DNA from: Thermoanaerobaculia bacterium
GTDB taxonomy: Bacteria; Acidobacteriota; Thermoanaerobaculia; Multivoradales; JAIOJS01
DNA length: 64,000 nucleotides
Direction of reading: 5' to 3'
Assembly (NCBI GenBank): GCA_963837455.1
Contig: CAWINM010000001.1
Coordinates: 452,832-516,831, forward strand
Shown: positions 1-64,000 of the stretch, one piece after another
Layout of the letters: every line of letters starts with the position of its first letter
Numbering within the stretch: position 1 is the stretch's first letter
Notes under the pieces: model-generated
The model's database searches: none
Seen by the model: only the letters and a program-made list of their open reading frames with translations
What the model was told of the DNA's origin: nothing
Made by a program: the position numbers and the translations under genes

Positions 1-2
1 GG

Positions 3-119
3 GTCACCTTTCCTGGAGTCGTCGACTACCAGGACGTCTCCTTCGAGGCGCGGCACAACAACCGCACGGCGGTGACGCGGCGGGTGCCGGCGGGCCCCGG
101 CGGCGGCTCTTCGCGCTAG
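3..119 (+). CDS. 3' end of an unidentified upstream gene (partial; ...VTFPGVVDYQDVSFEARHNNRTAVTRRVPAGPGGGSSR*)
   Basis: Open frame 3 runs from the window edge to TAG at 117-119. The next gene starts at 184 with a strong RBS. Too short to identify the product. Confidence 0.3.
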   Translation, partial: VTFPGVVDYQDVSFEARHNNRTAVTRRVPAGPGGGSSR

Positions 120-183
120 AATCCCGGCTCCACCCCGAACAGCACGGATCGGCGGCGCCGCGGCGCGCGCACGAGGAGGAGCC

Positions 184-1389
184 ATGGCCAATAGCGTCGT
201 CAGGGTCACCCAGCAGGGTTGGGGCAGCCGCCTCGGTGGCTCGGTGAAGGGGGCGGTGGTGGGCGTGCTGCTCGCCTTCGCCGCCGTGCCGCTGCTGTTC
301 TGGAACGAGGGGCGCGCCGTGCACCGCGCGCGCACCCTGGCCGAGGGGGCGCGCGCCGTGGTCAGCGTGCCCCCCGGCGCCGTCGACGCCGGCCACGAGG
401 GCAAGCTCGTGCACACCTCGGCGCAGGCCACCACCGACGAGGTGCTGCGCGACCCGACCTTTGGCATCGCCCGCAACGCCCTCGCGCTCGAGCGCAAGGT
501 GGAGATGTACCAGTGGGTGCAGAAGGAGGAGAGGAAGGAGCGCAAGAAGCTCGGCGGCGGCACCGAGACGGTGACCACCTACAGCTACAGCAAGGAGTGG
601 CAGAGCTCGCCGGTCGACTCGGCCTCCTTCGAGGAGCCCGGCGGCCACGACAACCCCGGCTTCCCGTTCGAGGGGGAGACCTGGCGGGCCGCCGACGTGC
701 GGCTCGGCGCCTTCCACCTCGCACCCGAGCTCGCCGGCGAGCTCGACCAGCACAGCGACCTGCCGCTCGGCCAGGAGCAGCTCGACGCCGTCGACCCCAG
801 CCTGCGCGGACGCCTGCGGATCGTCGCCGACACCTTCTACCTCGGCAGCGCCGGTGACACCCCCAGCGTCGGCGACGTGCGAGTGAGCTTCGCGATGGTC
901 GAGCCGGCCCTCGCCAGCGTGGTGGCGGCGCAGCGTGGCGACCGCCTCGAGCCCTACCACGCCGAGGCCGGTGGCGACATCGCCCTCGTCGCCTACGGCG
1001 GCAAGACCGCCGACGAGATGTTCCAGGCCGCGCGCAACGCCAACACCGCGCTCACCTGGGTGCTGCGCCTGGTCGGCTTCGTGCTGCTCTTCCTAGGCAT
1101 CCTCGGCGTGCTCAAGCCGCTGCGGGTGGCAGCGGACGTGGTGCCGTTCCTCGGTCGCCTGGTCGGCGGCGGGCTCGCCCTCGCCGCCTTCCTGGTGGCA
1201 GCGCCGGTGGCGCTGGTCACCATCGCCGTCGGCTGGCTCGTCTACCGGCCGCTGCTCGGTATCGCGCTGCTGGCCGCGGCCGTCGGCTTCGTGGTCTGGC
1301 TCTGGCGCCGCAGCCGCAAGCCCGCCGCCGCGGCGGCCGGCGCGACCTTCGTGCCGCCGCCACCACCTCCGGCGCCTGCCCCGGGGTGA
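184..1389 (+). CDS. TMEM43/DUF1625-family membrane protein (N-terminal TM, large soluble domain, C-terminal TM cluster, poly-Pro tail)
   Basis: ATG at 184 follows GGAGGAG. Topology and sequence pattern (N-terminal TM helix, long extracytoplasmic region, then three or four C-terminal TM helices) resemble bacterial TMEM43 homologues. Stop TGA at 1387-1389. Confidence 0.6.
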   Translation: MANSVVRVTQQGWGSRLGGSVKGAVVGVLLAFAAVPLLFWNEGRAVHRARTLAEGARAVVSVPPGAVDAGHEGKLVHTSAQATTDEVLRDPTFGIARNALALERKVEMYQWVQKEERKERKKLGGGTETVTTYSYSKEWQSSPVDSASFEEPGGHDNPGFPFEGETWRAADVRLGAFHLAPELAGELDQHSDLPLGQEQLDAVDPSLRGRLRIVADTFYLGSAGDTPSVGDVRVSFAMVEPALASVVAAQRGDRLEPYHAEAGGDIALVAYGGKTADEMFQAARNANTALTWVLRLVGFVLLFLGILGVLKPLRVAADVVPFLGRLVGGGLALAAFLVAAPVALVTIAVGWLVYRPLLGIALLAAAVGFVVWLWRRSRKPAAAAAGATFVPPPPPPAPAPG

Positions 1390-1464
1390 GCAAGCCCACC
1401 GGCCGCGGGGCCGGCGCCCTGGTGGCGGGCCGCTCGGGCTAAGATCGCGCGCCGCGGAGGCCCG

Positions 1465-3390
1465 ATGGACGACCCAACGCAGACGACCAACCCCACGAGC
1501 GCTCCCCAGGAGGCGCCCCGGCGCGCCACCGCGGTCGACGCCGAAGCGCCGCCACGCTCGCGACGGCGCGGCGAGATCGACCCGCGATACCGCTGGGACC
1601 TTGCCCCCATCTTCCCCGGCTGGGAGGACTGGGAGCAGGCCTGCGACGAGTTGGGGGAGCTCGTGGACCGCCTAGCGCGACTGCAGGGAACCCTCTCCGA
1701 CCGCGAGCAGGGCCCTGCGGCGCTGCTCACTGTGCTGCGCCTGCAGGACGAGATCGGCCAGCTCGCGCACCGCGTCTGGTACTACCCGTCGCTCACCTAC
1801 GACCAGGACCAGCGCGACAATACCGTCAACGCCCACCGGCAGCGCGTGCAGGTGCTGTTCGCGCGCTGGGAGCAGGCGGGCGCCTGGTTCAAGCCCGAGC
1901 TGCTGCAGCTGCCCCTCGCCACCGTCCGCCTCTGGATGGACGAGGACGCGGAGCGCCCGGACGGCCTCGCCCTCTACCGCTTCAAGCTCGAGGACCTCTA
2001 TCGCCGCCAACAGCACGTGCTCGGCGAGGAGGGGGAGCGCGTGCTCTCCTTCACCAGCCGCTTCGCCGACCTTCCCGACGAGGCCTACTCGGCGCTCTCC
2101 ACCGCCGACATGCGGTACCCCGCCGTGCGCCTCGCCGACGGCCGCGAGGTGACGGTCAGCTATGGCCAGTACCGCACCCTGCTCGCCACCAACCGCGTGC
2201 AGCGCGACCGCGCCGCCGTCTTCGGCGCCTTCTACGAGACCTTCGAACGCAGCCTCAACACCTACGCGGCTCTCTACAACGGCGTCTGCCAGCGCGACTG
2301 GTTCGGTGCCATGGCGCGCCGCTACCGCACGACCCTGGAGGCCGCCCTCGACGGCAACCGCATTCCCACCGAGGTGGTGGAGCGGCTGATCGAGACCACG
2401 CGCGCCGGAGTGGCGCCATTGCAGCGTTACCACCGGCTGCGCCGGCGGGTGCTCGGCGTCGCCGACTACCACCTCTACGACACCAGCATCCCGCTGCTCG
2501 AGGCGGATCGCCGTTACCCCTACGAGGAGGCGGTGCGCTGGGTGATCGCCGCGGCGGCGCCGCTGGGCGCCGACTACCGGCAGCGGGTGAAGGCGGTGTT
2601 CGACGCCCGCTACGTCGACGTCTACGAGAACGAGGGGAAGCGCTCGGGCGCCTACTCCGCCGGCGTCTACGGCGTCCACCCCTACATGCTGCTCAACTAC
2701 AACGACACCCTCGACGACCTCTTCACCCTCGCCCACGAGACCGGGCATACCCTCCACAGCCTGCTCTCCCACGAGACGCAGCCGTTCACCTACGCGAGCT
2801 ACACCATCTTCGTCGCCGAGGTGGCCTCGACCCTCGCCGAGGCACTGCTGCTCGACGCGCTGCTCGCCGAGAGCTCCGATCCGCGCGAGCGCATCCTGCT
2901 GCTGCAGCACGCCATCGACAGCATCACCGGCACCTTCTACACGCAGGTGCTGTTCGCCGAGTGGGAGCTCGAGGCGCACCGTGCCGCCGAGCGCGGGGAA
3001 CCGATCACCGCCGAGACGCTGTCGGAGCGATACTTCGGGCTGCTGCAGCACTACTACGGCGAGGCGATCGAGCTCGACTCGCTCTACCGCATCACCTGGG
3101 CACGCATCCCCCACTTCTTCCAGAGCCCGTACTACGTCTACCAGTACGCCACCAGCTTCGCCGCCTCGGCGCAGATCGCGCAGGCGCTGCGCCGCGCCGA
3201 CGCCGGGCCGGCGCGCGAGGAGCTGGTGGATCGCTACCTGCAGCTGCTGCGCGCCGGCGGCAACGACTACCCCATCGACCAGCTGCTCGCCGCCGGCGTC
3301 GACCTCACCCGCCCCGAGCCGGTCGAAGCGGTGGTCGCCGAGCTCGATCGCCTGGTGGGCCAGCTCGAGCGCGAGCTGGCGGCGCTGTAG
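1465..3390 (+). CDS. pepF: oligoendopeptidase F, M3B family zinc metallopeptidase
   Basis: 641 aa with an HETGHTLH (HExxH) zinc motif and M3-family conservation throughout. GGAGG RBS before the ATG at 1465. Confidence 0.85.
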   Translation: MDDPTQTTNPTSAPQEAPRRATAVDAEAPPRSRRRGEIDPRYRWDLAPIFPGWEDWEQACDELGELVDRLARLQGTLSDREQGPAALLTVLRLQDEIGQLAHRVWYYPSLTYDQDQRDNTVNAHRQRVQVLFARWEQAGAWFKPELLQLPLATVRLWMDEDAERPDGLALYRFKLEDLYRRQQHVLGEEGERVLSFTSRFADLPDEAYSALSTADMRYPAVRLADGREVTVSYGQYRTLLATNRVQRDRAAVFGAFYETFERSLNTYAALYNGVCQRDWFGAMARRYRTTLEAALDGNRIPTEVVERLIETTRAGVAPLQRYHRLRRRVLGVADYHLYDTSIPLLEADRRYPYEEAVRWVIAAAAPLGADYRQRVKAVFDARYVDVYENEGKRSGAYSAGVYGVHPYMLLNYNDTLDDLFTLAHETGHTLHSLLSHETQPFTYASYTIFVAEVASTLAEALLLDALLAESSDPRERILLLQHAIDSITGTFYTQVLFAEWELEAHRAAERGEPITAETLSERYFGLLQHYYGEAIELDSLYRITWARIPHFFQSPYYVYQYATSFAASAQIAQALRRADAGPAREELVDRYLQLLRAGGNDYPIDQLLAAGVDLTRPEPVEAVVAELDRLVGQLERELAAL

Positions 3391-3417
3391 CCGGCGCGCC
3401 GGCAGGCGCGGCTGCGC
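3390..3417. terminator. possible intrinsic terminator: two short GC hairpins (GCCGGCGCGCCGGC palindrome, then GGCGCggctGCGCC) right after pepF
   Basis: Perfect 14-nt palindrome overlapping the pepF stop. No U-tract, which is common in high-GC genomes. Weak call. Confidence 0.2.
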
Positions 3418-3587
3418 CCCTCTCCCTCCCAGCACGCGCCCCACTCGGCCCGTGGTCAGGCGCCGCGCCGGCTGAGCCTCGCCGCCACGATGCTCGATCT
3501 CGACGGCATGGTGCCGGTGGGTTCCCGCTGGCGCCGATTCCGATGAGGCAGCAGACTCTCGCCCGCCACCACCCGGGGGGCCTTCGC

Positions 3588-5954
3588 TCAGCGACGGCCG
3601 GGGGGGCGTTCCGGCTCCGCCTGGCGTCGCAGGTCGCGGGCGCGGGAGATGAGTCGCACCAGCTCCTCGACCCGCGGCTGCCGCGGCCAGTCCTCGCTCA
3701 GCTGCGCCGCCCGCCGCGCCAGCTCGCCGAGGTCCTCGTCGCCGGCCGGCCCCTGCCGGGCCCAGTACGAGCCGCGCAGCATCTCGGCGAAGCGCCCCAC
3801 CACCGTGGCCAGCCGGAAGCCTCGGCTCGCCGCCTCCCAGCGCGACGCCAGGTCCACCCAGCGCAGGGGCTGCTGCTGCTCCACGAAGGCGCCACCGGCG
3901 GCGGGGCGCCAGCGCAGTCGCAGCACTGCGAGGGTGGCGCCGTGCGGCACCTCGCGGCGCAGCTTGAGCTCGTAGAGGGCGGACACCGTGTGCCCGGCAC
4001 CCACCTCGCCAGCGTCGAGGCTGTCGTCGCGGAAGCGCGTGTCGGCGACGTCGCGGTTCTCGTAGCCGAGCAGCCGCCAGCGGGAGACGAAGCGCGGGTC
4101 GACCTCCACCTGGGCGCGGGCCTCGGCGGCCACCGTCTCCAGGGTGCCGGTGAGGCTCTCGACGAAGGTCCGCCGCGCCTCGTCGATCTCGTCGACGTAG
4201 GCGTAGCGGCCGTTGCCGCGGTCGGCGAGCTGCTCCATGAGCTCGTCGTTGTAGTTGCCCATGCCGAAGCCGACGGTGGTGAGCTCGACGCCCCGCCGCG
4301 CCGCCGCCCCCACGCTGGCGAGGATGCTCTCCGGCCCGGTGTTGCCAACGTTGGCGACGCCGTCCGAGCAGAGGATGACGCGATGGATGGCGCCGCGCCG
4401 CCCCAGCCGCGAGACGAGGTCGAAGGCGACCGCCAACCCCTGCTCGGTGTTGGTGGCCCCCTCCGGGGCGAGCCGCTCGATGGCAGCCGCTACCTGTTGC
4501 ACGTCGGCGGTAAGCGGAAGCAGGACACGCGCCTGGGAGCCGAAGACCACCAGCCCGACGCGGTCGCTGGCGGTGAGCTCGCCGAGCAGCAGCCGCAGCG
4601 AGCGCTTGACGAGCTCGAGACGGTTCTCCGCCGCCATCGATCCGGAGACGTCGACCACGAACACCAGGTCGGCCGGGCGCCGCTCGGCGCGCTGCACCTC
4701 GCGCGCCTTGATGGCGAAGCGCGCCAGCACGTAGCGGTCGCCGGGAGCCCAGGGGTCGGGCGCCCCCTCGGCGGTGAGCGCAAAGTCGCCCTGCCGCGGC
4801 GGCGCGTCGCCGTAGTCGAAGGCGTTGACCAGCTCCTCCACCCGCACCGCCGCCGCCGGCGGCAGGTTGCCGTCGTCGAGGTAGCGGCGCACGACGTTGT
4901 AGGCGCCGGTGTCGACGTCGAGGGCGAAGGTCGAGAGCGCATCGTCCTCGCTGTCGACGAACGGGTTGACGCCGTAGCTGTGGAAGAACACGTCGCCATA
5001 GGGCTGGTCGTTGGGCTCGGCGGTGCCGCCGGTGGACGGCGGCAGCGTCGCGGCGGCCGACGAGGGCTCGGCGGGGGCCCGCGGCACGGCCGGCGCGGGA
5101 GCCGACACGTAGCCGAGCTCCCTCACCTTGGCGGCGGCCGCGCCGTCGGCGCGCTCGGCCGGCGTCGCTGCCACCTGGTCCCGCGCCACCTGGTCCCTGG
5201 TGGTGGAGCTGCGATCCGCATCGGTCGGCATGGCGGCGACACCGCTGGCGATCCGCCGCGCGTCGGGCAATGGGCTCTCCGCGGCGGTGACGACCTCCTC
5301 CTTGGCCGCGATGCGGTTCGCCCGCGGCGCCGTGGTCGGCGCCTGGAGCTGCGCCTCTTCGCCGCGAGCGCCGCCCGCCATGCCGGAAGGCGCGTTGGAC
5401 ACGGTACCCGCTCTCCCTTCCTCGACGCCGGCGAGGCGGAGTGCCGGGGCCGGCGCCGACGCCACCTCGGGGGCGGCGATGCCACGCGGGACGGGCTGCG
5501 CCTGGCGCTCGCGGGACCAGAGGCCGGGGAACGCCGGGATGGGCGACGGCGCGGCGGCCGCCGGAGCCATCCCGGCGTTCCCCAGCGCACGGCGGTCCCG
5601 AGGCTGCCTCGTCTCGGCCGATCCGCCGGGCGCTTCCGCAGGGGACGTCGGAGCGTAGAGGGCTTGCTGCTGGGGCTTCGGCTCAGGCACCGCCTCGACC
5701 CCCAGCTGGTGGCGCAGGGCCAACCACGACAAGGTGCCGCCACCGACCAGCGTCGCCAGCGAGGCGGCGGCCAGCCAGAGCCGGCGCGGCAAGGGCCGCC
5801 GGAAGACCAGCAGGTGACCGCCCCCGGGCGGGGCCGGAGCCTGGATCTCGGCGGGGATCTGGCGACGCAGCTCCTCGAGCAGACCCGCGGGCGGCTCGGG
5901 CACGGTGTCGGGGCGCAGCCGGCGCGCCAGTTGACGATCGGTGATCCGGCTCAT
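3588..5954 (-). CDS. anti-sigma factor with single TM helix, long Ala/Pro-rich linker and extracytoplasmic vWA + YfbK-like (DUF3520) domain
   Basis: 788 aa. The N-terminal roughly 60 aa precede a TM helix (WLAAASLATLVGGGTLSWLAL), followed by a low-complexity linker. A vWA MIDAS motif (DLVFVVDVSGSM) and the YfbK-type C-terminal domain follow. The start codon overlaps the sigma stop (ATGA at 5951-5954). Confidence 0.75.
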   Translation of the reverse strand: MSRITDRQLARRLRPDTVPEPPAGLLEELRRQIPAEIQAPAPPGGGHLLVFRRPLPRRLWLAAASLATLVGGGTLSWLALRHQLGVEAVPEPKPQQQALYAPTSPAEAPGGSAETRQPRDRRALGNAGMAPAAAAPSPIPAFPGLWSRERQAQPVPRGIAAPEVASAPAPALRLAGVEEGRAGTVSNAPSGMAGGARGEEAQLQAPTTAPRANRIAAKEEVVTAAESPLPDARRIASGVAAMPTDADRSSTTRDQVARDQVAATPAERADGAAAAKVRELGYVSAPAPAVPRAPAEPSSAAATLPPSTGGTAEPNDQPYGDVFFHSYGVNPFVDSEDDALSTFALDVDTGAYNVVRRYLDDGNLPPAAAVRVEELVNAFDYGDAPPRQGDFALTAEGAPDPWAPGDRYVLARFAIKAREVQRAERRPADLVFVVDVSGSMAAENRLELVKRSLRLLLGELTASDRVGLVVFGSQARVLLPLTADVQQVAAAIERLAPEGATNTEQGLAVAFDLVSRLGRRGAIHRVILCSDGVANVGNTGPESILASVGAAARRGVELTTVGFGMGNYNDELMEQLADRGNGRYAYVDEIDEARRTFVESLTGTLETVAAEARAQVEVDPRFVSRWRLLGYENRDVADTRFRDDSLDAGEVGAGHTVSALYELKLRREVPHGATLAVLRLRWRPAAGGAFVEQQQPLRWVDLASRWEAASRGFRLATVVGRFAEMLRGSYWARQGPAGDEDLGELARRAAQLSEDWPRQPRVEELVRLISRARDLRRQAEPERPPGRR

Positions 5955-6505
5955 GGAGTGGGCTCCTCGAGGGCCAGGCGCAGCGCCGCGAAGGCGCGCT
6001 TGAGCCGCTTGCGGACGGCAACGGGGGTGATGTGCTCCAGGCGGGCGACCTCCGAGACCGGCAGCTCGCTCCAGAAGTGCGCGCTGACCGTGAAGCGGAG
6101 GTCCTCGGGCAGCTTCATGACGGCGCGCCGCAGCCGCGCGGCCTCATCGCTGCCCGCCAGCGTCTCGGCGGCGTCGGGCTCGGGATCGGCGAGACGCTCG
6201 GCGGTCTCGTCGCTGAGCTCCTGCAAGGGCCGCGGCCGGCGGAGGTGGTGGAGGAACGTGTTGTAGGCGATGCGGTAGAGCCAGGTGGACAGCTGGGCGC
6301 GGCCTTCGAAGCGTGGCAGCGCCTGCCACGCCTTGCGATAGGTCTCCTGGGTGAGGTCGGCGGCGAGCTCGGCGTCGCCGCCACAGAGGCGGAACAGGGC
6401 GGCGTAGATCTGCCGGTAGCTGGTCTCGATCAGCCGCTCCGCCGCGGCGCGGTCGCCGCGAGAGAGGGCTAGCAGCAGCGGCGCCGAGTCCGCTCCGTCG
6501 GTCAT
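5951..6505 (-). CDS. ECF (sigma-70 family, group IV) RNA polymerase sigma factor
   Basis: Regions 2 and 4 of ECF sigma factors are present (YRQIYAALFRL..., C-terminal HTH). Preferred start is MTDGADS at 6505, preceded by GGGAGGAGG. The ORF extends upstream to 6691, probably spuriously. Translationally coupled to the downstream anti-sigma. Confidence 0.8.
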   Translation of the reverse strand: MTDGADSAPLLLALSRGDRAAAERLIETSYRQIYAALFRLCGGDAELAADLTQETYRKAWQALPRFEGRAQLSTWLYRIAYNTFLHHLRRPRPLQELSDETAERLADPEPDAAETLAGSDEAARLRRAVMKLPEDLRFTVSAHFWSELPVSEVARLEHITPVAVRKRLKRAFAALRLALEEPTP

Positions 6506-6786
6506 CGCCGCGCCTCCTCCCGGTCGCAGCCCCGGTTGCAGGGCCATGTTTCCGCCGCCAGCCGACGGGTTCAGCGTGGAGGTGTCCATGGCACCCCTTT
6601 GGACCCGCCGCGTCGTGGAAAGGAAACCGGGACGGCGGCACTGTATCGCGAGCGCCTGGCCCGGCGAGAGTGGCGCCGGCGGGGAGCGCACAGGGGGCGG
6701 GAGGCCGTCGTCAGCCTAGGCGCTCATCCCCCGGCTCGACCGCGGGCCCGCACCACCCGGCGCCCCCCTGGGGGAACGCGGCCGCC

Positions 6787-6951
6787 TCACGCTCGCCGCA
6801 GCAGGTGCCCGAGCAGCCCGAGGACGAACAGGATCAGGAACAGGAAGAACAGAATCTTGGCGATCCCCACGGCGCCAGCGGCGATGCCGCCGAAGCCAAA
6901 GAGCGCCGCCACCAAGGCGACGACGAGGAAGATCAGTGCCCAACGCAGCAT
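6787..6951 (-). CDS. UPF0391/DUF1328 small membrane protein (YtjA-like), 54 aa
   Basis: Not in the ORF track (under 60 aa). [54 protein letters not shown] matches the YtjA family pattern (M.RW.iiFLviAliAa.lGFGGiag.aagiAKilF). Strong GGAGGTGG RBS. Coordinates read by eye, possibly +/-1. Confidence 0.6.
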
Positions 6952-7020
6952 GGTTTCCACCTCCCTTGGCGGTCTTCCGCGACCGCGAGCCCCGCGGCCG
7001 CGATCCGCCGTTTCCTGTCC

Positions 7021-7311
7021 TCAACGATGCGGCGTCGGCGTGGGTGAGCTGCCCGGCATCTCGAGGCGAACCCGCGGCACCTCGATCGTCTTCTTCTCCG
7101 CGTGCACCTCGACCTTGGGCACCTCGATCTCCACGGGGGTGCTGGTCACGCGCACCTGCGCGGGCTTGACCTCGTACTCCGGCAGCTGGCCACCCTGGAC
7201 CTCGACCTTGGGCAGCTCGCCCGCCTTCGTCCTCGTCACCTGACAAGCGGCCAACGGCAGCGCCAGGACGGCGACTGCCAGGATGCTCGCGAACCTCGAT
7301 TGCCGTCGCAT
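7021..7311 (-). CDS. small lipoprotein with repeated (P)KVEV/EIEV motifs, 96 aa
   Basis: Signal peptide plus lipobox (MRRQSRFASILAVAVLALPLAAC). The long upstream extension in the ORF track (to 7692) looks spurious. Repetitive E/K/V-rich mature part. Confidence 0.5.
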   Translation of the reverse strand: MRRQSRFASILAVAVLALPLAACQVTRTKAGELPKVEVQGGQLPEYEVKPAQVRVTSTPVEIEVPKVEVHAEKKTIEVPRVRLEMPGSSPTPTPHR

Positions 7312-7510
7312 GCTCTGGCCCTCCGGCGGGTCCGAGCCATTCGGACCTCGTGTCGGTACCACAGCAAGGTGCGGGCCAGGTCGGCTCGCAGGCGGCGCCG
7401 GCGGCCGCATGGAGCAAGACTGGAGCAGGGGGTCGCCTCTCGCACCACGCGCCGAGCCTGCTGGACGGCGCCCTCTGCGACCGCCCCAGCCGTTAAGATG
7501 CCGGACCTGA

Positions 7511-8905
7511 ATGGCAGATGCCACCTTCCTCGGCGCCTGCGGCACCGTCACCGGCAGCATGACGCTCCTCGCGTGGGGCGAGCGGCGGGTGCTCGTCGAC
7601 TGCGGGATGTTCCAGGGCGGCCAGGAGCTCGAGCAGCGCAACCGCGAGCCCTTCCCGTTCCGCCCCAAGGAGCTCGAGGCGGTGGTGCTCACTCACGCCC
7701 ACCTCGACCACAGCGGGCGCCTGCCACTGCTCATCGCCCGCGGCTTCCGCGGCCCCATCTACTGCACCCGCCCCAGTCGCGGCCTCACCTCGCTGGTGCT
7801 GCGCGACGCCGCCAAGCTGCAGGAGGAGGAGGCCGGATGGGCGCGGCGCAAGGGATACAGCCGCCACGCCGAGCCTGCCGCCCTCTACACCGAGGAGCAG
7901 GCGCGGCAAGCCCTGGCGCAGCTGCACCGTGTGGCCTTCGACGAGTCCTTCGAGGTGTTGCCGGGCGTGTCGGTGCGGATGCGCCGTGCCGGGCACCTGC
8001 TGGGCGCGGCCACCGTCGAGCTCACCGCCAAGGGTAGCGACGGCGAGCGGCGCTGCTGGTGCTTCTCGGGGGACGTCGGGCGCTACGGCGTGCCCATCCT
8101 GCAGGACCCCGAGCCACCCACCGTCGCCCCCGACACGCTGCTGCTCGAGTCCACCTACGGCGATCGCGTGCACCCCGCGGGGGACCCCCGGCAGGCGTTG
8201 CGCCAGGTGATTGCGGAGACCTTCGCCCGCGACGGCGTGCTGCTCATCCCCTCCTTCGCGCTCGGCCGCACCCAGGACCTGCTCTATCACCTCGCGGCGC
8301 TGGCCGACGACGGCCAGCTGGCCGCCGACCGCGTCTTCGTCGACAGCCCGATGGCGATCAGCGCCACCGAGCTCTACGAGGAGTTCCCCGCCGAGCACGA
8401 CGAGGAGCTGGCGGCGCTGGTGGCCGCCGATAGGAACCCCTTTGCCCTCGAGCGCTTCGGTCGGTGCCGTACCAGCGAGCAGTCGCAGGCCCTCAACTCG
8501 CGCCGCCAGATCGTCATCATCGCCGGCAGCGGCATGGCCAACGGCGGCCGCATCCTCCATCACCTGCGACACCGGCTCGCCGATGCGCGCAACAGCGTCC
8601 TCTTCGTCGGCTTCCAGGCCGCCGGTACCCGCGGCCGCGCGCTGGTGGAAGGGGCGCAGCGCGTGAGTGTCCTCGGAACGGTGGTGCCGGTGCGCGCACA
8701 GGTGCAACGACTGGAGATGCTGTCCGCCCACGCCGACCACGACGAGCTGCTGCGCTGGGCCCGCGCCCTGCCCGGCCCCCCTCGTCGTGTCTTCCTCAAC
8801 CACGGCGAGGACTCCGCCCGCGCGGCGCTCGCCCGCTCGCTGCAGAACGAGCTCGGCTGGCCGCTGCCGGAGCTGCCCGCCCAGGGGCAGACGGTGGCGT
8901 TCTAG
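7511..8905 (+). CDS. MBL-fold metallo-hydrolase of the beta-CASP / RNA-metabolising family
   Basis: 464 aa with the HxHxDH motif (THAHLDHSG) and beta-CASP and C-terminal RNA-specificity domain conservation. Confidence 0.8.
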   Translation: MADATFLGACGTVTGSMTLLAWGERRVLVDCGMFQGGQELEQRNREPFPFRPKELEAVVLTHAHLDHSGRLPLLIARGFRGPIYCTRPSRGLTSLVLRDAAKLQEEEAGWARRKGYSRHAEPAALYTEEQARQALAQLHRVAFDESFEVLPGVSVRMRRAGHLLGAATVELTAKGSDGERRCWCFSGDVGRYGVPILQDPEPPTVAPDTLLLESTYGDRVHPAGDPRQALRQVIAETFARDGVLLIPSFALGRTQDLLYHLAALADDGQLAADRVFVDSPMAISATELYEEFPAEHDEELAALVAADRNPFALERFGRCRTSEQSQALNSRRQIVIIAGSGMANGGRILHHLRHRLADARNSVLFVGFQAAGTRGRALVEGAQRVSVLGTVVPVRAQVQRLEMLSAHADHDELLRWARALPGPPRRVFLNHGEDSARAALARSLQNELGWPLPELPAQGQTVAF

Positions 8906-8951
8906 CGCCGCGCTAAGATCCGTTCGGACGCTCGAATCGACGAGGAGAGCC

Positions 8952-9878
8952 ATGCGTTCACCCTGGAGCTGCCTCGCAGCCGTCGCCGCCGGTTTCGTCC
9001 TGGTGACCGGCGTTGCCCGCGCCGGCGATCCCACCACCGACCTGATGGAGAGCATGAGGAAGCTCTCCACGCTCAAGTCCTACAAGGTGCGCGACAGCTT
9101 CAGCTTCGGCGGCCAGATGAGCGCCCAGATGGAGATGCTGAAGTCGATGGGCCTCGGCGACATCCTGCCCAAGGGCGGGACGCAGGAGGTCGTCAACCCC
9201 GACCTGCGACGCACCACCGTGCCGCAGCGGATTCCGAGCCGCAAGGGCGTGATGGGGGCCATGCAGATGATCGAGGCCAACCTCATCATCGTCGTGAAAG
9301 CGCCGCCCGGCGCGCCGCCGAAGGCCGCGACCTTCATCGACTGTGAGGAGTGTGAGCGCAACCAGGACCAGGCCGTCGACGAGGAGCTGGAGCGGCAGGC
9401 CTCCCAGTCCTCCGCGAGCCTCATCCACGAGGTCGTCAACGCTGTCGCCGGGGGCCCCTCGGGGATCGCGGCCGCCATCACCGAGATCGCCGGGAGCCGC
9501 GTCCAGAACCGGCTCGCCCACGCCGAGAACGAGAGGGGCAAGCAGAAGATCTCGCTCAACCGTTGGAAGTGCCGGGATACCGGCGATGCAGCGGAGCCGC
9601 CGCGGACGGGGAACGAGAAGCCCCCCTTCCACGACGTCAAGTACCTCGGCGAGCAGAGCGTCGGCGGCGAGAAGGCCAAGGTCTATCAGTTCAGCGTCGA
9701 CGACGAGAACACCGGCCAGTCCTATCCCATGACCTTCTACAGCTCGGCAGCTACCGGCCTGCCGATGAAGATGGAGCTCCAGGTCGACGTCGGGCAGGGG
9801 ATGACCGGCGGCATGACGATGGAGTACTACGACTTCGACGTACCCATCCAGATCGACGTGCCTGACTGCCTGAAGTGA
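8952..9878 (+). CDS. exported Met-rich hypothetical protein (signal peptide; multiple MxM/MxxM motifs, 4 Cys)
   Basis: ATG at 8952 after GAGGAGAG. Signal peptide MRSPWSCLAAVAAGFVLVTGVARA. Composition is unusual for this genome (Met/Lys/Glu/Gln-rich, locally lower GC). Confidence 0.6.
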   Translation: MRSPWSCLAAVAAGFVLVTGVARAGDPTTDLMESMRKLSTLKSYKVRDSFSFGGQMSAQMEMLKSMGLGDILPKGGTQEVVNPDLRRTTVPQRIPSRKGVMGAMQMIEANLIIVVKAPPGAPPKAATFIDCEECERNQDQAVDEELERQASQSSASLIHEVVNAVAGGPSGIAAAITEIAGSRVQNRLAHAENERGKQKISLNRWKCRDTGDAAEPPRTGNEKPPFHDVKYLGEQSVGGEKAKVYQFSVDDENTGQSYPMTFYSSAATGLPMKMELQVDVGQGMTGGMTMEYYDFDVPIQIDVPDCLK

Positions 9879-11202
9879 ACCGGCCGCCGCGGCGGCGGGC
9901 GCTGGGCGGGGAGGAGCTGCTGCTAGCCCCTCCGCGCCGTCCGCGTTCGTTGAAGTCTTTCCTGCGGCCACGTCCGGAGCGGAAGTTGCCGCGGGAGCTG
10001 CAGCCCGGGCGGGTCGGCCGGCTTGCTCGCGCCCTGCCGCAGGGCGTGCACGATCCCGGCTTCGCTGGCCTGCTGGCGCGCATCGACGGCGACGGATCGG
10101 TCCGGGGTGGCAACCGCGTCACCGTCTACTGCGACGGCGAGGAGGCGACGCGCGCCATGCTCGACGCCATCGCCGCGGCACGCCAGGAAGTGCTGCTCGA
10201 GGCCTACATCTTCACCGACGACTCCACCGGCACGCGCTTCGCCGAGATGCTGACGGCGGCGCGCCGGCGCGGGGTCCACGTCCGCGTGCTCGCCGACGCC
10301 ATCGGCTCCTTCGCCACCGCCGCCGCCTTCTGGCAGCGCATGCAGGAGGACGGCATCGAGGTGCACCTCTTCCACCGGCTCTTCCCCGACCTCTGGTGGC
10401 AGGCGTTCCGCGACCACCGCAAGATCCTCGTCGTCGACCGCGAGGTCGGCTTCACCGGCGGCATGAACATCGCCGACGAGTACTCCTCCTTCTCGCTGCG
10501 CAGGAAGCGCATCGCGCCCGGGGCGATGCGCGACACCCACGTGCGCGTGGAGGGCGGGGTGGCCTGGGAGCTCGCGGCGGTCTTCGCCGAGGGGTGGAGC
10601 GGGCGGGCGGCGAGACCCTGCCGCTGACTCCCGAGCCGCCGGCGCTGGACAGCCCGGTGCGATCCCTGGTGCTCGACTCGCGTCCAGGGCGCGGGCACAT
10701 CGAGACCGCTGCCGCGCTCGCCGCCATCGTCGGCGCCGCCCAGCGCTCGCTCTGGCTCACCAACGCCTACTTCGCCCCCGGCCACGTCGCAGTGGGTATC
10801 CTTTCCCGCGCCGCCGCACGCGGCCTCGACGTGCGCCTGCTGCTCCCCGGCAAGACCGACGTCCCGCTGGTGCGGCACGCCGGCCACGGCTGGTACTCTC
10901 GGCTGCTCGCCAAGGGGGTGAGGATCTTCGAGTACCAGCGCGCGCTGCTGCACGCCAAGACTCTGGTGGCCGATCGCCACGTCGCCGTGGTGGGCTCCAC
11001 CAACCTCGACTTCCGTTCCTTCCAGCTCAACGCCGAGTGCAACGTCGTGCTGCTCGACGACGGAGTGGGCGAGATCCTGGCGCAGGCTTTCGAGCGCGAC
11101 CTCGCCGACAGCCACGAGGTGGACCCCGCGACCTGGAGCCGGCGAGGTACCCTGCACCGGCTGGGCGACCGCCTGGCCGGCGTGCTGACACCGTTCCTCT
11201 GA
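9875..11202 (+). CDS. cls: cardiolipin synthase / phospholipase D family protein (two HKD motifs), interrupted by a frameshift near 10595-10620
   Basis: HKD motif 1 (HRKILVVD) is in the frame starting at 9875. HKD motif 2 (HAKTLVAD) is in the frame of ORF 10396..11202. The two halves are contiguous apart from a 1-nt frame change. GTG start overlaps the upstream stop. Confidence 0.65.
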
Positions 11203-11216
11203 GAGGCTGGAGACCG

Positions 11217-12185
11217 ATGGCCTTCGACCCCGGCAGGATGTCCCTCCCCGAGCTGCGCGAGTGGGTGAGCGCGCGGGGCGGCGGCATCTCGCCGCAGGCG
11301 CTCAAGAAGCTCGCCCGCGATCCGCGCCGCGGGGTGCGGCAGCTCTACGAGACGCTGCGCCGCCGCGCCGAAGAGGAGCGGCAGCGGCGGCTCCACCTCG
11401 ATGCCCTGCTCAACTTCGAGCGCGTGCTCTGGCGCACCGGCGTGCGCTGGATTGCCGGCGTCGACGAGGTCGGGGTGGGGCCGCTCGCCGGCCCGGTGGT
11501 GGCGGCGGCGGTGGTGTTCCCACCCGGCACCGAGATCGAGGGCGTCGACGACAGCAAGCGGCTCGACGCGCCCACCCGCGAGCGGCTGGCGGTGGAGATC
11601 CGCGCCTATGCCGAGGGGATCGGCATCGGCCGCGCCGAGGTCGAGGAGATCGACGCCATCAACATCTACCAGGCGGCGCTGCTGGCGATGCGCCGCGCCA
11701 TCGAAGCGCTGCCGATGGTGCCGCAGCACGTGCTCGTCGACGCACGGGAGGTGCCAGGGCTGGCGATGCCGCAGAACCAGTTCGCCAAGGGCGACGGCAT
11801 CAACTTCTCGATCGCCGCCGCCTCCATCATCGCCAAGACCCACCGCGACGGGCTGATGGCCGAGCTCGACACCGCCTACCCGCTCTACGGCTTCGCGCGC
11901 CACAAGGGGTACGGCACGGCGGAGCACCAGCAGGCGATCCGCCGCCACGGCCCCTGCCCGGTGCACCGCCAGAGCTACGCCTTCCTGCACGAGCTGTGCG
12001 GCGAGCTCTCGGCGGCGTTCTACGCGCTGCAACAGCGGATCGCGGCGGCGCTCGACGGCACCGCCCTCGAGGAGCTGACGCGCGAGCTGCGCGGCCACCG
12101 CGACACCCTTTCCGAGGTCGAGCGCAAGAAGCTCGAGGCCGCCCTCGACCGCCGCTGGCAAGCCCTCGCCGTGGGTCGCGGCTGA
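11217..12185 (+). CDS. rnhB: ribonuclease HII
   Basis: RNase HII catalytic core (GVDEVGVGPLAGPVVAAAVV...DDSKRL...) plus a C-terminal extension. ATG at 11217. Confidence 0.8.
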   Translation: MAFDPGRMSLPELREWVSARGGGISPQALKKLARDPRRGVRQLYETLRRRAEEERQRRLHLDALLNFERVLWRTGVRWIAGVDEVGVGPLAGPVVAAAVVFPPGTEIEGVDDSKRLDAPTRERLAVEIRAYAEGIGIGRAEVEEIDAINIYQAALLAMRRAIEALPMVPQHVLVDAREVPGLAMPQNQFAKGDGINFSIAAASIIAKTHRDGLMAELDTAYPLYGFARHKGYGTAEHQQAIRRHGPCPVHRQSYAFLHELCGELSAAFYALQQRIAAALDGTALEELTRELRGHRDTLSEVERKKLEAALDRRWQALAVGRG

Positions 12186-12187
12186 CC

Positions 12188-13459
12188 ATGGCTGTGGACG
12201 ACACTCCGTTCGGCGCGCTGGTGGCGCCACCGGTGCCGCTGACCAGCGATCCTGCGGCCGACCCGCCGGAGCTGGTGATGCAGCTCGGACGGGCGCTGCA
12301 CACCGCCGGCAGCCCGGCACACCGCATCGAGGAGGGGATGGAGGCGGCGGCGCGACGGCTGGGGCTCGCCGGCCAGTTCTTCTCCACCCCCACCGCCCTC
12401 TTCGCCTCCTTCGCAGACGAGCACGGCACGCGCCGCACCATCCTCGAGCGGGTGCAACCGGGGGAGGTCAACCTCGAGCGGATGTCCGATCTCGACGACC
12501 TCCTCTTCCACCTCTCCGCCGGCGACCTCGGCCCACGCCAGGCGGCGGCACGCCTGCGCGAGCTCGCCGGCAGCGGGACGCGCTACGGCCCGGCGCTCAC
12601 CACCGCCTCCTTCGCCCTCGCCTCGGGAGCGGCGGCACAGCTGCTGGGCGGTGGGCTGCGCGAGGTGGTGGCGGCCACGGCGGTGGGGCTGCTCATCGGC
12701 GGCCTCGCCTCGCTGGCGGCGCGGGCCACCGCCGTCGGCAGGCTGTTCGAGCCGCTGGCGGCCCTGCTCGCCTCGCTCGTCGCCACCCTCGCCGCCGCCG
12801 CCTGGCCGCCGCTCTCCACCTTCCTCGTCACCCTCGCCGGGCTCATCGTGCTGGTCCCCGGGCTGACTCTGACGGTGGCGATCAGCGAGCTCGCCAGCCG
12901 CCAGCTGGTCTCCGGCAGCTCTCGTCTCGCCGGCGCCGTCGCCCTCTTCTTCGCCATCGCACTGGGGGTGGCGGTGGGAGCGCAGCTGGGGGCGAAGCTT
13001 GCCGGAGCCAACCCGCCCGCGGTCGAGCCGGCGGCGCTCGGCGAGCCCTGGCGCTGGGGAGCGCTGGTGGCGGCCGGCCTCTCCTTCACCGTGCTCCTGC
13101 GCGCGCGGCCGCGCGATGCCGGCTGGGTGGTGCTCGCCGGCCTCCTCGCCATCGAGGGCGTCCGCCTCGGCGCCGGCGTGTTGGGGCCGCAGCTCGGGGC
13201 CTTCGTCGGAGCGCTGCTGGTGGGGCTCGGCGCCAACCTTTTCGCCCGCCTGCGGCGGCGCCCGGCGGCGGTGATGCAGGTGCCCGGCCTCATCCTGCTG
13301 GTGCCGGGCAGCCTGGGCTTCCGCAGCCTCGCGGCGCTGCTCGAGCGCGACGTGCTGGCGGGAGTGCAGACGGCGTTCGCCACCACCCTGGTGGCGATCG
13401 CGCTGGCCACCGGGATCCTGCTCGCCAACGTCGTCCTGCCGCCGCGACGGCTGCTCTAG
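12188..13459 (+). CDS. threonine/serine exporter (ThrE) family membrane protein
   Basis: N-terminal DUF1212-like region followed by about 10 TM helices. The start overlaps the rnhB stop (TGAccATG). Confidence 0.75.
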   Translation: MAVDDTPFGALVAPPVPLTSDPAADPPELVMQLGRALHTAGSPAHRIEEGMEAAARRLGLAGQFFSTPTALFASFADEHGTRRTILERVQPGEVNLERMSDLDDLLFHLSAGDLGPRQAAARLRELAGSGTRYGPALTTASFALASGAAAQLLGGGLREVVAATAVGLLIGGLASLAARATAVGRLFEPLAALLASLVATLAAAAWPPLSTFLVTLAGLIVLVPGLTLTVAISELASRQLVSGSSRLAGAVALFFAIALGVAVGAQLGAKLAGANPPAVEPAALGEPWRWGALVAAGLSFTVLLRARPRDAGWVVLAGLLAIEGVRLGAGVLGPQLGAFVGALLVGLGANLFARLRRRPAAVMQVPGLILLVPGSLGFRSLAALLERDVLAGVQTAFATTLVAIALATGILLANVVLPPRRLL

Positions 13460-13717
13460 GAGGAGCGGAGACTCCCGCGGGTCGCCTTGGGGGCGCTCGG
13501 GGCCGGCGGCAAGGCGCGCGACCGAGCCTTCGCGTGGCGCAGGGAGCGCAACGCCGCAGACGGATCAAGGCCGAGACCGGCCGCTGAGCTCGCCGCCGGC
13601 GGCGAAGACGGTGCGGCGGCGGCGCCGCTCCCTCTTCTCATCCGGGCGGTCGCGGCTACACCCGGATCCGCGGCGCGGACCTCACGGCCGTACAATCTGG
13701 ACCAGGAGCCCCTGGCC

Positions 13718-15490
13718 ATGCCTCAGCGACCCACCCCAGCAGCCATCCCGCGCGCCTCGGCCTCGTTACCGCGAAGCGCTGCCGCCAGCACGGTGCCACC
13801 ACTCCCACCGCGCCTCCGCCTGGCGCCCGCCCTCGCCGCGGCGCTGCTCGTGCTGCTCTCCGCCTGTGCCGGTGCCCAACAGCCGCACGCCATGGTCGAT
13901 GCCGCCGCGGCGCCCGCGGGCAACGTCGCCACGCGCGCCCGCCGGCCCCCGGCGTCGTCGGACTGGCTCCGCGGCGCCGTCGTCTACGAGCTGTTCGTGC
14001 GCAGCTTCCGCGACGCCGACGGCGACGGGGTCGGCGACCTCCGCGGCCTCACCGCACGGCTCGACTACCTCAACGATGGCAAGCCAGGTGGCGACGACCT
14101 CGGGGTCGACGCGCTGTGGCTGATGCCGGTCTTCGCGTCGCCGAGCTACCACGGCTACGACACCACGGACTACGAGCACGTCAACGATGCCTACGGCAGC
14201 GAGGCAGACTTCGATGCCTTCCTCGCCGCCGCCCACGCGCGCGGCATGCGGGTGATCCTCGACCTGGTGCTCAACCACACCAGCGACCAGCACCCGTGGT
14301 TCGTCGACTCCGCGAGCGGCTGGGGGGCGGCGCGGCGCCAGTGGTACGTGTGGCGCGGCGACGACCCGGGGTGGACGCAGCCCTGGGGCGGCAGCAACCA
14401 CACCTGGCACCCGCGCAACGGCGCCTTCTACTACGGCATCTTCTGGTCGGGGATGCCCGATCTCAACTACGCCAACCCAGAGGTGCGCGCGGAGATGGAG
14501 CGGGTGGCCGCGCGCTGGCTGTCGCGCGGCGTCGACGGCTTCCGTCTCGACGCCGCCCGCCACCTCTTCGCCGATGGGCCTGGCGAGCTGCAGAACGACC
14601 GCCCCGCCACCCACGACATGCTGCGCGAGCTCGCCGCCAAGGTGCGCCAGGCCAAGCCCGATGGGGTGCTGGTCGGCGAGAGCTGGACCGAGATGCCGAT
14701 CATCGCCAGCTACTACGGCAGCCACGCCGTCCCCGTCCCCGACGAGCTGACCAGCTGCTTCGACTTCCCGCTCGCCGAGCAGATCCTCGCCGGCGTGCGC
14801 GACGGGGACGCCGCCGGCATCGCCGCCAAGATCGCCGAGGTGCAGCGCCTCTACCCGCCGGGCGCCGTCGACGCCCCGTTCCTCACCAACCACGACCAGG
14901 TGCGGGTGGCGACGCAGCTCGCTGGCGACCCCGGCAGGCTACGGGCCGCTGCCGCCGTCCTGCTCACGCTCCCCGGCGCGCCGTTCCTCTACTACGGCGA
15001 GGAGCTGGGCATGGAGAACGGCCCCGGCAGCGGCGACGAGGCCAAGCGCACGCCGATGCCATGGGACGCCTCGCCCGATGGCGGATTCACCACCGCCACG
15101 CCGTGGTACCCGTTCGGCCCCGGTCACGAAGCGGTGAACGTGGCGGCCGAGCGGCACGACCCGGCGTCGCTGCTCGCCTGGTACCGGCGGCTCATCGCCG
15201 CCCGCCACGGCTCGGCGGCGCTGCGCCAAGGCGACCTGCGGCTGCTCCCCGCGGGAAGCCAACCGGCGGCGCTGCTCGGTTTCCTGCGCCGCAGCGGCAA
15301 GGAGACCGTGCTGGTGCTGCACAACCTCGGCGGCGAGCCCCTCACCAGCGAGCCGCTCCCGTATACACCGCGCCAGCTGCGGCGGCCGCTGCTCGAGAGC
15401 GATGGCGCCAGCGTGGTGGCGGAAGGCAAGGGACGCCAGGCCCGCGTCGCGTTGCCCGCTTACGGCTCCGCGATCCTCCGCGTCCAGTAA
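13718..15490 (+). CDS. GH13 alpha-amylase family glycoside hydrolase, lipoprotein
   Basis: Lipobox LLSACAG. GH13 catalytic motifs ([20 protein letters not shown]). AGGAG RBS 7 nt upstream. Confidence 0.85.
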
Positions 15491-15500
15491 CTACGGGCCC

Positions 15501-15532
15501 CTGCGCACCGCCCGCTCACGGGCGGTGCGCAG
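15501..15532. terminator. bidirectional intrinsic terminator hairpin between convergent genes (CTGCGCACCGCCCG-ctca-CGGGCGGTGCGCAG)
   Basis: Perfect 14-bp stem with a 4-nt loop, located exactly between the amylase stop (15490) and the stop of the minus-strand gene (15558). Confidence 0.5.
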
Positions 15533-15557
15533 GCTCACCAGGAGAGGGCGCGGCCGG

Positions 15558-16550
15558 CTACGGCTTGGCCGGCTCTGCGGCCCGCTGCGACGGCACCACG
15601 CCCGGCAGCCGCACCGGTCGCTGGTCGTGCCGGCTGTAGTCGGCGAGCAGCCGCTCCTGGGTCGTCCCCGGCGGCGCGATGAGGTCGACGATCGGCGGCT
15701 GCAGGGCATCGTCCTCGCGCCCGCCGCCGAGCGTCTCGCGCGGACGACCCGCCGCCACCGGCAGGATCAGCAGCCGCTCCTCCTGCGAGTTGGCGACGCC
15801 CAGCATCCCCCCGAGGTCGACGTTCTGCTGCAAGTCGGCGGCGGAGACCAACACCACGTAAGCCCAGTCGGAGCTCGGCGGTCCGCCGAGGAAGGAATCG
15901 GGCACGAAGAAGTCGATCTCGCGGCCACGCACGCGCGTCTCGTTGGGGAAGAAGACGTGACGCTCGACGTCGTCGGGGATGGAGAGGATCATGGCGTCGG
16001 CTTCCTGGTCGGTGAAGCGCGACGTGTCCTTCTTCATCTCCTGCTTGAGCGCTCGCATCATGCTGCGCTTGAGCTCGCTGCGGGCGTAGAAGGGGCGGGG
16101 CGTGAGCACCACCGCACGGTCCCACGCGAAGTCGGGGGCGATCTCCACGCGGCGACCCGGCAGCGTGCGCGTGCCGCCGGAGCCGGGCTTGCGGTCCATG
16201 TCGATGTAGACGTCGATGTTGAAGGTGTAGAAGCCGTTCTTGGCGACGTCGTCGAGCTGAGTGCCGATGGCGTCGATGGCGCGCCGCTCGGGCCGGCGGA
16301 CCGGCCGTGCGAAGGTCGCCGCGAACCAGGTCCCGCCGTCGCCCCGGCTGGCGCTGAGCGACAGCAGGTCGAGCTCGCCCTTGGCGTAGTCGGAGTTGTC
16401 GGGGTAGACGAGGTCGCCACTCCCGTGATCGTCGCCGCGCGGGTCGGTGAGCTCGAAGAGCGGGCGGTCCCGTGCCAGCGCGGCAAGCGGGCCGAGGAGG
16501 AGGGCGGCGCCGAGAATCGCCAGCGGCTGGCGGATCGTTGCGGGCGTCAT
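15558..16550 (-). CDS. secreted protein, paralogue A of a pair flanking the large OM beta-barrel (possible carbohydrate-binding / glucodextranase-C-like domain)
   Basis: Signal peptide, then a conserved block DPRGDDHGSGDLVYPDNSDYAKGELDLLSL shared with 18848..19672. AGGAG RBS. Confidence 0.6.
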   Translation of the reverse strand: MTPATIRQPLAILGAALLLGPLAALARDRPLFELTDPRGDDHGSGDLVYPDNSDYAKGELDLLSLSASRGDGGTWFAATFARPVRRPERRAIDAIGTQLDDVAKNGFYTFNIDVYIDMDRKPGSGGTRTLPGRRVEIAPDFAWDRAVVLTPRPFYARSELKRSMMRALKQEMKKDTSRFTDQEADAMILSIPDDVERHVFFPNETRVRGREIDFFVPDSFLGGPPSSDWAYVVLVSAADLQQNVDLGGMLGVANSQEERLLILPVAAGRPRETLGGGREDDALQPPIVDLIAPPGTTQERLLADYSRHDQRPVRLPGVVPSQRAAEPAKP

Positions 16551-16626
16551 TGCAGGCTCCTGCAGGTGTGGGGCGATGCCCGGCGCCGACGCGGGAGCGT
16601 GGCGACGCCGGGCACCCGGAATGGCG

Positions 16627-18818
16627 TCAGAAGACGATCTTCATGAACGTCTTGATGCGCTGCTGCGTGAAGTCGCGGGTCGACAAGCTGTTCCAGCCGC
16701 CGAAGCGACCGCGAAAACCGAGCGAGCCGACCGGCACGCCGAAGTCGTTGTGGATCGACTCGTCGGCCACCTGCGGCACGAACCCGCCGCCGAAGCTGGG
16801 GTCGAAGCTGCCCGAGTTGTACTCGTAGCTGAAGCCGAACTCGGCGCCGCCCAGCACGTAGTGGGCGCTCACGATGACCTTGTCCTTGGTGGTCTGGCCG
16901 GCGGCCATGCTGTGCAGCTGGTAGGCCTGGAAGGCGGTGTTGCCGTCCTCGAGGTCGACGTCGTAGCGCTCGAAGGTCAGCGACGCATAAAGGTTGTCGG
17001 TGACCTGGTAGCCGGTGCCCAGCTGGTACAGCTTGTAGCTCATGTCCTCGTCGTCGTCGGTGACGCTGTCGAACGGCTTCCACTGGTAGCCGGTGACGCC
17101 GTTGACGGTGATCACCGGCGGGTTGCCGTACAGGGACGCCGTCGAGAAGTCGCCAGAGTAGTTGTTGACGTCGTTGTGGCAGGCAGCGCCGCCACCGGGG
17201 CAGTCACCGGGCTTGTAGGGCAGGAAGCGGGCGTCGGTCATCCGCTTGTCGGTCTCGTCGATCCACTTGAGCTTGCCGAAGACGTCGACGCCGCGGCCGA
17301 TGTCGAGCACGTACTTGCCGCGCAGCACGGCGATCTTCGTCTTCTTGTCCTGGAACGGCGCGTAGGCGTTGCGGAACGAGCCGATGCCGGCATCGGACTC
17401 GAAGTTGGGGTAGATCGAGTTGTCGATGGCGCGGCTGGTGTCGCCCCAGGCTTGCCAGTTGGTGTTGTAGTCGATCCAGGTGTACTCGCCCGAGAGGTTG
17501 AGGTCGCCGAGCGTCCAGTTGGGGGCGACGGTGAAGCCCTTCCAGCCGATCACCGTCTCCGCCATCGGCTCGTCGAAGTCGGTGAACTCGTTGTCGACGT
17601 TGACCGTCGCCACCTGCTGCGCGGTACCCTGCCAGCCCCCCCAGCCGATGCGGGTGGGGTTGCCGGGGAAGACGCCGAAGGACGCGTTGTCCGGTCCCGG
17701 GAAGGCGAAGGCGCCGTCGTGGCCCTCGGTGAGCAGCACGTCGGACTCGCGCCGCGCCGCCAGGATCGAGCTGTACTGGGCGCCGATGTCGAAGTACTCG
17801 AGGTTGAACGACAGCCCGGCGCCGAAGGGGTCGTTGACGTCGACGTCCGCCTTGTAGGAGTGGTCGTCGACCTTGCCGACCAGGGCGGGCGAGAAGCCCG
17901 AGAGACCGAAGCCGCCGGGCAGGCTGGGGTCGACCTTGCGGTTGGCGTCCGCCGAGGACCAGTAGGCCTGGCCGCGGACGTCGACCATGGCGTTGGGGTG
18001 GACCCCGAAGCGCACCCCCCAGACGTCGTTCTCGAAGCGATACGCGATGTCGGTGCCATTGTCGCGATTGACGTCGGTGACGTCGAGCTCCTCGTCGCGC
18101 ACGCGGTCGTAGATCGCCGAGGCGTCGAACAGCGGTGACGCGGCGAGCTTGAGCTGCAGCGCGTAGGCCTGGTCGGCCGCCGTGTAGCTGCCGGTGTTGA
18201 AGTTGGGCCCCGCGAACAGCCGCGGCAACGAGATGCGGGCGAAGTCGTAGCTCAGCTGCTTGCCGAGGCGGCCCTGGAAGAGGATGGCGCTGGCGTTGTC
18301 ACGGTCGATGTAGCGGATCTTGCCGATGGTGAAGGGGTCGAACATCCCCAGGTCCGAGGAGCCGATGGTGGCGGCGTCGAGCAGCTTGAAGCCCGGGGTG
18401 ACGCGGACGGTCATTCCCCGCAGCTTGATGTACTGGTTCGAGCGCGGGTCGAACTCGCCGCAGTCGCCGCCGATGCAGGGGCCGCTGGTGGACCCGCCGA
18501 AGCCGCCGTAGTTGGTCCACTGGTTCTGGTTGAAGCGTGACTTGATGCGCCCCGAGACCTCGATGTACTTCGACGGCCGCGAGGCGAGCAGCAGCTCGAG
18601 CTCGTCCCCTGGCCGTTGTCGCCGTACCCCTCCCCGGGGACGGTGGTGAAGTTGTAGACGCTGCCATCGGTGCGCTGGGTGCCCCACAGCCACTTGGTGT
18701 AGGTGACGCCGGTGATCACCAGTCGTTGCGGCCCCTGCGCGCCTGCCGCTGCCGGCAGCAGCAGGGCGGCGACCAGCGTCGCCGCCAGGGCCAGTCTTGC
18801 GTTCCATCGCATCGCCAT
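16627..18818 (-). CDS. large outer-membrane beta-barrel protein (about 730 aa, C-terminal ...MKIVF), one frameshift near 18613
   Basis: Signal peptide MAMRWNARLALAATLVAALLLPAAAGAQ in ORF 18411..18911. The body is in ORF 16627..18807. The junction NGQG|DELELL needs one extra G in a G-run. Alternating aromatic/hydrophilic beta-strand pattern and terminal Phe. Confidence 0.65.
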
Positions 18819-18847
18819 GTCCCTCCGACGGTAGGCGCTCGCGCGCC

Positions 18848-19672
18848 CTACCCTTGTTTGCGGACCATGGTCAGGGTGGCCATGGTCTTCGCCGTGCCGT
18901 CCGGATTGCACTCGTACTTCAACATGTCGTGCTGCGCCTGCACCTCGCCCGCCGAGCCCTCGGCCGGCGGCGCCAGGATGTCCATGGCGTGCGGATCGCA
19001 GTCACCGTCGTTGCCGCCGCCGAAGCGGTGCTGGCCTTCATACTCGTTGACCTTGCGGGTGAGCAGGTCGTTGCCGGCCGGGAACCCCTCGTTGGACTGC
19101 ATGATGACCTGGTAGCCCCAGGTGGCGGGGTCGCCACCGCCCAGCGCCGCGAGGTCGACCGTGGCGCTGATGGTGCGCCCTGCCCCGCGGGTGCGGGTCG
19201 GCACCACGATCGCCGACTTCATCGCCGCCGCCTTCTGATCGATCTCGTTGTTGACCCGCCCCAGCGGCTGCGGCGAGAGGATCACCAGGCGATCCCAAGC
19301 GTCGGCCGGCGCGAAGGCGACGTTGAGGCCCGGAGGAGCGCCGGTGGAACCGCTGCCCTCCTTGTGGTCGGTGTCGATGAAGACGAACACCATTTGCACC
19401 GAGAAGCCCACTCCCATCCGCCAGGGGTCCTCTAGCGTGCTGTTGGTGGTCACCGCGAAGGTGACCTTGTCCCCCTTGGTCGTGACGTCGAGGCTAACGA
19501 GGTCGAACGACCCCGCCTTGTACACGCCGTCGGTGGGATAGGTGTAGTTGCCCGGCCCGTTGTCGTCGCCGACCGGGTCCTTGAAGGTGATCGACTGCGC
19601 CCACAGGGTACCGGCGGCCAGGGCGCCGACCCAGGCCACCGCTCCCACTCTCCACCATGTCGACCGTCGCAT
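18848..19672 (-). CDS. secreted protein, paralogue B (shares N-terminal DPxGDDxGPGxYxYP...DLxSL motif with 15558..16550)
   Basis: Preferred start is MRRSTWW at 19672, after AAGGAGG. Signal peptide. Shares the DPVGDDNGPGNYTYPTDGVYKAGSFDLVSLDV block and a C-terminal D(I/L)LAPP motif with paralogue A. Confidence 0.6.
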   Translation of the reverse strand: MRRSTWWRVGAVAWVGALAAGTLWAQSITFKDPVGDDNGPGNYTYPTDGVYKAGSFDLVSLDVTTKGDKVTFAVTTNSTLEDPWRMGVGFSVQMVFVFIDTDHKEGSGSTGAPPGLNVAFAPADAWDRLVILSPQPLGRVNNEIDQKAAAMKSAIVVPTRTRGAGRTISATVDLAALGGGDPATWGYQVIMQSNEGFPAGNDLLTRKVNEYEGQHRFGGGNDGDCDPHAMDILAPPAEGSAGEVQAQHDMLKYECNPDGTAKTMATLTMVRKQG

Positions 19673-19701
19673 GCGAAGCCTCCTTTCGGCTCTCTCTCCA
19701 A

Positions 19702-20581
19702 TCAACCCTTGACGGCCCCGGCGGTGAGGCCGGAGACCAGGTAGCGCTGCAGGAACATGAACAGGGCGCCCACCGGGATGGCGGTGACGATGGCGCCGGC
19801 GGCGAAGTAGCCCCCACTGCTGCGGTGTACCGACGAAGAAACGCGAGGCCGACCGGGGCGGTATACATCGTCTCCTTGTCCATGAAGGTGGCCGCCAGGA
19901 TGAACTCGTTCCATGCCGTCATGAACGAGAACAGCGCGGTCACCGCCACCGCCGGCTTCGCCAGCGGCAGCACGATGCTCAAGAAGACCCTGCCGGCGAG
20001 GCGCCGTCGATGAGCGCCGACTCCTCCAGCTCCCTGGGAATGGTGTCGAAATAGCCCTTGAGCATCCACACGCAAAAGGGTATTGCGGTCATCGCGTAAA
20101 CCAGCACCAGGCCCGGCCAGGTCGAGCCCAGCCAGCCACTTGACGATGATGATGTAGAGCGGGATCAACATCAGCACGCCGGGGAACATCTGCGAGACCA
20201 GGAACGACATCAGCCCGGCGCGGCGCCGCGGGAAGCGGAACCGCGAGAAGGCGTAGCCGGCGGTGCAGGCCAGCGCCACGCCGAGCACCGTCGTCGCCGC
20301 CGAGACGATCGCACTGTTGAACAGCCAGCGCGCGAACGGCTGCTGGGAGAAGAGGTCGGTGAAGTTGGCGGCCGAGAGGTGGTCGGGCCAGGGGATCACC
20401 GCCCGCAGCCGGTCGAGCCAGCTGGGGTCCGGCGGCAGGTGGACGATGGCGAGCTGCTGCTGGCCGGAGAAAGCGATGCTGGACACCCACAGCACGGGGT
20501 AGATGGTGGGTGATCGCCGCCAGCCACCAGGATGAGGTGCAGCGGCCGGTGGGGCGGCTCGTCGCTACGGCGATGGCTCAC
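19702..20581 (-). CDS. MalG-like carbohydrate ABC transporter permease, disrupted by two or more frameshifts (about 19800 and 20500)
   Basis: The N-terminus ([21 protein letters not shown]), the body ([11 protein letters not shown]...EAA motif region) and the C-terminus ([36 protein letters not shown]) lie in three different frames. The GTG start overlaps the malF stop. Confidence 0.6.
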
Positions 20582-22527
20582 GTCACGGCCTCCGTGCCCT
20601 TGGTGACCCGGTTCTGCCAGGTGCCATAGGCGAAGAGGATGAAGAAGATGATCGTCGAGTAGGCGGCAGCGTAGCCATAGCGGTACTGCTCGAAGGCGAT
20701 CTTGTACGCCTCGGTGATGAGGATCTCGGTCGAGCCTGCCGGCTCGCCCGCCGACACCAGGTAGATGATGTTGAACATGTTGAAGGTCCAGATCATCGAG
20801 ATGATCACCGCCGGCACCAGCGCCGGCTTGAGCGAGGGCAGGGTGATGTGCGCAACTGCTGCCAGCGCGAAGCGCCGTCCACCCTCGCCGCCTCGTAGAT
20901 GTCGGTGGAGATCGACTGCAGCGCGCCGAGGGAGATCACCATCATGAAGGGGAACGACAGCCAGCCGTTGGTGGCGAGCATCCGCGGCGAACGAGGTCGC
21001 CGAGCGTGCTCGAACCACGACACTGGCGCAGCCCCGAACAGCTGCAAGACCTGGTTGATCCGCCGAACTGCCGATGGAACATCCCCCTCCAGATCAGCGC
21101 GGTGATGTAGTTCGGCATCGCCCAGGGCAGGATAAGATGACCCGGTAGACGGGACGCAGGGCGAGGCGCGGCGTGTTGAGGATGAGCGCCAGGACGAGCC
21201 CGCCGGTGACGCCCAGGGCGACGTTGGTCACCGTCCAGACGATGGTGAAGAGCAGGGTCCAGTAGAAGTTGCCGTAGTTCCAGGTGAGACCCGCGGCGGT
21301 GTGGGTGACGAGGTGGAAGTCGCCGAGGATGTCGGTGAAGTTGGAGAGACCGACCCACAGCTCGGTGAGCGGCTTCTGACTGTTGTAGATGTTGGCGTTG
21401 GTGAAGGCGAGGGTGATGCCGTAGAGGAAGGGGAAGAAGACCAGCACCAGCATGCCGATCATCGCCGGCAGGGCATAGGCATAGGCGACGCGGAAGCGGA
21501 CCAGGGTGGTCCACGCCTGCAGCGCGGCGCCGGTGCCCACGATCAGGAAGAGGGCAAGCGCCAGGATGACGGCGCCGGCGGCGGGCCGCAGCGCTCTCTT
21601 GCGCACCGCGGCGGCCGCCGCGTCCACGGCCGCCTTCACCAAGCCGGTCGTGGTCAGCTCGCCGCGGGGATGGCGGAAGCGGTCGGCGTCCCAGGCCGCA
21701 GGCTGCAGGGGCTCGTGCGTGGCGGCGCCGAGCTGCGCCAGCACCGCCTCGGCACGCTGTGCCCTGGCGGCAACGTCGACGGCGACCTCGGACGCGGCGC
21801 CGCGGCGGGAGGCCGCCAGCGAGCGGGCGGTCGACAGCGCATAGCCACCGACGCCGGCGACGACGAGCAGCGTCGCCGCCACCCCCGCCAGCCAGCGACG
21901 GCCGCGCAGCAGCGGCCAGAGGGCGAGGAAGGCGACCACGGGCAGCGCCGCCGCCGCCAGCGCTCGCCAGCTCGCCGGCCGCGGCGCCGGCGCCATGGGA
22001 CGCGTGTCCACCTGCACCAGCCCCGCCACCTCGCCACCGGTCACCCAGGGCGTCGACAACCGCAGCCCGCCGTCGGGGAGCTGCTCGACGACGATCTCCT
22101 CCTGCCGCACGCCCCCCTCGCGGTTGGCCTCCACCGCCGAGCGCAGCTGCCGGGCGAGGTCGTACACCGGCTTCTCGTCGCGCACCAGGCGGCGCGGCGG
22201 CGCCCCGCGCTCGCGATCGGCAGCGTCGGTCGAGGCGACCAATGTGCGGCTGTCGATGTCCACCACGCGCAGCGCCCGCACCCGCGGGTCGGCCTCGGTC
22301 CACAGCTCGACGGCCTTGCCGACCACCGACCGCGCCGCCTCGACAGGCGTCTCCTCGATGACGCTGCCCTCCTCGGGCGGCGTGCCGGGGGCCGGCGCCT
22401 GGGCGGCGGCGGCGGCCTCCCGCGCGCGGCCGGCGAGGTCGGCGAAGGCCTGCAGCGAGACCACCGTCCGTCGCGCCGCCAGCTCTTCGGCGAGGCTCGA
22501 GCGCAGCTCGGAGACGCCGGCCCACAC
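20578..22527 (-). CDS. MalF-like carbohydrate ABC transporter permease with roughly 175-aa N-terminal soluble extension, disrupted by about three frameshifts (near 20880, 21050, 21140)
   Basis: MalF-like segments (PWAMPNYITALIWRGMFHRQFGG, INQVLQLFGAAPVSWFE, GWLSFPFMMVISLGALQSI, AHITLPSLKP..., C-terminal ...TWQNRVTKG) are distributed over three reading frames. Confidence 0.55.
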
Positions 22528-22639
22528 TAGCCCGACGCCTATGACGAGGCCGAGCAGCAGCCCGGCGAGCAGGCGCTTGCGTGGGTCGGGGAGCGGACGG
22601 GTAGCTTCGGCGTTCAGGGCAAACCTCCGGCGGGCGCCC

Positions 22640-23866
22640 TCACCCGCGCAGCTTGGCGATACGTTCGATGACTTCCTTCTGCGCCTGCTCGAGCGCCGCC
22701 TTGGGCGTCGCCGCCCTCTTCACCACGGCGTTCATCGCCGTCGTCGCCGGCGACCAGACCATCGTCATCTCGGGCAGGTTGGGCATCGGCACCGCCACTT
22801 CGACCTGCTTGCGGAAGGCCTCGAGGATGGGGTCGGCCTTCACCTGCGGGTCGTCGTAGACCGCCTTGTTGGCCGGCGTCTGGCGCCCCTCGAGGGCGAG
22901 GGTGCGCGCCGCCGGCAGGTCGGTGAGGTACTGGACGAAGTCGTAGGCGGCGTCCTTGCTCTTCGACGGCGCCGCGATGTACACGCCCTCGACGGTCATC
23001 CACGGGCGCATCGGCTTGCCCCCTGCCTCGTCGATGGTGGGCAGCATGGCGAGCCCGTACTTCACCTCGGGCGCGATCTCGCCGAGGAACCACGGGCCGG
23101 AGAAGACCATCGCCGCCTTGCCCTGGTTGAAGAGCGCGGTGATGAGCGCGGTCGAGGGCTCGGCGGGGAGGATCTTGTCCTTGTCGAGCCAGCGCATCAG
23201 CAGCTCGATCGACTTGACGTTGGCAGGGTCGTCGAGCGTCGGCTTGCGGTCGGGGCCGAAGACATGGCCGCCGAAGCCGTTCATCAGCGCGGCGTGGTAG
23301 TAGAAGTCCGAGAACCAGTAGGCGAGGCCGAACCTCCCCTCCGCGGGCTTGCCCAGCTTCTTGGCCAGGGCCACCAGCTCGCCGGTGGTCTTGGGCGGCG
23401 TCTGCACCAGCGCCTTGTTGTAGACGAGGGTGATGACCTTGTAGTTGAGCGGCAGGCCGTAGACGTTGCCCTGGTAGGTCATCGCCTCCATGGTGGAGGG
23501 CAGGAAGCGCTGCTTGGTGGCGTCGTCGAGGAAGAAATCGATGGGCTCGACGGTGTTGCCGGCCACAACCCAGCCGCCCAGGCGGTCCTGCGCGTAGATG
23601 AAGACGTCCGGACCCTTGCCGCGCGGCACCGCGGCGGTGATCTTGTCGGCGAAGGCGTCGTAGGGAACTGCCAGCGTCGTAACCTTGATTCCCTTGGCGG
23701 CGCGCGTCTGGTTGTACGCCGCCACCACCTTCTCGAAGGCGTCCTTCTCACCGCCCCGGTAGGCGTGCCACACCACCAGCTCGGTGGCGGCGCCGGCGGG
23801 AGCCACGGCCGTCAGCACCAGGCCGGCGGCGGCGAGCAGACGCAGGAGAGCGCGCAGGGTCTTCAT
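22640..23866 (-). CDS. maltose/maltodextrin-type extracellular solute-binding protein (family 1 SBP, MalE-like)
   Basis: 408 aa, intact, with a signal peptide and family-1 SBP conservation. Confidence 0.85.
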
Positions 23867-23878
23867 CGCCAGGACCTC

Positions 23879-24980
<1,102 letters not shown>

Positions 24981-24995
24981 CGCTCGCACACCTCC

Positions 24996-26564
24996 TCAGG
25001 GGATCGCCGCCAAGATGCGGAAGCCGTGCGCGGGCACGCTCAGCGCCAGCTCGCCACTTGCAACCGGCGCCGTCTCGCCGCTCCATTCGTCGCGCACTGC
25101 CTTGGCGGCCCAGGCGGCGGGTGCCGCGAGAGTGGCGCCGGCAGCGGCGCCGCCGCGGTTGACTGCCACCAGGACCACCTCCCCGCTCGCCGCGTCGCGG
25201 CGGGAGAAGACGAGCAGGTCCCCTGCGCTCGCCACGCCCTCCTGGGTGCCCTCGGCGAGCGCCGGGTGGGCGCGGCGAATGGCGATCAGCCTCTGGTAGT
25301 CGCGCCGCAGCGCCTCGTCGCGCGGCCTGCCGGCACCGGGCAGGATCGCTCGCTCGCCCCACGGCATGTCGCTGCGGTTGTCCGGCCAGTCGCCGCCCAG
25401 GCGCCCGACCTCCTCGCCGTAGTAGATGACGGGGATGCCGCCGGTGGTGAGCTCGAGGGCGGCGGCGAGACGGAACAGATCCTTGTCGCCAGCGAGCTGG
25501 AACAGCGCTCCCGGCACGTCGTGCGAGGAGAGGAAGTGCGCCAGCAGGTGGCCGGCGCGCACCTTGCCGCGCGACTCGAGGTAGTGCTCGTAGGCGACGG
25601 TGCGGCCGCGACCCTGCACCCAGCCGAGGGTGCTGCCCTGGAAGCCGAAGTCGAAGCCGGCGTCGAGCTCGTCGGCGGCGAACCAGGGGTCGAGCACCTG
25701 CGCGTCGCCACCCCACACCTCGCCGAGCAGGAAGAAGCCGGGAGAGAGCTCGGCGCGGGTGCGCCGACGGTGCTGCTGCCAGAACTCGTGCGGCACGTGC
25801 TTGACGGTGTCGAGGCGGAAGCCGTCGACGCCGGCGCGCTTGGCGATCGGCAGCTGCCAGTCCATCAGCTGCTTGGCGATGGCGGGCACCTCGGTGCGGA
25901 AGTCGGGCAGCCCGGAGACGCAGCTGGTGAGGTCGTCGCTGCCGCAGCCGCCGTTGTCGCCGCTGCGCAGCCAGCTCCTCGTCACCGGGTCGGTCAGGTA
26001 ATGGGAGTGGTAGCCGGCGTGGTTGTAGACGACGTCGAGCAGCACGCGGATGCCGCGGGCATGGGCGGCGGCGACCAGCGCCGCCAGCTCGGCCTCGCTG
26101 CCGAAGCGGCTGTCGAGGCGCGAGAAGTCGTCCGGCCAGTAGCCGTGGTAAGCCCAGTCAGGGAAGCCGGCACCGGTGACGAAGCCATCGATGTTCTTGA
26201 CCACCGGCGTGATCCACAGCGCGGTGACGCCGAGCGAGGCGATCTCGTCGATCTGCTGGGTGAGCCCGGCGAGGTCGCCGCCATGGAAGGTCCCCTTGGC
26301 GGTGAGGTCGACGTCACGGTCGTTGCCGCGGTCGCCGTCGGCGAAGCGGTCGACGATGGCGAAGTAGAGGACCTCGCGCGACCACGGGCGAGCAGGCAGC
26401 GGAGCGGGAGCGACGCTCGCGACCGCGGGCGGGGCCGGCGCCGGCGGCCGCGGAGCACCGCTCGTGGTACAGGCGGCGGTGAGCGCCACCAGCGCGAGCG
26501 GCCATCCCGCGCGCCAGAGCCGCCGGGAGAGGTCCGACCGCGAGGAGACGCCAGCATTCGGCAT
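24996..26564 (-). CDS. GH13 alpha-amylase family glycoside hydrolase, lipoprotein
   Basis: Start at MPNAGVSS (26564) with lipobox LTAAC. GH13 motifs GFRLDTVKH, GEVW, SSHD. First gene of the co-directional cluster. Confidence 0.8.
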   Translation of the reverse strand: MPNAGVSSRSDLSRRLWRAGWPLALVALTAACTTSGAPRPPAPAPPAVASVAPAPLPARPWSREVLYFAIVDRFADGDRGNDRDVDLTAKGTFHGGDLAGLTQQIDEIASLGVTALWITPVVKNIDGFVTGAGFPDWAYHGYWPDDFSRLDSRFGSEAELAALVAAAHARGIRVLLDVVYNHAGYHSHYLTDPVTRSWLRSGDNGGCGSDDLTSCVSGLPDFRTEVPAIAKQLMDWQLPIAKRAGVDGFRLDTVKHVPHEFWQQHRRRTRAELSPGFFLLGEVWGGDAQVLDPWFAADELDAGFDFGFQGSTLGWVQGRGRTVAYEHYLESRGKVRAGHLLAHFLSSHDVPGALFQLAGDKDLFRLAAALELTTGGIPVIYYGEEVGRLGGDWPDNRSDMPWGERAILPGAGRPRDEALRRDYQRLIAIRRAHPALAEGTQEGVASAGDLLVFSRRDAASGEVVLVAVNRGGAAAGATLAAPAAWAAKAVRDEWSGETAPVASGELALSVPAHGFRILAAIP

Positions 26565-26579
26565 CGAAGCTCTGATCCC

Positions 26580-26665
26580 GTTGACACTAGGAGCCCGGGG
26601 CTCCCGGCTCCACCCCCCGATGACACGGGGCCTCCCACCCGAAGGGGTGGGTATCGGACCCAGTG
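26580..26665. promoter_or_regulatory. structured leader/promoter region upstream of the amylase-transporter cluster: two GC hairpins plus tandem heptamer CCCAGTG x2
   Basis: GAGCCCGGGGCTC and CCCACCCgaaGGGGTGGG inverted repeats, and a CCCAGTGCCCAGTG direct repeat, lie within the roughly 600-bp intergenic region between the divergent amylase and ubiB-like genes. Confidence 0.2.
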
Positions 26666-27161
26666 CCCAGTGCCCCTGGCGCACTCGAATCAAGAGCCGC
26701 CACAAGGAGAGGGTCCCGTTCTTGGCAGCCATGGAGCTGCTGCGGGGCTATTCTCGATCCGGAGCCGTCGGTCCGACAATCCCCGACGGGTGGGGGCCAT
26801 CGCCCTGGACGGGCACCACCCGCGGGGGCGGCGGCCGGTGCGAGCCCGGCGACGCGCGGCGGGATGGTGAAGCCGTGACACCAAAGGCCACCTCACCCCG
26901 CCGGGTCGGCGGGCCTGCCGGCCGGCGGGCGTAGGCTGGGCTCGCAATGCCCACCGAGAACCCTACGCAGAACGAGCTCGTCGCCGCCTTGCCAGACGCC
27001 CTCCACGCCGCGCTCGGGGTGCGGCTGACGCCGCGCGGAGGTCACGCCATCGAAGAGCCCCGGCGTGGCGGAATCGCCCACGACCCGACGGTCGCGCCGG
27101 CAAGGCGGGGGCGCGGGGGCGTCCTGGCGACGGTGGCCGTCGTCTCCCTGGAGACGTCGAC

Positions 27162-28826
27162 GTGGCGACTGGTGTGACCCGCTGGCCCGACCTCGTCCGC
27201 CGCTCCCGCGAGGTGGTGGCGACGCTGGTGCGTCACGGCCTGGGATCGCTGGCTCGCGAGCTGCGCCTCCGCCGCTGGCCGCCGCCGTGGCCCTGGCGCT
27301 CCGGCACCGCTGCCGACCTACCCACGCACGCCGCCCGCCTGCGGCTCGCCCTCGAGGAGATGGGGGCGACCTTCGTCAAGGTTGGGCAGATCCTCTCCAC
27401 CCGCGCCGACCTGCTGCCTCCCGAGGTGATCGGGGAGCTTACGAAGCTGCAGGACGCCGCCCCCGCCGCGCCCTGGTCGGAAGTGCACGCGCTGCTCGAG
27501 GCAGAGCTCGGGCGGCCGCTCGCCGAGGCCTTCGCGGAGCTCTCACCCGAGCCCTTCGCCGCCGCCTCGCTGGGGCAGGTACACGCCGGCGTTCTTCCCG
27601 GCGGCGAGCAGGTGGCCGTGAAGGTGCTGCGCCCGGGGGTGGAGCGGCAGGTGGAGCTCGACCTCGCCGTCGTCAAGCGCCTCGGCGCCCTCGCCGCGCG
27701 CAACGCGGCGCTCGCCCCCTGGGAGCCGCAGCAGCTGGTCGACGAGCTGGCGCGGACGCTGCGCGCCGAGCTCGACTACCGGCGCGAGGCACGCAGCATC
27801 CAGCGTTTCGCCCGCCAGCTCGCCGGCCTGTCCGGCCTGCGGGTGCCGCGCCTCCATCCCGAGCTCTGCACCCGCCGGGTGCTCACCATGGAGCGGCTCG
27901 ACGGCGTGCGCATCGACGACCTCGCCAGCCTCGCCGCGCTGGGCGTCGACCGTCCCGCCCTCGCTCACCGCATGGCGGAGGTGCTCTTCCGCTCCGCCCT
28001 CCAACACGGCTTCTTCCACGCCGATCCCCATCCCGGCAACTTCCGGGTGCTCGCCGACGGCACCCTGGTGATGCTCGACTTCGGCATGATGGGCTACCTG
28101 GCACGGCGCGAGCGCGAGGCGTTGATGGAGCTGCTGCTCGCCCTCGTCACCGGCGACGCCGACCGTTGCGCCGACCGTCTCGCCGAGCTCGGCGTGCGCG
28201 GCGGCGGCGGCGAGGAGCGCCGGCTCCGCCGGCAGCTCGCCCAGCTGCTCTTCGACTACGCCGAGCTGCCCTTCGGCGAGCTGCCCATGGGCGAGGTCCT
28301 CGGGCGCGTGCTGGAGATCGCCCGCACCCTGCGCCTGAGCCTGCCCACCGAGCTCGCGCTGCTCGCCAAGACGGTGCTGATGGCGGAAGGGCTCGGTATG
28401 CGGCTCGATCCCGGGTTCCAGCTCGTGCCGGTGGCGCGACCGCTGGTGCGGGAGGCGCTCGCTGCGCGCCTCCTGCCGCCGGGCGGCGACCGCCTGCTGC
28501 AGGCGGCGCTCGACCTCACCGGGGTCGCCCGCGAGCTGCCCGCCCGCGCCCGCCGGCTCGGCGATCGTCTCGATCGCGGCGCCCTGCAGGTGGAGGTGCA
28601 GCTCGACCAGCGCGCCTTCGTCCATGAGCTCGAGCGACTGGTGCGCAACCTGCGGGCGTCGGCGCTCAGCGCCGCCGCCATCGTCGCCATGGGCCTGCTC
28701 ATCCTCGCCCACCCGCCGGCCGGCCTGGCGCGGTGGGCGCCGTGGCTCTTCGGCGGCGGCCTGCTGGTCACCCTCGGTCTGCTCGCCTACCTGGTGCTCG
28801 ATAGCTGGCGCTCTCGGCGTCTGTGA
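27162..28826 (+). CDS. ABC1/UbiB-family atypical protein kinase
   Basis: 554 aa with the ABC1 kinase-like domain and a C-terminal TM anchor. GTG start. Confidence 0.8.
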   Translation: MATGVTRWPDLVRRSREVVATLVRHGLGSLARELRLRRWPPPWPWRSGTAADLPTHAARLRLALEEMGATFVKVGQILSTRADLLPPEVIGELTKLQDAAPAAPWSEVHALLEAELGRPLAEAFAELSPEPFAAASLGQVHAGVLPGGEQVAVKVLRPGVERQVELDLAVVKRLGALAARNAALAPWEPQQLVDELARTLRAELDYRREARSIQRFARQLAGLSGLRVPRLHPELCTRRVLTMERLDGVRIDDLASLAALGVDRPALAHRMAEVLFRSALQHGFFHADPHPGNFRVLADGTLVMLDFGMMGYLARREREALMELLLALVTGDADRCADRLAELGVRGGGGEERRLRRQLAQLLFDYAELPFGELPMGEVLGRVLEIARTLRLSLPTELALLAKTVLMAEGLGMRLDPGFQLVPVARPLVREALAARLLPPGGDRLLQAALDLTGVARELPARARRLGDRLDRGALQVEVQLDQRAFVHELERLVRNLRASALSAAAIVAMGLLILAHPPAGLARWAPWLFGGGLLVTLGLLAYLVLDSWRSRRL

Positions 28827-29745
28827 CACCCCCATCCCATGGTGGCGCGGCGCGCCGCCACCAGCGCCGCCCCACCACCGCGAACAGGCCCCCGGTGGCC
28901 AGCCCGGCGAGGCTGTCGACCGGGTAGTGAAACGCCCCGAGCACCGTGCTGGCGGCGATCGCCAGCACCCACGCCAGATAGAGCCAACGGGCGCGCGGGT
29001 AGAGCCGCGTTCCATAGGTCGCCGCCACCACGGCGGCAGCGGCGTGGGTGCTGGGGAAGGCGAGGCCACCGCGGTCGAACGCGCGATAGGCGTGCTCCAC
29101 CGCGGTGGTGAAGAGCCCTCGCGACGGCACCAGCCGCGGCCGCCACGCCAGCGGGCCCGACACCGGGAAGAGGAAGCTCGCCGCGAAGTGGGAGAGCATG
29201 GCGAGGGTGAGGACGCCGACCTGCTCCGCCACCAGAGCCGGCCGCCGCCGTTCGGCTAGCAACGCCGGCAGGAAGAGGAGCAGGTAGTAACTGAGGTAGG
29301 CAGCGTGCACCGTCTCGCGCAGCAGGGGAGAGAGCAGGGGCGGAAGCTCCAGCCACCAGCGGCCGGGGAACAGCAGGCCGTCCCAGCGCGCCACCAGCGG
29401 ATCGAGGTCGTGCGGCACCAACAAGTGCCGCAAGGCTCCCGCCTCCGGGTAGAGCGCGAGCAGCAGCGCCACCGGGTACCAGCGGTGCGCGAGCTTCCAC
29501 GGCGAGCCGCGCCGCGCCAGGCGTGCGGCTCGCGCCAGCGCCGGCACCGCGACGAGCACCGCCGCGTGCGCCAGCACCAGGAGGGGCCACGCCGGAGGCC
29601 GCCGCAGCAGCACCAACAGGCCCACCCATGCCGTGTAGGCGAGCACCACCCGATCCGCCGCACCGAGGGCGGTCGGCCCGACGCGCTGGCCGCCGGAGGT
29701 CGCCGCGCGCGCGGCCTCCACCGCGACCGGCGCGCCGCCGCTCAT
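28768..29745 (-). CDS. PAP2-family phosphatase, membrane protein
   Basis: PAP2 motifs (...PSTHAAAAVVAATY..., H...D) and multiple TM helices. Its 3' end overlaps the convergent ubiB-like gene by about 59 nt. Confidence 0.65.
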   Translation of the reverse strand: MSGGAPVAVEAARAATSGGQRVGPTALGAADRVVLAYTAWVGLLVLLRRPPAWPLLVLAHAAVLVAVPALARAARLARRGSPWKLAHRWYPVALLLALYPEAGALRHLLVPHDLDPLVARWDGLLFPGRWWLELPPLLSPLLRETVHAAYLSYYLLLFLPALLAERRRPALVAEQVGVLTLAMLSHFAASFLFPVSGPLAWRPRLVPSRGLFTTAVEHAYRAFDRGGLAFPSTHAAAAVVAATYGTRLYPRARWLYLAWVLAIAASTVLGAFHYPVDSLAGLATGGLFAVVGRRWWRRAAPPWDGGVTDAESASYRAPGRRADRG

Positions 29746-30851
29746 GGCGCGCCGTCGTAGATGCGGTAGGTCTTGTAGGGCACCGCGCCGAGACCATCCA
29801 ACACCCGGCGCATCGGCACGTTGCTCTCCAGGATCCACGACAGCTCGCCCCACCGGAACCCCTTGCGGCGACCCGTTTCCATCGTCTCGGCGTAGAGGGC
29901 AGCGTCGATGCCGCGATGGCGCCACGCGGCGAGCACACCCATGATCAGCACGCGCCCCACCGCGATGTGCCGGCGGTGCCACCAGAGCTTCGCCCAGCCG
30001 AAGGGGAGCAGCCGCCCGTCGAGGTGGCGCAGCGCCTGATTGAGATCCGGCAGCGTCACCGACACCCCCACGGGCTCGTCCCCCGCCTCGGCGAGCAGCA
30101 CCAGCTCGGGGTCGACCACCGGCAGCAGATCGCGAGCGAGCCGCCTCACCTCCTGGCGCGACAGGGGCACCGCCCCCCAGTTCTCCGCCCACGCCGCTGA
30201 GTGCACGCGGTGGATGCGGTCGACCTCGTCGTCGAAGTGGTCGAGGTCGACGGGGCGCAAGCGGATGCCTGTTCGCGCCAGCCGCTCGCGCACGGCCAGC
30301 AGACGCGGCGGCGTCTCGGCCGGCACCTCGAAGCGGTAGGCCAGCAGGTCCTGGGCCTTGGCCATGCCGCAGCCCTCGAGCAGCGCCGGGTAGTAGGGCG
30401 GGTTGTAGGCCATCAGCAGCACCGGCGGCAGACCGTAGGCGTCGAGCAGCACGCCACACTCGTCGTTGATGGTGAAGCTGGTCGGCCCGCGCAGGCGGGT
30501 GAGACCGGCGGCACGCACCCATTCCCCGGCCCGACCGAGCAGCGCCCGCGCCACGGCGGGATCGTCCAATGCCTCGAAGAAGCCGAAGAAGCCGGTGCCG
30601 TCGCGGTAGGTATCGAGATGGCGCCGATTCTCGATGGCGGCGATCCTCCCCACCACCTCGCCGCCACGCTCGGCGAGAAACAGCTGCGCCCGCGAGTGCT
30701 GGAAGAACGGATTGCCCGCCGGCGACAGCTGGCGCCGCTGCTCGTGCAGCAGCGGTGGCACCCAGCAAGGGTTGCCTTGGTAGATCCGCCAGGGGAAGTG
30801 AATGAACCGGGAGAGCTCCCGGCCTGCCGCGACCGGGACGACCCGCAGCAC
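29742..30851 (-). CDS. putative GNAT/FemAB-like acyltransferase (family assignment tentative)
   Basis: Conserved core FLAERGGEVVGRIAAI... typical of acyl-CoA N-acyltransferase folds. The start is uncertain (GTG at 30851 or 30875). The ORF extends spuriously to 31526. Confidence 0.45.
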   Translation of the reverse strand: MLRVVPVAAGRELSRFIHFPWRIYQGNPCWVPPLLHEQRRQLSPAGNPFFQHSRAQLFLAERGGEVVGRIAAIENRRHLDTYRDGTGFFGFFEALDDPAVARALLGRAGEWVRAAGLTRLRGPTSFTINDECGVLLDAYGLPPVLLMAYNPPYYPALLEGCGMAKAQDLLAYRFEVPAETPPRLLAVRERLARTGIRLRPVDLDHFDDEVDRIHRVHSAAWAENWGAVPLSRQEVRRLARDLLPVVDPELVLLAEAGDEPVGVSVTLPDLNQALRHLDGRLLPFGWAKLWWHRRHIAVGRVLIMGVLAAWRHRGIDAALYAETMETGRRKGFRWGELSWILESNVPMRRVLDGLGAVPYKTYRIYDGAP

Positions 30852-30877
30852 GGGTGCCCCTGCGCGCGCTCGCACCG

Positions 30878-31597
30878 TCAGAACCGCCGGCCGAGGCCGA
30901 CCCAGTAGTTGGGCCCGCTGGAGTCGGTGTCGGCCAGCACCTCGGGCGCCGGCGCCAGCGAGCCGCTGGCGGCGACGTGATGGGTGAGACGGCCCCAGAA
31001 GTAGGCGACGCCGACCTCGGCGTACCAGCCCCGGGTCACGCCGAACGGCACGTCGAGCCCGAGCCCGGCCGTCGCCACCGGGAAGCTGCCGTCGTTGCGT
31101 ACGCGCAGACCCTCGTCGAGGAAGTCGTTGCGCAGTGTCAACGTCGTGGTGTCGCGCTCGTAGCCGAATCCGACGCCGGCGAGCACGAAGGGGAACGCCC
31201 GCGCGCAGCCGGGGCACGGCAGGAAGTGTGCCGCCGCCATGAGGTCTGCGAAGACGCTGTAGCGCTGCTCGAAGGCCAGCCGGGCGGGACCGGCCTCGGT
31301 GTCGATGGTGGCCCTGCCGTCGATGGCTCCCCGGCTGTAGTCGCCCTCCACCCCCACCAGCCAGCGCGGCGAGACCTGGCGGAGCACCTTGAGACCGAGG
31401 CTCAGGTTGTGGACGTCCCCCCAGTCCTCGAAGTTGGTGCCGAAGGCGCGGTTGATCTCGGCAATCTGCTCGTTGGTGCGGGTCTGCTTGGGAAAGGCCT
31501 CCTGCAGGTAGAGGGTGGCCGCCCATCCGGGCTCACGTTGCGCCAGCGCCGGGGCGGGGAGAAGGAGCAGGACTGCCAGCCAACTGGTGCGCCGCAT
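30878..31597 (-). CDS. small outer-membrane beta-barrel protein (OmpW/OmpA-like barrel, C-terminal Phe)
   Basis: Signal peptide MRRTSWLAVLLLLPAPALAQ. Beta-strand pattern with a terminal ...GLGRRF. GGAGGTGA RBS. Confidence 0.6.
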   Translation of the reverse strand: MRRTSWLAVLLLLPAPALAQREPGWAATLYLQEAFPKQTRTNEQIAEINRAFGTNFEDWGDVHNLSLGLKVLRQVSPRWLVGVEGDYSRGAIDGRATIDTEAGPARLAFEQRYSVFADLMAAAHFLPCPGCARAFPFVLAGVGFGYERDTTTLTLRNDFLDEGLRVRNDGSFPVATAGLGLDVPFGVTRGWYAEVGVAYFWGRLTHHVAASGSLAPAPEVLADTDSSGPNYWVGLGRRF

Positions 31598-31735
31598 GGT
31601 CACCTCCAGTCCAGCGAGCACCCTCCGCCGGATGCACGCCCTCGAGTCTGCGCGCCCGGAGAGCCCAGCGCCCCGGCTCGGCGGGTGGGGGTCCCCGGCG
31701 CGTCGGGCGGCTGCCCAGACCGACCGTGGTGACGG

Positions 31736-32641
31736 TCAGGCGGTGCCGGCGTGGGCCCGCCGGGGCACCACCAGCACGGCGCAACCGGCGTGCTGGGCGA
31801 CGCGCTCGGCGGTGCTCCCGAGCAGCGCGCGGGCGGTGGCGCCGCGGCCACGGGTCCCCACCACCAGCAGGTCGACGTCGGCCTCCTTGGCGGCCGCCAC
31901 CAGCATCGGCGCGGGGACGCCGCACCGCAGCTCCGCGCGCACCGGGATGCCCTCGGCGCGGAGCTTGGCGGCTTCAGCGGCGAGGGCAACCTCGACCTGT
32001 CGTTCCCCAGCGGCAACGAACTGCTGCACCGTCGCTGTCATCTCCGCCGGATCGAAGGTCAGCTCGGGCGCGAAGACGTGCACGAGCACGACGTCTCCCA
32101 ACCGCGGCGCCAGCAGCCGCGCCGCCGCCTGCACGGCCGCCGTCGCATCGCCCGAGAAGTCGGTGGCGGCGAGGGCTCGCCACGGACCTGTCGGTGGCTC
32201 GCCGTCACCCCCGTGCAGGACCAGGACCGGGCAGTCCGCGCCCGCGATCAGCCGCTGCGCGGTGCTACCGAGCAACAGGTCGCGCCAGCCGTGGAGCCCG
32301 CGCGCCCCCACCACCACGAGATCCGGCCGGCAGCGGGCGGCGACCCTGAGCACCACCTCGGTCGGCGCCCCGACCTCGAGCTCGCAGCGCACGTCGTGCA
32401 ACCGCATTCGCAGCGGTGCGGCCAGCTGCTCGAGCCGGCGCCGGGTGCCCACCCGTAGCTCCTCGGCCATCACCGCCGCCATCTCGCTGACCCCGGCAAG
32501 GTGCGGCCAGTGCAGCGCATGGACCAGCCACAGCACCGCCCCGCGGGCCTCCGCGAAGTGCGCCCCCCAGGCCAGCGCGATCGCGCTCTCCGGGGAGAAG
32601 TCGGTCGCCACCAGCAGGCTTCGTTCGGGGACCTCGCTCAT
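31736..32641 (-). CDS. tandem universal stress protein (UspA) domain protein
   Basis: Two Usp domains (VATDFS..., LAATDFS..., G-x2-G-x9-G-S ATP motifs). The ORF extends far upstream, spuriously. Confidence 0.75.
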   Translation of the reverse strand: MSEVPERSLLVATDFSPESAIALAWGAHFAEARGAVLWLVHALHWPHLAGVSEMAAVMAEELRVGTRRRLEQLAAPLRMRLHDVRCELEVGAPTEVVLRVAARCRPDLVVVGARGLHGWRDLLLGSTAQRLIAGADCPVLVLHGGDGEPPTGPWRALAATDFSGDATAAVQAAARLLAPRLGDVVLVHVFAPELTFDPAEMTATVQQFVAAGERQVEVALAAEAAKLRAEGIPVRAELRCGVPAPMLVAAAKEADVDLLVVGTRGRGATARALLGSTAERVAQHAGCAVLVVPRRAHAGTA

Positions 32642-32815
32642 TGGTTCCAGCGTAGCCGAGGTCAGGCGGGTGGGCTCCCGCCCACCGGCGCGGGAAGGGT
32701 CGACACCGCAGCGGGCCCACGCCCACGGCGGCGGCCGGGCGCGGGCGACTCGAACGATGGCGCCCGCCGCCGCATTCGTGGCATGATCGGCGCCGCACAC
32801 CCACGCAAGCGTGGC

Positions 32816-34472
32816 ATGAGCGAACAAGACGATCGCGGCCGGTTGTCGCGGCGGTCCCTGGTCAAGGCCGGGCTCGCGGGCGGCACGTTGGCTCTCGCCG
32901 GCGGCGCCCTGCGCGCCGCGGCAGCGGACCCGGAGCAGCCGGCTGCGACGGCGTCGACGCCCCCCTTCGAGCTCGAGGAGCTCACTCTCGCCCAGCTGCA
33001 GGAGGGCATGCAGGCGGGCCGCTACACCGCCCGCTCGCTGGTCGCCGCGTACAGCGAGCGCATCCACGAGCTCAACACCCAGGGGCCCGAGCTGCGCGCC
33101 GTGATCGAGCTCGACCCCGACGCCGCGGCGGTTGCCGAGGGGCTCGACCGCGAACGCCGCGAGCGCGGGGCGCGCGGGCCGCTGCACGGCATCCCGGTGC
33201 TGCTCAAGGACAACGTCGGCACCGCCGACCACACCACGACGACCGCCGGCTCGCTCGCCCTCGCCGGCTCGGTGCCGCCGCGCGACGCCTTCATCGCCGC
33301 GCAGCTGCGTGCCGCCGGCGCCGTCCTGCTCGGCAAGGCCAACCTCTCGGAATGGGCGAACTTCCGCTCCGAGCGCTCGTCGAGCGGCTGGAGCAGCCGC
33401 GGCGGCCAGTGCCGCAACCCCTACGCCCTCGATCGCAACCCCTCGGGCTCGAGCTCGGGCTCGGCGGTGGCGGTCTCCGCCAACCTCTGCGCCGTCGCCG
33501 TCGGCACCGAGACCGACGGCTCCATCGTCTCCCCCTCCTCGCGCTGCGGCATCGTCGGCATCAAGCCCACGCTCGGCCTGCTCAGCCGCGCCGGCATCGT
33601 CCCCATCGCCCACAGTCAGGACACCGCGGGCCCGATGGGTCGCTGCGTGGCCGACGCGGCGACCCTGCTCGGCGTCCTCGCTGGTGTCGACGAGCGCGAC
33701 CCGGCCACCCTCGCCAGCCGCGGCAAGGCGGCCGCTGACTACACCCGCTTCCTCGACGCCGAGGGCCTGCGCGGCGCCCGCATCGGCGTCCACCACCCGC
33801 GCTCGCTCGCCGGCAACCCACACGTCGATGCCATGCTCGCCTCGGCCCTGGCGGCGCTCACCGACCACGGGGCGACGCTCGTCGACGGCGTCGAGCTCGA
33901 CCGCGGCAAGCTCGGCGACGCCGAGCTCCAGGTGCTGCTCTACGAGTTCAAGGCCGACCTCGAGCGCTACCTCGCCGAGCTCGGGCCGGCGGCGCCGGTC
34001 AAGTCGCTCGCCGACGTGATCGCCTTCGACGAGGCCCACCGCGATGCCGTCATGCCCTTCTTCGGACAGCGACATCCTCGTCGCCGCCGAGAAGAAGGGG
34101 CCGCTCAGCGAGAAGGCCTACCTCGACGCCCGCGCCACCTGCCTGCGCTACGCGCGCCAGGAGGGTCTCGACGCCGCGCTCGCCAAGCACGAGCTCGACG
34201 CCATCGTGGCTCCCAGCGGCGGCCCCGCCTGGCTCATCGACCTCGTCAACGGCGACTCGGGGACCGGCGGCAGCTCGACCTTCCCGGCCGTCGCCGGCTA
34301 CCCCAGCATCACCGTTCCCGCGGGGTGGGCGCACGGCCTGCCGCTCGCCGTCTCCTTCATGGGCGCGGCGTGGAGCGAGCCGACGCTGGTGCGCCTCGCC
34401 TTCGCCTTCGAGCAGGCCACCCGCGTGCGCCGGCCACCGCGCCTGCTGCCGACGGCGCCGCTCGCGGAATGA
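32816..34472 (+). CDS. amidase-signature family amidase with Tat-type signal (RRSLVKAGLAGG), one frameshift near 34070
   Basis: Amidase-signature GGSSSGSAVAV and the Ser-cisSer-Lys catalytic region. The C-terminal 140 aa continue in ORF 34044..34472 after a 1-nt frame change. Confidence 0.75.
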
Positions 34473-35179
34473 GGGCCGCAGGCTCCGAGCCCCCGCGGCA
34501 CGACCCGGCGCCCTCGCGCGCGGCATCGCTCAGGGCGAGCTGGCGCTCCACCGCGCCGTAGTGCCGACCTCGAAGCCGTCCTCGAGCGGCCGCACCAGCT
34601 CATCGGCTCCGGCGTCGTGCGTGGCACCCGCCGCGTTGGGCCGCAGCGGGTCGTCGAAGCCGCGCGTCTCGCCATCGAGGTCCCACGCGCGCGTGTTGGC
34701 GGCCGCGCGCGCTCGATCACCGAGTACCTCTCCGACCTCGGCTCGAGGTCGACGCCGACCGCACCGAGGAGGCCGCTCGCTACGCCAGCGCGGCGGTCGC
34801 CGAGCTGCGTGTGGCCGGCGACGAGCACGGCGTGGTCGAGACCGCCGGCGTGCTCGCCTGGGCCGAGGCGCGATGCGGTGAGCTCGTCGACCAGCGGCTG
34901 GCACTCGCCCGCCTCCTCCCCAGCTGTGGCGACCCCGAGGGTGCGCGGGCGCTCGCCGTGGCATGGATCGCCGAGGGCAAGCGCTGCGCGGAGTCGTGCG
35001 CGATGCCGAGCGGATCGTCGCCTCGCTGCCGGCGGCACCGACCGGCGGCCTCAGCACAGCGCCGCGACCGCCGCCGGCGGCGACCACCACTCCCAGCTGA
35101 CGGCGAGAGCTGGCGCGCGCCGGTGCAGCGGCCGCGCCGCGCGCCGCGCTGCTATGCTGCGGCGGCCCCGCCCGACCGC

Positions 35180-35917
35180 ATGACCGCGGACCCCGATATC
35201 CACACCCCGCCGCTCTTCGGTGCGCGCGGGGTCGCCAAGCGCTACCGGCTGGGGCGGGTGCCGGTGGCGGCGCTCACGGGCGTCGACCTCGACGTCGCCG
35301 CCGCCGAGGTGGTGGCCCTCGCGGGGCCCTCCGGCAGCGGCAAGACCACCCTCCTCAACCTGCTCGGCGGGCTCGACGTCCCCGACGCCGGCGAGGTGCG
35401 ACTCGGCGGCCGCAATCTCGGCGGCATGAGCGAAGGGGAGCGCACCCTGCTGCGCCGTCGCGAGCTCGGCTTCGTCTTCCAGACCTTCAACCTGGTGCCG
35501 GTGCTCACCGCCCTGGAGAACGTCGAGTACCCGCTGTGGATCGCCGGCACCGCTACCGCCGAGCGCCGCCGCCGCGCCGCCGAGGCGCTCGCCGCCGTCG
35601 GGCTCGGCGATCGCGCCCGCCATCGCCCGGACCAGCTCTCGGGAGGCGAGCGCCAGCGGGTGGCGATCGCGCGCGCCCTCGTGCACCGGCCGCTGGCGGT
35701 GCTCGCCGACGAGCCCACCGGCAACCTCGACTCGACGACGGCGCAGCAGGTGCTCGAGCTGCTCCTGCGCTGGAACGAGCAGAGCGGCGCCACGCTGCTC
35801 ATCGCCACCCACGACCCGGCGATCCTCGCCCGCGTGCCGCGACGCGTCCGCCTGCGCGACGGCCGGGTGATCGCCGACGAACGCGGCCCGCTGACTTCGG
35901 GGGGCGTGCCCTCGTGA
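35180..35917 (+). CDS. ABC transporter ATP-binding protein, LolD/MacB-type
   Basis: Walker A GPSGSGKTTL, signature LSGGERQRVAIARAL, Walker B, about 245 aa. Confidence 0.85.
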   Translation: MTADPDIHTPPLFGARGVAKRYRLGRVPVAALTGVDLDVAAAEVVALAGPSGSGKTTLLNLLGGLDVPDAGEVRLGGRNLGGMSEGERTLLRRRELGFVFQTFNLVPVLTALENVEYPLWIAGTATAERRRRAAEALAAVGLGDRARHRPDQLSGGERQRVAIARALVHRPLAVLADEPTGNLDSTTAQQVLELLLRWNEQSGATLLIATHDPAILARVPRRVRLRDGRVIADERGPLTSGGVPS

Positions 35918-37152
35918 GATGGGCACGGATGGCGCTGCGCAACCTGGCGCGCAATCGCCGGCGCACGGCGATCTCGCTGCTGGTGGTGGCGGCCGGCAGC
36001 GTCGCCCTGCTGCTCACCAGCGGCTTCATCGTCTTCAGCTTCCGCGGCCTCGAGGGGGCGCTCATCCACGGTGGCCTCGGGCACCTCGAGGTGGCGCCCG
36101 CCGAGGCCGCCGGCAGCGGCCACCTCGACCGGCCGGTGAGCGGCGCGCTCGCGGACTGGCGAGCGTTGCAGCGCCGACTGGCGACGCTGCCCGCGGTGGC
36201 CTCGGTGGCGGCCAACGTTCACCTCATGGGGATGGCCTCGACGCCCGCGGGTCGCAGCGCCTCGTTCGTCGCCGTGGGCGTCGAGCCCGACCGCGAGCGT
36301 GCCATGGGCTTCGCCACCAAGCTGCGCGCGGGAAGGGATCTTCCCGACGCCGCGCCGGCGGAAGGGGAGGACGTGGTGCTGCTCGCCAGCGGCCTCGCCG
36401 CGGCGCTCGACGCACGGCCTGGCGACGTCGTCACGCTCCTTGCCCTCACCCCCGACGGATCGCTCAACGCCCTCGACGTGCGCGTCGCCGGCACGATCAC
36501 CACCGGGGTGCAGGACCTCGACAGCCGCTTCGCCAAGCTCCACCTGGCGAGCGCCCAGCGCCTGACCCAGAGCGCGTCGGTCTCGGACCTGCTGGTGATG
36601 CTGCGCGACGGCACCTCGCTCGCCGCCGGCAGCCGCGCCGTCACGGCGGCCGTGGCCGGCCACCGGCCGCCGCTCGCGGTGGTCGACTGGAAGGCGCGCG
36701 CCCCCTTCTACGAGCAGGTGCGCAACCTCTATCTGGGTATCTTCTGGTTCCTCGGCTCGGTGATCCTCGTGCTCGTCGTCCTCTCGGCCTCCAACACCCT
36801 GCTGATGGCGGTGCTCGAGCGCACCCGCGAGCTGGGGACGCTGCGCGCCATCGGCACCAGCCGCGCCCAGGTGGCGGCGATCGTGCTCCTCGAGGCGCTG
36901 TGGCTGGGGCTGCTCGGCGGCGCCCTCGGCTGCGTGCTGGGCTGGGCGGCGACGCTGGCCATCAACGCCAGCCACCTGCAGATGCCGCCGCCACCCGGCG
37001 CCGTCGATCCCATCGACGTCGAGCTGGCGCTCGTGCCGATGGCGTTTGCCGGCACGGTGGCGCTGATGCTGGTGGTGCTCGCCGTCGCCGCCGCGGTGCC
37101 GATCGGGCGCGCGGTGCGGCTGCGGGTCGCCGAGGCCCTCACCTCGCTGTAG
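35914..37152 (+). CDS. ABC transporter permease, FtsX family (LolC/E-like)
   Basis: The GTG start overlaps the upstream stop (GTGA). N-terminal TM helix, periplasmic MacB-PCD-like domain and C-terminal FtsX 3-TM bundle. Confidence 0.8.
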   Translation: MRWARMALRNLARNRRRTAISLLVVAAGSVALLLTSGFIVFSFRGLEGALIHGGLGHLEVAPAEAAGSGHLDRPVSGALADWRALQRRLATLPAVASVAANVHLMGMASTPAGRSASFVAVGVEPDRERAMGFATKLRAGRDLPDAAPAEGEDVVLLASGLAAALDARPGDVVTLLALTPDGSLNALDVRVAGTITTGVQDLDSRFAKLHLASAQRLTQSASVSDLLVMLRDGTSLAAGSRAVTAAVAGHRPPLAVVDWKARAPFYEQVRNLYLGIFWFLGSVILVLVVLSASNTLLMAVLERTRELGTLRAIGTSRAQVAAIVLLEALWLGLLGGALGCVLGWAATLAINASHLQMPPPPGAVDPIDVELALVPMAFAGTVALMLVVLAVAAAVPIGRAVRLRVAEALTSL

Positions 37153-37214
37153 CGATGGCTCGGTTGGCGGCCGCGACAGGAATCCCCACCCTGCGGTCCC
37201 ACGTTGCAAGGGTG

Positions 37215-38027
37215 ATGTCCGCTCACCGGCGACCCCACCGTGACCCCCGCCGCTCGGCCCGCGCGTGGCTGCGCCGGCGGGCGCTGGCGCTTGCCGCGAG
37301 CGCGCTCGCACTGGGCGCAGCTGCGCCCGCCGCGACCGAGGCGCCGACGGCCGCCGATCGCGAGCTGCTCGCCGCCGCCGACCTCGGCCGCGCGCAGCCG
37401 GCGGCGTTCCGTTCCGAGGTGCGCGTCGAGCCGCTGGCAGGCAGCGGCGCGACGAGCTTCGAGGTCTGGCGCGACGGCGACCTCGCCCTCGTCCGCTACC
37501 TCGACCCGCGGCAGCGCGGCAAGGCGTTCCTCGAGCGCCCGGAGGGCACCTGGCTGCTGGCACACGGCGCACGGCCGGTGAAGCTGGGCACCGCCAGTCG
37601 CGTGGCGGCGGGGACGAGCTTTCAGGAGCTCGTGGGTCTCTCCTTCTCGCGCGACTTCACGCTCGAGGCGGTCTCCCACCAGGGAACCGGCGAGGGCGAG
37701 CTGGTGACCTTCTCGCTGCACGCCGCACACCCCGGGCTGCCCTATGCGCGCGTCGACTACGTCGTGCGCGCCGCCACGCGCCGCCCGCTGCGCATCGAGT
37801 ACCGCCTCGACTCCGGTCGGCTGGCGCGCATGGTGGAGCTCGTGGCCTGGCGGCCGGGCCTGCCGCCGATCCCCTCCGAGACGGTGGCGAAGGACCTGCT
37901 CGGCGGGCGGCCGCCGGTGCGCGTGCGGCTGCTCGAGCTCGAGGCGCGGCAGCCGCCGCCGCATCTCTTCGAGCTGTCGCCCGCCGGCGATGCCGCGCGA
38001 GCCGCGCTCGCCGCCGCCGCACCCTGA
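37215..38027 (+). CDS. LolA-like / outer-membrane lipoprotein-sorting-protein-like periplasmic protein
   Basis: Signal peptide and size and pattern typical of LolA-like domain proteins that accompany LolCDE-like ABC systems. Assignment tentative. Confidence 0.55.
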   Translation: MSAHRRPHRDPRRSARAWLRRRALALAASALALGAAAPAATEAPTAADRELLAAADLGRAQPAAFRSEVRVEPLAGSGATSFEVWRDGDLALVRYLDPRQRGKAFLERPEGTWLLAHGARPVKLGTASRVAAGTSFQELVGLSFSRDFTLEAVSHQGTGEGELVTFSLHAAHPGLPYARVDYVVRAATRRPLRIEYRLDSGRLARMVELVAWRPGLPPIPSETVAKDLLGGRPPVRVRLLELEARQPPPHLFELSPAGDAARAALAAAAP

Positions 38028-38173
38028 GACCTCGGCCGCGACGAGCTCGCAGCCGCGGGTGTACCACCGCCTCCTCGCCATGACCCTGCCGACCTGGCAC
38101 CCGCCTGGGGCCTCACGAGCTGCAGCTGATCGTCGGCAGTCGGCCCGGGGGTTGAGCGCCGGCGGCGGGGAGC

Positions 38174-39502
38174 TCAGTGGGCGGTGGGCAACAGCGCCGC
38201 CGCCACCGACGCCCCGCCCTCGACGCAGTCGGCGACGCCGGCACCGCGCAGCCAGTTGCCGGCGAAGCGCATCCCGGGCAGCGCCGCCTCGAGCTCGTCG
38301 GCGAGCGCCACGAAGCGGCCGTGGCCGATCTCATACTGCGGGATGGCCCGCGGCCAGCGGCGCACGACGACAACCGCCGGCGTGCCGCGCACGCCGAGCG
38401 TGCGCTCGAGGTCCTCGCCGGCGATGCGCGACAGCTCTTCGTCGTCGCGCGCCGCCAGCTGGGGCGCGCCGCGACCGCCGAGGAAGCAGGTGAGGAGCAC
38501 GTGCCCAGCGGGCGCGCGGCCGGGGAAGAGGCTGGAGGTGAACAGGCAGCCGAGCAGCCGCAGCCCCGAGCCCGGGGCGGCGAGGAACCCGAAGCCGTCG
38601 AGCGGGTGTGCGACGTCGTCGCGCGCGAAGCCGAGGGCGAGCACGGCGACGGGGGCGTACGGCACCTCGGCGAGCGCCGCGCTCCCCCCCGCGCTCGCCG
38701 GGTGGAGCAGGCACGCCGCCTGCGCCGCCGGCACCGCCATCACCACCCGCGGCGCGGTGTAGACGCCGGCCGCGCTCTCCACGACGAAGCCGCCGCCGGT
38801 GTCGCGGCGCACGGCCTCGACGGGGGCGCGGCGCCGCAGCTCGGGAACGGCGGCCGCGAGCCGCTCGCCGAGCGTGGCGAGACCGTCGCGGAAGCTCACC
38901 ACCGGGCTACGGAAGGCCGCCGCACCGGCACGACGGGCCGCCCGCGCGGCGCGCAGCAGACTGCCGTGGCGGGCTTCGAGCTCGACCAGCCGCGGCAACG
39001 CCCAGCGCGCCGACAGACGCTCGGCGTCGCCGGCGTGGATCCCGGCGACGAACGGCGCGGCGAAGACCTCGAGCGCCTCGGCGCCGAGCCGCCGGCGCAC
39101 GAAGTCGGCCACCGTCTCCTCGCGGCCGGCGGCCGGCGGCGGCGCCCAGGGCTCGCGAGCGAGCGCCAGCTTGCCGTGCCAGCTCAGCAACGGCGAGGCG
39201 AGCAGCTGCAGCGGCGAGGTCGGCAGCGCCGTCAGCGCGCCGTCGCGCCAGAGGTAGCGTCGCGACGCCAGCGGCGCCGCCGGCAGGCGCTCGGCGCCGA
39301 GGCCGCAGTGCTCGATCAGCGCCGAGAGCGCCGGCCGCTCGGCGACCGTGTTGGGCCCCAGCTCGAGCAGCCAGTCGCCGTCGCGGCGGGTATCGAGCGT
39401 GCCGCCGACGAGCTCGCCGGCCTCGAGCAGTGTCACCGCGAGGCCGGCGCCGGCGAGGTGGTAGGCAGCGGTGAGGCCGGAGATCCCCGCCCCCACCACC
39501 AC
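38174..39502 (-). CDS. hemY: protoporphyrinogen oxidase (HemY/PgoX family, FAD-dependent)
   Basis: N-terminal VVVGAGISGLTAAY dinucleotide fold and the C-terminal RWPRAIPQYEIGH signature. GTG start inferred at 39502. Confidence 0.75.
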   Translation of the reverse strand: MVVGAGISGLTAAYHLAGAGLAVTLLEAGELVGGTLDTRRDGDWLLELGPNTVAERPALSALIEHCGLGAERLPAAPLASRRYLWRDGALTALPTSPLQLLASPLLSWHGKLALAREPWAPPPAAGREETVADFVRRRLGAEALEVFAAPFVAGIHAGDAERLSARWALPRLVELEARHGSLLRAARAARRAGAAAFRSPVVSFRDGLATLGERLAAAVPELRRRAPVEAVRRDTGGGFVVESAAGVYTAPRVVMAVPAAQAACLLHPASAGGSAALAEVPYAPVAVLALGFARDDVAHPLDGFGFLAAPGSGLRLLGCLFTSSLFPGRAPAGHVLLTCFLGGRGAPQLAARDDEELSRIAGEDLERTLGVRGTPAVVVVRRWPRAIPQYEIGHGRFVALADELEAALPGMRFAGNWLRGAGVADCVEGGASVAAALLPTAH

Positions 39503-39515
39503 GGCGTCGCGCCGC

Positions 39516-41783
39516 TCAGCCGTGGAAGCGCTCCCCGCGCGCCGCCATCTGGCGCAGGAGGGGCGCCGGCTCGAGGCGCTTGCCGTGGCGCGCCGCGTAG
39601 CCGTCGAGACGGCGCACGATCTCCTCGAGACCGACACGGTCGGCCTCGCGCAGGATGCCGCCGCGGAAGGGAGGGAAGCCGAGGCCGAAGATGACACCGA
39701 TGTCGATCGCGTCGGGGTTGGTGAGGATCCCCTCCTCCATGGTGCGAGCCACCTCGTTGAGCATCTGCAGCCAGCAACGCTCGGCGATCTCCGCCGCCGG
39801 CAGCGGTCGCGGGCTCCAGCCGAGGAGCCCGTAGACGGCGGGGTCGGGCCGCTTTCCGCCGTCGTGGCCGCGGCCGGCGCCCGTGCGCTTCGCCTCGCCG
39901 TCGTAGCGGTAGAAGCCCTGCCCCGCCTTGCGCCCCTGCCGGCCGTCGGCGAGCATCTTGGCGAACGCCAGCGGCGGGTCGAGGCGGTCGCCGAGGCGCG
40001 CCAGCAGCACCTCTCCGGCGTGGGTGGCGACGTCGAGCCCGACCTCGTCGAGCAGGGACAGGCCACCCGCCGGCCAGCCCCAGGCCTTGAGCGCGGCGTC
40101 GACCTCCTCGATCGTCGCCCCGCCGAGCAGGCACCACACCGCCTCGTTGAGGAACGGCCCCAGCACACGGCTGGTGAAAAAGCCCGGGCCGTCGCCGACG
40201 ACGATCACCGTCTTGCCCATGGCGCGCCCGACGGCCACGGTGGTGGCCACCACCTCGGGCGCCGTGCCCGGGTGGCGAATCACCTCGACGAGCGGCATGC
40301 GGTGCACCGGGCTGAAGAAGTGCATCCCCACCACCTGCTGCGGGCGCGCGCTCGCCGCCGCCAGCTCGGCGATGGGGATCGCCGAGGTGTTCGAGGCGAA
40401 GATCGCCCCTGCCGGCGTCGCCGTCTCGACCTCGCGGAGCACCTGCCGCTTGACCTCGAGGTCCTCGAACACCGCCTCGACGACGAAGTCGAGGTGGTGG
40501 AGGGATTCGTACTCGAGGGTGGGATGGATGCGTGCCAGCGCCTGCTTGCGGTCGACGTCGCTCTGCCGGCGCCGTGCCACCAGCTCCGCCTCGCGGTCGG
40601 CGCAGTACTTCATGCCGCGGGCGAGGGCGGCGAGGTCGCGGTCCTTGATCACCACCGGCGTGCCGCGATGGGCGATCGACTGGGCGATGCCCGCACCCAT
40701 CAGCCCGGCGCCCAGGACGCCGACGCGCGGCACCGGTCGCGCCCCGCGGGCGAGCTGCGCCGCTTTGCCGTCGACGCCGCCCTTCATGAGGAAGATGCCG
40801 ATGAGGCTCCGCGCGGTGTCGCTGCTCACCAGGTCGACGAAGGCCTCGGACTCGACCGCCAGCGCCTGCGGCAGCGGCAGCCGCAGCCCCTTCTCCACCA
40901 CCTCGATGGCGCGCAGCGGCGCCGGGTAGTGTCCGCTGGTCTTGCGCAGGGTCCTGGCGCGCGCCCGGTCGTAGACCAGCCTGCCGCCGAGCGGCGAGCG
41001 GGCGACGAAGTCGCCGAGGCGTCCGCCCCAGCCCCCTCGCGGTCGCGGTCGACCGCGCTTGCCGCGCGCCAGCAGGGCTACCGCGACGCGCCCGAGGATG
41101 GCCGGCGCGCAGGTCTCGTCGACGAGCCCCAGCTTGCGGGCCCGCGACGCCGGCACCTGGCGGGCGGTGAGGATCAGCTCGAGGGCAGCCGCCACGCCGA
41201 TCAGGCGCGGCAGCCGCTGCGTGCCGCCCAGTCCGGGGATGATCCCGAGCTCCACCTCGGGGAGACCCAGGCGGGTCTTCTCGTGCTCGCTCGCCAGCCG
41301 CCAGTCGCAGCAGAGCGCCAGCTCGAGGCCGCCGCCGAGACAGGCACCGTGGATGGCGGCGACGGTGGGGAACGGCAGCTCGGCGACCCGGGAGAACAGG
41401 GCGTGACCCCGACGCAGGAGCTCGCGCGCGGCGGCGCGGCCGGCCGCCGAACCGTCGGAGAGCTGTGCAATCTCCTCGACGTCGGCACCGGCGACGAAGG
41501 TGTCGGGCTTGCCCGAGCGCAGCACCAGGCCGCGCAGCGGCTCGCTCGCGAGCCCGGTGAGCTGCTCGTCGAACCAGCCCAGGAGCGCCTGCGAGAGGGT
41601 GTTCACGCGCTTGCCCGGTGCGTCGAAGACGAGCCAGGCGACACCGTCACGAACGCTGAGGGTGGCGGGCAGCGCCGGGGCGCCGGTGGCGGGCGGTGCG
41701 GCGTCCGGCGTCGGGACACCTTCGCTGGCGCCCGCCGGCCCCAATTCGCCGGCCGCCTTCGTCGACTTTCTCGCTCGCGCCAT
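39516..41783 (-). CDS. fatty-acid oxidation complex alpha-subunit-like fusion: enoyl-CoA hydratase + 3-hydroxyacyl-CoA dehydrogenase
   Basis: Crotonase fold (…AAIHGACLGGGLELAL…) followed by a 3HCDH NAD-binding region (VGVLGAGLMGAGIA) and the 3HCDH C-terminal domains. 755 aa. GGAGGG RBS. Confidence 0.85.
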   Translation of the reverse strand: MARARKSTKAAGELGPAGASEGVPTPDAAPPATGAPALPATLSVRDGVAWLVFDAPGKRVNTLSQALLGWFDEQLTGLASEPLRGLVLRSGKPDTFVAGADVEEIAQLSDGSAAGRAAARELLRRGHALFSRVAELPFPTVAAIHGACLGGGLELALCCDWRLASEHEKTRLGLPEVELGIIPGLGGTQRLPRLIGVAAALELILTARQVPASRARKLGLVDETCAPAILGRVAVALLARGKRGRPRPRGGWGGRLGDFVARSPLGGRLVYDRARARTLRKTSGHYPAPLRAIEVVEKGLRLPLPQALAVESEAFVDLVSSDTARSLIGIFLMKGGVDGKAAQLARGARPVPRVGVLGAGLMGAGIAQSIAHRGTPVVIKDRDLAALARGMKYCADREAELVARRRQSDVDRKQALARIHPTLEYESLHHLDFVVEAVFEDLEVKRQVLREVETATPAGAIFASNTSAIPIAELAAASARPQQVVGMHFFSPVHRMPLVEVIRHPGTAPEVVATTVAVGRAMGKTVIVVGDGPGFFTSRVLGPFLNEAVWCLLGGATIEEVDAALKAWGWPAGGLSLLDEVGLDVATHAGEVLLARLGDRLDPPLAFAKMLADGRQGRKAGQGFYRYDGEAKRTGAGRGHDGGKRPDPAVYGLLGWSPRPLPAAEIAERCWLQMLNEVARTMEEGILTNPDAIDIGVIFGLGFPPFRGGILREADRVGLEEIVRRLDGYAARHGKRLEPAPLLRQMAARGERFHG

Positions 41784-41952
41784 GGCTCGCCCTCCGCGGC
41801 ATTGCCGTACCGCGGCAATCTTACCGGCATGCGGCACCGGCGACTGCCGAGCGGGCCAACAGGGCGCGCTCCTTGCGCCGCGGCCAGGGTTCGTCGCCTG
41901 GCGATGCCCGCGCGCGGCCGGCAGGCGCCGGCGCGACGCCGTACCCGTGGCC

Positions 41953-42876
41953 CTACGGCTTTGGCGGCAGCGCCCCGAGCGCCGCCGGCCAGGTGGCGCG
42001 CAGGTCGGCGCCGCGCAGCACGCCGCCGCCCTTCTCCTGCAGCTTGCGCAGCGTCCGCACCGGCAGTCGCCCCTCGGAGCCGAGCAGCGCCTGCGCGGCG
42101 AAGAACAGCCGCGCCTGGCGCCGCAGCTCGAGTGCCAGCGGATCGCTGGTCGCCACCCCCTGGGGTCCATCGCGACGGTGCAAGGTGTCCCAGAAGCCGG
42201 TGACGTCGGCGGCGCGCCCGGGGCCCATCTGCTGGGCGGCGTCGAGGCTCATCGCCTGGGCGAGCAGGTCGACGATCCACGGCTCGTCGCCGGCGAAGCC
42301 GGCGGCGGTCACCAGGTCGCGCGCCGTCACGCTCAGCGCCAGGGCGTCGGCGGGGGCGAGGCTCGCCGCTTCCTCGGCGGTGCCCATGAGCGGCGTGCCG
42401 GAGAGCGGCGGCAGCGCCCCGAGCACTCCTTGCCAGAGCGCCACCGTGGTGGCGTCGCCGGCGGCGGGCAGCGCCACCACCCGCGTCCCGGCACGGCAGG
42501 GGATGCCGTAGGGGCAAGGCAGCCGCGCCTGCTGCCACTCCTCGTGGCCGAGCACCAGGCCGACCAGGCGCGCCGGGTGTCGGGTGCGGTGCGCGGTCTC
42601 CGTCGCCAGGCCGCGCAGCCAGGTCTCGACGTGCGCCGCCCGGTCGAGCGTGCCGGGCACGTAGCGTACGTCGCAGGCGTCGTCGGCAAGGAGGAGCAGC
42701 TGCGCCAGCAACGTCTCCGGCACCGTCGACGCCATCACCGCGGTGGTGTCGTCGCGATCGAACCCGGAGGCGGCGCGCACCGGCACGCCGGTGGCAAAGG
42801 TGGCGAGAGCGAGGCTCGCCACCGCCAGCGGGAGGCGCCGGCGGCCGGATCGCTGCGGCACGGTGGCCCGCAGCAT
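41953..42876 (-). CDS. secreted hypothetical protein
   Basis: Signal peptide MLRATVPQRSGRRRLPLAVASLALATFATGVPVRA. No recognisable domain. Confidence 0.5.
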   Translation of the reverse strand: MLRATVPQRSGRRRLPLAVASLALATFATGVPVRAASGFDRDDTTAVMASTVPETLLAQLLLLADDACDVRYVPGTLDRAAHVETWLRGLATETAHRTRHPARLVGLVLGHEEWQQARLPCPYGIPCRAGTRVVALPAAGDATTVALWQGVLGALPPLSGTPLMGTAEEAASLAPADALALSVTARDLVTAAGFAGDEPWIVDLLAQAMSLDAAQQMGPGRAADVTGFWDTLHRRDGPQGVATSDPLALELRRQARLFFAAQALLGSEGRLPVRTLRKLQEKGGGVLRGADLRATWPAALGALPPKP

Positions 42877-42951
42877 ATCCCCATGAGCGCCGCCTGGCGC
42901 CGGCAGACGACCACCGTGGCGGCATAGAATCGTCATAACCGAGGGGGACGC

Positions 42952-43611
42952 ATGGACGGCAGCGAGTTCATCGCCGTGCTGGTGACCGAGATGGAGACGC
43001 TGTTCGCTCGCCTCGGCGAGAGCGAGGCGCTGGAGGCGGAGTCGGAGGGGAAGGTCGAGGTCAAGATCCTGCTCCGGCTGGCGCTGAAGAGCGAGCTCGA
43101 GGCGAGCGAGATCGCCGGGCTGTGGATGCCGACCACGCCGGAGATCGACGCCAAGCTGCTGCTCGCCGAGCAGTGCGGCGACGAGATGAAGCACTACGAG
43201 CTGATCTGCGCGCGGCTCGGCGAGCTGGGCGAGGACCTGAGCGCCTTCGACCCGCTCGCCGAAGGGTACAGCCCGCTCTACCACTACCTTCGCGGCCTGC
43301 GCTCGACCGTCGAGCGGGTGGCCGCCGGCCCCTTCGCCCGCGAGGCGATCGCCAAGGTGCGCAACGCGCAGTTCATCGCCTTCTGCGACGCCGTGGGCGA
43401 CACCGCCACGGCCCGCCTCTACCGCGACGTCATCCAGCCCGAGGAGATCAAGCATCACGAGCTGGCGCGCGGCATCCTCGAGCGCCTGTGCACCAGCGCC
43501 GAGCTGCAGGAGCTCGCCGCGGCGGCGACGCGCAGCACGCTCGCCATCGCCGACGAGCTGCGCACGCTGGCGGAGAAGTCGACCGGCATGCACGCCATCC
43601 CGGTGTCGTAG
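42952..43611 (+). CDS. ferritin-like (diiron-carboxylate superfamily) domain protein
   Basis: 219 aa. E...EQCGDEMKHYE and E...H motifs are consistent with a four-helix-bundle diiron site. GAGGGGGA RBS. A TAGAAT -10-like hexamer sits 24 nt upstream. Confidence 0.55.
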   Translation: MDGSEFIAVLVTEMETLFARLGESEALEAESEGKVEVKILLRLALKSELEASEIAGLWMPTTPEIDAKLLLAEQCGDEMKHYELICARLGELGEDLSAFDPLAEGYSPLYHYLRGLRSTVERVAAGPFAREAIAKVRNAQFIAFCDAVGDTATARLYRDVIQPEEIKHHELARGILERLCTSAELQELAAAATRSTLAIADELRTLAEKSTGMHAIPVS

Positions 43612-43717
43612 CCACGGCCGTGGCGGGGGCCGCGCCGCCGCTCGCATCGACGCCCCGCACGGGGCTTCCCATCGCGGGCCGGGGCTCGCTCCCCGCCCGC
43701 CAGCAGGAGACCGCGAG

Positions 43718-44593
43718 ATGAAACCGATCGCCACCATCGCCGTCCTCGGCGCCGGCACCATGGGCAGCGGCATCGCCCAGGTGGCGGCGCTGGGCGGCTA
43801 CGACACGCACCTCTTCGACGTCGCCGCCGGCGCCCTCGACAAGGCCCGCCAGGCCATCGAGCGCACGCTCGACAAGGGGGTGAAGCTGGGCAAGGTGGAC
43901 GCCGCGGCCGCGGCGGAGACGCTCGCCCGCGTCCGCTGCGACGCTGACCTCGCCACCGCCGTGGCGACTGCCGACCTGGTCATCGAGGCGGTGCCCGAGA
44001 CCATGGCGCTCAAGGTGGAGACCTTCGCCGCGGTGGCCCGCAGCTGCCCTGCAGACGCTCTCTTCGCCTCCAACACCTCCGGCCTGTCGATCACCGAGAT
44101 CGCCGGCGCCTCGGGGCGCGCCGACCGCTTCGCCGGCATGCACTTCTTCAACCCGGTGCACCTCATGAAGCTGGTCGAGCTCGTCCGCGGCCTCGAGACC
44201 AGCGAGGCGACGCTCGCGGCGATGGCCGCGGTGGCGGCGCGCATGGGCAAGGAGGTGGTGGTGGTGCGCGAGGCGCCGGGCTTCGTCACCTCGCGCATCA
44301 ACGCGCTCATCGGCAACGAGGCGTTTCGCATGCTCGAGTCCGGCGTCGCCAGCGCCGAGGACATCGACAAGGCGCTCAAGCTCGGCCTCAACCATCCGAT
44401 GGGACCCTTCGAGATGGTGGACCTGGTGGGGCTCGACGTGCGGCTGTCGATCCTCCACTACCTGCACCAGACGCTCGGCGAGACTTACCGGCCGAGCAAC
44501 CTGCTGGCGCAGTACGTCAAGGCCGGGCGGCTGGGCAGGAAGAGCGGCAAGGGCGTCTACGTTTACGACCAGGAAGGAAAACGCATCGGCTGA
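43718..44593 (+). CDS. hbd: 3-hydroxybutyryl-CoA / 3-hydroxyacyl-CoA dehydrogenase
   Basis: AVLGAGTMGSGIAQ Rossmann motif and 3HCDH N- and C-terminal domains. 291 aa. Confidence 0.85.
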   Translation: MKPIATIAVLGAGTMGSGIAQVAALGGYDTHLFDVAAGALDKARQAIERTLDKGVKLGKVDAAAAAETLARVRCDADLATAVATADLVIEAVPETMALKVETFAAVARSCPADALFASNTSGLSITEIAGASGRADRFAGMHFFNPVHLMKLVELVRGLETSEATLAAMAAVAARMGKEVVVVREAPGFVTSRINALIGNEAFRMLESGVASAEDIDKALKLGLNHPMGPFEMVDLVGLDVRLSILHYLHQTLGETYRPSNLLAQYVKAGRLGRKSGKGVYVYDQEGKRIG

Positions 44594-44610
44594 GGGGTGA
44601 GCGACTGGCG

Positions 44611-45171
44611 TCAGCGCGGAAAGAGCTCGCTGACGTCGATCGTCGCCGCGGAGCCCGGAACCTCGAGCCGATCGCCGGCGCCGCCGGTGTGCTGCGCGAG
44701 GTAGCCATCCGGCGATGGAGCGCTATACACCTCGACGAGATCCCGGCCGAGATCGAGTATCCAGACGGTCTGTATCCCCGCCCGGGAGTACAGCGGCAGC
44801 TTGACCGTCCGGTCGTAGCTGGCCGACGAATCCGCGACCTCGACGAGCAGGAGCACGTCGGCCGGCCGGGGATGCCCCGAAGCGTAGGAGTCGGCGCGCG
44901 ACCGGGCAAGGCAGACATCGGGCTCCGGCTCGCTGAAGTCGTCGAGGACCACCGGGCTCTGCACCCTGACGAGCGCTCGCCTGCCCACCGCCTCTACCAG
45001 CAGGTGCGTCAGGCAAGCTACGGAGGCCGCGTGGCGGCCGCCGATCGGCGACATCATCACGATCTCCCCCTCGATGAGCTCGACGCGATCGTCCTGGTCG
45101 AGGATTCCCACCTCGGCGAGTCGGTAGTACTCGTCCACCGTGAACCGATAGTGGGCGACAGGCAAGCTCAT
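44611..45171 (-). CDS. Uma2-family (DUF820) putative restriction-endonuclease-like protein
   Basis: Characteristic HRFTVDEYYRLAEVGIL...DDRVELIEGEIVMMSP...PDV...VEV...S motifs. An alternative upstream start lies at 45210. Confidence 0.7.
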   Translation of the reverse strand: MSLPVAHYRFTVDEYYRLAEVGILDQDDRVELIEGEIVMMSPIGGRHAASVACLTHLLVEAVGRRALVRVQSPVVLDDFSEPEPDVCLARSRADSYASGHPRPADVLLLVEVADSSASYDRTVKLPLYSRAGIQTVWILDLGRDLVEVYSAPSPDGYLAQHTGGAGDRLEVPGSAATIDVSELFPR

Positions 45172-45524
45172 CGGGAGGAATTCTACGACGCTCCCGCGCC
45201 GGCGGTGCATCGCCCGTAGCCCACCTCGGCTGGCGAACCGTCTTTCGTTCCTGGCAAGGCCCCCGGCGAGCACCCGGATCTTGCGAGGAGGTGTGACGCG
45301 GCAACAGGCGCAACGGGCGGCTAGAGACCGCAGCGACGAGCTGCGGTCGCACCGCGAGTCTGCTGTCGCGGAGACTCGCACTCTGTATTCTTGGGCCGAG
45401 GGAATGGCTTGGGCAGCCTTGTTGCTGGCGAGGTAGTCGCGGATCGCTGCGACGACGCGGGGAATACGCAACGCGGCATCTCCGCCGAGCTGCGCAGTCC
45501 TGATAAAGAGGAGCCATCGAACCC

Positions 45525-45731
45525 ATGGACTATGAGCAACTTCTTCAGCAGGCGCACGACTTCATGCCCTTCGTCAAAGAGTTCCTGCCGAAGGAACAGC
45601 TTCCGAGCTACGCCCACTGCCTCACGCACTACCTGCGGAGAATCGCCAATCACGCGGAGGCCGCCGGGCAGCACGCTGTCGCGAGCCGCTTGCGCTCTTC
45701 GGCCGACCGCTTCCACGCAGGGGAGTACTAA
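45525..45731 (+). CDS. hypothetical 68-aa protein in an atypical lower-GC segment
   Basis: Canonical AAAGAGGAG RBS 8 nt upstream of the ATG. Codon usage (GAT, GAA, CTT, AAA) and local GC near 58% differ from the rest of the window. Confidence 0.45.
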
Positions 45732-45798
45732 CCAATCGGGCCAGGGACGGCCCGGATCGTCTGCCGAGGGCGCTCTGACGGCGCTAGGATACTCACCG

Positions 45799-46590
45799 AT
45801 GAGCAAGTGGAGCCTGGAGGGGAAGGTAGCGCTGCTCACCGGGGCGAGCAGCGGGATGGGGTTCGCGACGGCACGCGCGCTGGCGCACCGCGGGGCGAAG
45901 CTGGTAATCGCCAGTCGCGGCGGCTCCAAGCTCGAGCGCGCACGCAACGAGCTCGTCGCCGAGGGCGCGCAGGTGGAGGCATGCGTCGTCGACGTGCGCT
46001 CCGCCGAGTCGTTGAAGCGGCTGGTGCAGCAGGCGGAGGGGACGCTGGGACCGGTCGACGTGCTGGTCGCCAACGGTGGCGGCCCGCCTTCGAAGCGTGC
46101 CGTCGACCTCGAGGAAGGTGACTGGCAGGATGCGATTGCCCTCTGCCTGCTGTTCGTGCCGCGCCTGTGCTCGCTGGTGGTGCCCGGGATGCGCAAGCGG
46201 GGCTGGGGACGCGTCGTCGCCCTCAACTCGGTGTCGGCGCGGCAGCCGATCCCCCACCTGGCGCTCTCCAACACGCTGCGACCGGCGGTGTTGGGCTACA
46301 TGAAGACGCTATCGATGGAGGTGGCGCGCGAGGGGGTCACCGTCAACACGGTGCTTCCCGGATACACCCGCACCGACCGCCAGGAGGAGCTCGCCCAGGC
46401 GGCCTCGTTGCGCAGCGGCAGGAGGGCCGAGGAGATCCTCGCCGAGTGGGCCGCCGAGGTGCCGATCGGCCGCCTCGCCGAGCCTCAGGAGATCGCCGAG
46501 GTGGTGGCCTTCCTCTGTTCCCCGGCCGCCTCCTACCTGACCGGCCAGGCGATCACCGTCGACGGCGGCTACGTGCGCGGCCTCCTCTAA
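45799..46590 (+). CDS. SDR-family short-chain dehydrogenase/reductase
   Basis: TGASSGMG cofactor motif, YxxxK active site. 263 aa. Confidence 0.85.
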
Positions 46591-46633
46591 CCGCGGTCGG
46601 ACGACGCGCGCCGGCGACGCGACGAGCCTCCCG

Positions 46634-47842
46634 TCAGCCCACCGTCTTCGCCCGCGCCTCCTCTTCGGAGGCATACGTCGCCTCGCGCCGCCGCCAGCGG
46701 AAGCGGGCGAGCCACGGGTTGTCCCTCCCTTCCACCGCGTCGGCGATGAGGGGCCCGAGGATCGGCGCGAACTTGAAGGCGTGGCCGCTGCCACCGGAGG
46801 CGAGGGTGACGCCGGGCCGCGCCGGGTCGCGGTCGATCCAGAAGTGGCCATCGGCGGTGTCGCAGTAGAAGCAGGTACGGGAGGCCACCAGCGGTGCGTC
46901 GGCGAGGGCAGGGAGGGACTCGCGCAGGAACGCGTACAGCTCCGCCTCGTCGGCGGCGGCGAGCTCGCGCTCGGCGTCGGGCGCCACGCGGCGGCCGCGC
47001 GCGTGACGGGCCACCTTGACGACGCCCTCCCGCGGGTGGAGCGGGAAGCCGTACCAGCCGGTCTGCGCCACGTCGGCGAGGAACACCGGGAAGCGCTCGC
47101 CGGCGAAGAGCTCGGGCTCCCGGGGGCGGAGATGGAAGACCGGGTGCGCGGTCGCCCACATCCCCCACTCGACGCCGAGCAGGCGCGCGCTCCACACCCC
47201 GGCCGCCACCACCACGTGGTCGGCAAGGATCTCGTTGCCGGCCGCCGTGCGTACGCCGGCGACGCCGCCGTCGCCCCCGAGCAGCGCCGCGGCGCCGTCC
47301 CCTTCGTGCACGGCGATTCCCTCGCGGCGCGCCAGGGCAACCAGGCGCGCCACCACCCGGCCGCTCTCCGCCCAGCCCGCCTCCTGGTGGAAGAAGGCGG
47401 CGCGGAAGCGGGCCTCGCGCCACGCCGGGTAGCGCGCCGCGACGGCGTCGGCGGCGAGCGTTTCCGGGGTGTACCCCGCTTCGCGCAGACTCCGGTAGGA
47501 GGCCGCCTCGTAGCCGTCGCCCGCGAGCGCCTCGCCGGCCAGCGCCAGCAGCCCACACTCGTGGTAGAGCGGCTCGGGCCATTCGTCGTTCCAGCGGCGC
47601 CAGCCCTCGATCGCCGACGTGGCGAGGCGCAGGTAGTGGCGATCGCCGCCGTACTCGCGACGGATCACCTTGCTGATGTCGGTGGAGGCGGCGCGTGGCG
47701 CCGGCACGCGTCCGGCATCGAGGAGCGTCACCCGCCAACCGCGCCGCTGCAGCTCGCGGGCAGCGCAGACGCCGAAGATGCCGGCACCGACGACGACCAC
47801 CTGACGTCCGTTCGCGGCTCCCGCGGGGCTGGCGCTCACCAC
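46634..47842 (-). CDS. FAD-dependent oxidoreductase (DAO family; D-amino-acid/sarcosine/glycine oxidase-like)
   Basis: VVVVGAGIFGVCAA dinucleotide motif and DAO-family conservation. 402 aa. Confidence 0.8.
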   Translation of the reverse strand: MVSASPAGAANGRQVVVVGAGIFGVCAARELQRRGWRVTLLDAGRVPAPRAASTDISKVIRREYGGDRHYLRLATSAIEGWRRWNDEWPEPLYHECGLLALAGEALAGDGYEAASYRSLREAGYTPETLAADAVAARYPAWREARFRAAFFHQEAGWAESGRVVARLVALARREGIAVHEGDGAAALLGGDGGVAGVRTAAGNEILADHVVVAAGVWSARLLGVEWGMWATAHPVFHLRPREPELFAGERFPVFLADVAQTGWYGFPLHPREGVVKVARHARGRRVAPDAERELAAADEAELYAFLRESLPALADAPLVASRTCFYCDTADGHFWIDRDPARPGVTLASGGSGHAFKFAPILGPLIADAVEGRDNPWLARFRWRRREATYASEEEARAKTVG

Positions 47843-47881
47843 CGCGGCCTGCTCCCGTCGACGGCGATCAGCGGGCGAGCC

Positions 47882-48691
47882 TCAGTCGCCAAGGGGCCCG
47901 AGCTCGGGGTAGTACAGACGGCGGCAGTCGGTACAGATGCCATGGCTGAAGAGCACGTCCGTGCGCGCGCTGATGTACGCCTCGAGCTGGTTCCAGGCTC
48001 CCTGGTCGTCGCGGATCTTCTTGCAGTGCGAGCATATCGGCAGGATTCCCTGCAGCGTCCGGATCTCGGCGGTCCGCTCGGCGACGAGGTTCTCCAGGCT
48101 CTGGTTGGCGCGGGCGAGGTCCTCCGTTCGCAGCACCACCTGCTCCTCGAGCGTCGTCGTCAGCCGGCGAAGCGCGGCGGTCCGCTCGGACAGCTGGATC
48201 CGGTACTGGCTGCCCAGCAGCCCCGTGGCCGCACAGCGACCGAGGGTCAGGACGAAGCACAGGCCGGTGATCCATCGCTCGGCCGGCGTCCGCAGGGGAA
48301 TGGCCAGCGGTGGCCGAAGGAGAAGGAGAACGGCGACCGCCGCTACAGCGGTGACGCCCCATGCGAAGGCGGCCTTGGCGGGCGTCAACCGCAGCGTGCC
48401 AAAGCCGAAGACGACGAACAGCACCATGAGGAAGACGAAGCCCACCTCGGGAGCGATGACCAGGAAGACGAGCTCCACCACGGCGCTCGGGAGCAGCTGC
48501 CAGATGGTGAGGAACCAGTCGCCGCTGCGCTCGCCCGCTCCGGTGCGAAACACGGCGAAGAACCCCGCCGACACCGCCGCGCCGGCGAGCGCATAGAGGA
48601 GCGGGACGCGCGGCGAGGTGGTGCCGACGCCGGCGTAGAGCAGGAGGAAGACGGTGGTGAGCGCGTACGATCCGGAGATCGACACCAGCAT
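47882..48691 (-). CDS. polytopic membrane sensor-like protein with coiled-coil and C-terminal Cys-rich module (ILPICSHCKKIRDDQGAWNQLEAYI...FSHGICTDC)
   Basis: About six TM helices, then a coiled-coil (LEEQVVLRTEDLARANQSLENLVAERTAEIRTLQG), then the Cys/His-rich terminal motif. The start (48691) is uncertain; the ORF extends to 49180. Confidence 0.6.
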   Translation of the reverse strand: MLVSISGSYALTTVFLLLYAGVGTTSPRVPLLYALAGAAVSAGFFAVFRTGAGERSGDWFLTIWQLLPSAVVELVFLVIAPEVGFVFLMVLFVVFGFGTLRLTPAKAAFAWGVTAVAAVAVLLLLRPPLAIPLRTPAERWITGLCFVLTLGRCAATGLLGSQYRIQLSERTAALRRLTTTLEEQVVLRTEDLARANQSLENLVAERTAEIRTLQGILPICSHCKKIRDDQGAWNQLEAYISARTDVLFSHGICTDCRRLYYPELGPLGD

Positions 48692-48974
48692 GCGACGCCG
48701 CAGCTGCCTCCGGCGGGCGATCCTCTCCGGAGCGCTCCGGGGAGCGCCCTCGGAGCTCCCAGGGCGCGCAGGGCTGCCGGGAGAGGTGGGGGCGGCGGCT
48801 TCCACCTTGACGACTCGTTGCGATCCCACTGCCGAGCCTGCACCGGGCACACTATCAGCCGCTCGCGCGCCAGCCGCGGCGCGGAGAGCCTCTGCGCCGG
48901 TCACCGTGGTAGCTTTCCCGCGCCCCGCGATGCTCGCGCGCCGACTCCCGTCACCCACCACCATCACGACCGCC

Positions 48975-49793
48975 ATGGCATGGCCGCACGCGGCTGCAGC
49001 ATTCACGCGGTACGCGAGTCTCCCGCTGGCCTGGAGCAGTGTCGGCCCCCTCGCCGCGGCCCTCGTCTTCGCGGCTGGGCTCGGTTGTCCGGCGGCCGGC
49101 GCCGAGCCACCCATCAAGGAGCCGCCGGTACAGGAGCCAGGGATGGCACCTCTCGCCAGGAGCTTCACCCGGACCGTCACCCAAACGCTGGAGAGCCACT
49201 ACCTGCTCTACCTCCCGGAGGGCTACGAGAGTGGCCACGAGCGCTGGCCGCTGGTGCTCTTCCTCCACGGCTCGGGGGAGCGCGGCAGCGACCTCTCGGC
49301 GCTGCCCCGGCAGGGCCTGCCCAAGCTCGCCGCCCACGAGCACCTGCCATTCATCCTGGTGGCCCCCCAGGTCCCCGCCGGTGAGATCTGGTCGGCCGAG
49401 GTGCTCGCCGCGCTCCTCGACGAGCTCGAGCTCACGCTCCGTGTCGACCGCGACCGCGTCTATCTGACCGGCCTCAGCATGGGCGCCTTCGGCGCCTGGG
49501 ACCTCGCGGTGGCGCAGCCGCACCGCTTCGCGGCGCTGGCGGTCATCAGCGGCGGCGGCAATCCCGTCGAGGTGTGCCGGCTCGCCCACGTGCCGGTGTG
49601 GATCGCCCACGGCGCCGACGACGACGTCATCCCGGTCTCCTGGGCGGAGACGCTCGCCAAGCGGCTCACCGCCTGCGGCGGCAACGTGCGCAAGACCATC
49701 TACCCCGGCACCGGCCACGACGCCTGGAGCCGCACCTACGAGGATCCCGACTTCCTGCCCTGGCTCCTCGCGCAGCACCGCGGCGGGTCGTGA
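48975..49793 (+). CDS. secreted alpha/beta-hydrolase esterase (phospholipase/carboxylesterase / PHB-depolymerase-like family)
   Basis: Signal peptide. GLSMG nucleophile elbow. Asp/His in the C-terminal part (HGADDDVIP, GTGHD). Confidence 0.75.
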   Translation: MAWPHAAAAFTRYASLPLAWSSVGPLAAALVFAAGLGCPAAGAEPPIKEPPVQEPGMAPLARSFTRTVTQTLESHYLLYLPEGYESGHERWPLVLFLHGSGERGSDLSALPRQGLPKLAAHEHLPFILVAPQVPAGEIWSAEVLAALLDELELTLRVDRDRVYLTGLSMGAFGAWDLAVAQPHRFAALAVISGGGNPVEVCRLAHVPVWIAHGADDDVIPVSWAETLAKRLTACGGNVRKTIYPGTGHDAWSRTYEDPDFLPWLLAQHRGGS

Positions 49794-49799
49794 CGACGC

Positions 49800-51113
49800 T
49801 CACCGTCGGGCGCGCTCGGCGGCGACCTCGGTGACGCCGCGCTCCATGCGACTCACCAGCTCGGGGATCGCCGCCGCCGCCACCGAGCAGAAGGCGACCC
49901 GCAGGTAGCGCTGCCCCACCGACACCACGCCGCTGTCGTGACGGTCGAGCAGATGCTGGCGGACCTCCTCGGCGGCCACCCCCAGCGACTCCGGCAGCTC
50001 GAGAAGCGCGAAGCAGCCGGAGTTGAAAGGCAGCGGGCGGAGGAGCCGTTGGTCGACCCTGGCGAGCGCCTGCTGCAACGCCCGGTAGCGCTCGGCCAGA
50101 AGCAACCGCACCGCTTCCACCTGGGCCTCGGCGTCAGCCGCCTCGAGGGCGTGCAAGAGCAGCATCTGGCTGGTGGCGACGGGGCTGCCGATGGTCGCGC
50201 GCACCAGCCCCTTGACCTTGCTCTCCAGCGCCAGGGCGATCTCCGAGCCGGGGGAGAAAGGGAAGGTGAGGAAGCCGATGCGGCCGCCGAAGAAGGAGTA
50301 CTCCTTGGTGGCGCCATCGACCTTTACCGGCACCAGGTTGGGGTGCAGCCCGACGAGCTCCCAGAAAGGCGACTCGCGGGGCACCTCCTCCTCGTAGACG
50401 AGCCCGGCGTAGGCGTCGTCGCAGATCACCAGTAGCGGTCGCCGTTCGGCCTCGGCGAAGAGGCTCGCCACGAGGACATCGCGCTCGGGGCGAGTGGGGC
50501 TGTAGCCACCCGGGTTGCTGGGGAGGTTGAGCAGGACCACCGCCGGCTCCCCGGAAGGCAGCCCGGCGAGCGCCTCGGCCCAGGCGCCAGGGGCGAAGCG
50601 GCCGTCGCTGTACGCGGGAGCGGTGAGCAGGCGAGCGCCGGTGCGGAGCGCGAAGGTCTGCCGGTAGTTGCCCCAGAACGGCGCCGCGATCGCCACCGCG
50701 CGCCCTTCGCCGCCGAAGAGGTCGGCAAGCACCGCCAGCCCATGGGTGAGGCCCGCGACCACCATTGGCAGGGTGGAGGGCCGGTCGTCGGGCTGCTCGC
50801 GGCGTTGCCAGGCCCGCCAGGCGCGGCGGACCTCGGCGATCCCCTCCACCGGGGAGTAGAGCAAGGCGCGGTTGCGGGCGGCCGCAGGGAGCCCCGCGAG
50901 CCCCTCGGCCAGGGCCGGTACCGGCACCGCCTGGCCGTAGCCGTCGGTGATCTGGCCGATGGTGGCGTTGTAGGTCTTGCCGCGCGCCTGCGCCGCCTGG
51001 AACGGGATGTCGGGCGGGAAGTAGGCGCGCCGGCCGAGGGGCGACAGCAACTCGAACAGCGCCGGGCAGGCGGCGGCGATGGCGTCGTCGGTGGCTGCGG
51101 CGAGGTCGGCCAT
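49800..51113 (-). CDS. class I/II pyridoxal-phosphate-dependent aminotransferase
   Basis: 437 aa. Fold-type I conservation with a PLP lysine region (KEYSFFGGRIGF). Confidence 0.85.
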   Translation of the reverse strand: MADLAAATDDAIAAACPALFELLSPLGRRAYFPPDIPFQAAQARGKTYNATIGQITDGYGQAVPVPALAEGLAGLPAAARNRALLYSPVEGIAEVRRAWRAWQRREQPDDRPSTLPMVVAGLTHGLAVLADLFGGEGRAVAIAAPFWGNYRQTFALRTGARLLTAPAYSDGRFAPGAWAEALAGLPSGEPAVVLLNLPSNPGGYSPTRPERDVLVASLFAEAERRPLLVICDDAYAGLVYEEEVPRESPFWELVGLHPNLVPVKVDGATKEYSFFGGRIGFLTFPFSPGSEIALALESKVKGLVRATIGSPVATSQMLLLHALEAADAEAQVEAVRLLLAERYRALQQALARVDQRLLRPLPFNSGCFALLELPESLGVAAEEVRQHLLDRHDSGVVSVGQRYLRVAFCSVAAAAIPELVSRMERGVTEVAAERARR

Positions 51114-51390
51114 GGGGGATGCTCCTAGAGCCAGGCGATCCTTGAGGGGGGCGGATTATGCCATCGCCACCGGCCGCGCGGGCCCGCTCGCGAGCGGGCG
51201 CGGTGACATCGGCGCCCACGGAGGCAACTCGCTCCACTCGCCGGTGTCCGCTGGCGCCGCCGCCCGTCGCGGATGCGGGACGGTCCTCGCGCCGGCCGAC
51301 CAGCGCAGCGCTCGGCCCGCAGTGGCGGCGCGCTGGCACACCCCGTGCTCCCAAGCAGTGCCGATCGATCGCATCAAACAAGAGGTTGCC

Positions 51391-53847
51391 ATGATTCCAC
51401 GCAGCCGCGAGCGGACGCCGGGCCGATTCCTCGCCGTGCTTGCCCGTTCCTTTCCGGAGACGGCCCGCGACCTGCAACTGGGAGCCCGCTGGTTGCTGCG
51501 CCGCCGGCTCTTCGCGGTGGCGGCGATCGGTATCCTCGCCTTCGGCACCGCCACCGCGGGCTCCATCCTGGCGCTGGTGCACGGCGTCCTCCTGCGTCCT
51601 CTCCCCTACCCGCACCCGCAGCGCCTGGCGGTGGTGTGGGAGCGCAACGTGCCGCGCCAGAAGGGAGAGAACGTCGTCTCGATGGACAACTTCGAGAGCT
51701 GGCGCGCGCGCGCCACCTCGTTCGCGAGCCTCGCCGCATTGGTCCCGGACCGCGCGACGCTGCGCGCCGGCACGCCGGTGAGCATCCGTGGCGCGGCGGT
51801 GACGCCGAGCTGGTTCCGCGTCGTCGGCGTCGTGCCCGCCCTCGGCCGCGGTTTCGATGAGGCCGAGGCGCACGACGGTGCGGCGGTGGTGCTGCTCAGC
51901 GACGCGCTGTGGCGGATCCGCTTCGCCGCCGACCGCCACGTGCTCGGGCGCGACATCGAGCTCGGCAGCCACCCTTTCCGGGTCGTCGGCGTCATGCCCC
52001 AGGGCTTCGAGCCCCCGGCGTTCGGCTGGCTCGGCCGCGAGCAGGCCTACTGGGTGCCCTTCGCCGCCACGCCACAAAACCGGCAGTGGGGGCGCTTCCT
52101 CCTCGTCCTCGGCAGGCTCCGCCCAGGGGTCACGGTGGCGACCGCCGATCGCGAGATGGCAGCGGTGGCCGCCACCATCGGCCGCGAACGCGCCAGCAAC
52201 CGCGACTGGACCGCCGACGTGGTGGGGCTGCGCGAGCAGGTGGCGAGCCCGGTGCGGACGCCCCTGCTGGCACTGCTCGTCGCCGCCGCCCTCATCCTGT
52301 TGTCGGCGGTGACCAACGTCGCCGCGCTCGCCCTCACCCACCTGCGCGGCCGCGAGGTCGAGCTCGCCGTGCGCGGCGCGCTCGGCGCCGGCCACGGCCG
52401 CATCGCGCGCCAGCTGTGGGCGGAGGCGGCGCTGGTCTTCCTCGCCGGCGGCGCCCTCGGTCTGCTGGGTGCGGGGGCCGGAGTCGGCCTGTTGCGTCGC
52501 GTGCTGCCCGCCGACCTGCCGCGCCTCGGCGAGGTGCGCCTCGGCGGCCTCGAGGCGGTGAGCGTGGCGGCGCTGCTCGGGCTCGCCCTCGTCGCGCTGT
52601 CGCTGCTGCACGCGGCCGTCGCCCGGCGCCATGCCACCACCCTGCCCACCCGGCGCCTCGCCGGCACGCGCGTCGTGGGCGCCCGCGGCGAGCGCCGCCT
52701 GGTGGTGGCCCAGGTGGCGCTGGCGGTGACGCTCGCCATCGGCGCCGGCCTCGCTGCACGTGGCTTCGCTCGCCTCCAGCACCGGCAGCTCGGTTTCGAG
52801 CCGCGCGACGTCCTGTCGTTCCGCATCGCCCTCGGCAGCGACCGTTACGACGATCCGGCGCGGCTCGCCTTCGTAGACGGCCTGCTGCGGAGTCTCGGCG
52901 GGATCCCCGGGGTCACCGCGACGGCGGCGGCCAGCCAGCGGCCGCTCACCGGCGCCGGCCCGGCGACCTCCGTACATGCCGTGGGCCCGCCCTCGCCCAC
53001 CGACCCGGTGGCGGACCTGCGCGCCGTCACCCCGGGGTTCTTCCGCCTGCTCGGCATGCGTCTGCTCGCCGGCTCGCCACCTCCCGTCGGCGTGACCGCG
53101 GAGCCGCCGCGGCAGGTGGTGGTGAGCGCCGGGCTCGCCCGCGAGCTGTGGCCAGGCAAGGACCCCATCGGCCAGACGCTGGTGATCGATCCCGAGCACC
53201 ACCTCGAGCCCGAGGTGGTCGGCGTCGCCGACGACATCCTCATGGAGGGACCCACCGTTCCCGGACGGGCCGCGGTGTACTTCGGCCTCGGGCAGTGGCC
53301 GAGCGAGAGCTTTGACCTGCTGCTGCGCAGCGGCCTCCCGCTTTCCGGCCTGCTGCCGGCGCTCCAGCACGCGGTGTGGTCGCAGGATCCCGAGCTGGCG
53401 CTCACCAACCTCGCCGCGCTCGGCGAGGAGACCCGCGAGGCGATGGCGCAGCAGCGCGCCACCACCGCCGTGCTCGCCGCCTTCTCTGCCTGCGCACTGC
53501 TGCTGGCGGCGGCGGGCGTCTACGCCGCGCTCGCGCTCGAGGTCACCCTGCGCCGCCGCGAGCTGGCGGTGCGCGCCGCCCTCGGCGAGCTGCCGCGATC
53601 GCTGGTCGGACGCCTCGCCGGCGGCAGCGTCCGTCTCGCCGCTCTCGGCTGGCTGTTCGGCAGCGCGGCGGCGGCCATGCTGACGCGGTTCATGACCGCC
53701 ATGCTGCAAGGGGTGGAGCCGCTCGACCCCGCGACCTTCTCGACGGCTCTCGCGCTGGTGCTCGCCATGGCCCTGGCGGCGGCGGCGCTGCCGGCGTGGC
53801 GCGCCGCGCGCGTCGATCCCCTCGCGGCGCTGCAGGGCGAGGGCTAG
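51391..53847 (+). CDS. ADOP-type duplicated FtsX permease (two MacB-PCD + FtsX modules), orphan (no adjacent ATPase)
   Basis: 818 aa with two repeats of a periplasmic domain followed by a 3-TM FtsX bundle. AGAGG RBS before the ATG at 51391. Confidence 0.8.
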   Translation: MIPRSRERTPGRFLAVLARSFPETARDLQLGARWLLRRRLFAVAAIGILAFGTATAGSILALVHGVLLRPLPYPHPQRLAVVWERNVPRQKGENVVSMDNFESWRARATSFASLAALVPDRATLRAGTPVSIRGAAVTPSWFRVVGVVPALGRGFDEAEAHDGAAVVLLSDALWRIRFAADRHVLGRDIELGSHPFRVVGVMPQGFEPPAFGWLGREQAYWVPFAATPQNRQWGRFLLVLGRLRPGVTVATADREMAAVAATIGRERASNRDWTADVVGLREQVASPVRTPLLALLVAAALILLSAVTNVAALALTHLRGREVELAVRGALGAGHGRIARQLWAEAALVFLAGGALGLLGAGAGVGLLRRVLPADLPRLGEVRLGGLEAVSVAALLGLALVALSLLHAAVARRHATTLPTRRLAGTRVVGARGERRLVVAQVALAVTLAIGAGLAARGFARLQHRQLGFEPRDVLSFRIALGSDRYDDPARLAFVDGLLRSLGGIPGVTATAAASQRPLTGAGPATSVHAVGPPSPTDPVADLRAVTPGFFRLLGMRLLAGSPPPVGVTAEPPRQVVVSAGLARELWPGKDPIGQTLVIDPEHHLEPEVVGVADDILMEGPTVPGRAAVYFGLGQWPSESFDLLLRSGLPLSGLLPALQHAVWSQDPELALTNLAALGEETREAMAQQRATTAVLAAFSACALLLAAAGVYAALALEVTLRRRELAVRAALGELPRSLVGRLAGGSVRLAALGWLFGSAAAAMLTRFMTAMLQGVEPLDPATFSTALALVLAMALAAAALPAWRAARVDPLAALQGEG

Positions 53848-53857
53848 CGGCGGCCGC

Positions 53858-55126
53858 TCACCAGGCGACGAGCGCCGCCGGGCCCGGCCAGGCGGCGAGC
53901 ACCGCCAGGCCGACGAGCAGCCCGATTCCCCACAGCACGCCGATCCGCCGCCCCAGCGTCCGGCCGCCGAGCACCGCCACCACGCCCGCCTTGAAGACCA
54001 GGTTGGCGAGCGAGGCGAAGAGGATCAGCCGCCAGGCGAGGTCGGCGTCGAGCGTGCCCCCCCGCACCAGCTGCGCGCTCGACAAGGTGATGGCCTCGAG
54101 GTCGACGAGCCCCGACATGCCGGCGACGGCGAAGAGGCCGCGGCTGCCGAACTGCGCCTTCGCCCAGGCAACGGCGAGGACCACCAGCGCGTAGACGACG
54201 GCAAAGACCAGGGCCGTGCTCAGCTCGCTCGGGTTGCCGTGCTCGACGGGCTGGGCCTTTTCGTCGGGGGCGCGGCGGCCGGTGCCCCACCAGGCGAGAC
54301 CGCCGAGCACCGCCAGCATGAACAGCAGTGGCGCCGCGGCACGGGCGAGGAGGCCCACAGAGACGATCGCCATCTCGACGAGAACGCGCAGGTAGATGAC
54401 CGCGGTGGCGATGAGGATCACCTGCAGCGCGCCCTCGAGGCTGGCCGCGCCCTCGCGGGCGCGGCGGCTGAATGTGACGGTGGTGGCGGTGCTCGACACC
54501 AGACCGCCGAGCACGCCGCCGAGCAGGTTGCCGCCGCGCGCGCCGAGTGTCTTGTTACCCACGTAGGCGGCCAGCGACAGGCCGACGATGAGCACCACCA
54601 TCCACCACACCTGGCGCGGGTTGAGCACCTCGTAGGGGCCGAAGGTGCGGTCCGGAAGCAGCGGCAGCACCACCAGCGAGACGAGCACGAACTGCATCAC
54701 CGCTCGCAGGTCCTCGTCGCCCAGCCGGGTGGCGAAGCGATGCAGCGGCACCTTGAGCTGCAGCAGCACCACTGTGGCACCGGCGATCGCCACCGCCACC
54801 TGTGGGTGCCCGACCATGAGGTAGCCGCCGAGGGCGAACATCAGCAGCACCGTCACCTCGGTGGTCACCCCGGCGTCGGGGTGCCCGGCATGGATCTTCG
54901 CCAGGTTGCCGACGAACACCACCGCGGTGAGGCTGACGAAGCCGCCGACGAGCACCCAACCGCCGAAGTCGAAGGCGAGCAGGCCGCACACCGCACCGGT
55001 GAGGGTCACCAGCGGGAAGGTGCGGAAGCCCGCGATGTCGCCCGTCTTGCGCTCGCGCTGCAGGCCGACGAGAAGCCCCAGCCCGAGGGCGATCCCCAGC
55101 CGCAGGAAGACGTCGGCGAGCTCCAC
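53858..55126 (-). CDS. MgtC/SapB-family membrane protein with C-terminal DUF4010 domain
   Basis: N-terminal MgtC-like motif (ALGLGLLVGLQRE...GFRTFPLV) and a multi-TM C-terminal domain. 422 aa. Confidence 0.8.
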   Translation of the reverse strand: MELADVFLRLGIALGLGLLVGLQRERKTGDIAGFRTFPLVTLTGAVCGLLAFDFGGWVLVGGFVSLTAVVFVGNLAKIHAGHPDAGVTTEVTVLLMFALGGYLMVGHPQVAVAIAGATVVLLQLKVPLHRFATRLGDEDLRAVMQFVLVSLVVLPLLPDRTFGPYEVLNPRQVWWMVVLIVGLSLAAYVGNKTLGARGGNLLGGVLGGLVSSTATTVTFSRRAREGAASLEGALQVILIATAVIYLRVLVEMAIVSVGLLARAAAPLLFMLAVLGGLAWWGTGRRAPDEKAQPVEHGNPSELSTALVFAVVYALVVLAVAWAKAQFGSRGLFAVAGMSGLVDLEAITLSSAQLVRGGTLDADLAWRLILFASLANLVFKAGVVAVLGGRTLGRRIGVLWGIGLLVGLAVLAAWPGPAALVAW

Positions 55127-55268
55127 AGCTGAGCGATCCTAGCCCGGACCGCGCAGCGGCACACCGTTGTCCCACGGCCTCCACAGCGGCCCGGCGCCGC
55201 CCCCGACACGGTTGCGCTAGGCTCCTTGCCCCCCGGTTGTCGGTCCCCTGGCGCCGAGCCGCTGCGAC

Positions 55269-57342
55269 TCAGGGCGAGCCGGCGCTCCAGGCCCCGGTCG
55301 TGCCGCCCTCGAAGCCGTCGCTGAAGAGCGCGCCGATGGCGTCGGGGGTGATGGTGAAGTCGGCGTTGGAGACGTCGAAGAAGACGTTGCCGACGCACGA
55401 CACCCGGATGCGTGCCTGCGTGGTCGGCAGGTTGGGGACGGTGATGCTCTCCGTACCGTCGTTGGCAGTGGTGGCGGCGATGACGGTGGGAAACGTGTTG
55501 CCACCGTCGGTGGACAGCGCGATGGCGACGCTGGCGCAGGAGACCGGCGCGAGGTCGGTGCCGGCGACGGCCCAGGTGATCGTCTGCGTGCTGTTGCCCG
55601 CCCAGCTGGCGGCGGTGTTGGGCTGGGTCACGGTGAACGGCCCAGCCGCGGCGGCAACGGTCACCGTCGTGGTGTCCCAGTCGACGCCACCGCCGCCGAG
55701 CTGGTTGTCGCGCGCGGTGAGCCGGAAGGTCAGGGTGCGGTCGCGCGTCGACATCGACTCGCCGAGGGTGGCGATGTTGGCGAGGATGTCGGAGAGACGC
55801 GGGAAGGTGCGGCTGGGAACCGTCAGCGGCACGAAGGAGCGGAAGATCGGCCGCGCCGCGGCGACGTCGTCGTTGGGAGGCGCCGCGGCGCCGAGGTCGA
55901 GCTCCTCCCACATGTAGGTCAGCGAGCCGGGCGCCTCGGCATCGCTGGCCGAGCCGGTGAGCGTGAACGGCGTCTGCTCGGGGATGGTGTAGGCGGCACC
56001 GGCGTCGACGCTGGGCGCGGTATTGCCGGTGGCGGTGATCGCCGCACAGGAGCTGCCGGTGACGCCGGTCGAGAAGGCGACGATCTCGTCGAAGCTCTTG
56101 GTGTGGAAGGTGTCGTCGCTGTGCGGCTGCAGATCCTCGGCGCCGCAGATGCCGGCGTAGGCCATGATCGTCGAGCCGCTGCCGGGCTCGTAGGCGGCAG
56201 AGCTGCTGCGGTTGCCGCCGCCGCAGTTGCCGGTGGTGCCGTTGAAGGTGTGGTTGGCGCCGAACTGGTGCCCCATCTCGTGGGCCACGTAGTCGACGTC
56301 GAAGCCGTCGCCGACCGGGTTCGAGGAGCCGGTGACGCCGCGTGCCTTGGTGCCGGTGCAGGGAACCCTGAGGTTGGCCACACCGCCGCCGCCGGTCGAG
56401 AAGACGTGCCCGACGTCGTAGTTGGCGGCGCCGATGACGCCGTCGAGGGTGGTCTGGTTCTGGCCCGAACATCGTCGGGCCGTTGTTGTTGGTGTAGGGG
56501 TCGGTGGCGCCGTTGGTGTAGACGACGAGGTCGTCGTTGGCGACCAGCACCATGCGGATCGCCACCTCGCGCTCGTAGATGCCGTCGACACGGTTCATCG
56601 ACACCGCCATGGCGTTCATCGCGCAGGCGACGGCGGCCGGGTTGGGGGCGCACACCGCCGTCGAGTACTCGCCGGTGGCGGCGAGCGCCAGGCGGTAGGT
56701 GCGCAGCTGGGTGCCGGAGGCGGCGGCGGGGACGGGGACGGCCGCCGGTGGCAGGGCAGCGTCGACGCCCGCCGCGTCACCCTTCACCTCGCAGCGGAAG
56801 GGGGGCCCCGCCGGCCGCGCCTCGCGCTTCCAGTAGCTGAGGGCGTAGCGCTCGTCCCAGCGGCGGTAGGGAGCGATGAAGAGCGTTCCCGACGTCGACA
56901 GCACCATGGCGTGGAACCCCAGGGAGGTCAGGCTCAGCCGGGCGGTGGCCGCGGGGTCGTCGACACCCTTGGCGGCGAAGGTCCGGATCTCGGGGAACCT
57001 CGCGGCCAGCGCGGGCTCGAGGATCGGCGACTCCTCGACCCGGAAGGTGCGGTCGGTGCCGTCGGGGTAGGGCAGCAGCAGGGTCACCGGCGCAGAGAGG
57101 GCGGCGGCCGAGCCCTCCCGCGGCGCCCGCGCCAGCCGCCCCTCGAGCTCCGCGACGTCCACCTCGAGCAGCCGGAAGTGCCGCGGGAGGGGGATCTCCC
57201 GCGCGCCTCCGCGCGGCGCCGCGGCCAGCGCCGACGCCAACGGCAGGTCGTGGAACGGGCTGCCCTGGGCCTCGGCGGGGACGGCGCCGAGGCAGATGCA
57301 GGTGGCGAGCATGGCAAACTGCAGGTGCCGTGTGATGGGCAT
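55269..57342 (-). CDS. secreted reprolysin-like (M12B-type metzincin) zinc metalloprotease, one frameshift near 56470
   Basis: Signal peptide. HEMGHQFGANH zinc-binding motif in ORF 55269..56591. The N-terminal 290 aa are in ORF 55006..57342. The junction MFG|QNQTTLDG implies a 1-nt insertion. Confidence 0.7.
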
Positions 57343-57367
57343 CGGGGGTTCCTCGGAGGGGCAGGAA

Positions 57368-58855
57368 CTAGGCGGCTCCGCTCGCGGGCGTGGGTACCGG
57401 CACCCCCGCCGCGAGAGCGGTGCCCGCGCCGGGTTCCGCCTCGCCCGCCGGCAGGTGCGCGATCGAGTTGGCGTAGTAGGCGACGGTCGCCTCCTCGCCC
57501 GGCGCCAGGCGCAGCAGCCCCTCCCCGTCCTCCACCACCAGGCGGCGCAGCTGCAGCATCCGCAGGCCGACGGTGAATGCGTAGTCGACGTCCTGCCGCG
57601 GCAGGTACACGCGCGCGCCGGCGGCCTCCAGCCGATGCAGCAGCGCGTACGCCTCGGCCGCCAGCTCGAGGGGGGAGAAGCGCCGCTCCGGCTGCCGCCG
57701 CAGCACCGCGGCGACGATGGCCACCGGCACCACCGGGATCACCTGCCCGACGCGGTCCATCAGGTCGCCGGCCAGCTCCTCGATGCGGGCGAAGCGCTCC
57801 TCGCGCGACAGCGGCCGGGGGTCGAGCCGGCGCGCCGCACACCACTCCCGCAGGTAGAGCGGCGTGCCGAAGCTCACGCACGCGTAGCCGAAGCGGTGCC
57901 AGCGCCCGGTGACGGCGAGCCACAGCTGGCGGCCGACGAAGCCGGCGAGGTTGCCGGCCGCCCGCGCCGCCCCCGGCCGCGGCGTCGATGGCGCCACGTC
58001 GAGCAGCAGCGTGCGGTCCTCGAGCACGCGGTCGTAGTTGACCGCCACCGGAACGAAGACGACGTCGCGCGCCCCCTCGGGGTCGAAGGCCTTGACGATG
58101 TAGTCGAGCAGCCCGAGCTTGGCGACACCAAGGCGGCCGTCGCGCGACAACCCGCCCTCGGGGAAGATCGCCTGCGGCACGCCCGCCGCCGTCGCCATCT
58201 GCACGTAGCGCTCGAGCACGCGCCGGTAGAGCGCGTTGCGCGAGCGGCGGCGCACGAAGTAGGCGCCCATCGCCTTGAGCAGGCTCTCCAGCGGCCAGAT
58301 GCGGGCCCACTCCCCCACCGCGTAGGAGAGCGCCGTGCGCGACGCCGCCAGGTGGGCCACCAGCAGGTAGTCCATGTTGCTGCGGTGGTTGATGACGAAC
58401 ACCACGCTCGACTCCCGGGGCACCGCCGCCAGCGCCTCCTCGTCGAGCCAGCCGACGCGCACCCGGTAGAGCAGCTGCGCCAGCGAGCGCGAGGCCCAGT
58501 AGCCGAGGCGGAAGTAGAAGTAGGCGTTGAAGGCGGGAACGATCTCGCGCGCGTAGCGCTCGACCTTGGCCATCGCCACCTCGCGCGGCATCCCCTGCTC
58601 GAGGGCGAACGCCTGCGCCGCCTCCAGCACCTGGGCGTCGAACACCAGCCGATCGATCAGCACCCGGCGGCGGGTGAGCTGGAAGGGGCGGATCTCGATC
58701 TGAAAGCGGTGCCGCACCTCCTCCAGCACCCGGTTGGCGCGCGAGCGCAGGAACCAGCGCACGCTCGGCAGCAGCAGCCGGTCGAGCGCCGCCCACGCCA
58801 CCACCGCGAGCAGCAGCACGAGGAGCCAGAGCGGGACGGCGACGGAGTGGGTCAT
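57368..58855 (-). CDS. PlsB-like glycerol-3-phosphate / lysophospholipid acyltransferase
   Basis: HxxxxD motif (VINHRSNMDYLLV) and an FPEGGLSRDG block. N-terminal TM helix. 495 aa. Confidence 0.75.
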   Translation of the reverse strand: MTHSVAVPLWLLVLLLAVVAWAALDRLLLPSVRWFLRSRANRVLEEVRHRFQIEIRPFQLTRRRVLIDRLVFDAQVLEAAQAFALEQGMPREVAMAKVERYAREIVPAFNAYFYFRLGYWASRSLAQLLYRVRVGWLDEEALAAVPRESSVVFVINHRSNMDYLLVAHLAASRTALSYAVGEWARIWPLESLLKAMGAYFVRRRSRNALYRRVLERYVQMATAAGVPQAIFPEGGLSRDGRLGVAKLGLLDYIVKAFDPEGARDVVFVPVAVNYDRVLEDRTLLLDVAPSTPRPGAARAAGNLAGFVGRQLWLAVTGRWHRFGYACVSFGTPLYLREWCAARRLDPRPLSREERFARIEELAGDLMDRVGQVIPVVPVAIVAAVLRRQPERRFSPLELAAEAYALLHRLEAAGARVYLPRQDVDYAFTVGLRMLQLRRLVVEDGEGLLRLAPGEEATVAYYANSIAHLPAGEAEPGAGTALAAGVPVPTPASGAA

Positions 58856-58929
58856 GCGCACCCCAAGGTGGCGAGACGTCCGGGCGCCGCGAGCCGGGCG
58901 GCTCCGCGGCACCGTGCTAGCCTGCCGGC

Positions 58930-59493
58930 GTGGGTGCTGCGCACGTTATGCCAGCGGGCCCGGGCGACCAAACCACGGCCGACTCGTCGGCGGGGGAGCG
59001 ACCTTCGGAGCCGGCGGCGGCGGCCATCGCCCCGGGCCGCGCAGCGACCTCCGAGGTGATCCGCGCGGGCGGCCAGCCCGGCGCTTGGGAGGGCATCGAC
59101 TCCCTCCCCTATCGCCACTCCCTCACCGGCGGCGACGACCACCGCGGGTCGGCGGTGACGCGCCGGCTGCTCGCCGGTGGCACGGCGAGCGGCTGCGCCT
59201 TCGAGCTGCGTTACTTCGAGCTCGCTCCCGGCGGCCGCACGGCGCGCGAGCGCCACCAGCACGCGCACGCGGTTGTCGTCCTGCGCGGTGCCGGCGAGGT
59301 GCGGCTCGGCGAGGTCGTCGCGACGCTCGCTCCCGGCGACCTCGTACGGGTGGCGCCCGCGGAGCCGCATCAGTTCCGCAACCCGGGGTCGGAGCCATTC
59401 GGCTTCCTCTGCGTCGTCGACGCCGAGCGCGACGCGCCGACCCCGCTCGACGACGACGACGCGCCGTCCTGCAGCGTCGCGCCGGGCGGGTAG
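58930..59493 (+). CDS. cupin-domain protein
   Basis: Cupin_2-like two-His motifs (HQHAHAVVVLRG...GDLVRVAPAEPHQF). The start is uncertain. Confidence 0.6.
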   Translation: MGAAHVMPAGPGDQTTADSSAGERPSEPAAAAIAPGRAATSEVIRAGGQPGAWEGIDSLPYRHSLTGGDDHRGSAVTRRLLAGGTASGCAFELRYFELAPGGRTARERHQHAHAVVVLRGAGEVRLGEVVATLAPGDLVRVAPAEPHQFRNPGSEPFGFLCVVDAERDAPTPLDDDDAPSCSVAPGG

Positions 59494-59614
59494 CGGCCCA
59501 CCCGCCCGCCCTTCCTGCGCTTCGGGCACACCTGCTGGCGGCGGGCCGGAGCCGGCGAACCCTTCCGCTCGGCGAGGGGCGGACCACGGGCGGGCGGGAC
59601 GAGGCGGGCCGGTG

Positions 59615-59645
59615 TTGACATATCGGACCAAGCCGGTCCAGAATC
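59615..59645 (+). promoter_or_regulatory. candidate sigma-70 promoter (TTGACA-N18-CAGAAT) with embedded inverted repeat GGACCaagccGGTCC, immediately upstream of apbE
   Basis: Perfect -35 hexamer at 59615-59620 and a 5-bp-arm palindrome in the spacer (59625-59639). The region 59600-59760 is conspicuously AT-rich for this genome. Confidence 0.25.
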
Positions 59646-59656
59646 TCTGCAGGCAA

Positions 59657-60862
59657 ATGAGACAACGTCTCAACAGCGGCTCGAGCCTTCCGGCTTCATT
59701 CGCGACCTATTCCGTAACTCTTTCTGGAGCAATAGCTTGCCGATCGAGCCACCTGCTGGCCCGGGGGCTCCTCGGGGTGGCCGTGCTCGCTGCGCTGGCC
59801 GCCGGTGCCCTCGCGGGTACCCACGGGGCCGCCGGCAACGGGCGCCACGTCACCGTCGAGCGGCAGCTCTACCTGATGGGTACGCGGGCCAGCCTGGCCA
59901 TTACGGCCGACAGCCACGCCGCCGCGGCGGCCGGCGCCGAGGCGGGCGTGCGCGCCCTCGAGGCCACCGCCGAGCGCCTCTCCACCTGGCGCGAGAGCAG
60001 CGAGCTGTCGCGCCTCAATCGGGCCCCGGCCGGAACGCCCGTGCCGCTGTCGCCCCGCCTCGCCGGCGAGCTCGCCGCCGCCACCGCTTGCGCCGCCGAC
60101 ACCGGCGGCGCCTTCGACCCCGACGTCGGGCGGCTGATCGACCTCTGGGACCTGCGCGGTGGCGGCCGGGTGCCGTCGCCGCGGGAGGTCGCCGCCGCGC
60201 TCCCCGCCACCCGGCTCGACGCCCTCGAGCTGCGGGGGCGCACCGCCGTCCGCCGCCACCCCGAGCTGCGGCTCGAAGAGGGCGCCTGGGGCAAGGGTGC
60301 CGGCGTGGACGCCGCGCTGGCCGCGCTGCGCGCCGAGCCCGCCGTCACCGGCGCCTGGCTCGACCTCGGCGGACAGGCGGCGGTGCTCGGGGATGAGGCC
60401 TGGGAGGCCACCGTCGCCGACCCCGCCGACCGCGCGCGCCCGGTGGTCGCCGTGGCGCTCGCCGGCGGCTCGCTGGCGACCAGCGGCAACGGCGAGCACG
60501 GCCTGCGCGTGGAAGGACGGCGCCTAGGCCACCTCCTCGATCCGCGCAGCGGTGCTCCCGCGCCCGACTTCGGCACGCTCACCGTGTGGGCGGCCCAGGG
60601 GCTCCGCGCCGACTGCCTGTCGACCGGGCTCTTCGTCATGGGGCCCGCCGCCGCCCTCGACTGGGCTGCCGCGCACCCCGAGGTGGCGGTGCTGGTGCTG
60701 CGGCGCGACGGCGGCGCCCTGACGCTCGCGGCGAGCGCCAACCTCGCCGGGCGCCTGCGGCCCCTCGTCCCCGAGCTGACGATGTCGTTCCCCGAGGTCC
60801 GAGAGAAGAACGAAGGAGCAGCGGGCCGGATCGCCTGGCAGCGCGGGCCCGCTGCCCCCTGA
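59657..60862 (+). CDS. apbE: FAD:protein FMN transferase (ApbE family)
   Basis: ApbE conservation throughout (…ADPADRARPVVAVALAGGSLATSGNGEHG…LGHLLDPRSG…). N-terminal hydrophobic signal/anchor. The start (59657) is tentative. Confidence 0.8.
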   Translation: MRQRLNSGSSLPASFATYSVTLSGAIACRSSHLLARGLLGVAVLAALAAGALAGTHGAAGNGRHVTVERQLYLMGTRASLAITADSHAAAAAGAEAGVRALEATAERLSTWRESSELSRLNRAPAGTPVPLSPRLAGELAAATACAADTGGAFDPDVGRLIDLWDLRGGGRVPSPREVAAALPATRLDALELRGRTAVRRHPELRLEEGAWGKGAGVDAALAALRAEPAVTGAWLDLGGQAAVLGDEAWEATVADPADRARPVVAVALAGGSLATSGNGEHGLRVEGRRLGHLLDPRSGAPAPDFGTLTVWAAQGLRADCLSTGLFVMGPAAALDWAAAHPEVAVLVLRRDGGALTLAASANLAGRLRPLVPELTMSFPEVREKNEGAAGRIAWQRGPAAP

Positions 60863-60913
60863 CCGCCCACGGACGGGCGTTGGCGCGCCCGGCGTGGACA
60901 GCGAGGAGAGTGT

Positions 60914-62413
60914 ATGTCCGATCGTGCGGAGGTGTCTCGGGTAGGGATTCACAGCCTCGTCGGCGCGGCGATCCTGGGGTTCGCCGGCCTGGTGGCCATG
61001 CCGGCGGTGTCCGGCGCGCAGTCAGGGCCGGCGGCGAAGGTCACCGCGACCTGCAGTGACGCCGAGCGCCTGCGCGCGCTCGAGCGGCAGGTGGAGGAGC
61101 TGCGGGCGCAGCTCGCGGCGCTGCGCGCGGCGCAGGCCGCGACGCCGGCAAGCGCAGGCGCGGCGCCGCCCACCGGCGCCACCGCACCGGCGCCCGACGT
61201 CGCCGAGCTGGCGCGCCGCATCGAGGTGCTGGCCGCCGAGGTCGAGCGGCTCGAGCTCGGCGAGGCGGCCGCGGCGCCGGCGGCGGAGCACGGCACCTAC
61301 GGGCTCGGTCCGGCAGCCTCGAAGGTCTACCAAGGCGGCCACGGCGTCTCGCTCGGCGGCTACGGCGAGCTGCTCTACCAGCGCTTCGCCGGCACCGACC
61401 AGTCGGGGGAGCCTTCCGGGCAGACCGACCAGATCGACTTGCTGCGCGGCGTCGTCTACGTCGGCTACAAGTTCGACGACCACTTCCTCTTCAACTCCGA
61501 GATCGAGTTCGAGCACAGCGGCTCGAGCGACGCCCACGAGGAGGGGGAGGCCGGGCTCGAGTTCGCCTACGTGGACTACCTTTCCCGGCCCGCCTTCAAC
61601 GTGCGCGCGGGGCTCGTCCTGCTGCCGGTGGGCTTCCTCAACGAGCTGCACGAGCCGCCGGTGTTCCTCGGCGCGCGGCGCAACGACGTCGAGCAGGTGA
61701 TCCTTCCCTCGACCTGGCGCTCGCCCGGCTTCGGGCTCTTCGGCGGCGGTGCCTCTTGGAGCTACCGCACCTACGTCGTCAACGGGCTCGACGCCTCGCG
61801 CTTCACCGCCGATGGCGGGGTGAGCGAGTCGCGCGAGAGCCTGGCCGCCAAGGCGCGCGCCGAGGACTTCGCCTGGGTGGGGCGGCTCGACTACACCGGC
61901 ACGCCAGGCCTCGTCGCCGGGGTCTCGGCGTATGGCGGGGACTCCGGTCAGGGGATGCTCGACGGCGATGGGCGGACCCTCGACGCCAGGACCTCGATCC
62001 TCGAGGTCCACACCGAGTGGCGCTGGCGCGGCCTTCGCGTGCGCGCCCTCGCCGCGCGCGGCAGGATCGCGGACACCGCCCGCCTCAACGACGCCCTCGG
62101 GCTGGCGGGGGAGGAGGCGGTGGGCAGCGAGCAGCGCGGCGCCTACGTCGAGGCCGGGTACGACCTCCTCGCCGCCTGGCCGCACGGCAGTCAGTCGCTG
62201 ACGCCGTTCCTGCGCGTCGAGTCGCTCGACAGCCAGCACCGGGTGGCCGACGGTTTCGCGCGCGACCCGGCGAACGATCGACGCATCCTGACGCTGGGCC
62301 TGCAGTACCAACCGATCGACCCGCTGGTCGTCAAGGTCGACTGGCAGCGGATGCGCAACGGGGCGCGCACGGGGGTGAACCAGCTCAATGTGGCGCTGGG
62401 CTACCTGTTCTAG
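60914..62413 (+). CDS. outer-membrane beta-barrel porin with N-terminal coiled-coil (phosphate-porin O/P- or OprB-like)
   Basis: Signal peptide and heptad-repeat segment (LRALERQVEELRAQLAALRAAQ...). A beta-barrel pattern follows, ending in ...LNVALGYLF. Confidence 0.7.
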   Translation: MSDRAEVSRVGIHSLVGAAILGFAGLVAMPAVSGAQSGPAAKVTATCSDAERLRALERQVEELRAQLAALRAAQAATPASAGAAPPTGATAPAPDVAELARRIEVLAAEVERLELGEAAAAPAAEHGTYGLGPAASKVYQGGHGVSLGGYGELLYQRFAGTDQSGEPSGQTDQIDLLRGVVYVGYKFDDHFLFNSEIEFEHSGSSDAHEEGEAGLEFAYVDYLSRPAFNVRAGLVLLPVGFLNELHEPPVFLGARRNDVEQVILPSTWRSPGFGLFGGGASWSYRTYVVNGLDASRFTADGGVSESRESLAAKARAEDFAWVGRLDYTGTPGLVAGVSAYGGDSGQGMLDGDGRTLDARTSILEVHTEWRWRGLRVRALAARGRIADTARLNDALGLAGEEAVGSEQRGAYVEAGYDLLAAWPHGSQSLTPFLRVESLDSQHRVADGFARDPANDRRILTLGLQYQPIDPLVVKVDWQRMRNGARTGVNQLNVALGYLF

Positions 62414-63092
62414 ACACTCCCGGCCCGGCCCGGCCGGGAGCGCCGGCGCGCACCGTCCATCCGGGCGCGCCCACGCGGCCGCCCTGGCGGTGCTCGCCTC
62501 CGTGGCCCTCGGTCCGCCGGCCTCGGCGCGGGTCCTGCTGCGCGCCGAGGAAGCGCTCCGTCTCGCCTTCCCGGGCTGCGAGGTGGAGCGCGCCAGCGTC
62601 TTCCTCACCGAGGCGCAGCTCGCGCGGGCCCGCGAGCTCGCCGGCGAGCCGGTACGCAGCGCCCTGGTGCCGCTCTACCGCGCGCGCTGCGGCGGCAAGC
62701 CCGGCGGCACGGCCTACGTCGACGTCCACACCGTGCGCACCTTGCGGGAGACGCTCCTCGTGATCCTCGACACCGGTGGCCGCGTCGCTCGCGTCGAGGT
62801 GCTGGCCTTCGACGAGCCGGCCGACTACCTTCCCCGTGCGCCGTGGTACGCGCGGTTCGAGGGCCGCAGCCTCGATGCCGAGCTGCGCCTCGCACGCGGC
62901 ATCCCGCCGGTCACCGGCGCCTCGCTGACGGCGCGCGCCACCACCGCGGCCGTGCGGCGGGTGCTCGCCATCCACCAGGCGATCGCCGAGACGACGGCGC
63001 CGGCGCCGCAGGCATCGCCCGCTCCGCGAGGGCAGGCCGGCCCACCACCGCCACCCCCACCCCGGTCCGGCAACGGCGGGCGCACCCGGTGA
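62388..63092 (+). CDS. FMN-binding-domain protein (ApbE flavinylation substrate candidate; motif PVTGASLT)
   Basis: FMN_bind-like C-terminal region with a [ST]GA[ST] flavinylation motif (TGAS). Signal-anchor. Pro-rich tail. Confidence 0.65.
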   Translation: MWRWATCSRHSRPGPAGSAGAHRPSGRAHAAALAVLASVALGPPASARVLLRAEEALRLAFPGCEVERASVFLTEAQLARARELAGEPVRSALVPLYRARCGGKPGGTAYVDVHTVRTLRETLLVILDTGGRVARVEVLAFDEPADYLPRAPWYARFEGRSLDAELRLARGIPPVTGASLTARATTAAVRRVLAIHQAIAETTAPAPQASPAPRGQAGPPPPPPPRSGNGGRTR

Positions 63093-63571
63093 GGCGCTGG
63101 GAGGCCTGGTCGGTCCACGTCTCGACCCTGCTGGTGGGGAGCAGCGGCGTCGTCTACGCCTGCATCCGCTACCTGCTGCCGCCCGCCGATCCCTACTCGA
63201 GGGTGGCCAGCCCCCTGCAGCCGCGGGTACAGCACCTGCACGTGCTGGCGGCGCCGTTGCTCGTCTTCGCGATCGGCCTCATCTGGCGGCATCACGCCTG
63301 GAGCCACTGGCGCACGGGCGGGCGGGAACGACGCTCGAGCGGCCTCAACCTGCTGGCGGCCGTTGCCCCGATGGTGGCCTCCGGCTACCTGCTGCAGACC
63401 TCCGTGAGCGAGGGGTGGCGCCAGGCGTGGGTCGTCGTCCACCTCCTCGCCTCGGCGCTCTTCCTCGCCGGCTACGCCGGTCACCTGGTGGCGGCCTGGG
63501 CCGGTCGGCGGCGACGCCGTGCGAGCGAACGCCGCGCCGCTCCTGCAGGGGTCCCGGCCGGCGCCCATTGA
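63089..63571 (+). CDS. His-rich 4-TM membrane protein (cytochrome-b-like / DUF4405-like candidate)
   Basis: The GTG start overlaps the upstream stop (GTGA). Four predicted TM helices, each with conserved His residues. Confidence 0.5.
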   Translation: MRRWEAWSVHVSTLLVGSSGVVYACIRYLLPPADPYSRVASPLQPRVQHLHVLAAPLLVFAIGLIWRHHAWSHWRTGGRERRSSGLNLLAAVAPMVASGYLLQTSVSEGWRQAWVVVHLLASALFLAGYAGHLVAAWAGRRRRRASERRAAPAGVPAGAH

Positions 63572-63625
63572 GCTCGAAGGCGCCGCGGCGCTAACATCTT
63601 GCTGCCGGCCGCGGGCCGGACCTCA

Positions 63626-64000
63626 TGCAGACGGTCACGCCCGAGCCGATCCGCTACACGCTCACCTTCCCGGCCCCCGAAACCCACTACGTCGAGATCG
63701 ACGTCTCGCTACCCACCGGTGGGCAGCCCGTGCTGGAGCTGTTCCAGCCGGTGTGGACGCCGGGGTCGTACAGGATTCGCGACTACCCGCGCCACGTCGA
63801 GGGCCTGCGTGCCGAGAGCACCGGGGGCAACCTCCTGCCGCTCGAGAAGCTGCGCAAGAACCACTGGCGTCTCACCACCTGGGGAGCGCCTCGCGTCCAC
63901 CTGCTCTATCGCGTCTACGCCCGCGAGCTCACGGTGCGCACCAACTTCGTCGACCGCGACTTCGCGCTGCTCAACGGTGCCGCGACCTTCCTCACCCTCG
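63626..64000 (+). CDS. M61-family (glycyl aminopeptidase-like) metallopeptidase, 5' partial (continues beyond window)
   Basis: The N-terminal beta-sandwich region with PVWTPGSYRIRDYPRHV resembles the M61 N-terminus. Confidence 0.55.

Follow-up and report, generated by a model that had tools for sequence, protein, structure and literature searches.

A conserved C-terminal Cys4 module of bacterial sensor proteins, found in a Thermoanaerobaculia membrane protein, as a possible signalling output

The gene described here lies on the minus strand of the window, the stretch of 64,000 nucleotides from a Thermoanaerobaculia bacterium that was analysed. It encodes a membrane protein of 269 residues with a Cys-rich C-terminal end (Table 1); the translation of the ORF ends in LPICSHCKKIRDDQGAWNQLEAYISARTDVLFSHGICTDCRRLYYPELGPLGD. 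The GC3 of the ORF is 0.90, which in a window of 73% GC fits a real coding sequence. An identical, unnamed 269-aa protein (P0036) is present in the public protein collections (NCBI/ENA), and 28 orthologues with 53–79% identity were found.

The true start of the gene is probably located about 38 codons upstream of the ATG. This is suggested by the conservation in the orthologues of SAPERIARRRQLRRRM, the product of the 17 codons directly 5′ of the ATG, and by the greater length of the orthologues at the N-terminus. The extension is found in 25 of the 28, and 27 of them exceed 269 aa (271–317 aa). In the window gene the 38 codons encode a conserved basic stretch, SAPERIARRRQLRRR, just before the first transmembrane helix. 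A start at the upstream GTG would give a protein of 307 aa; the exact start codon is undetermined.

Table 1. Positions of the gene and of the segments of its product in the window. Residues are numbered from the ATG.
Feature	Position	Strand	Remarks
ORF, 269 aa plus stop codon (47882..47884)	47882..48691	minus	ATG start; translates exactly as described in the original prediction
Probable N-terminal extension, 38 codons from GTG (48805..48803)	48692..48805	minus	Orthologues align through it and are ~30 aa longer
Six-helix membrane domain, residues 1-160, presumed sensor input	48212..48691	minus	Hydropathy scan and AlphaFold2
Long cytoplasmic helix, residues 161-214, signalling-helix/coiled-coil linker	48050..48211	minus	AlphaFold2; RT-x-(D/E)L motifs
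C-terminal Cys4 module, residues 215-262 of 269	47906..48049	minus	G-x-LPIC-x2-CKKIRDD-x-G-x-W-x3-E-x-YI...FSHGIC-x2-C-x4-YP
First Cys knuckle, C220-S-H-C223	48023..48034	minus	Read from sequence; both Cys 100% conserved
Second knuckle, H250-G-I-C253-T-D-C256	47924..47944	minus	Read from sequence; Cys 99%, His 87% conserved

The N-terminal part of the protein is a membrane domain. The hydropathy scan finds hydrophobic stretches at residues 1–20, 29–49, 59–81, about 83–105, 105–134, and 141–159, and these match the six helices of the AlphaFold2 model (residues 2–22, 28–50, 62–79, 81–99, 104–125, and 136 onward). The two methods thus agree with the about six transmembrane helices proposed in the original prediction. 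The domain has several conserved polar motifs (DWFLTIWQ, APEVGFVF, PAERWIT, and LTLGRC). No Pfam model matches it, and a search with the membrane domain alone gave the same orthologues and nothing further. The same membrane domain is found fused to a GGDEF domain in protein P0065 (37% identity over 72% of the query).

The sixth helix extends far beyond the membrane. In the AlphaFold2 model a single continuous helix covers residues 136–216, with pLDDT of 93–95, which supports the sensor-like architecture given in the original prediction. By analogy with histidine kinases and diguanylate cyclases, it probably forms a parallel dimeric coiled coil; this remains an inference. The helix ends in the junction EI(K/R)TL-x-G, which is conserved across the whole module family (EV/IKTL-x-G-x-LPIC), and the module follows straight after it at the C-terminal end. 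A cytoplasmic location of the module is inferred from the six transmembrane helices and the basic N-terminus.

The module has about 48 residues and is built around four Cys residues with fixed spacing (C-x2-C-x29-C-x2-C). The window protein meets this motif and spacing, and it matches the HMM of the module with 107 bits (E 5e-35). In 306 module instances the four Cys residues are conserved at 99–100% and the Trp residue at 100%. The Cys positions are therefore essentially invariant among homologues, and a lack of conservation there, which would have spoken against the original prediction, is not seen. The CxxC...H...CxxC arrangement in that prediction holds for the Cys residues. It does not hold for the His residue, which is conserved at only 87% in these instances and is replaced by Pro in two of the orthologues (P0049 and P0058). 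The core is for this reason taken to be the four Cys residues, and the likely ligand set, as judged from the alignment, is Cys4 rather than Cys4-His.

Several other side chains are under strong constraint. Lys27, Arg30, Asp32, Trp36, Glu40, and Tyr42 of the module are 92–100% conserved across phyla, and Asp31 is 89% conserved. So many conserved charged and aromatic residues exceed the needs of a 45-residue fold, and point to a constrained surface. On average, the module carries a net charge of −1.4.

The module is recurrent, as was originally supposed. A search with a 64-column profile of the terminal module finds 24,393 representatives of 50% identity protein clusters among 1.84 billion (E≤1e-3); with the stricter limit of E≤1e-10, the number is 20,097. 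These match counts, together with the Cys and Trp conservation, place the motif far beyond chance. The module is present in Desulfobacterota, Acidobacteriota, Bacteroidota, Nitrospirota, Verrucomicrobiota, Planctomycetota, Spirochaetota, Myxococcota, and other phyla. Single genomes have many paralogues with near-identical modules; in Desulfobacula, three lie in a stretch of 60 kb (L010 and L011), and locus L064 has two adjacent module genes. Only one match is on a plasmid and two are on viral contigs, so the module is not a feature of mobile elements.

The module is new to the family libraries, solved structures, and literature that were searched, and no model, structure, or described function was found for it. 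Scans of Pfam, NCBIfam, PADLOC, and PHROGs, whether with the whole protein or with the tail, found nothing beyond spurious or sub-threshold matches, and no model covers the module. The NCBIfam NosR match (E 5e-4) is far below the cutoff of that model and is confined to the linker helix. Among the Pfam families listed for 72 modules (best 25 of 59), the sole similarities are sub-threshold ones to various zinc fingers and ribbons. The module profile finds nothing in the PDB sequences at E<0.08, and there is no match to the module by fold in the PDB (Foldseek). A full-text literature search with motif strings and keywords found no description of the module, and only the analogy with HalOD2 (see below) emerged. 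Within these searches no characterised domain matches the module, and the original view that it is functionally uncharacterised still stands.

The structure of the module is predicted with moderate confidence, the pLDDT being 61–76 in the model of the full protein and 75.5 for the module modelled alone; the Cys geometry was not inspected. The AlphaFold2 model has a β-hairpin at the first knuckle, a helix of 12 residues between the knuckles, and a terminal helix that starts at the second knuckle. Taken together, the Cys conservation, the fixed spacing, the predicted secondary structure at the knuckles, and the zinc-finger-like sub-threshold matches suggest a metal site. Rubredoxin has the Cys spacing C-x2-C-x29-C-P-x-C. 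The module has the same spacing, and Fe instead of Zn is therefore possible. The original prediction had considered a zinc-ribbon or rubredoxin-like fold. A generic structural Zn(Cys)4 finger of the treble-clef or zinc-ribbon class has two CxxC knuckles, one on a β-hairpin and the next at the N-terminus of a helix; with a model of only moderate confidence, the module may or may not belong to this class. The inter-knuckle and terminal helices are unlike rubredoxin. There is also no above-threshold sequence match to rubredoxin or zinc ribbons in the PDB or Pfam, and rubredoxin is absent both from the PDB matches of the module profile at E≤10 and from the Pfam matches listed.

Small Cys4 proteins with known or predicted roles were compared with the module. 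Fin (YabK) is the Zn-binding anti-sigma-F factor of Bacillus subtilis and binds RNA polymerase. It is the top match in Foldseek, although not a significant one, and is sub-threshold in Pfam for 4 of the 72 modules. As a homologue Fin (PF10955) was rejected (hhalign probability 6%, Foldseek E 6.3, TM 0.28), and it serves only as an example of a Cys4 mini-protein that acts by binding a conserved machine. Two other candidates were set aside. The ZAS anti-sigma factors (zf-HC2) have the motif H-x3-C-x2-C as part of a helical anti-sigma domain, compared to H-x2-C-x2-C in the module with its 87% conserved His, and zf-HC2 is not among the matches listed. The DksA/TraR C4 zinc finger, which is combined with a coiled coil (zf-dskA_traR, PF01258), is likewise not among the matches listed for the 72 modules (E≤1, best 25 of 59 families), nor is it among the Pfam matches of the window protein at E≤10. 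HalOD2 is a predicted zinc-finger output of haloarchaeal response regulators, with two CXXC motifs 20–25 residues apart after a HalX-like helical part; Zn binding and DNA or RNA binding are predicted, the function is unknown, and only a few halobacteria have the domain (Galperin et al. 2018, PMC5847659). The likeness lies in the order of receiver, helical segment, and two CXXC motifs, with predicted Zn. In contrast, the spacing in the module is 29, the family is bacterial, huge, and associated with many sensor types, and no sequence relationship was shown. Pfam DUF7558 is sub-threshold in 14 of the 72 modules, and its relation to HalOD2 is not established.

The position of the module in its host proteins is highly consistent. 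In 79 of 82 genes from 80 GTDB loci it is the last domain, starting no more than about 66 residues from the C-terminus; in the remaining three, the ORF is loosely delimited and has a longer tail. There are also proteins in which the module is internal and present in two copies, which looks like the fusion of tandem genes, and a free C-terminus is thus not obligatory. In three samples the domains ahead of the module are PAS, REC, GAF, HAMP, dCache, MASE3, MASE6, PocR, and CHASE, as well as Reg_prop/Y_Y_Y (propeller sensors), SBP_bac_3, VUPS, 5TMR-LYT, and 7TMR-DISM. This survey of N-terminal partners confirms the association with PAS and GAF sensors that was stated in the original prediction, and adds REC, HAMP, Cache, and MASE. 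No HisKA/HATPase, GGDEF, EAL, or HTH domain is among the families listed for the sampled proteins (best 25 of 37 and best 25 of 55 families in two of the samples), and a full domain scan of the ten longest module proteins (733–1704 aa) found sensor domains only. Short proteins that consist of a helix and the module also exist (70, 101, and 134 aa). The 70-aa protein (P0022) has its own intergenic region, and the 101-aa protein looks like a split sensor gene.

The window protein has no kinase, GGDEF, or other output domain by Pfam or NCBIfam, as originally noted. It was rejected as a sensor histidine kinase, as HisKA (or an equivalent DHp) and HATPase_c were not found by these two libraries, and as a diguanylate cyclase (the JGI name of orthologues), as GGDEF (PF00990) does not appear in Pfam even at E≤10. 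The overall organization is similar to that of diguanylate cyclases and histidine kinases that have membrane or PAS/GAF inputs and a signalling helix. A sensor at the N-terminus is followed by a long helix and a C-terminal output, the repertoire of inputs is the same, and the homology of the membrane domain to that of P0065 extends this likeness. The difference is at the C-terminal end, where a non-catalytic Cys4 module of about 48 residues is found without HisKA/HATPase or GGDEF.

Proteins with REC and the module are located in histidine-kinase and Che operons, and on account of this location in two-component operons they are considered real response regulators. The gene order is HK, REC, REC-module, and hybrid HK in locus L005, and hybrid HK and REC-module in L048. 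In L053 the order is CheW, MCP, CheA, CheB, REC-module, and hybrid HK, while in L017 CheB is followed by a PAS-module protein. The REC-module protein of L053 thus occupies the output-regulator slot, as in WspR-type systems where a REC-GGDEF protein ends the che cluster. However, the module is not a cyclase, and the che position is anecdotal (2 of 80 loci). Clustering of 849 neighbour ORFs from the 80 loci gave no recurrent partner other than signalling proteins, and the neighbourhoods of the short helix-plus-module proteins gave no partner. The window gene and its orthologues are isolated genes in metabolic surroundings, with no conserved neighbourhood.

Based on these observations, with a probability that we put at about 50%, the module is a metal-stabilised (probably Zn), non-enzymatic output at the end of the signalling helix, and acts by regulated binding to an unidentified partner. 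The module is considered too small for an enzyme. The window gene would encode a stand-alone, one-component-style membrane sensor. Its six-helix domain would receive a signal of unknown nature, and the sixth helix would extend on the cytoplasmic side as a long signalling helix, probably paired in a parallel dimeric coiled coil. A single structural metal ion, probably Zn(II), would most likely be held by the four Cys residues, to give a mini-domain of knuckle, hairpin, and helix. The sensor would then control how the two modules at the end of the helix pair are positioned towards each other, or how far they are exposed, and their binding to a conserved partner in the cell, in all likelihood a protein, would depend on the signal. 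That a metal is bound, which metal it is, that the protein dimerises, how the module binds, and what it binds to are all inferences. Against this reading stands the lack of a visible partner, as no non-signalling neighbour gene recurs in the 80 loci and the neighbourhoods of the orthologues differ. The moderate confidence of the module models, the rubredoxin spacing, and the internal copies of the module count against it as well.

The Cys4 site could instead be the sensor itself, a redox, oxidant, or Fe/O2 switch. The module would in that case be an additional input acting on oligomerisation, and the true output would lie elsewhere. Candidates for the centre are Fe(Cys)4 of the rubredoxin type and an oxidisable Zn(Cys)4 such as that of Hsp33 or RsrA. 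The invariant Cys residues with the rubredoxin spacing are compatible with this, as is the strong representation of the family in the anaerobic Desulfobacterota, and a redox-sensing role was raised in the original prediction. We nevertheless consider it unlikely. The family is common too in the aerobic Acidobacteriota and Bacteroidota, the module profile retrieves no rubredoxin or other solved Fe/Zn protein at E≤10, and the two predicted helices are a further departure from rubredoxin. Proteins with PAS, GAF, Cache, or REC and nothing else would be left with no output, and a REC-module protein that ends a Che or two-component operon needs one. The data here do not separate an output from a redox-sensing role of the Cys4 site. 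The output role is favoured on architectural evidence: the module is C-terminal behind every common sensor and receiver class, no enzymatic or DNA-binding output domain is among those listed for the sampled proteins, and it takes the same slot as GGDEF behind the membrane domain (P0065).

Equally doubtful is binding to DNA or RNA by a small zinc-finger domain, which would make the module proteins one-component or response-regulator transcription (or RNA) regulators, and the window protein a membrane-tethered regulator like ToxR or CadC. Nucleic-acid binding is frequent among treble-clef and zinc-ribbon fingers, and conserved basic residues directly follow both knuckles (CKKIR and C-A-K-K). The predicted DNA or RNA binding of the archaeal HalOD2, with its two CXXC motifs, also points in this direction (PMC5847659). 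On the other hand, the negative mean charge argues against nucleic-acid binding, as do the conserved acidic residues Asp31, Asp32, and Glu40, and no DNA-binding family is among the Pfam matches listed. Moreover, the near-identical modules of paralogues (L010, L011, and L064) would all read one site, which is odd for specific regulators.

Still less probable is a purely structural role for the module, as a cap or dimerisation clasp. The proteins would then be kinase-less decoys that control true histidine kinases or cyclases, acting through mixed coiled coils or heterodimers of sensor domains. Module genes often adjoin other signalling genes, and the very short helix-plus-module proteins, such as the 70-aa P0022, could be understood in this way. 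However, a mere clasp would not need surface-type charged residues that are 92–100% conserved across phyla, and the neighbourhood is not consistently a signalling one, as the metabolic surroundings of the window gene and its orthologues indicate. Finally, a truncated or decayed diguanylate cyclase with a meaningless remnant as its tail, which the JGI name 'diguanylate cyclase' for P0040, P0041, and P0051 and the real GGDEF domain in P0065 could suggest, is effectively refuted by the absence of GGDEF, the conservation of the tail, which is kept in the 28 orthologues and in over 20,000 clusters, and a GC3 that is normal for a coding frame up to the stop codon.

Bacterial signalling is usually catalogued by output domains (kinase, cyclase/phosphodiesterase, MCP, HTH, and others). 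Proteins with the module currently carry labels such as "PAS domain protein", "response regulator", "hypothetical", or, wrongly, "diguanylate cyclase". As they are labelled by their sensor or wrongly, an output of this kind is invisible to current censuses. That over 20,000 clusters from many phyla share one almost invariant ending of 45 residues points to a shared downstream target, as yet unidentified. We tentatively suggest, with some doubt, that the module represents a major unnamed class of bacterial output, by which the sensors of many phyla act directly on one conserved target through a Zn-finger protein contact. If this is true, PAS, GAF, Cache, membrane, and receiver sensors would need neither a kinase nor a second messenger nor DNA binding, and the target could be the machinery of transcription or translation, for instance, or some other universal hub. 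With a name, a structure, and a partner for the module, a large body of signalling "dark matter" would gain a mechanism, including the response regulators at the end of some two-component and Che-like pathways.

The 269-amino-acid protein encoded by the window gene ends in TLQGILPICSHCKKIRDDQGAWNQLEAYISARTDVLFSHGICTDCRRLYYPELGPLGD, and this translation is identical to the C-terminal motif given in the original prediction. The GC content of the third codon position is 0.90, in a window with 73% GC, as is typical of a truly coding frame. An identical, unnamed protein (P0036) is present in public collections, on a contig of 2.56 Mb. Judging from sequence, the public gene call, with its ATG at 48691, probably misses part of the N-terminus, the true start being further upstream, since orthologues keep the residues encoded immediately 5' of this ATG (SAPERIARRRQLRRRM), and 25 of the 28 have an N-terminal extension there, typically of ~30 residues. 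One candidate is the GTG at 48805..48803, from which the product would have 307 residues.

Features of the window gene, its surroundings, and operons that contain the module elsewhere (HK, histidine kinase; REC-module, receiver domain plus module)
Feature	Location	Strand	Basis or gene order
Open reading frame, 269 codons, ATG to stop	47882..48691	minus	translation
Probable N-terminal extension	48692..48805	minus	in-frame residues SAPERIARRRQLRRR kept in orthologues
Six-helix membrane domain	48212..48691	minus	hydropathy, AlphaFold2
C-S-H-C codons (first knuckle)	48023..48034	minus	sequence
H-G-I-C-T-D-C codons (second knuckle)	47924..47944	minus	sequence
DAO-type FAD oxidoreductase gene	39 nt downstream of window gene	minus (same)	
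alpha/beta-Hydrolase gene	flanks window gene	divergently transcribed	
Uma2-family nuclease (putative restriction endonuclease)	further out, 44611..45471		
Duplicated MacB_PCD/FtsX permease	further out, 51079..53847		
Aminotransferase, SDR	further out in window		
Locus L005			HK, REC, REC-module, hybrid HK
Locus L048			hybrid HK, REC-module
Locus L053	811-10461		CheW, MCP, CheA, CheB, REC-module, hybrid HK
Locus L017	648-8231		CheB, then PAS-module gene

The C-terminal domain (residues 215–262, here called the module) contains two C-x2-C knuckles and is found once in the window. Used as a query, the last 78 residues gave 35 proteins with a common L-x-G-x-LPIC-x2-CKKIRDD-x-G-x-W-x3-E-x-YI...FSHGIC-x2-C. 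The tail had been proposed to be a recurrent module, and an exhaustive search with a 64-column profile against 1.84 billion cluster representatives bears this out: 24,393 match at E ≤ 1e-3, and 20,097 of them still do so at E ≤ 1e-10. Among the top-scoring representatives inspected, the spacing is C-x2-C-x26-H-x2-C-x2-C, equivalent to C-x2-C-x29-C-x2-C, in all copies detected by regular expression.

In an alignment of 306 module instances to the HMM, Trp36 (100%), Pro21 (99%), Gly34 (97%), Arg30 (96%), Lys27 and Glu40 (both 95%), Asp32 (93%) and Tyr42 (92%) are conserved. The expected Cys/His conservation holds for the four Cys residues (99–100%) but only in part for the His preceding the second knuckle (87%), which is replaced by Pro in two orthologues of the window protein (P0049 and P0058). 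As this His is less conserved than the Cys residues and absent from these two proteins, the ligand set is most likely Cys4, as far as sequence can tell. In P0002 the second Cys is replaced by Gly (HGKK), and P0064 has lost the second knuckle by an apparent frameshift. These four variants may reflect errors in sequencing or copies in decay. Some proteins (P0118, P0120, P0124, P0125, P0128, P0139 and P0140) have an internal and a terminal copy of the module, and look like fusions of tandem genes. Many matches with two stretches, of ~500–550 amino acids, have MASE6 membrane domains, and MASE6 is present in 22 of the 148 best representatives.

The module was thought to be uncharacterised, and no match above threshold was found in Pfam-A (2025 copy), NCBIfam 20.0, PADLOC or PHROGs. 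When 72 modules are scanned with Pfam at E ≤ 1, the families listed are merely a mixture of sub-threshold zinc fingers and ribbons: DUF3039 in 56 modules (for the window protein, 11 residues over the first knuckle), zf-C4pol in 30, DUF7558 in 14, the YjdM ribbon in 13, the ClpX zinc finger in 5 and Fin in 4. By sequence, the module profile has no match among solved structures at E < 0.08, and does not retrieve rubredoxin, ClpX, DksA or Fin from them at E ≤ 10. The literature searched in full text by motif and keyword contains no description of the module, and a 2006 survey of signalling helices does not mention such a domain; a paper beyond this literature is not excluded. A model of the module from the 72-sequence alignment (pLDDT 75.5) has a helix, a short hairpin at LPIC, a 12-residue helix (WNQLEAYISAR), a short strand at SHG and a last helix that starts at the second CxxC. 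The predicted order of elements resembles a treble-clef finger. The nearest published analogue is HalOD2, a haloarchaeal response-regulator output with a predicted, not demonstrated, zinc finger (PMC5847659). However, its two CXXC motifs are 20–25 residues apart, compared to 29 in the module.

The window protein has six hydrophobic stretches in a hydropathy scan, and these match six helices in its AlphaFold2 model (35 homologues, mean pLDDT 81), in keeping with the roughly six transmembrane helices of the original prediction. Equally as foreseen, there is no kinase, GGDEF or other output domain by Pfam or NCBIfam, even at E ≤ 10. The sixth helix is modelled as unbroken over residues 136–216 (pLDDT up to 95), and Leu167, Leu174, Leu177, Leu181, Leu199, Leu202, Ile210, Leu213 and Leu217 show heptad-like spacing. 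From the six helices, the strongly basic N-terminus and the positive-inside rule, both termini, and hence the module, are inferred to be in the cytoplasm. The membrane domain is matched by no Pfam model, and seems itself to be a sensor domain that has not been described. Polar motifs (DWFLTIWQ, APEVGFVF, PAERWIT and LTLGRC) are kept within or beside its helices. A homologous membrane domain is found in P0065, with GGDEF in the slot occupied here by the module.

Pfam annotations, precomputed and new, were collected for three samples: word-indexed matches, the 148 best representatives and 81 genes from GTDB species genomes. PAS is the commonest domain N-terminal to the module, with REC, GAF, HAMP, dCache, MASE3, MASE6, PocR, CHASE, Reg_prop/Y_Y_Y propellers, SBP_bac_3, VUPS, 7TMR-DISM and 5TMR-LYT also found; the anticipated PAS and GAF fusions are among these. 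HisKA/HATPase, GGDEF, EAL, HD-GYP and HTH are absent from the families listed for these samples (the top 25 of 37 for the representatives and of 55 for the 81 genes), and rare co-occurrence is not excluded. The ten longest module proteins (733–1704 amino acids), scanned in full, have sensor domains only. In the sampled proteins, the module pairs exclusively with sensor or receiver domains. It starts within ~66 residues of the stop codon in 79 of 82 genes (80 GTDB loci), the other three being loosely delimited reading frames with a longer tail. In operons, REC-module proteins have 207–251 residues. At L053 and L017 the module gene directly follows CheB, which suggests that Che-like pathways employ the module as output. 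By its fusion partners, position, exchange with GGDEF in P0065 and operons, the module occupies the place proper to an output (effector) domain. At L048 (7530-10701), a LonC/LonB-like AAA protease gene lies ~40 nt downstream of the REC-module gene, a single case.

The neighbors of orthologues on other contigs differ from those of the window gene. The duplicated MacB_PCD/FtsX permease near the window gene is of a type common in Acidobacteriota, and together with the 73% GC it hints at a soil lineage of high GC content. Clustering of 849 neighboring reading frames from 80 loci gives no recurrent family besides signalling proteins, and a partner, if any, is not encoded nearby. A 70-residue helix-plus-module protein has its own intergenic region and unrelated neighbors. 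The 101-residue 'stand-alone' module P0005 (L084:2056-3086) overlaps the end of a 284-residue reading frame downstream of an ABC_sub_bind gene, and is probably no genuine mini-protein but a sensor gene split by a frameshift.

One genome per GTDB species was scanned with a single peptide pattern, giving at least 595 confirmed loci. Desulfobacterota are the majority of the best 80, which were analysed. These also include Acidobacteriota (Geothrix, Holophagaceae and Vicinamibacterales), Bacteroidota, Ignavibacteriota, Nitrospirota, Verrucomicrobiota, Planctomycetota (Anammoxibacter), Spirochaetia, Myxococcota, Poribacteria, Riflebacteria, Lentisphaerae, Neomarinimicrobiota and others. Paralogues cluster, three within ~60 kb of one Desulfobacula genome (L010 and L011) and two adjoining at L064. 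The module is nearly absent from viral contigs (2 matches) and plasmids (1 match). The plasmid match, NZ_CP028898.1 (Dongshaea marina) 36163..36288, has 57% identity over 42 residues, and PLSDB lists no gene there.

The input–helix–module architecture, the invariance and terminal position of the module, and its occurrence within two-component and Che operons are observed. We read the module as a metal-stabilised output module, with a probability of about 0.5 for this reading as a whole, in which metal, dimer and partner are inferred. As in kinases and cyclases, two copies of the long helix would pair in parallel. The four Cys residues would bind one structural metal, most probably zinc; given this reading, metal binding by them is quite likely. 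The charged and aromatic surface of Lys27, Lys28, Arg30, Asp31, Asp32, Trp36, Glu40 and Tyr42 may contact a conserved, unidentified partner, and the state of the sensor, passed down the helix, would change access to this surface or its geometry. The module is so small that catalysis in any familiar sense is excluded.

The Cys4 centre could instead itself sense redox state, iron or oxygen. Its spacing is like that of rubredoxin and the family is abundant in anaerobes, but no link to rubredoxin in sequence or fold was found, and no output would remain for thousands of proteins that have only sensors and for terminal response regulators, so we consider this unlikely. A DNA- or RNA-binding finger is similarly improbable. 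HalOD2 is a precedent, and basic residues follow each knuckle; however, the mean net charge of the module is −1.4, which disfavors general nucleic-acid binding, though not decisively, there is no similarity to DNA-binding families, and genomes carry many near-identical paralogues. It is very doubtful that the module is only a structural clasp and the proteins kinase-less decoys. A decayed cyclase is refuted.

The sensor–helix–output logic is familiar; the family of the output domain has not been described, and is striking in its size and conservation. The window gene is one ordinary member, and the value of the finding is in the family. Specialists in signal transduction should find it notable that more than 20,000 clusters have a common, unmodelled ending, which takes the output slot behind every classic sensor. 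On the boldest reading, tenable though less likely than not, the module would represent a major new class of output without enzymatic activity, acting directly on a conserved cellular machine. The family turns the identity of the common target into a testable question.

Follow-up and report, generated by a model that had tools for sequence, protein, structure and literature searches.

The four genes apbE, a porin gene, an FMN-binding protein gene and a gene for a four-helix membrane protein, found together in the window (the whole 64-kb stretch of DNA analysed here), probably form an iron-starvation-inducible, Fur-controlled operon, which would encode an assimilatory ferric reductase together with a probable entry channel for iron. 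In most relatives the same genes belong to a fur/permease operon, and the promoter and operators of that operon recur in the window, so that iron assimilation is most likely the function served, rather than a generic or respiratory relay. Since neither fur nor a gene for FTR1 or FeoB occurs within the 64-kb window, the shared promoter and the relatives are the grounds for assuming a coupling to iron uptake in this genome.

Gene organization and promoter architecture

All four genes lie on the plus strand at the positions given in the preliminary description (Table 1), and the coupled boundaries noted there are evident: a gap of 51 nt separates apbE from the porin gene, which overlaps the FMN-binding gene by 26 nt, and the latter overlaps the four-helix gene by 4 nt. 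The ATG of the FMN-binding gene is made by the only AAT asparagine codon of the porin gene. For apbE, the GC3 in frame is 0.46 for 59657-59740 compared to 0.93 for 59777-60859 in the gene body, so that the upstream ATG is probably not its start. The product, which may be extracytosolic, has a hydrophobic N-terminal stretch ahead of the conserved VERxxxxMGT.

Table 1. Features of the apbE locus, numbered from the first letter of the window.
Feature	Position	Strand	Remarks
-35 hexamer TTGACA	59615..59620	+	sole sigma-70-like site of the region
First operator-like palindrome GGACC-N5-GGTCC, in promoter spacer	59625..59639		conserved in related promoters
-10 hexamer CAGAAT	59639..59644	+	conserved at at least 94% in 47 related promoters
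Probable 5' untranslated leader, AT-rich	59645..59776	+	low GC3 in apbE frame
Palindrome TGAGAC-N3-GTCTCA, probable Fur-family box	59658..59672		just downstream of predicted transcription start
apbE, FAD:protein FMN transferase	59777..60862	+	start probably GTG 59777; longest-ORF alternative ATG 59657
Outer-membrane 16-stranded porin	60914..62413	+	signal peptide, two periplasmic coiled-coil helices, C-terminal Phe
Secreted RnfG/NqrC-like FMN-binding protein	62388..63092	+	predicted flavinylation at S179 of TGAS; PF04205 family matches
Four-helix inner-membrane protein	63089..63571	+	putative di-haem cytochrome b

The near-consensus -35 box reported ahead of apbE is part of TTGACA-18-CAGAAT (59615-59644), which matches at 10 of 12 positions; no other sigma-70-like site occurs in 59400-64000 (shuffles, 0.0). 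The AT-rich patch described along with it is also real (GC 0.51 in 59640-59740), as is the operator-like palindrome, GGACCaagccGGTCC, whose place within the promoter is conserved in 45 related promoters, the window's own included. A set of 47 related promoters was chosen for a TTGACA located 40-48 nt ahead of the second palindrome; the hexamer is invariant in this set, which was picked for carrying it, and the GGAC and GTCC arms are conserved at 85-100%, mostly at least 96%. The exact pattern TTGACA-N4-GGAC-N7-GTCCAGAAT was found in 32 loci, with one occurrence in each.

The second palindrome, TGAGACaacGTCTCA, was overlooked in the preliminary description and is better conserved than the first, which lies about 33 nt upstream of it in 45 of 72 boxes. 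TGAGAC-N3-GTCTCA has a single perfect copy in the 64 kb, where copies with at most one mismatch are expected 0.06 times. If up to two mismatches are allowed, 43 of 45 fur genes have a copy in the 200 nt ahead of them, so that this is probably a Fur-family box, to which binding by such a regulator may be expected. With the same tolerance it precedes apbE in 12 of the 28 loci without an ABC gene ahead of apbE, and about 55 of the 70 boxes in 1.22 Mb are located upstream of fur or apbE. The order of elements in the window (TTGACA, GGACC-N5-GGTCC, CAGAAT, TGAGAC-N3-GTCTCA) is that of the fur/iron operons of relatives. The leader, whose length differs between relatives, has no Rfam match.

Linkage to iron transport genes in related genomes

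We compared loci from related Thermoanaerobaculia and Acidobacteriota genomes, of which 66 were informative in having room for all four genes, and counted the iron context in 51 loci with enough upstream flank. The co-occurrence proposed as a check is pronounced: the four genes keep order and strand in 56 of 66 loci. They are preceded by fur and a ferrous-iron permease in 44 of 51 loci, with fur alone in one of the 44. Directly upstream, 35 loci carry fur, a fused FTR1-DUF2318 gene, two FtsX genes and an ABC ATPase gene, while fur-FeoB and a divergent fur plus FTR1 each account for four. The redox relay, previously termed stand-alone, deserves that name only in the arrangement of this genome; in most relatives the four genes follow fur and a ferrous-iron-permease gene as the 3' half of one operon. 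Such iron-starvation operons, with the four genes as their redox and outer-membrane half, probably occur in hundreds of related Acidobacteria.

The commonest linked permease is FTR1 (39 of 51 loci). In other systems, permeases of this type are regarded as coupled to the oxidation of Fe(II), a proposal made for Fet3/Ftr1, EfeUOB and FtrABCD, and such coupling would reverse the electron flow: periplasmic Fe(II) would be oxidised in the course of transport, and its electrons would pass through FMN and two haems to the quinone pool. HyaC and FdnI, the nearest structural relatives of the four-helix protein among natural proteins, indeed move electrons from the periplasm to quinone. We nevertheless regard the opposite direction as unlikely, since four to six loci link the module to FeoB, an Fe(II) importer that needs no oxidation, and no cupredoxin or P19 gene is present in the clusters, as judged from locus L002 and tblastn maps. 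In L002, FTR1 directly follows fur and leaves no space for another gene, and the spacing in the tblastn maps is the same. Moreover, the homologous position in other phyla is held by thioredoxins, which are reductants (PMC6083913).

Predicted flavin transfer, membrane helices and porin

The product of apbE matches Pfam ApbE (PF02424) with E=1.9e-56 over profile positions 1-265 of 266. Against NCBIfam PRK10461 it reaches 94.7 bits, far from the equivalog cut-off of 498, and is thus a member of the ApbE family and not the enterobacterial orthologue. The FMN-binding assignment of the third gene holds at the level of the family: the window protein alone scores 16 bits in Pfam, below the cut-off of 22, and PF04205 matches 35 of 36 aligned family members (best 4.8e-8). 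The family profile also matches RnfG (9eri_G, E=0.017) with the flavinylation motifs aligned (TGST in RnfG). The previously noted PVTGASLT corresponds to residues 174-181, with TGAS at 176-179; all 36 sequences share G177, A178 and S/T179, and position 176 is S, T or A. From this conservation we infer that the protein is the substrate of ApbE and carries a predicted covalent FMN at S179.

The fourth protein forms four helices (AF2 pLDDT 92). It had been described with histidines in every helix; the helix count and the conserved histidines are right, but helix 3 has none. Helix 2 carries H51 and H69 and helix 4 carries H118 and H132, all four of which are invariant throughout the family, even in distant ApbE fusions, and H10 on helix 1 is nearly always conserved. 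Six relatives have this protein fused to ApbE. Profile searches yield only weak similarity: PF01292 (Ni_hydr_CYTB) is matched with 27.1 bits, under the gathering score of 30.1, and DUF4405 with E=0.037, while 7 and 4 of 36 family members, respectively, match at E<=0.05. Di-haem cytochromes b are among the best structural matches, and the four conserved histidines would be suitably placed for two stacked haems. The suggested b-haem ligand set thus gains support, and we consider the protein a putative di-haem cytochrome b.

The coiled-coil porin, reported between apbE and the FMN-binding gene, is a barrel of the 16-stranded trimeric-porin type with OprP as the closest fold. It has no match to Pfam PF07396 (Porin_O_P), which is found as a precomputed match in 13 among the 120 porin homologues listed. 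The invariant residues of the barrel comprise 16 acidic, 8 basic and 3 histidine residues, and so acidic a composition would speak against an anion site like that of OprP. A relay that reaches the outer membrane, raised as a possibility in the preliminary description, or one that crosses it finds no support here: the porin is a 16-stranded channel of OprP type and lacks a conserved [ST]GA[ST] motif. This also bears on dissimilatory extracellular electron transfer, by which a diderm counterpart of Listeria FmnB/PplA would deliver respiratory electrons to external Fe(III) or other acceptors via the porin, perhaps with diffusible flavins. A barrel of this size cannot house a redox protein, and conduit barrels such as MtrB are much larger. 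The operon does encode an outer-membrane protein, and flavin-based extracellular electron transfer is built around ApbE and an FMN-binding protein (PMC8238504). However, assimilation is indicated by the linkage to fur and to genes for iron import as well as by the conserved box of Fur type, and the clusters contain no genes for multihaem cytochromes, multi-flavin proteins or Ndh2/quinone functions, so that we give this route only a very slim chance.

Hardly better placed is a general periplasmic reductase with a non-iron client, e.g. in an MsrPQ-like repair of oxidised envelope proteins, beside which the porin would be an unrelated general-diffusion channel. The window itself encodes no substrate-binding or catalytic partner, and the porin gene is missing in two relatives (L024 and L059), hence it is not obligatory. 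Against this, nearly all loci keep the porin gene in its place between apbE and the gene for the flavoprotein, which it overlaps, and the rare AAT codon creating the downstream ATG is maintained. Furthermore, it is the iron genes that recur beside the module and not an MsrP-like or other client gene.

Model and relation to known systems

For the assimilatory ferric reductase, we propose that, when iron is plentiful, TGAGAC-N3-GTCTCA just downstream of the start site would be occupied by a Fur-family repressor whose gene lies elsewhere in the genome, while the spacer palindrome GGACC-N5-GGTCC could be bound by the same or another factor. Once the operon is expressed, the secreted RnfG-like protein would receive a covalent FMN at S179 from periplasmic ApbE. 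The four-helix protein would hold two b haems on its conserved histidines, of which H51 and H118 would lie towards the periplasm and H69, H132 and H10 towards the cytoplasm. It would take electrons from the quinol pool and relay them through the membrane to this FMN. The flavoprotein may then reduce Fe(III) species that enter via the OprP-like porin, whose conserved interior residues appear to be acidic or histidine, and uptake of the Fe(II) so formed would fall to a permease of the FTR1 or FeoB type encoded elsewhere. This fits with homologous FTR1/DUF2318/FtsX/ABC clusters, which are required for growth under iron limitation and whose terminal genes encode thioredoxins in Proteobacteria or, in Gram-positives, an FMN-binding protein (PMC6083913). 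In addition, sif and apbE mutants of B. breve are sensitive to iron chelators (PMC5449479), and apbE-linked DUF4405-type cytochromes bind haem b (PMC11334425).

A more far-reaching version, which we put forward only tentatively, assumes that the OprP-like porin, with its invariant Glu and His residues, is a dedicated TonB-independent, Fur-regulated iron channel, whose periplasmic coiled coil would dock the flavoprotein for Fe(III) reduction at the exit. The four-helix cytochrome would then be a sixth class of flavinylation-associated transmembrane electron carrier, and together they would build a three-layer machine spanning the envelope. If true, the porin would be the outer-membrane component missing from FTR1/P19-type systems according to Liu et al. 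(2018).

The earlier statement that such modules are not characterised is half true, as published work already covers both b-type cytochromes linked to apbE and FTR1-type iron systems that include an FMN-binding protein (PMC6083913, PMC8238504, PMC11334425, PMC5449479). For the small cytochrome family of the four-helix protein, we found no description in the literature. Its closest counterparts are the flavinylation-associated transmembrane cytochromes (DUF4405, PepSY-like, MsrQ-like), several of which are linked to iron assimilation: here, too, the gene adjoins apbE and the gene for a periplasmic domain, in this case predicted to be flavinylated, and conserved intramembrane histidines may serve two b haems (Huang et al., 2024; Meheust et al., 2021). 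In contrast to these proteins of Proteobacteria and Firmicutes, the present family occurs mainly in Acidobacteriota, has four helices in about 150 residues instead of six helices and shows a sub-threshold similarity to DUF4405 and Ni_hydr_CYTB. It falls outside the five classes listed in 2021 (Meheust et al., 2021), and the substrate of the module is FMN_bind and not Flavodoxin_4 or DUF2271. With the Ni_hydr_CYTB di-haem cytochromes b of E. coli (CybB, HyaC, FdnI) there is no significant sequence or profile match. The second invariant histidine pair lies on helix 2 (H51, H69) instead of one histidine each on helices 1 and 2, and the partner is a flavoprotein, whereas Ni_hydr_CYTB proteins serve a hydrogenase or formate dehydrogenase.

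The FMN-binding protein shares the fold family of RnfG and NqrC, with the flavinylation motif aligned, but it is not a membrane-anchored complex subunit, being soluble and secreted by way of a cleavable signal peptide; as already noted in the preliminary description, no Rnf or Nqr subunit adjoins it. The porin is 15% identical to the phosphate porins OprP/OprO and the coiled-coil porin DcaP, is encoded in a Fur-type operon and has mostly Glu, Asp and His as invariant residues, unlike the arginine ladder and lysine cluster of OprP.

The closest parallel for the whole module is found in C. jejuni 1649-1656 (cFtr1-P19), Y. pestis FetMP-Flc and B. breve BfeUO-SifABCDE. Like these, the relatives have a fur-linked operon, presumably under Fur control, with an FTR1 permease, a DUF2318/FtrD-like domain, two FtsX proteins, an ABC ATPase and a terminal periplasmic redox protein, which is FMN-binding in the Gram-positive and spirochaete versions. 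This cluster content is present in 35 of 51 related loci and not in the window itself. The relatives differ in having no P19 gene, in the fusion of DUF2318 to FTR1 and in the added apbE, porin and membrane cytochrome-like protein, and some of them use FeoB. What the window carries is the redox/porin half on its own, away from the transporter half and under a separate copy of the promoter. Our best reading is a Gram-negative variant of the FTR1/P19 systems (C. jejuni 1649-1656, B. breve Bfe/Sif), extended by a dedicated porin and a small cytochrome family.

Gene order and genomic context

Using a degenerate pattern and one genome per species, we found the flavoprotein in at least 416 species-level genomes, nearly all of them MAGs from Thermoanaerobaculia, Holophagales or other Acidobacteriota. 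The genes of the module were placed in related loci by tblastn and their order was counted where there was room for all four. In 56 out of 66 such loci, apbE, the porin gene, the FMN_bind gene and the 4-TM gene follow each other in this order on one strand; those off the common order have apbE moved or lack one gene. In the window, the genes are spaced by +51, -26 and -4 nt. The flavoprotein gene begins inside the 3' end of the porin gene, and its ATG is made by the porin's sole AAT codon for Asn at 62386-62390 (AAC n=9, AAT n=1). This AAT-G is kept at the flavoprotein start in 20 of 43 relatives, which suggests selection for translational coupling of the two genes.

Genes and sites in the window
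Feature	Position	Strand	Basis
Promoter, TTGACA-18-CAGAAT	59615-59644
Second palindrome, TGAGACaacGTCTCA	59658-59672
apbE	ORF end 60862; start probably GTG 59777	+	codon usage
Porin, 499 aa	60914-62413	+	ORF and AF2 model
FMN-binding protein, 234 aa	62388-63092	+	ORF and family PF04205 matches
4-TM protein, 160 aa	63089-63571	+	ORF and AF2 model
Fur-type box copy, one mismatch	31390-31404
Double-Usp gene	31736-34075	-
ABC ATPase, then 702-aa ORF	35264-38027	+
MgtC/DUF4010 membrane protein	53858-55126	-
Metalloprotease-like ORF 1	55006-57342	-
Metalloprotease-like ORF 2	55269-56591

The upstream context was scored in 51 loci with enough flank and is dominated by iron genes. According to Pfam, 35 of them carry fur, FTR1 fused to an FtrD-like/DUF2318 domain, two FtsX genes and an ABC ATPase. 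Four have fur-FeoB (FeoB_N, 4e-40; FeoB matches occur in six loci overall), another four a divergent fur together with FTR1, and one fur alone, while seven are without fur, FTR1 or FeoB. Since none of these three is encoded in the 64-kb window, it falls into the class without iron genes upstream. Its module is flanked by cupin and acyltransferase genes on the 5' side and an M61 peptidase gene on the 3' side, all apparently unrelated; the cupin and peptidase genes recur in no related loci and lack a functional link, so we rejected them as operon members.

Some further genes were recorded. The window encodes a generic ABC ATPase, 49% identical to the cluster ATPase and followed by a 702-aa ORF, which is not obviously part of an iron system. 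An MgtC/DUF4010 membrane protein is encoded as well. Two ORFs that overlap in different frames together resemble a single secreted zinc metalloprotease of reprolysin-like type: in the first, a signal peptide and some 290 residues of plausible sequence give way to an Arg-rich stretch, and the second contains HEMGHQFGANH and Pfam Reprolysin matches. A frameshift near 56500-56590, due to a sequencing error or a pseudogene, is the probable explanation. In the related locus L078, FTR1 and the apbE promoter with its box are separated by the gene of a secreted 254-aa protein with no Pfam match (6533-7297, minus strand), and L056, L080 and L082 show a similar layout, with a secreted protein on the opposite strand at divergent-fur loci.

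Promoter and operators

The preliminary description had pointed to a -35 box with an operator-like palindrome in an AT-rich patch ahead of apbE, and all of this holds: G+C drops to 51% in 59640-59740 compared with about 75% in the region, and the palindrome GGACCaagccGGTCC sits in the spacer of the only sigma-70-like site in 59400-64000. The second palindrome has its sole perfect copy in the window at this place, with 0.06 copies of up to one mismatch expected per window. The consensus of 47 promoters reads gTTGACAAAcaGGACcannncgGTCCAGAAT, a variable stretch and tTGAGAcnnanTCTCAAtAag, and 32 loci each have one exact copy of a 19-base core. Conservation extends over the entire promoter, which makes both palindromes candidates for function.

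When up to two mismatches are allowed, 43 of 45 fur genes have a copy of the second palindrome, the TGAGAC box, in the 200 nt before them. In 28 loci apbE is not placed behind the ABC gene, and 12 of these have such a copy upstream of apbE. In 1.22 Mb of related loci we counted 70 copies, about 55 of them at fur or apbE positions. Divergent-fur loci have the box at both positions and keep it alone of the two palindromes, the GGACC element being absent. Fur-family boxes of 15 bp end in TGA...TCA. Because of these ends and its retention without GGACC, TGAGAC-N3-GTCTCA is probably a Fur box. Elsewhere in the window, a one-mismatch copy, TGAGACCGAGGCTCA, lies inside overlapping ORFs downstream of a double-Usp gene and probably arose by chance, despite the low number of such copies expected (0.06 per window).

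The low third-position G+C of the apbE frame between 59657 and 59740 (0.46 versus 0.93 in the gene body) and the short N-termini ahead of VERxxxxMGT in ApbE of relatives argue for a transcript leader of about 125 nt and translation from GTG 59777, both of which are probable. A start at ATG 59657 is unlikely given the codon usage, and TTG 59737, preceded by GGAG, was rejected for lying in a different frame from ApbE. The AT-rich leader matched no riboswitch or other RNA family of Rfam (59300-60000, E<=1).

Components of the module

The apbE product matches Pfam ApbE with 1.9e-56 and is distinct from the enterobacterial ApbE equivalog in the NCBIfam test. Its presumed substrate had been described as an FMN_bind protein with a TGAS motif. 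The window protein alone reaches only 16 bits against FMN_bind, but 35 of 36 aligned members of its family (>300 sequences, many named FMN-binding protein or RnfG) match PF04205, so that the assignment stands at the family level. Besides, a search with the family profile led to RnfG (9eri_G, E=0.017), with vtGAtLTa aligned on ITGSTIT. G177, A178 and S/T179 are invariant among the aligned family, so the TGAS site is genuine, and an A-x-A signal-peptide site precedes the FMN-binding domain.

For the 160-aa protein, AF2 predicts four helices (pLDDT 92.3). The sequence evidence for a cytochrome b is weak: it scores 27.1 bits against Ni_hydr_CYTB (cut-off 30.1), 7 of 36 relatives match this family and 4 of 36 match DUF4405. 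The family profile gave only chance CALHM2 matches among PDB sequences, and hhalign against E. coli CybB and FdnI was uninformative (probability 0.2). The preliminary claim of His residues in every helix was wrong, as helix 3 has none. Among close relatives, H49, H51, H69 and H118 never vary, and H10 and H132 almost never do; in distant members, H51, H69, H118 and H132 are the only invariant His residues. Helix 2 bears one pair and helix 4 another, 14 residues apart, an arrangement that would suit two stacked b haems. The family comprises 862 representatives at 50% identity from 1.84 billion proteins, and in six (P0362, P0410, P0462, P0476, P0489, P0377) the 4-TM domain forms the N-terminal part of a fusion with a complete ApbE domain, the two being separated by a fifth hydrophobic segment. 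This fusion ties the protein to flavinylation. In another relative, P0482, a Phenol_MetA_deg domain, of a family of outer-membrane barrels, comes after the four-helix domain, either as a true fusion or through a gene-calling artefact; it hints that some other outer-membrane protein can accompany the module.

The 499-aa porin has no Pfam match, and its exact sequence was absent from the records looked up; PF07396 is present in some homologues. The AF2 model (pLDDT 81) comprises a signal helix, helices 49-76 and 94-115, 16 strands and a terminal Phe. Invariant residues include NSEIEFEH (E196, E198, E200, H201), NELHEP (E244, H246, E247) and E364/H366, and those in the barrel include 16 acidic versus 8 basic ones. 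Its single [ST]GA[ST] motif, TGAT at residue 87, sits in a non-conserved Ala/Pro linker, so we rejected a flavinylated outer-membrane protein like DUF3570.

Discussion

We infer the flavin, haem and iron chemistry of the module as well as its Fur binding, and most likely the genes form an assimilatory ferric-reductase and entry module induced by iron starvation. Electrons would pass from quinol via a di-haem cytochrome b to covalent FMN on the secreted RnfG-like protein and on to Fe(III); iron would enter across the outer membrane via the porin, and Fe(II) would be imported via FTR1 or FeoB. The module had initially been interpreted as a stand-alone redox relay, of which the flavin, cytochrome and porin set is indeed co-conserved, but the relatives point to iron assimilation instead. 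A dissimilatory electron conduit is unlikely in view of the linkage to Fur and importers and the narrow barrel. Somewhat less remote, though still improbable, is electron flow in reverse, with the module as sink for ferroxidase-type FTR1 transport. Variants linked to FeoB, the occurrence of thioredoxins at the corresponding place in homologous proteobacterial operons (PMC6083913) and the phenotypes that B. breve sif and apbE mutants show under iron limitation (PMC5449479) favour the reductive direction.

FTR1/P19-type iron-uptake clusters are widespread, also in pathogens, and leave two gaps: the source of periplasmic reducing power and the route of iron across the outer membrane. P19/FTR1 clusters with FMN_bind were treated as having no membrane electron-transfer component in a survey that defined five transmembrane classes, NapH-, MsrQ-, PepSY-, DsbD- and Nqr/Rnf-like (Meheust et al. 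2021, PMC8238504); six-helix DUF4405 cytochromes of Proteobacteria and Firmicutes were added later (Huang et al. 2024, PMC11334425). The FTR1/P19 cluster encodes no outer-membrane receptor (Liu et al. 2018). The acidobacterial version, from a poorly studied lineage of soil and sediment, offers candidates for both gaps, namely the cytochrome-b-like protein and the porin, and its clearly delimited promoter, in which two operators are conserved, is open to direct testing. A full-text literature search of incomplete coverage returned no description of it. The kind of system is therefore known, and the acidobacterial variant appears to be new: in comparison with the known FTR1/P19 type, it adds a four-helix cytochrome-like family fused to ApbE in relatives, an OprP-like porin within the operon and a defined two-operator promoter.
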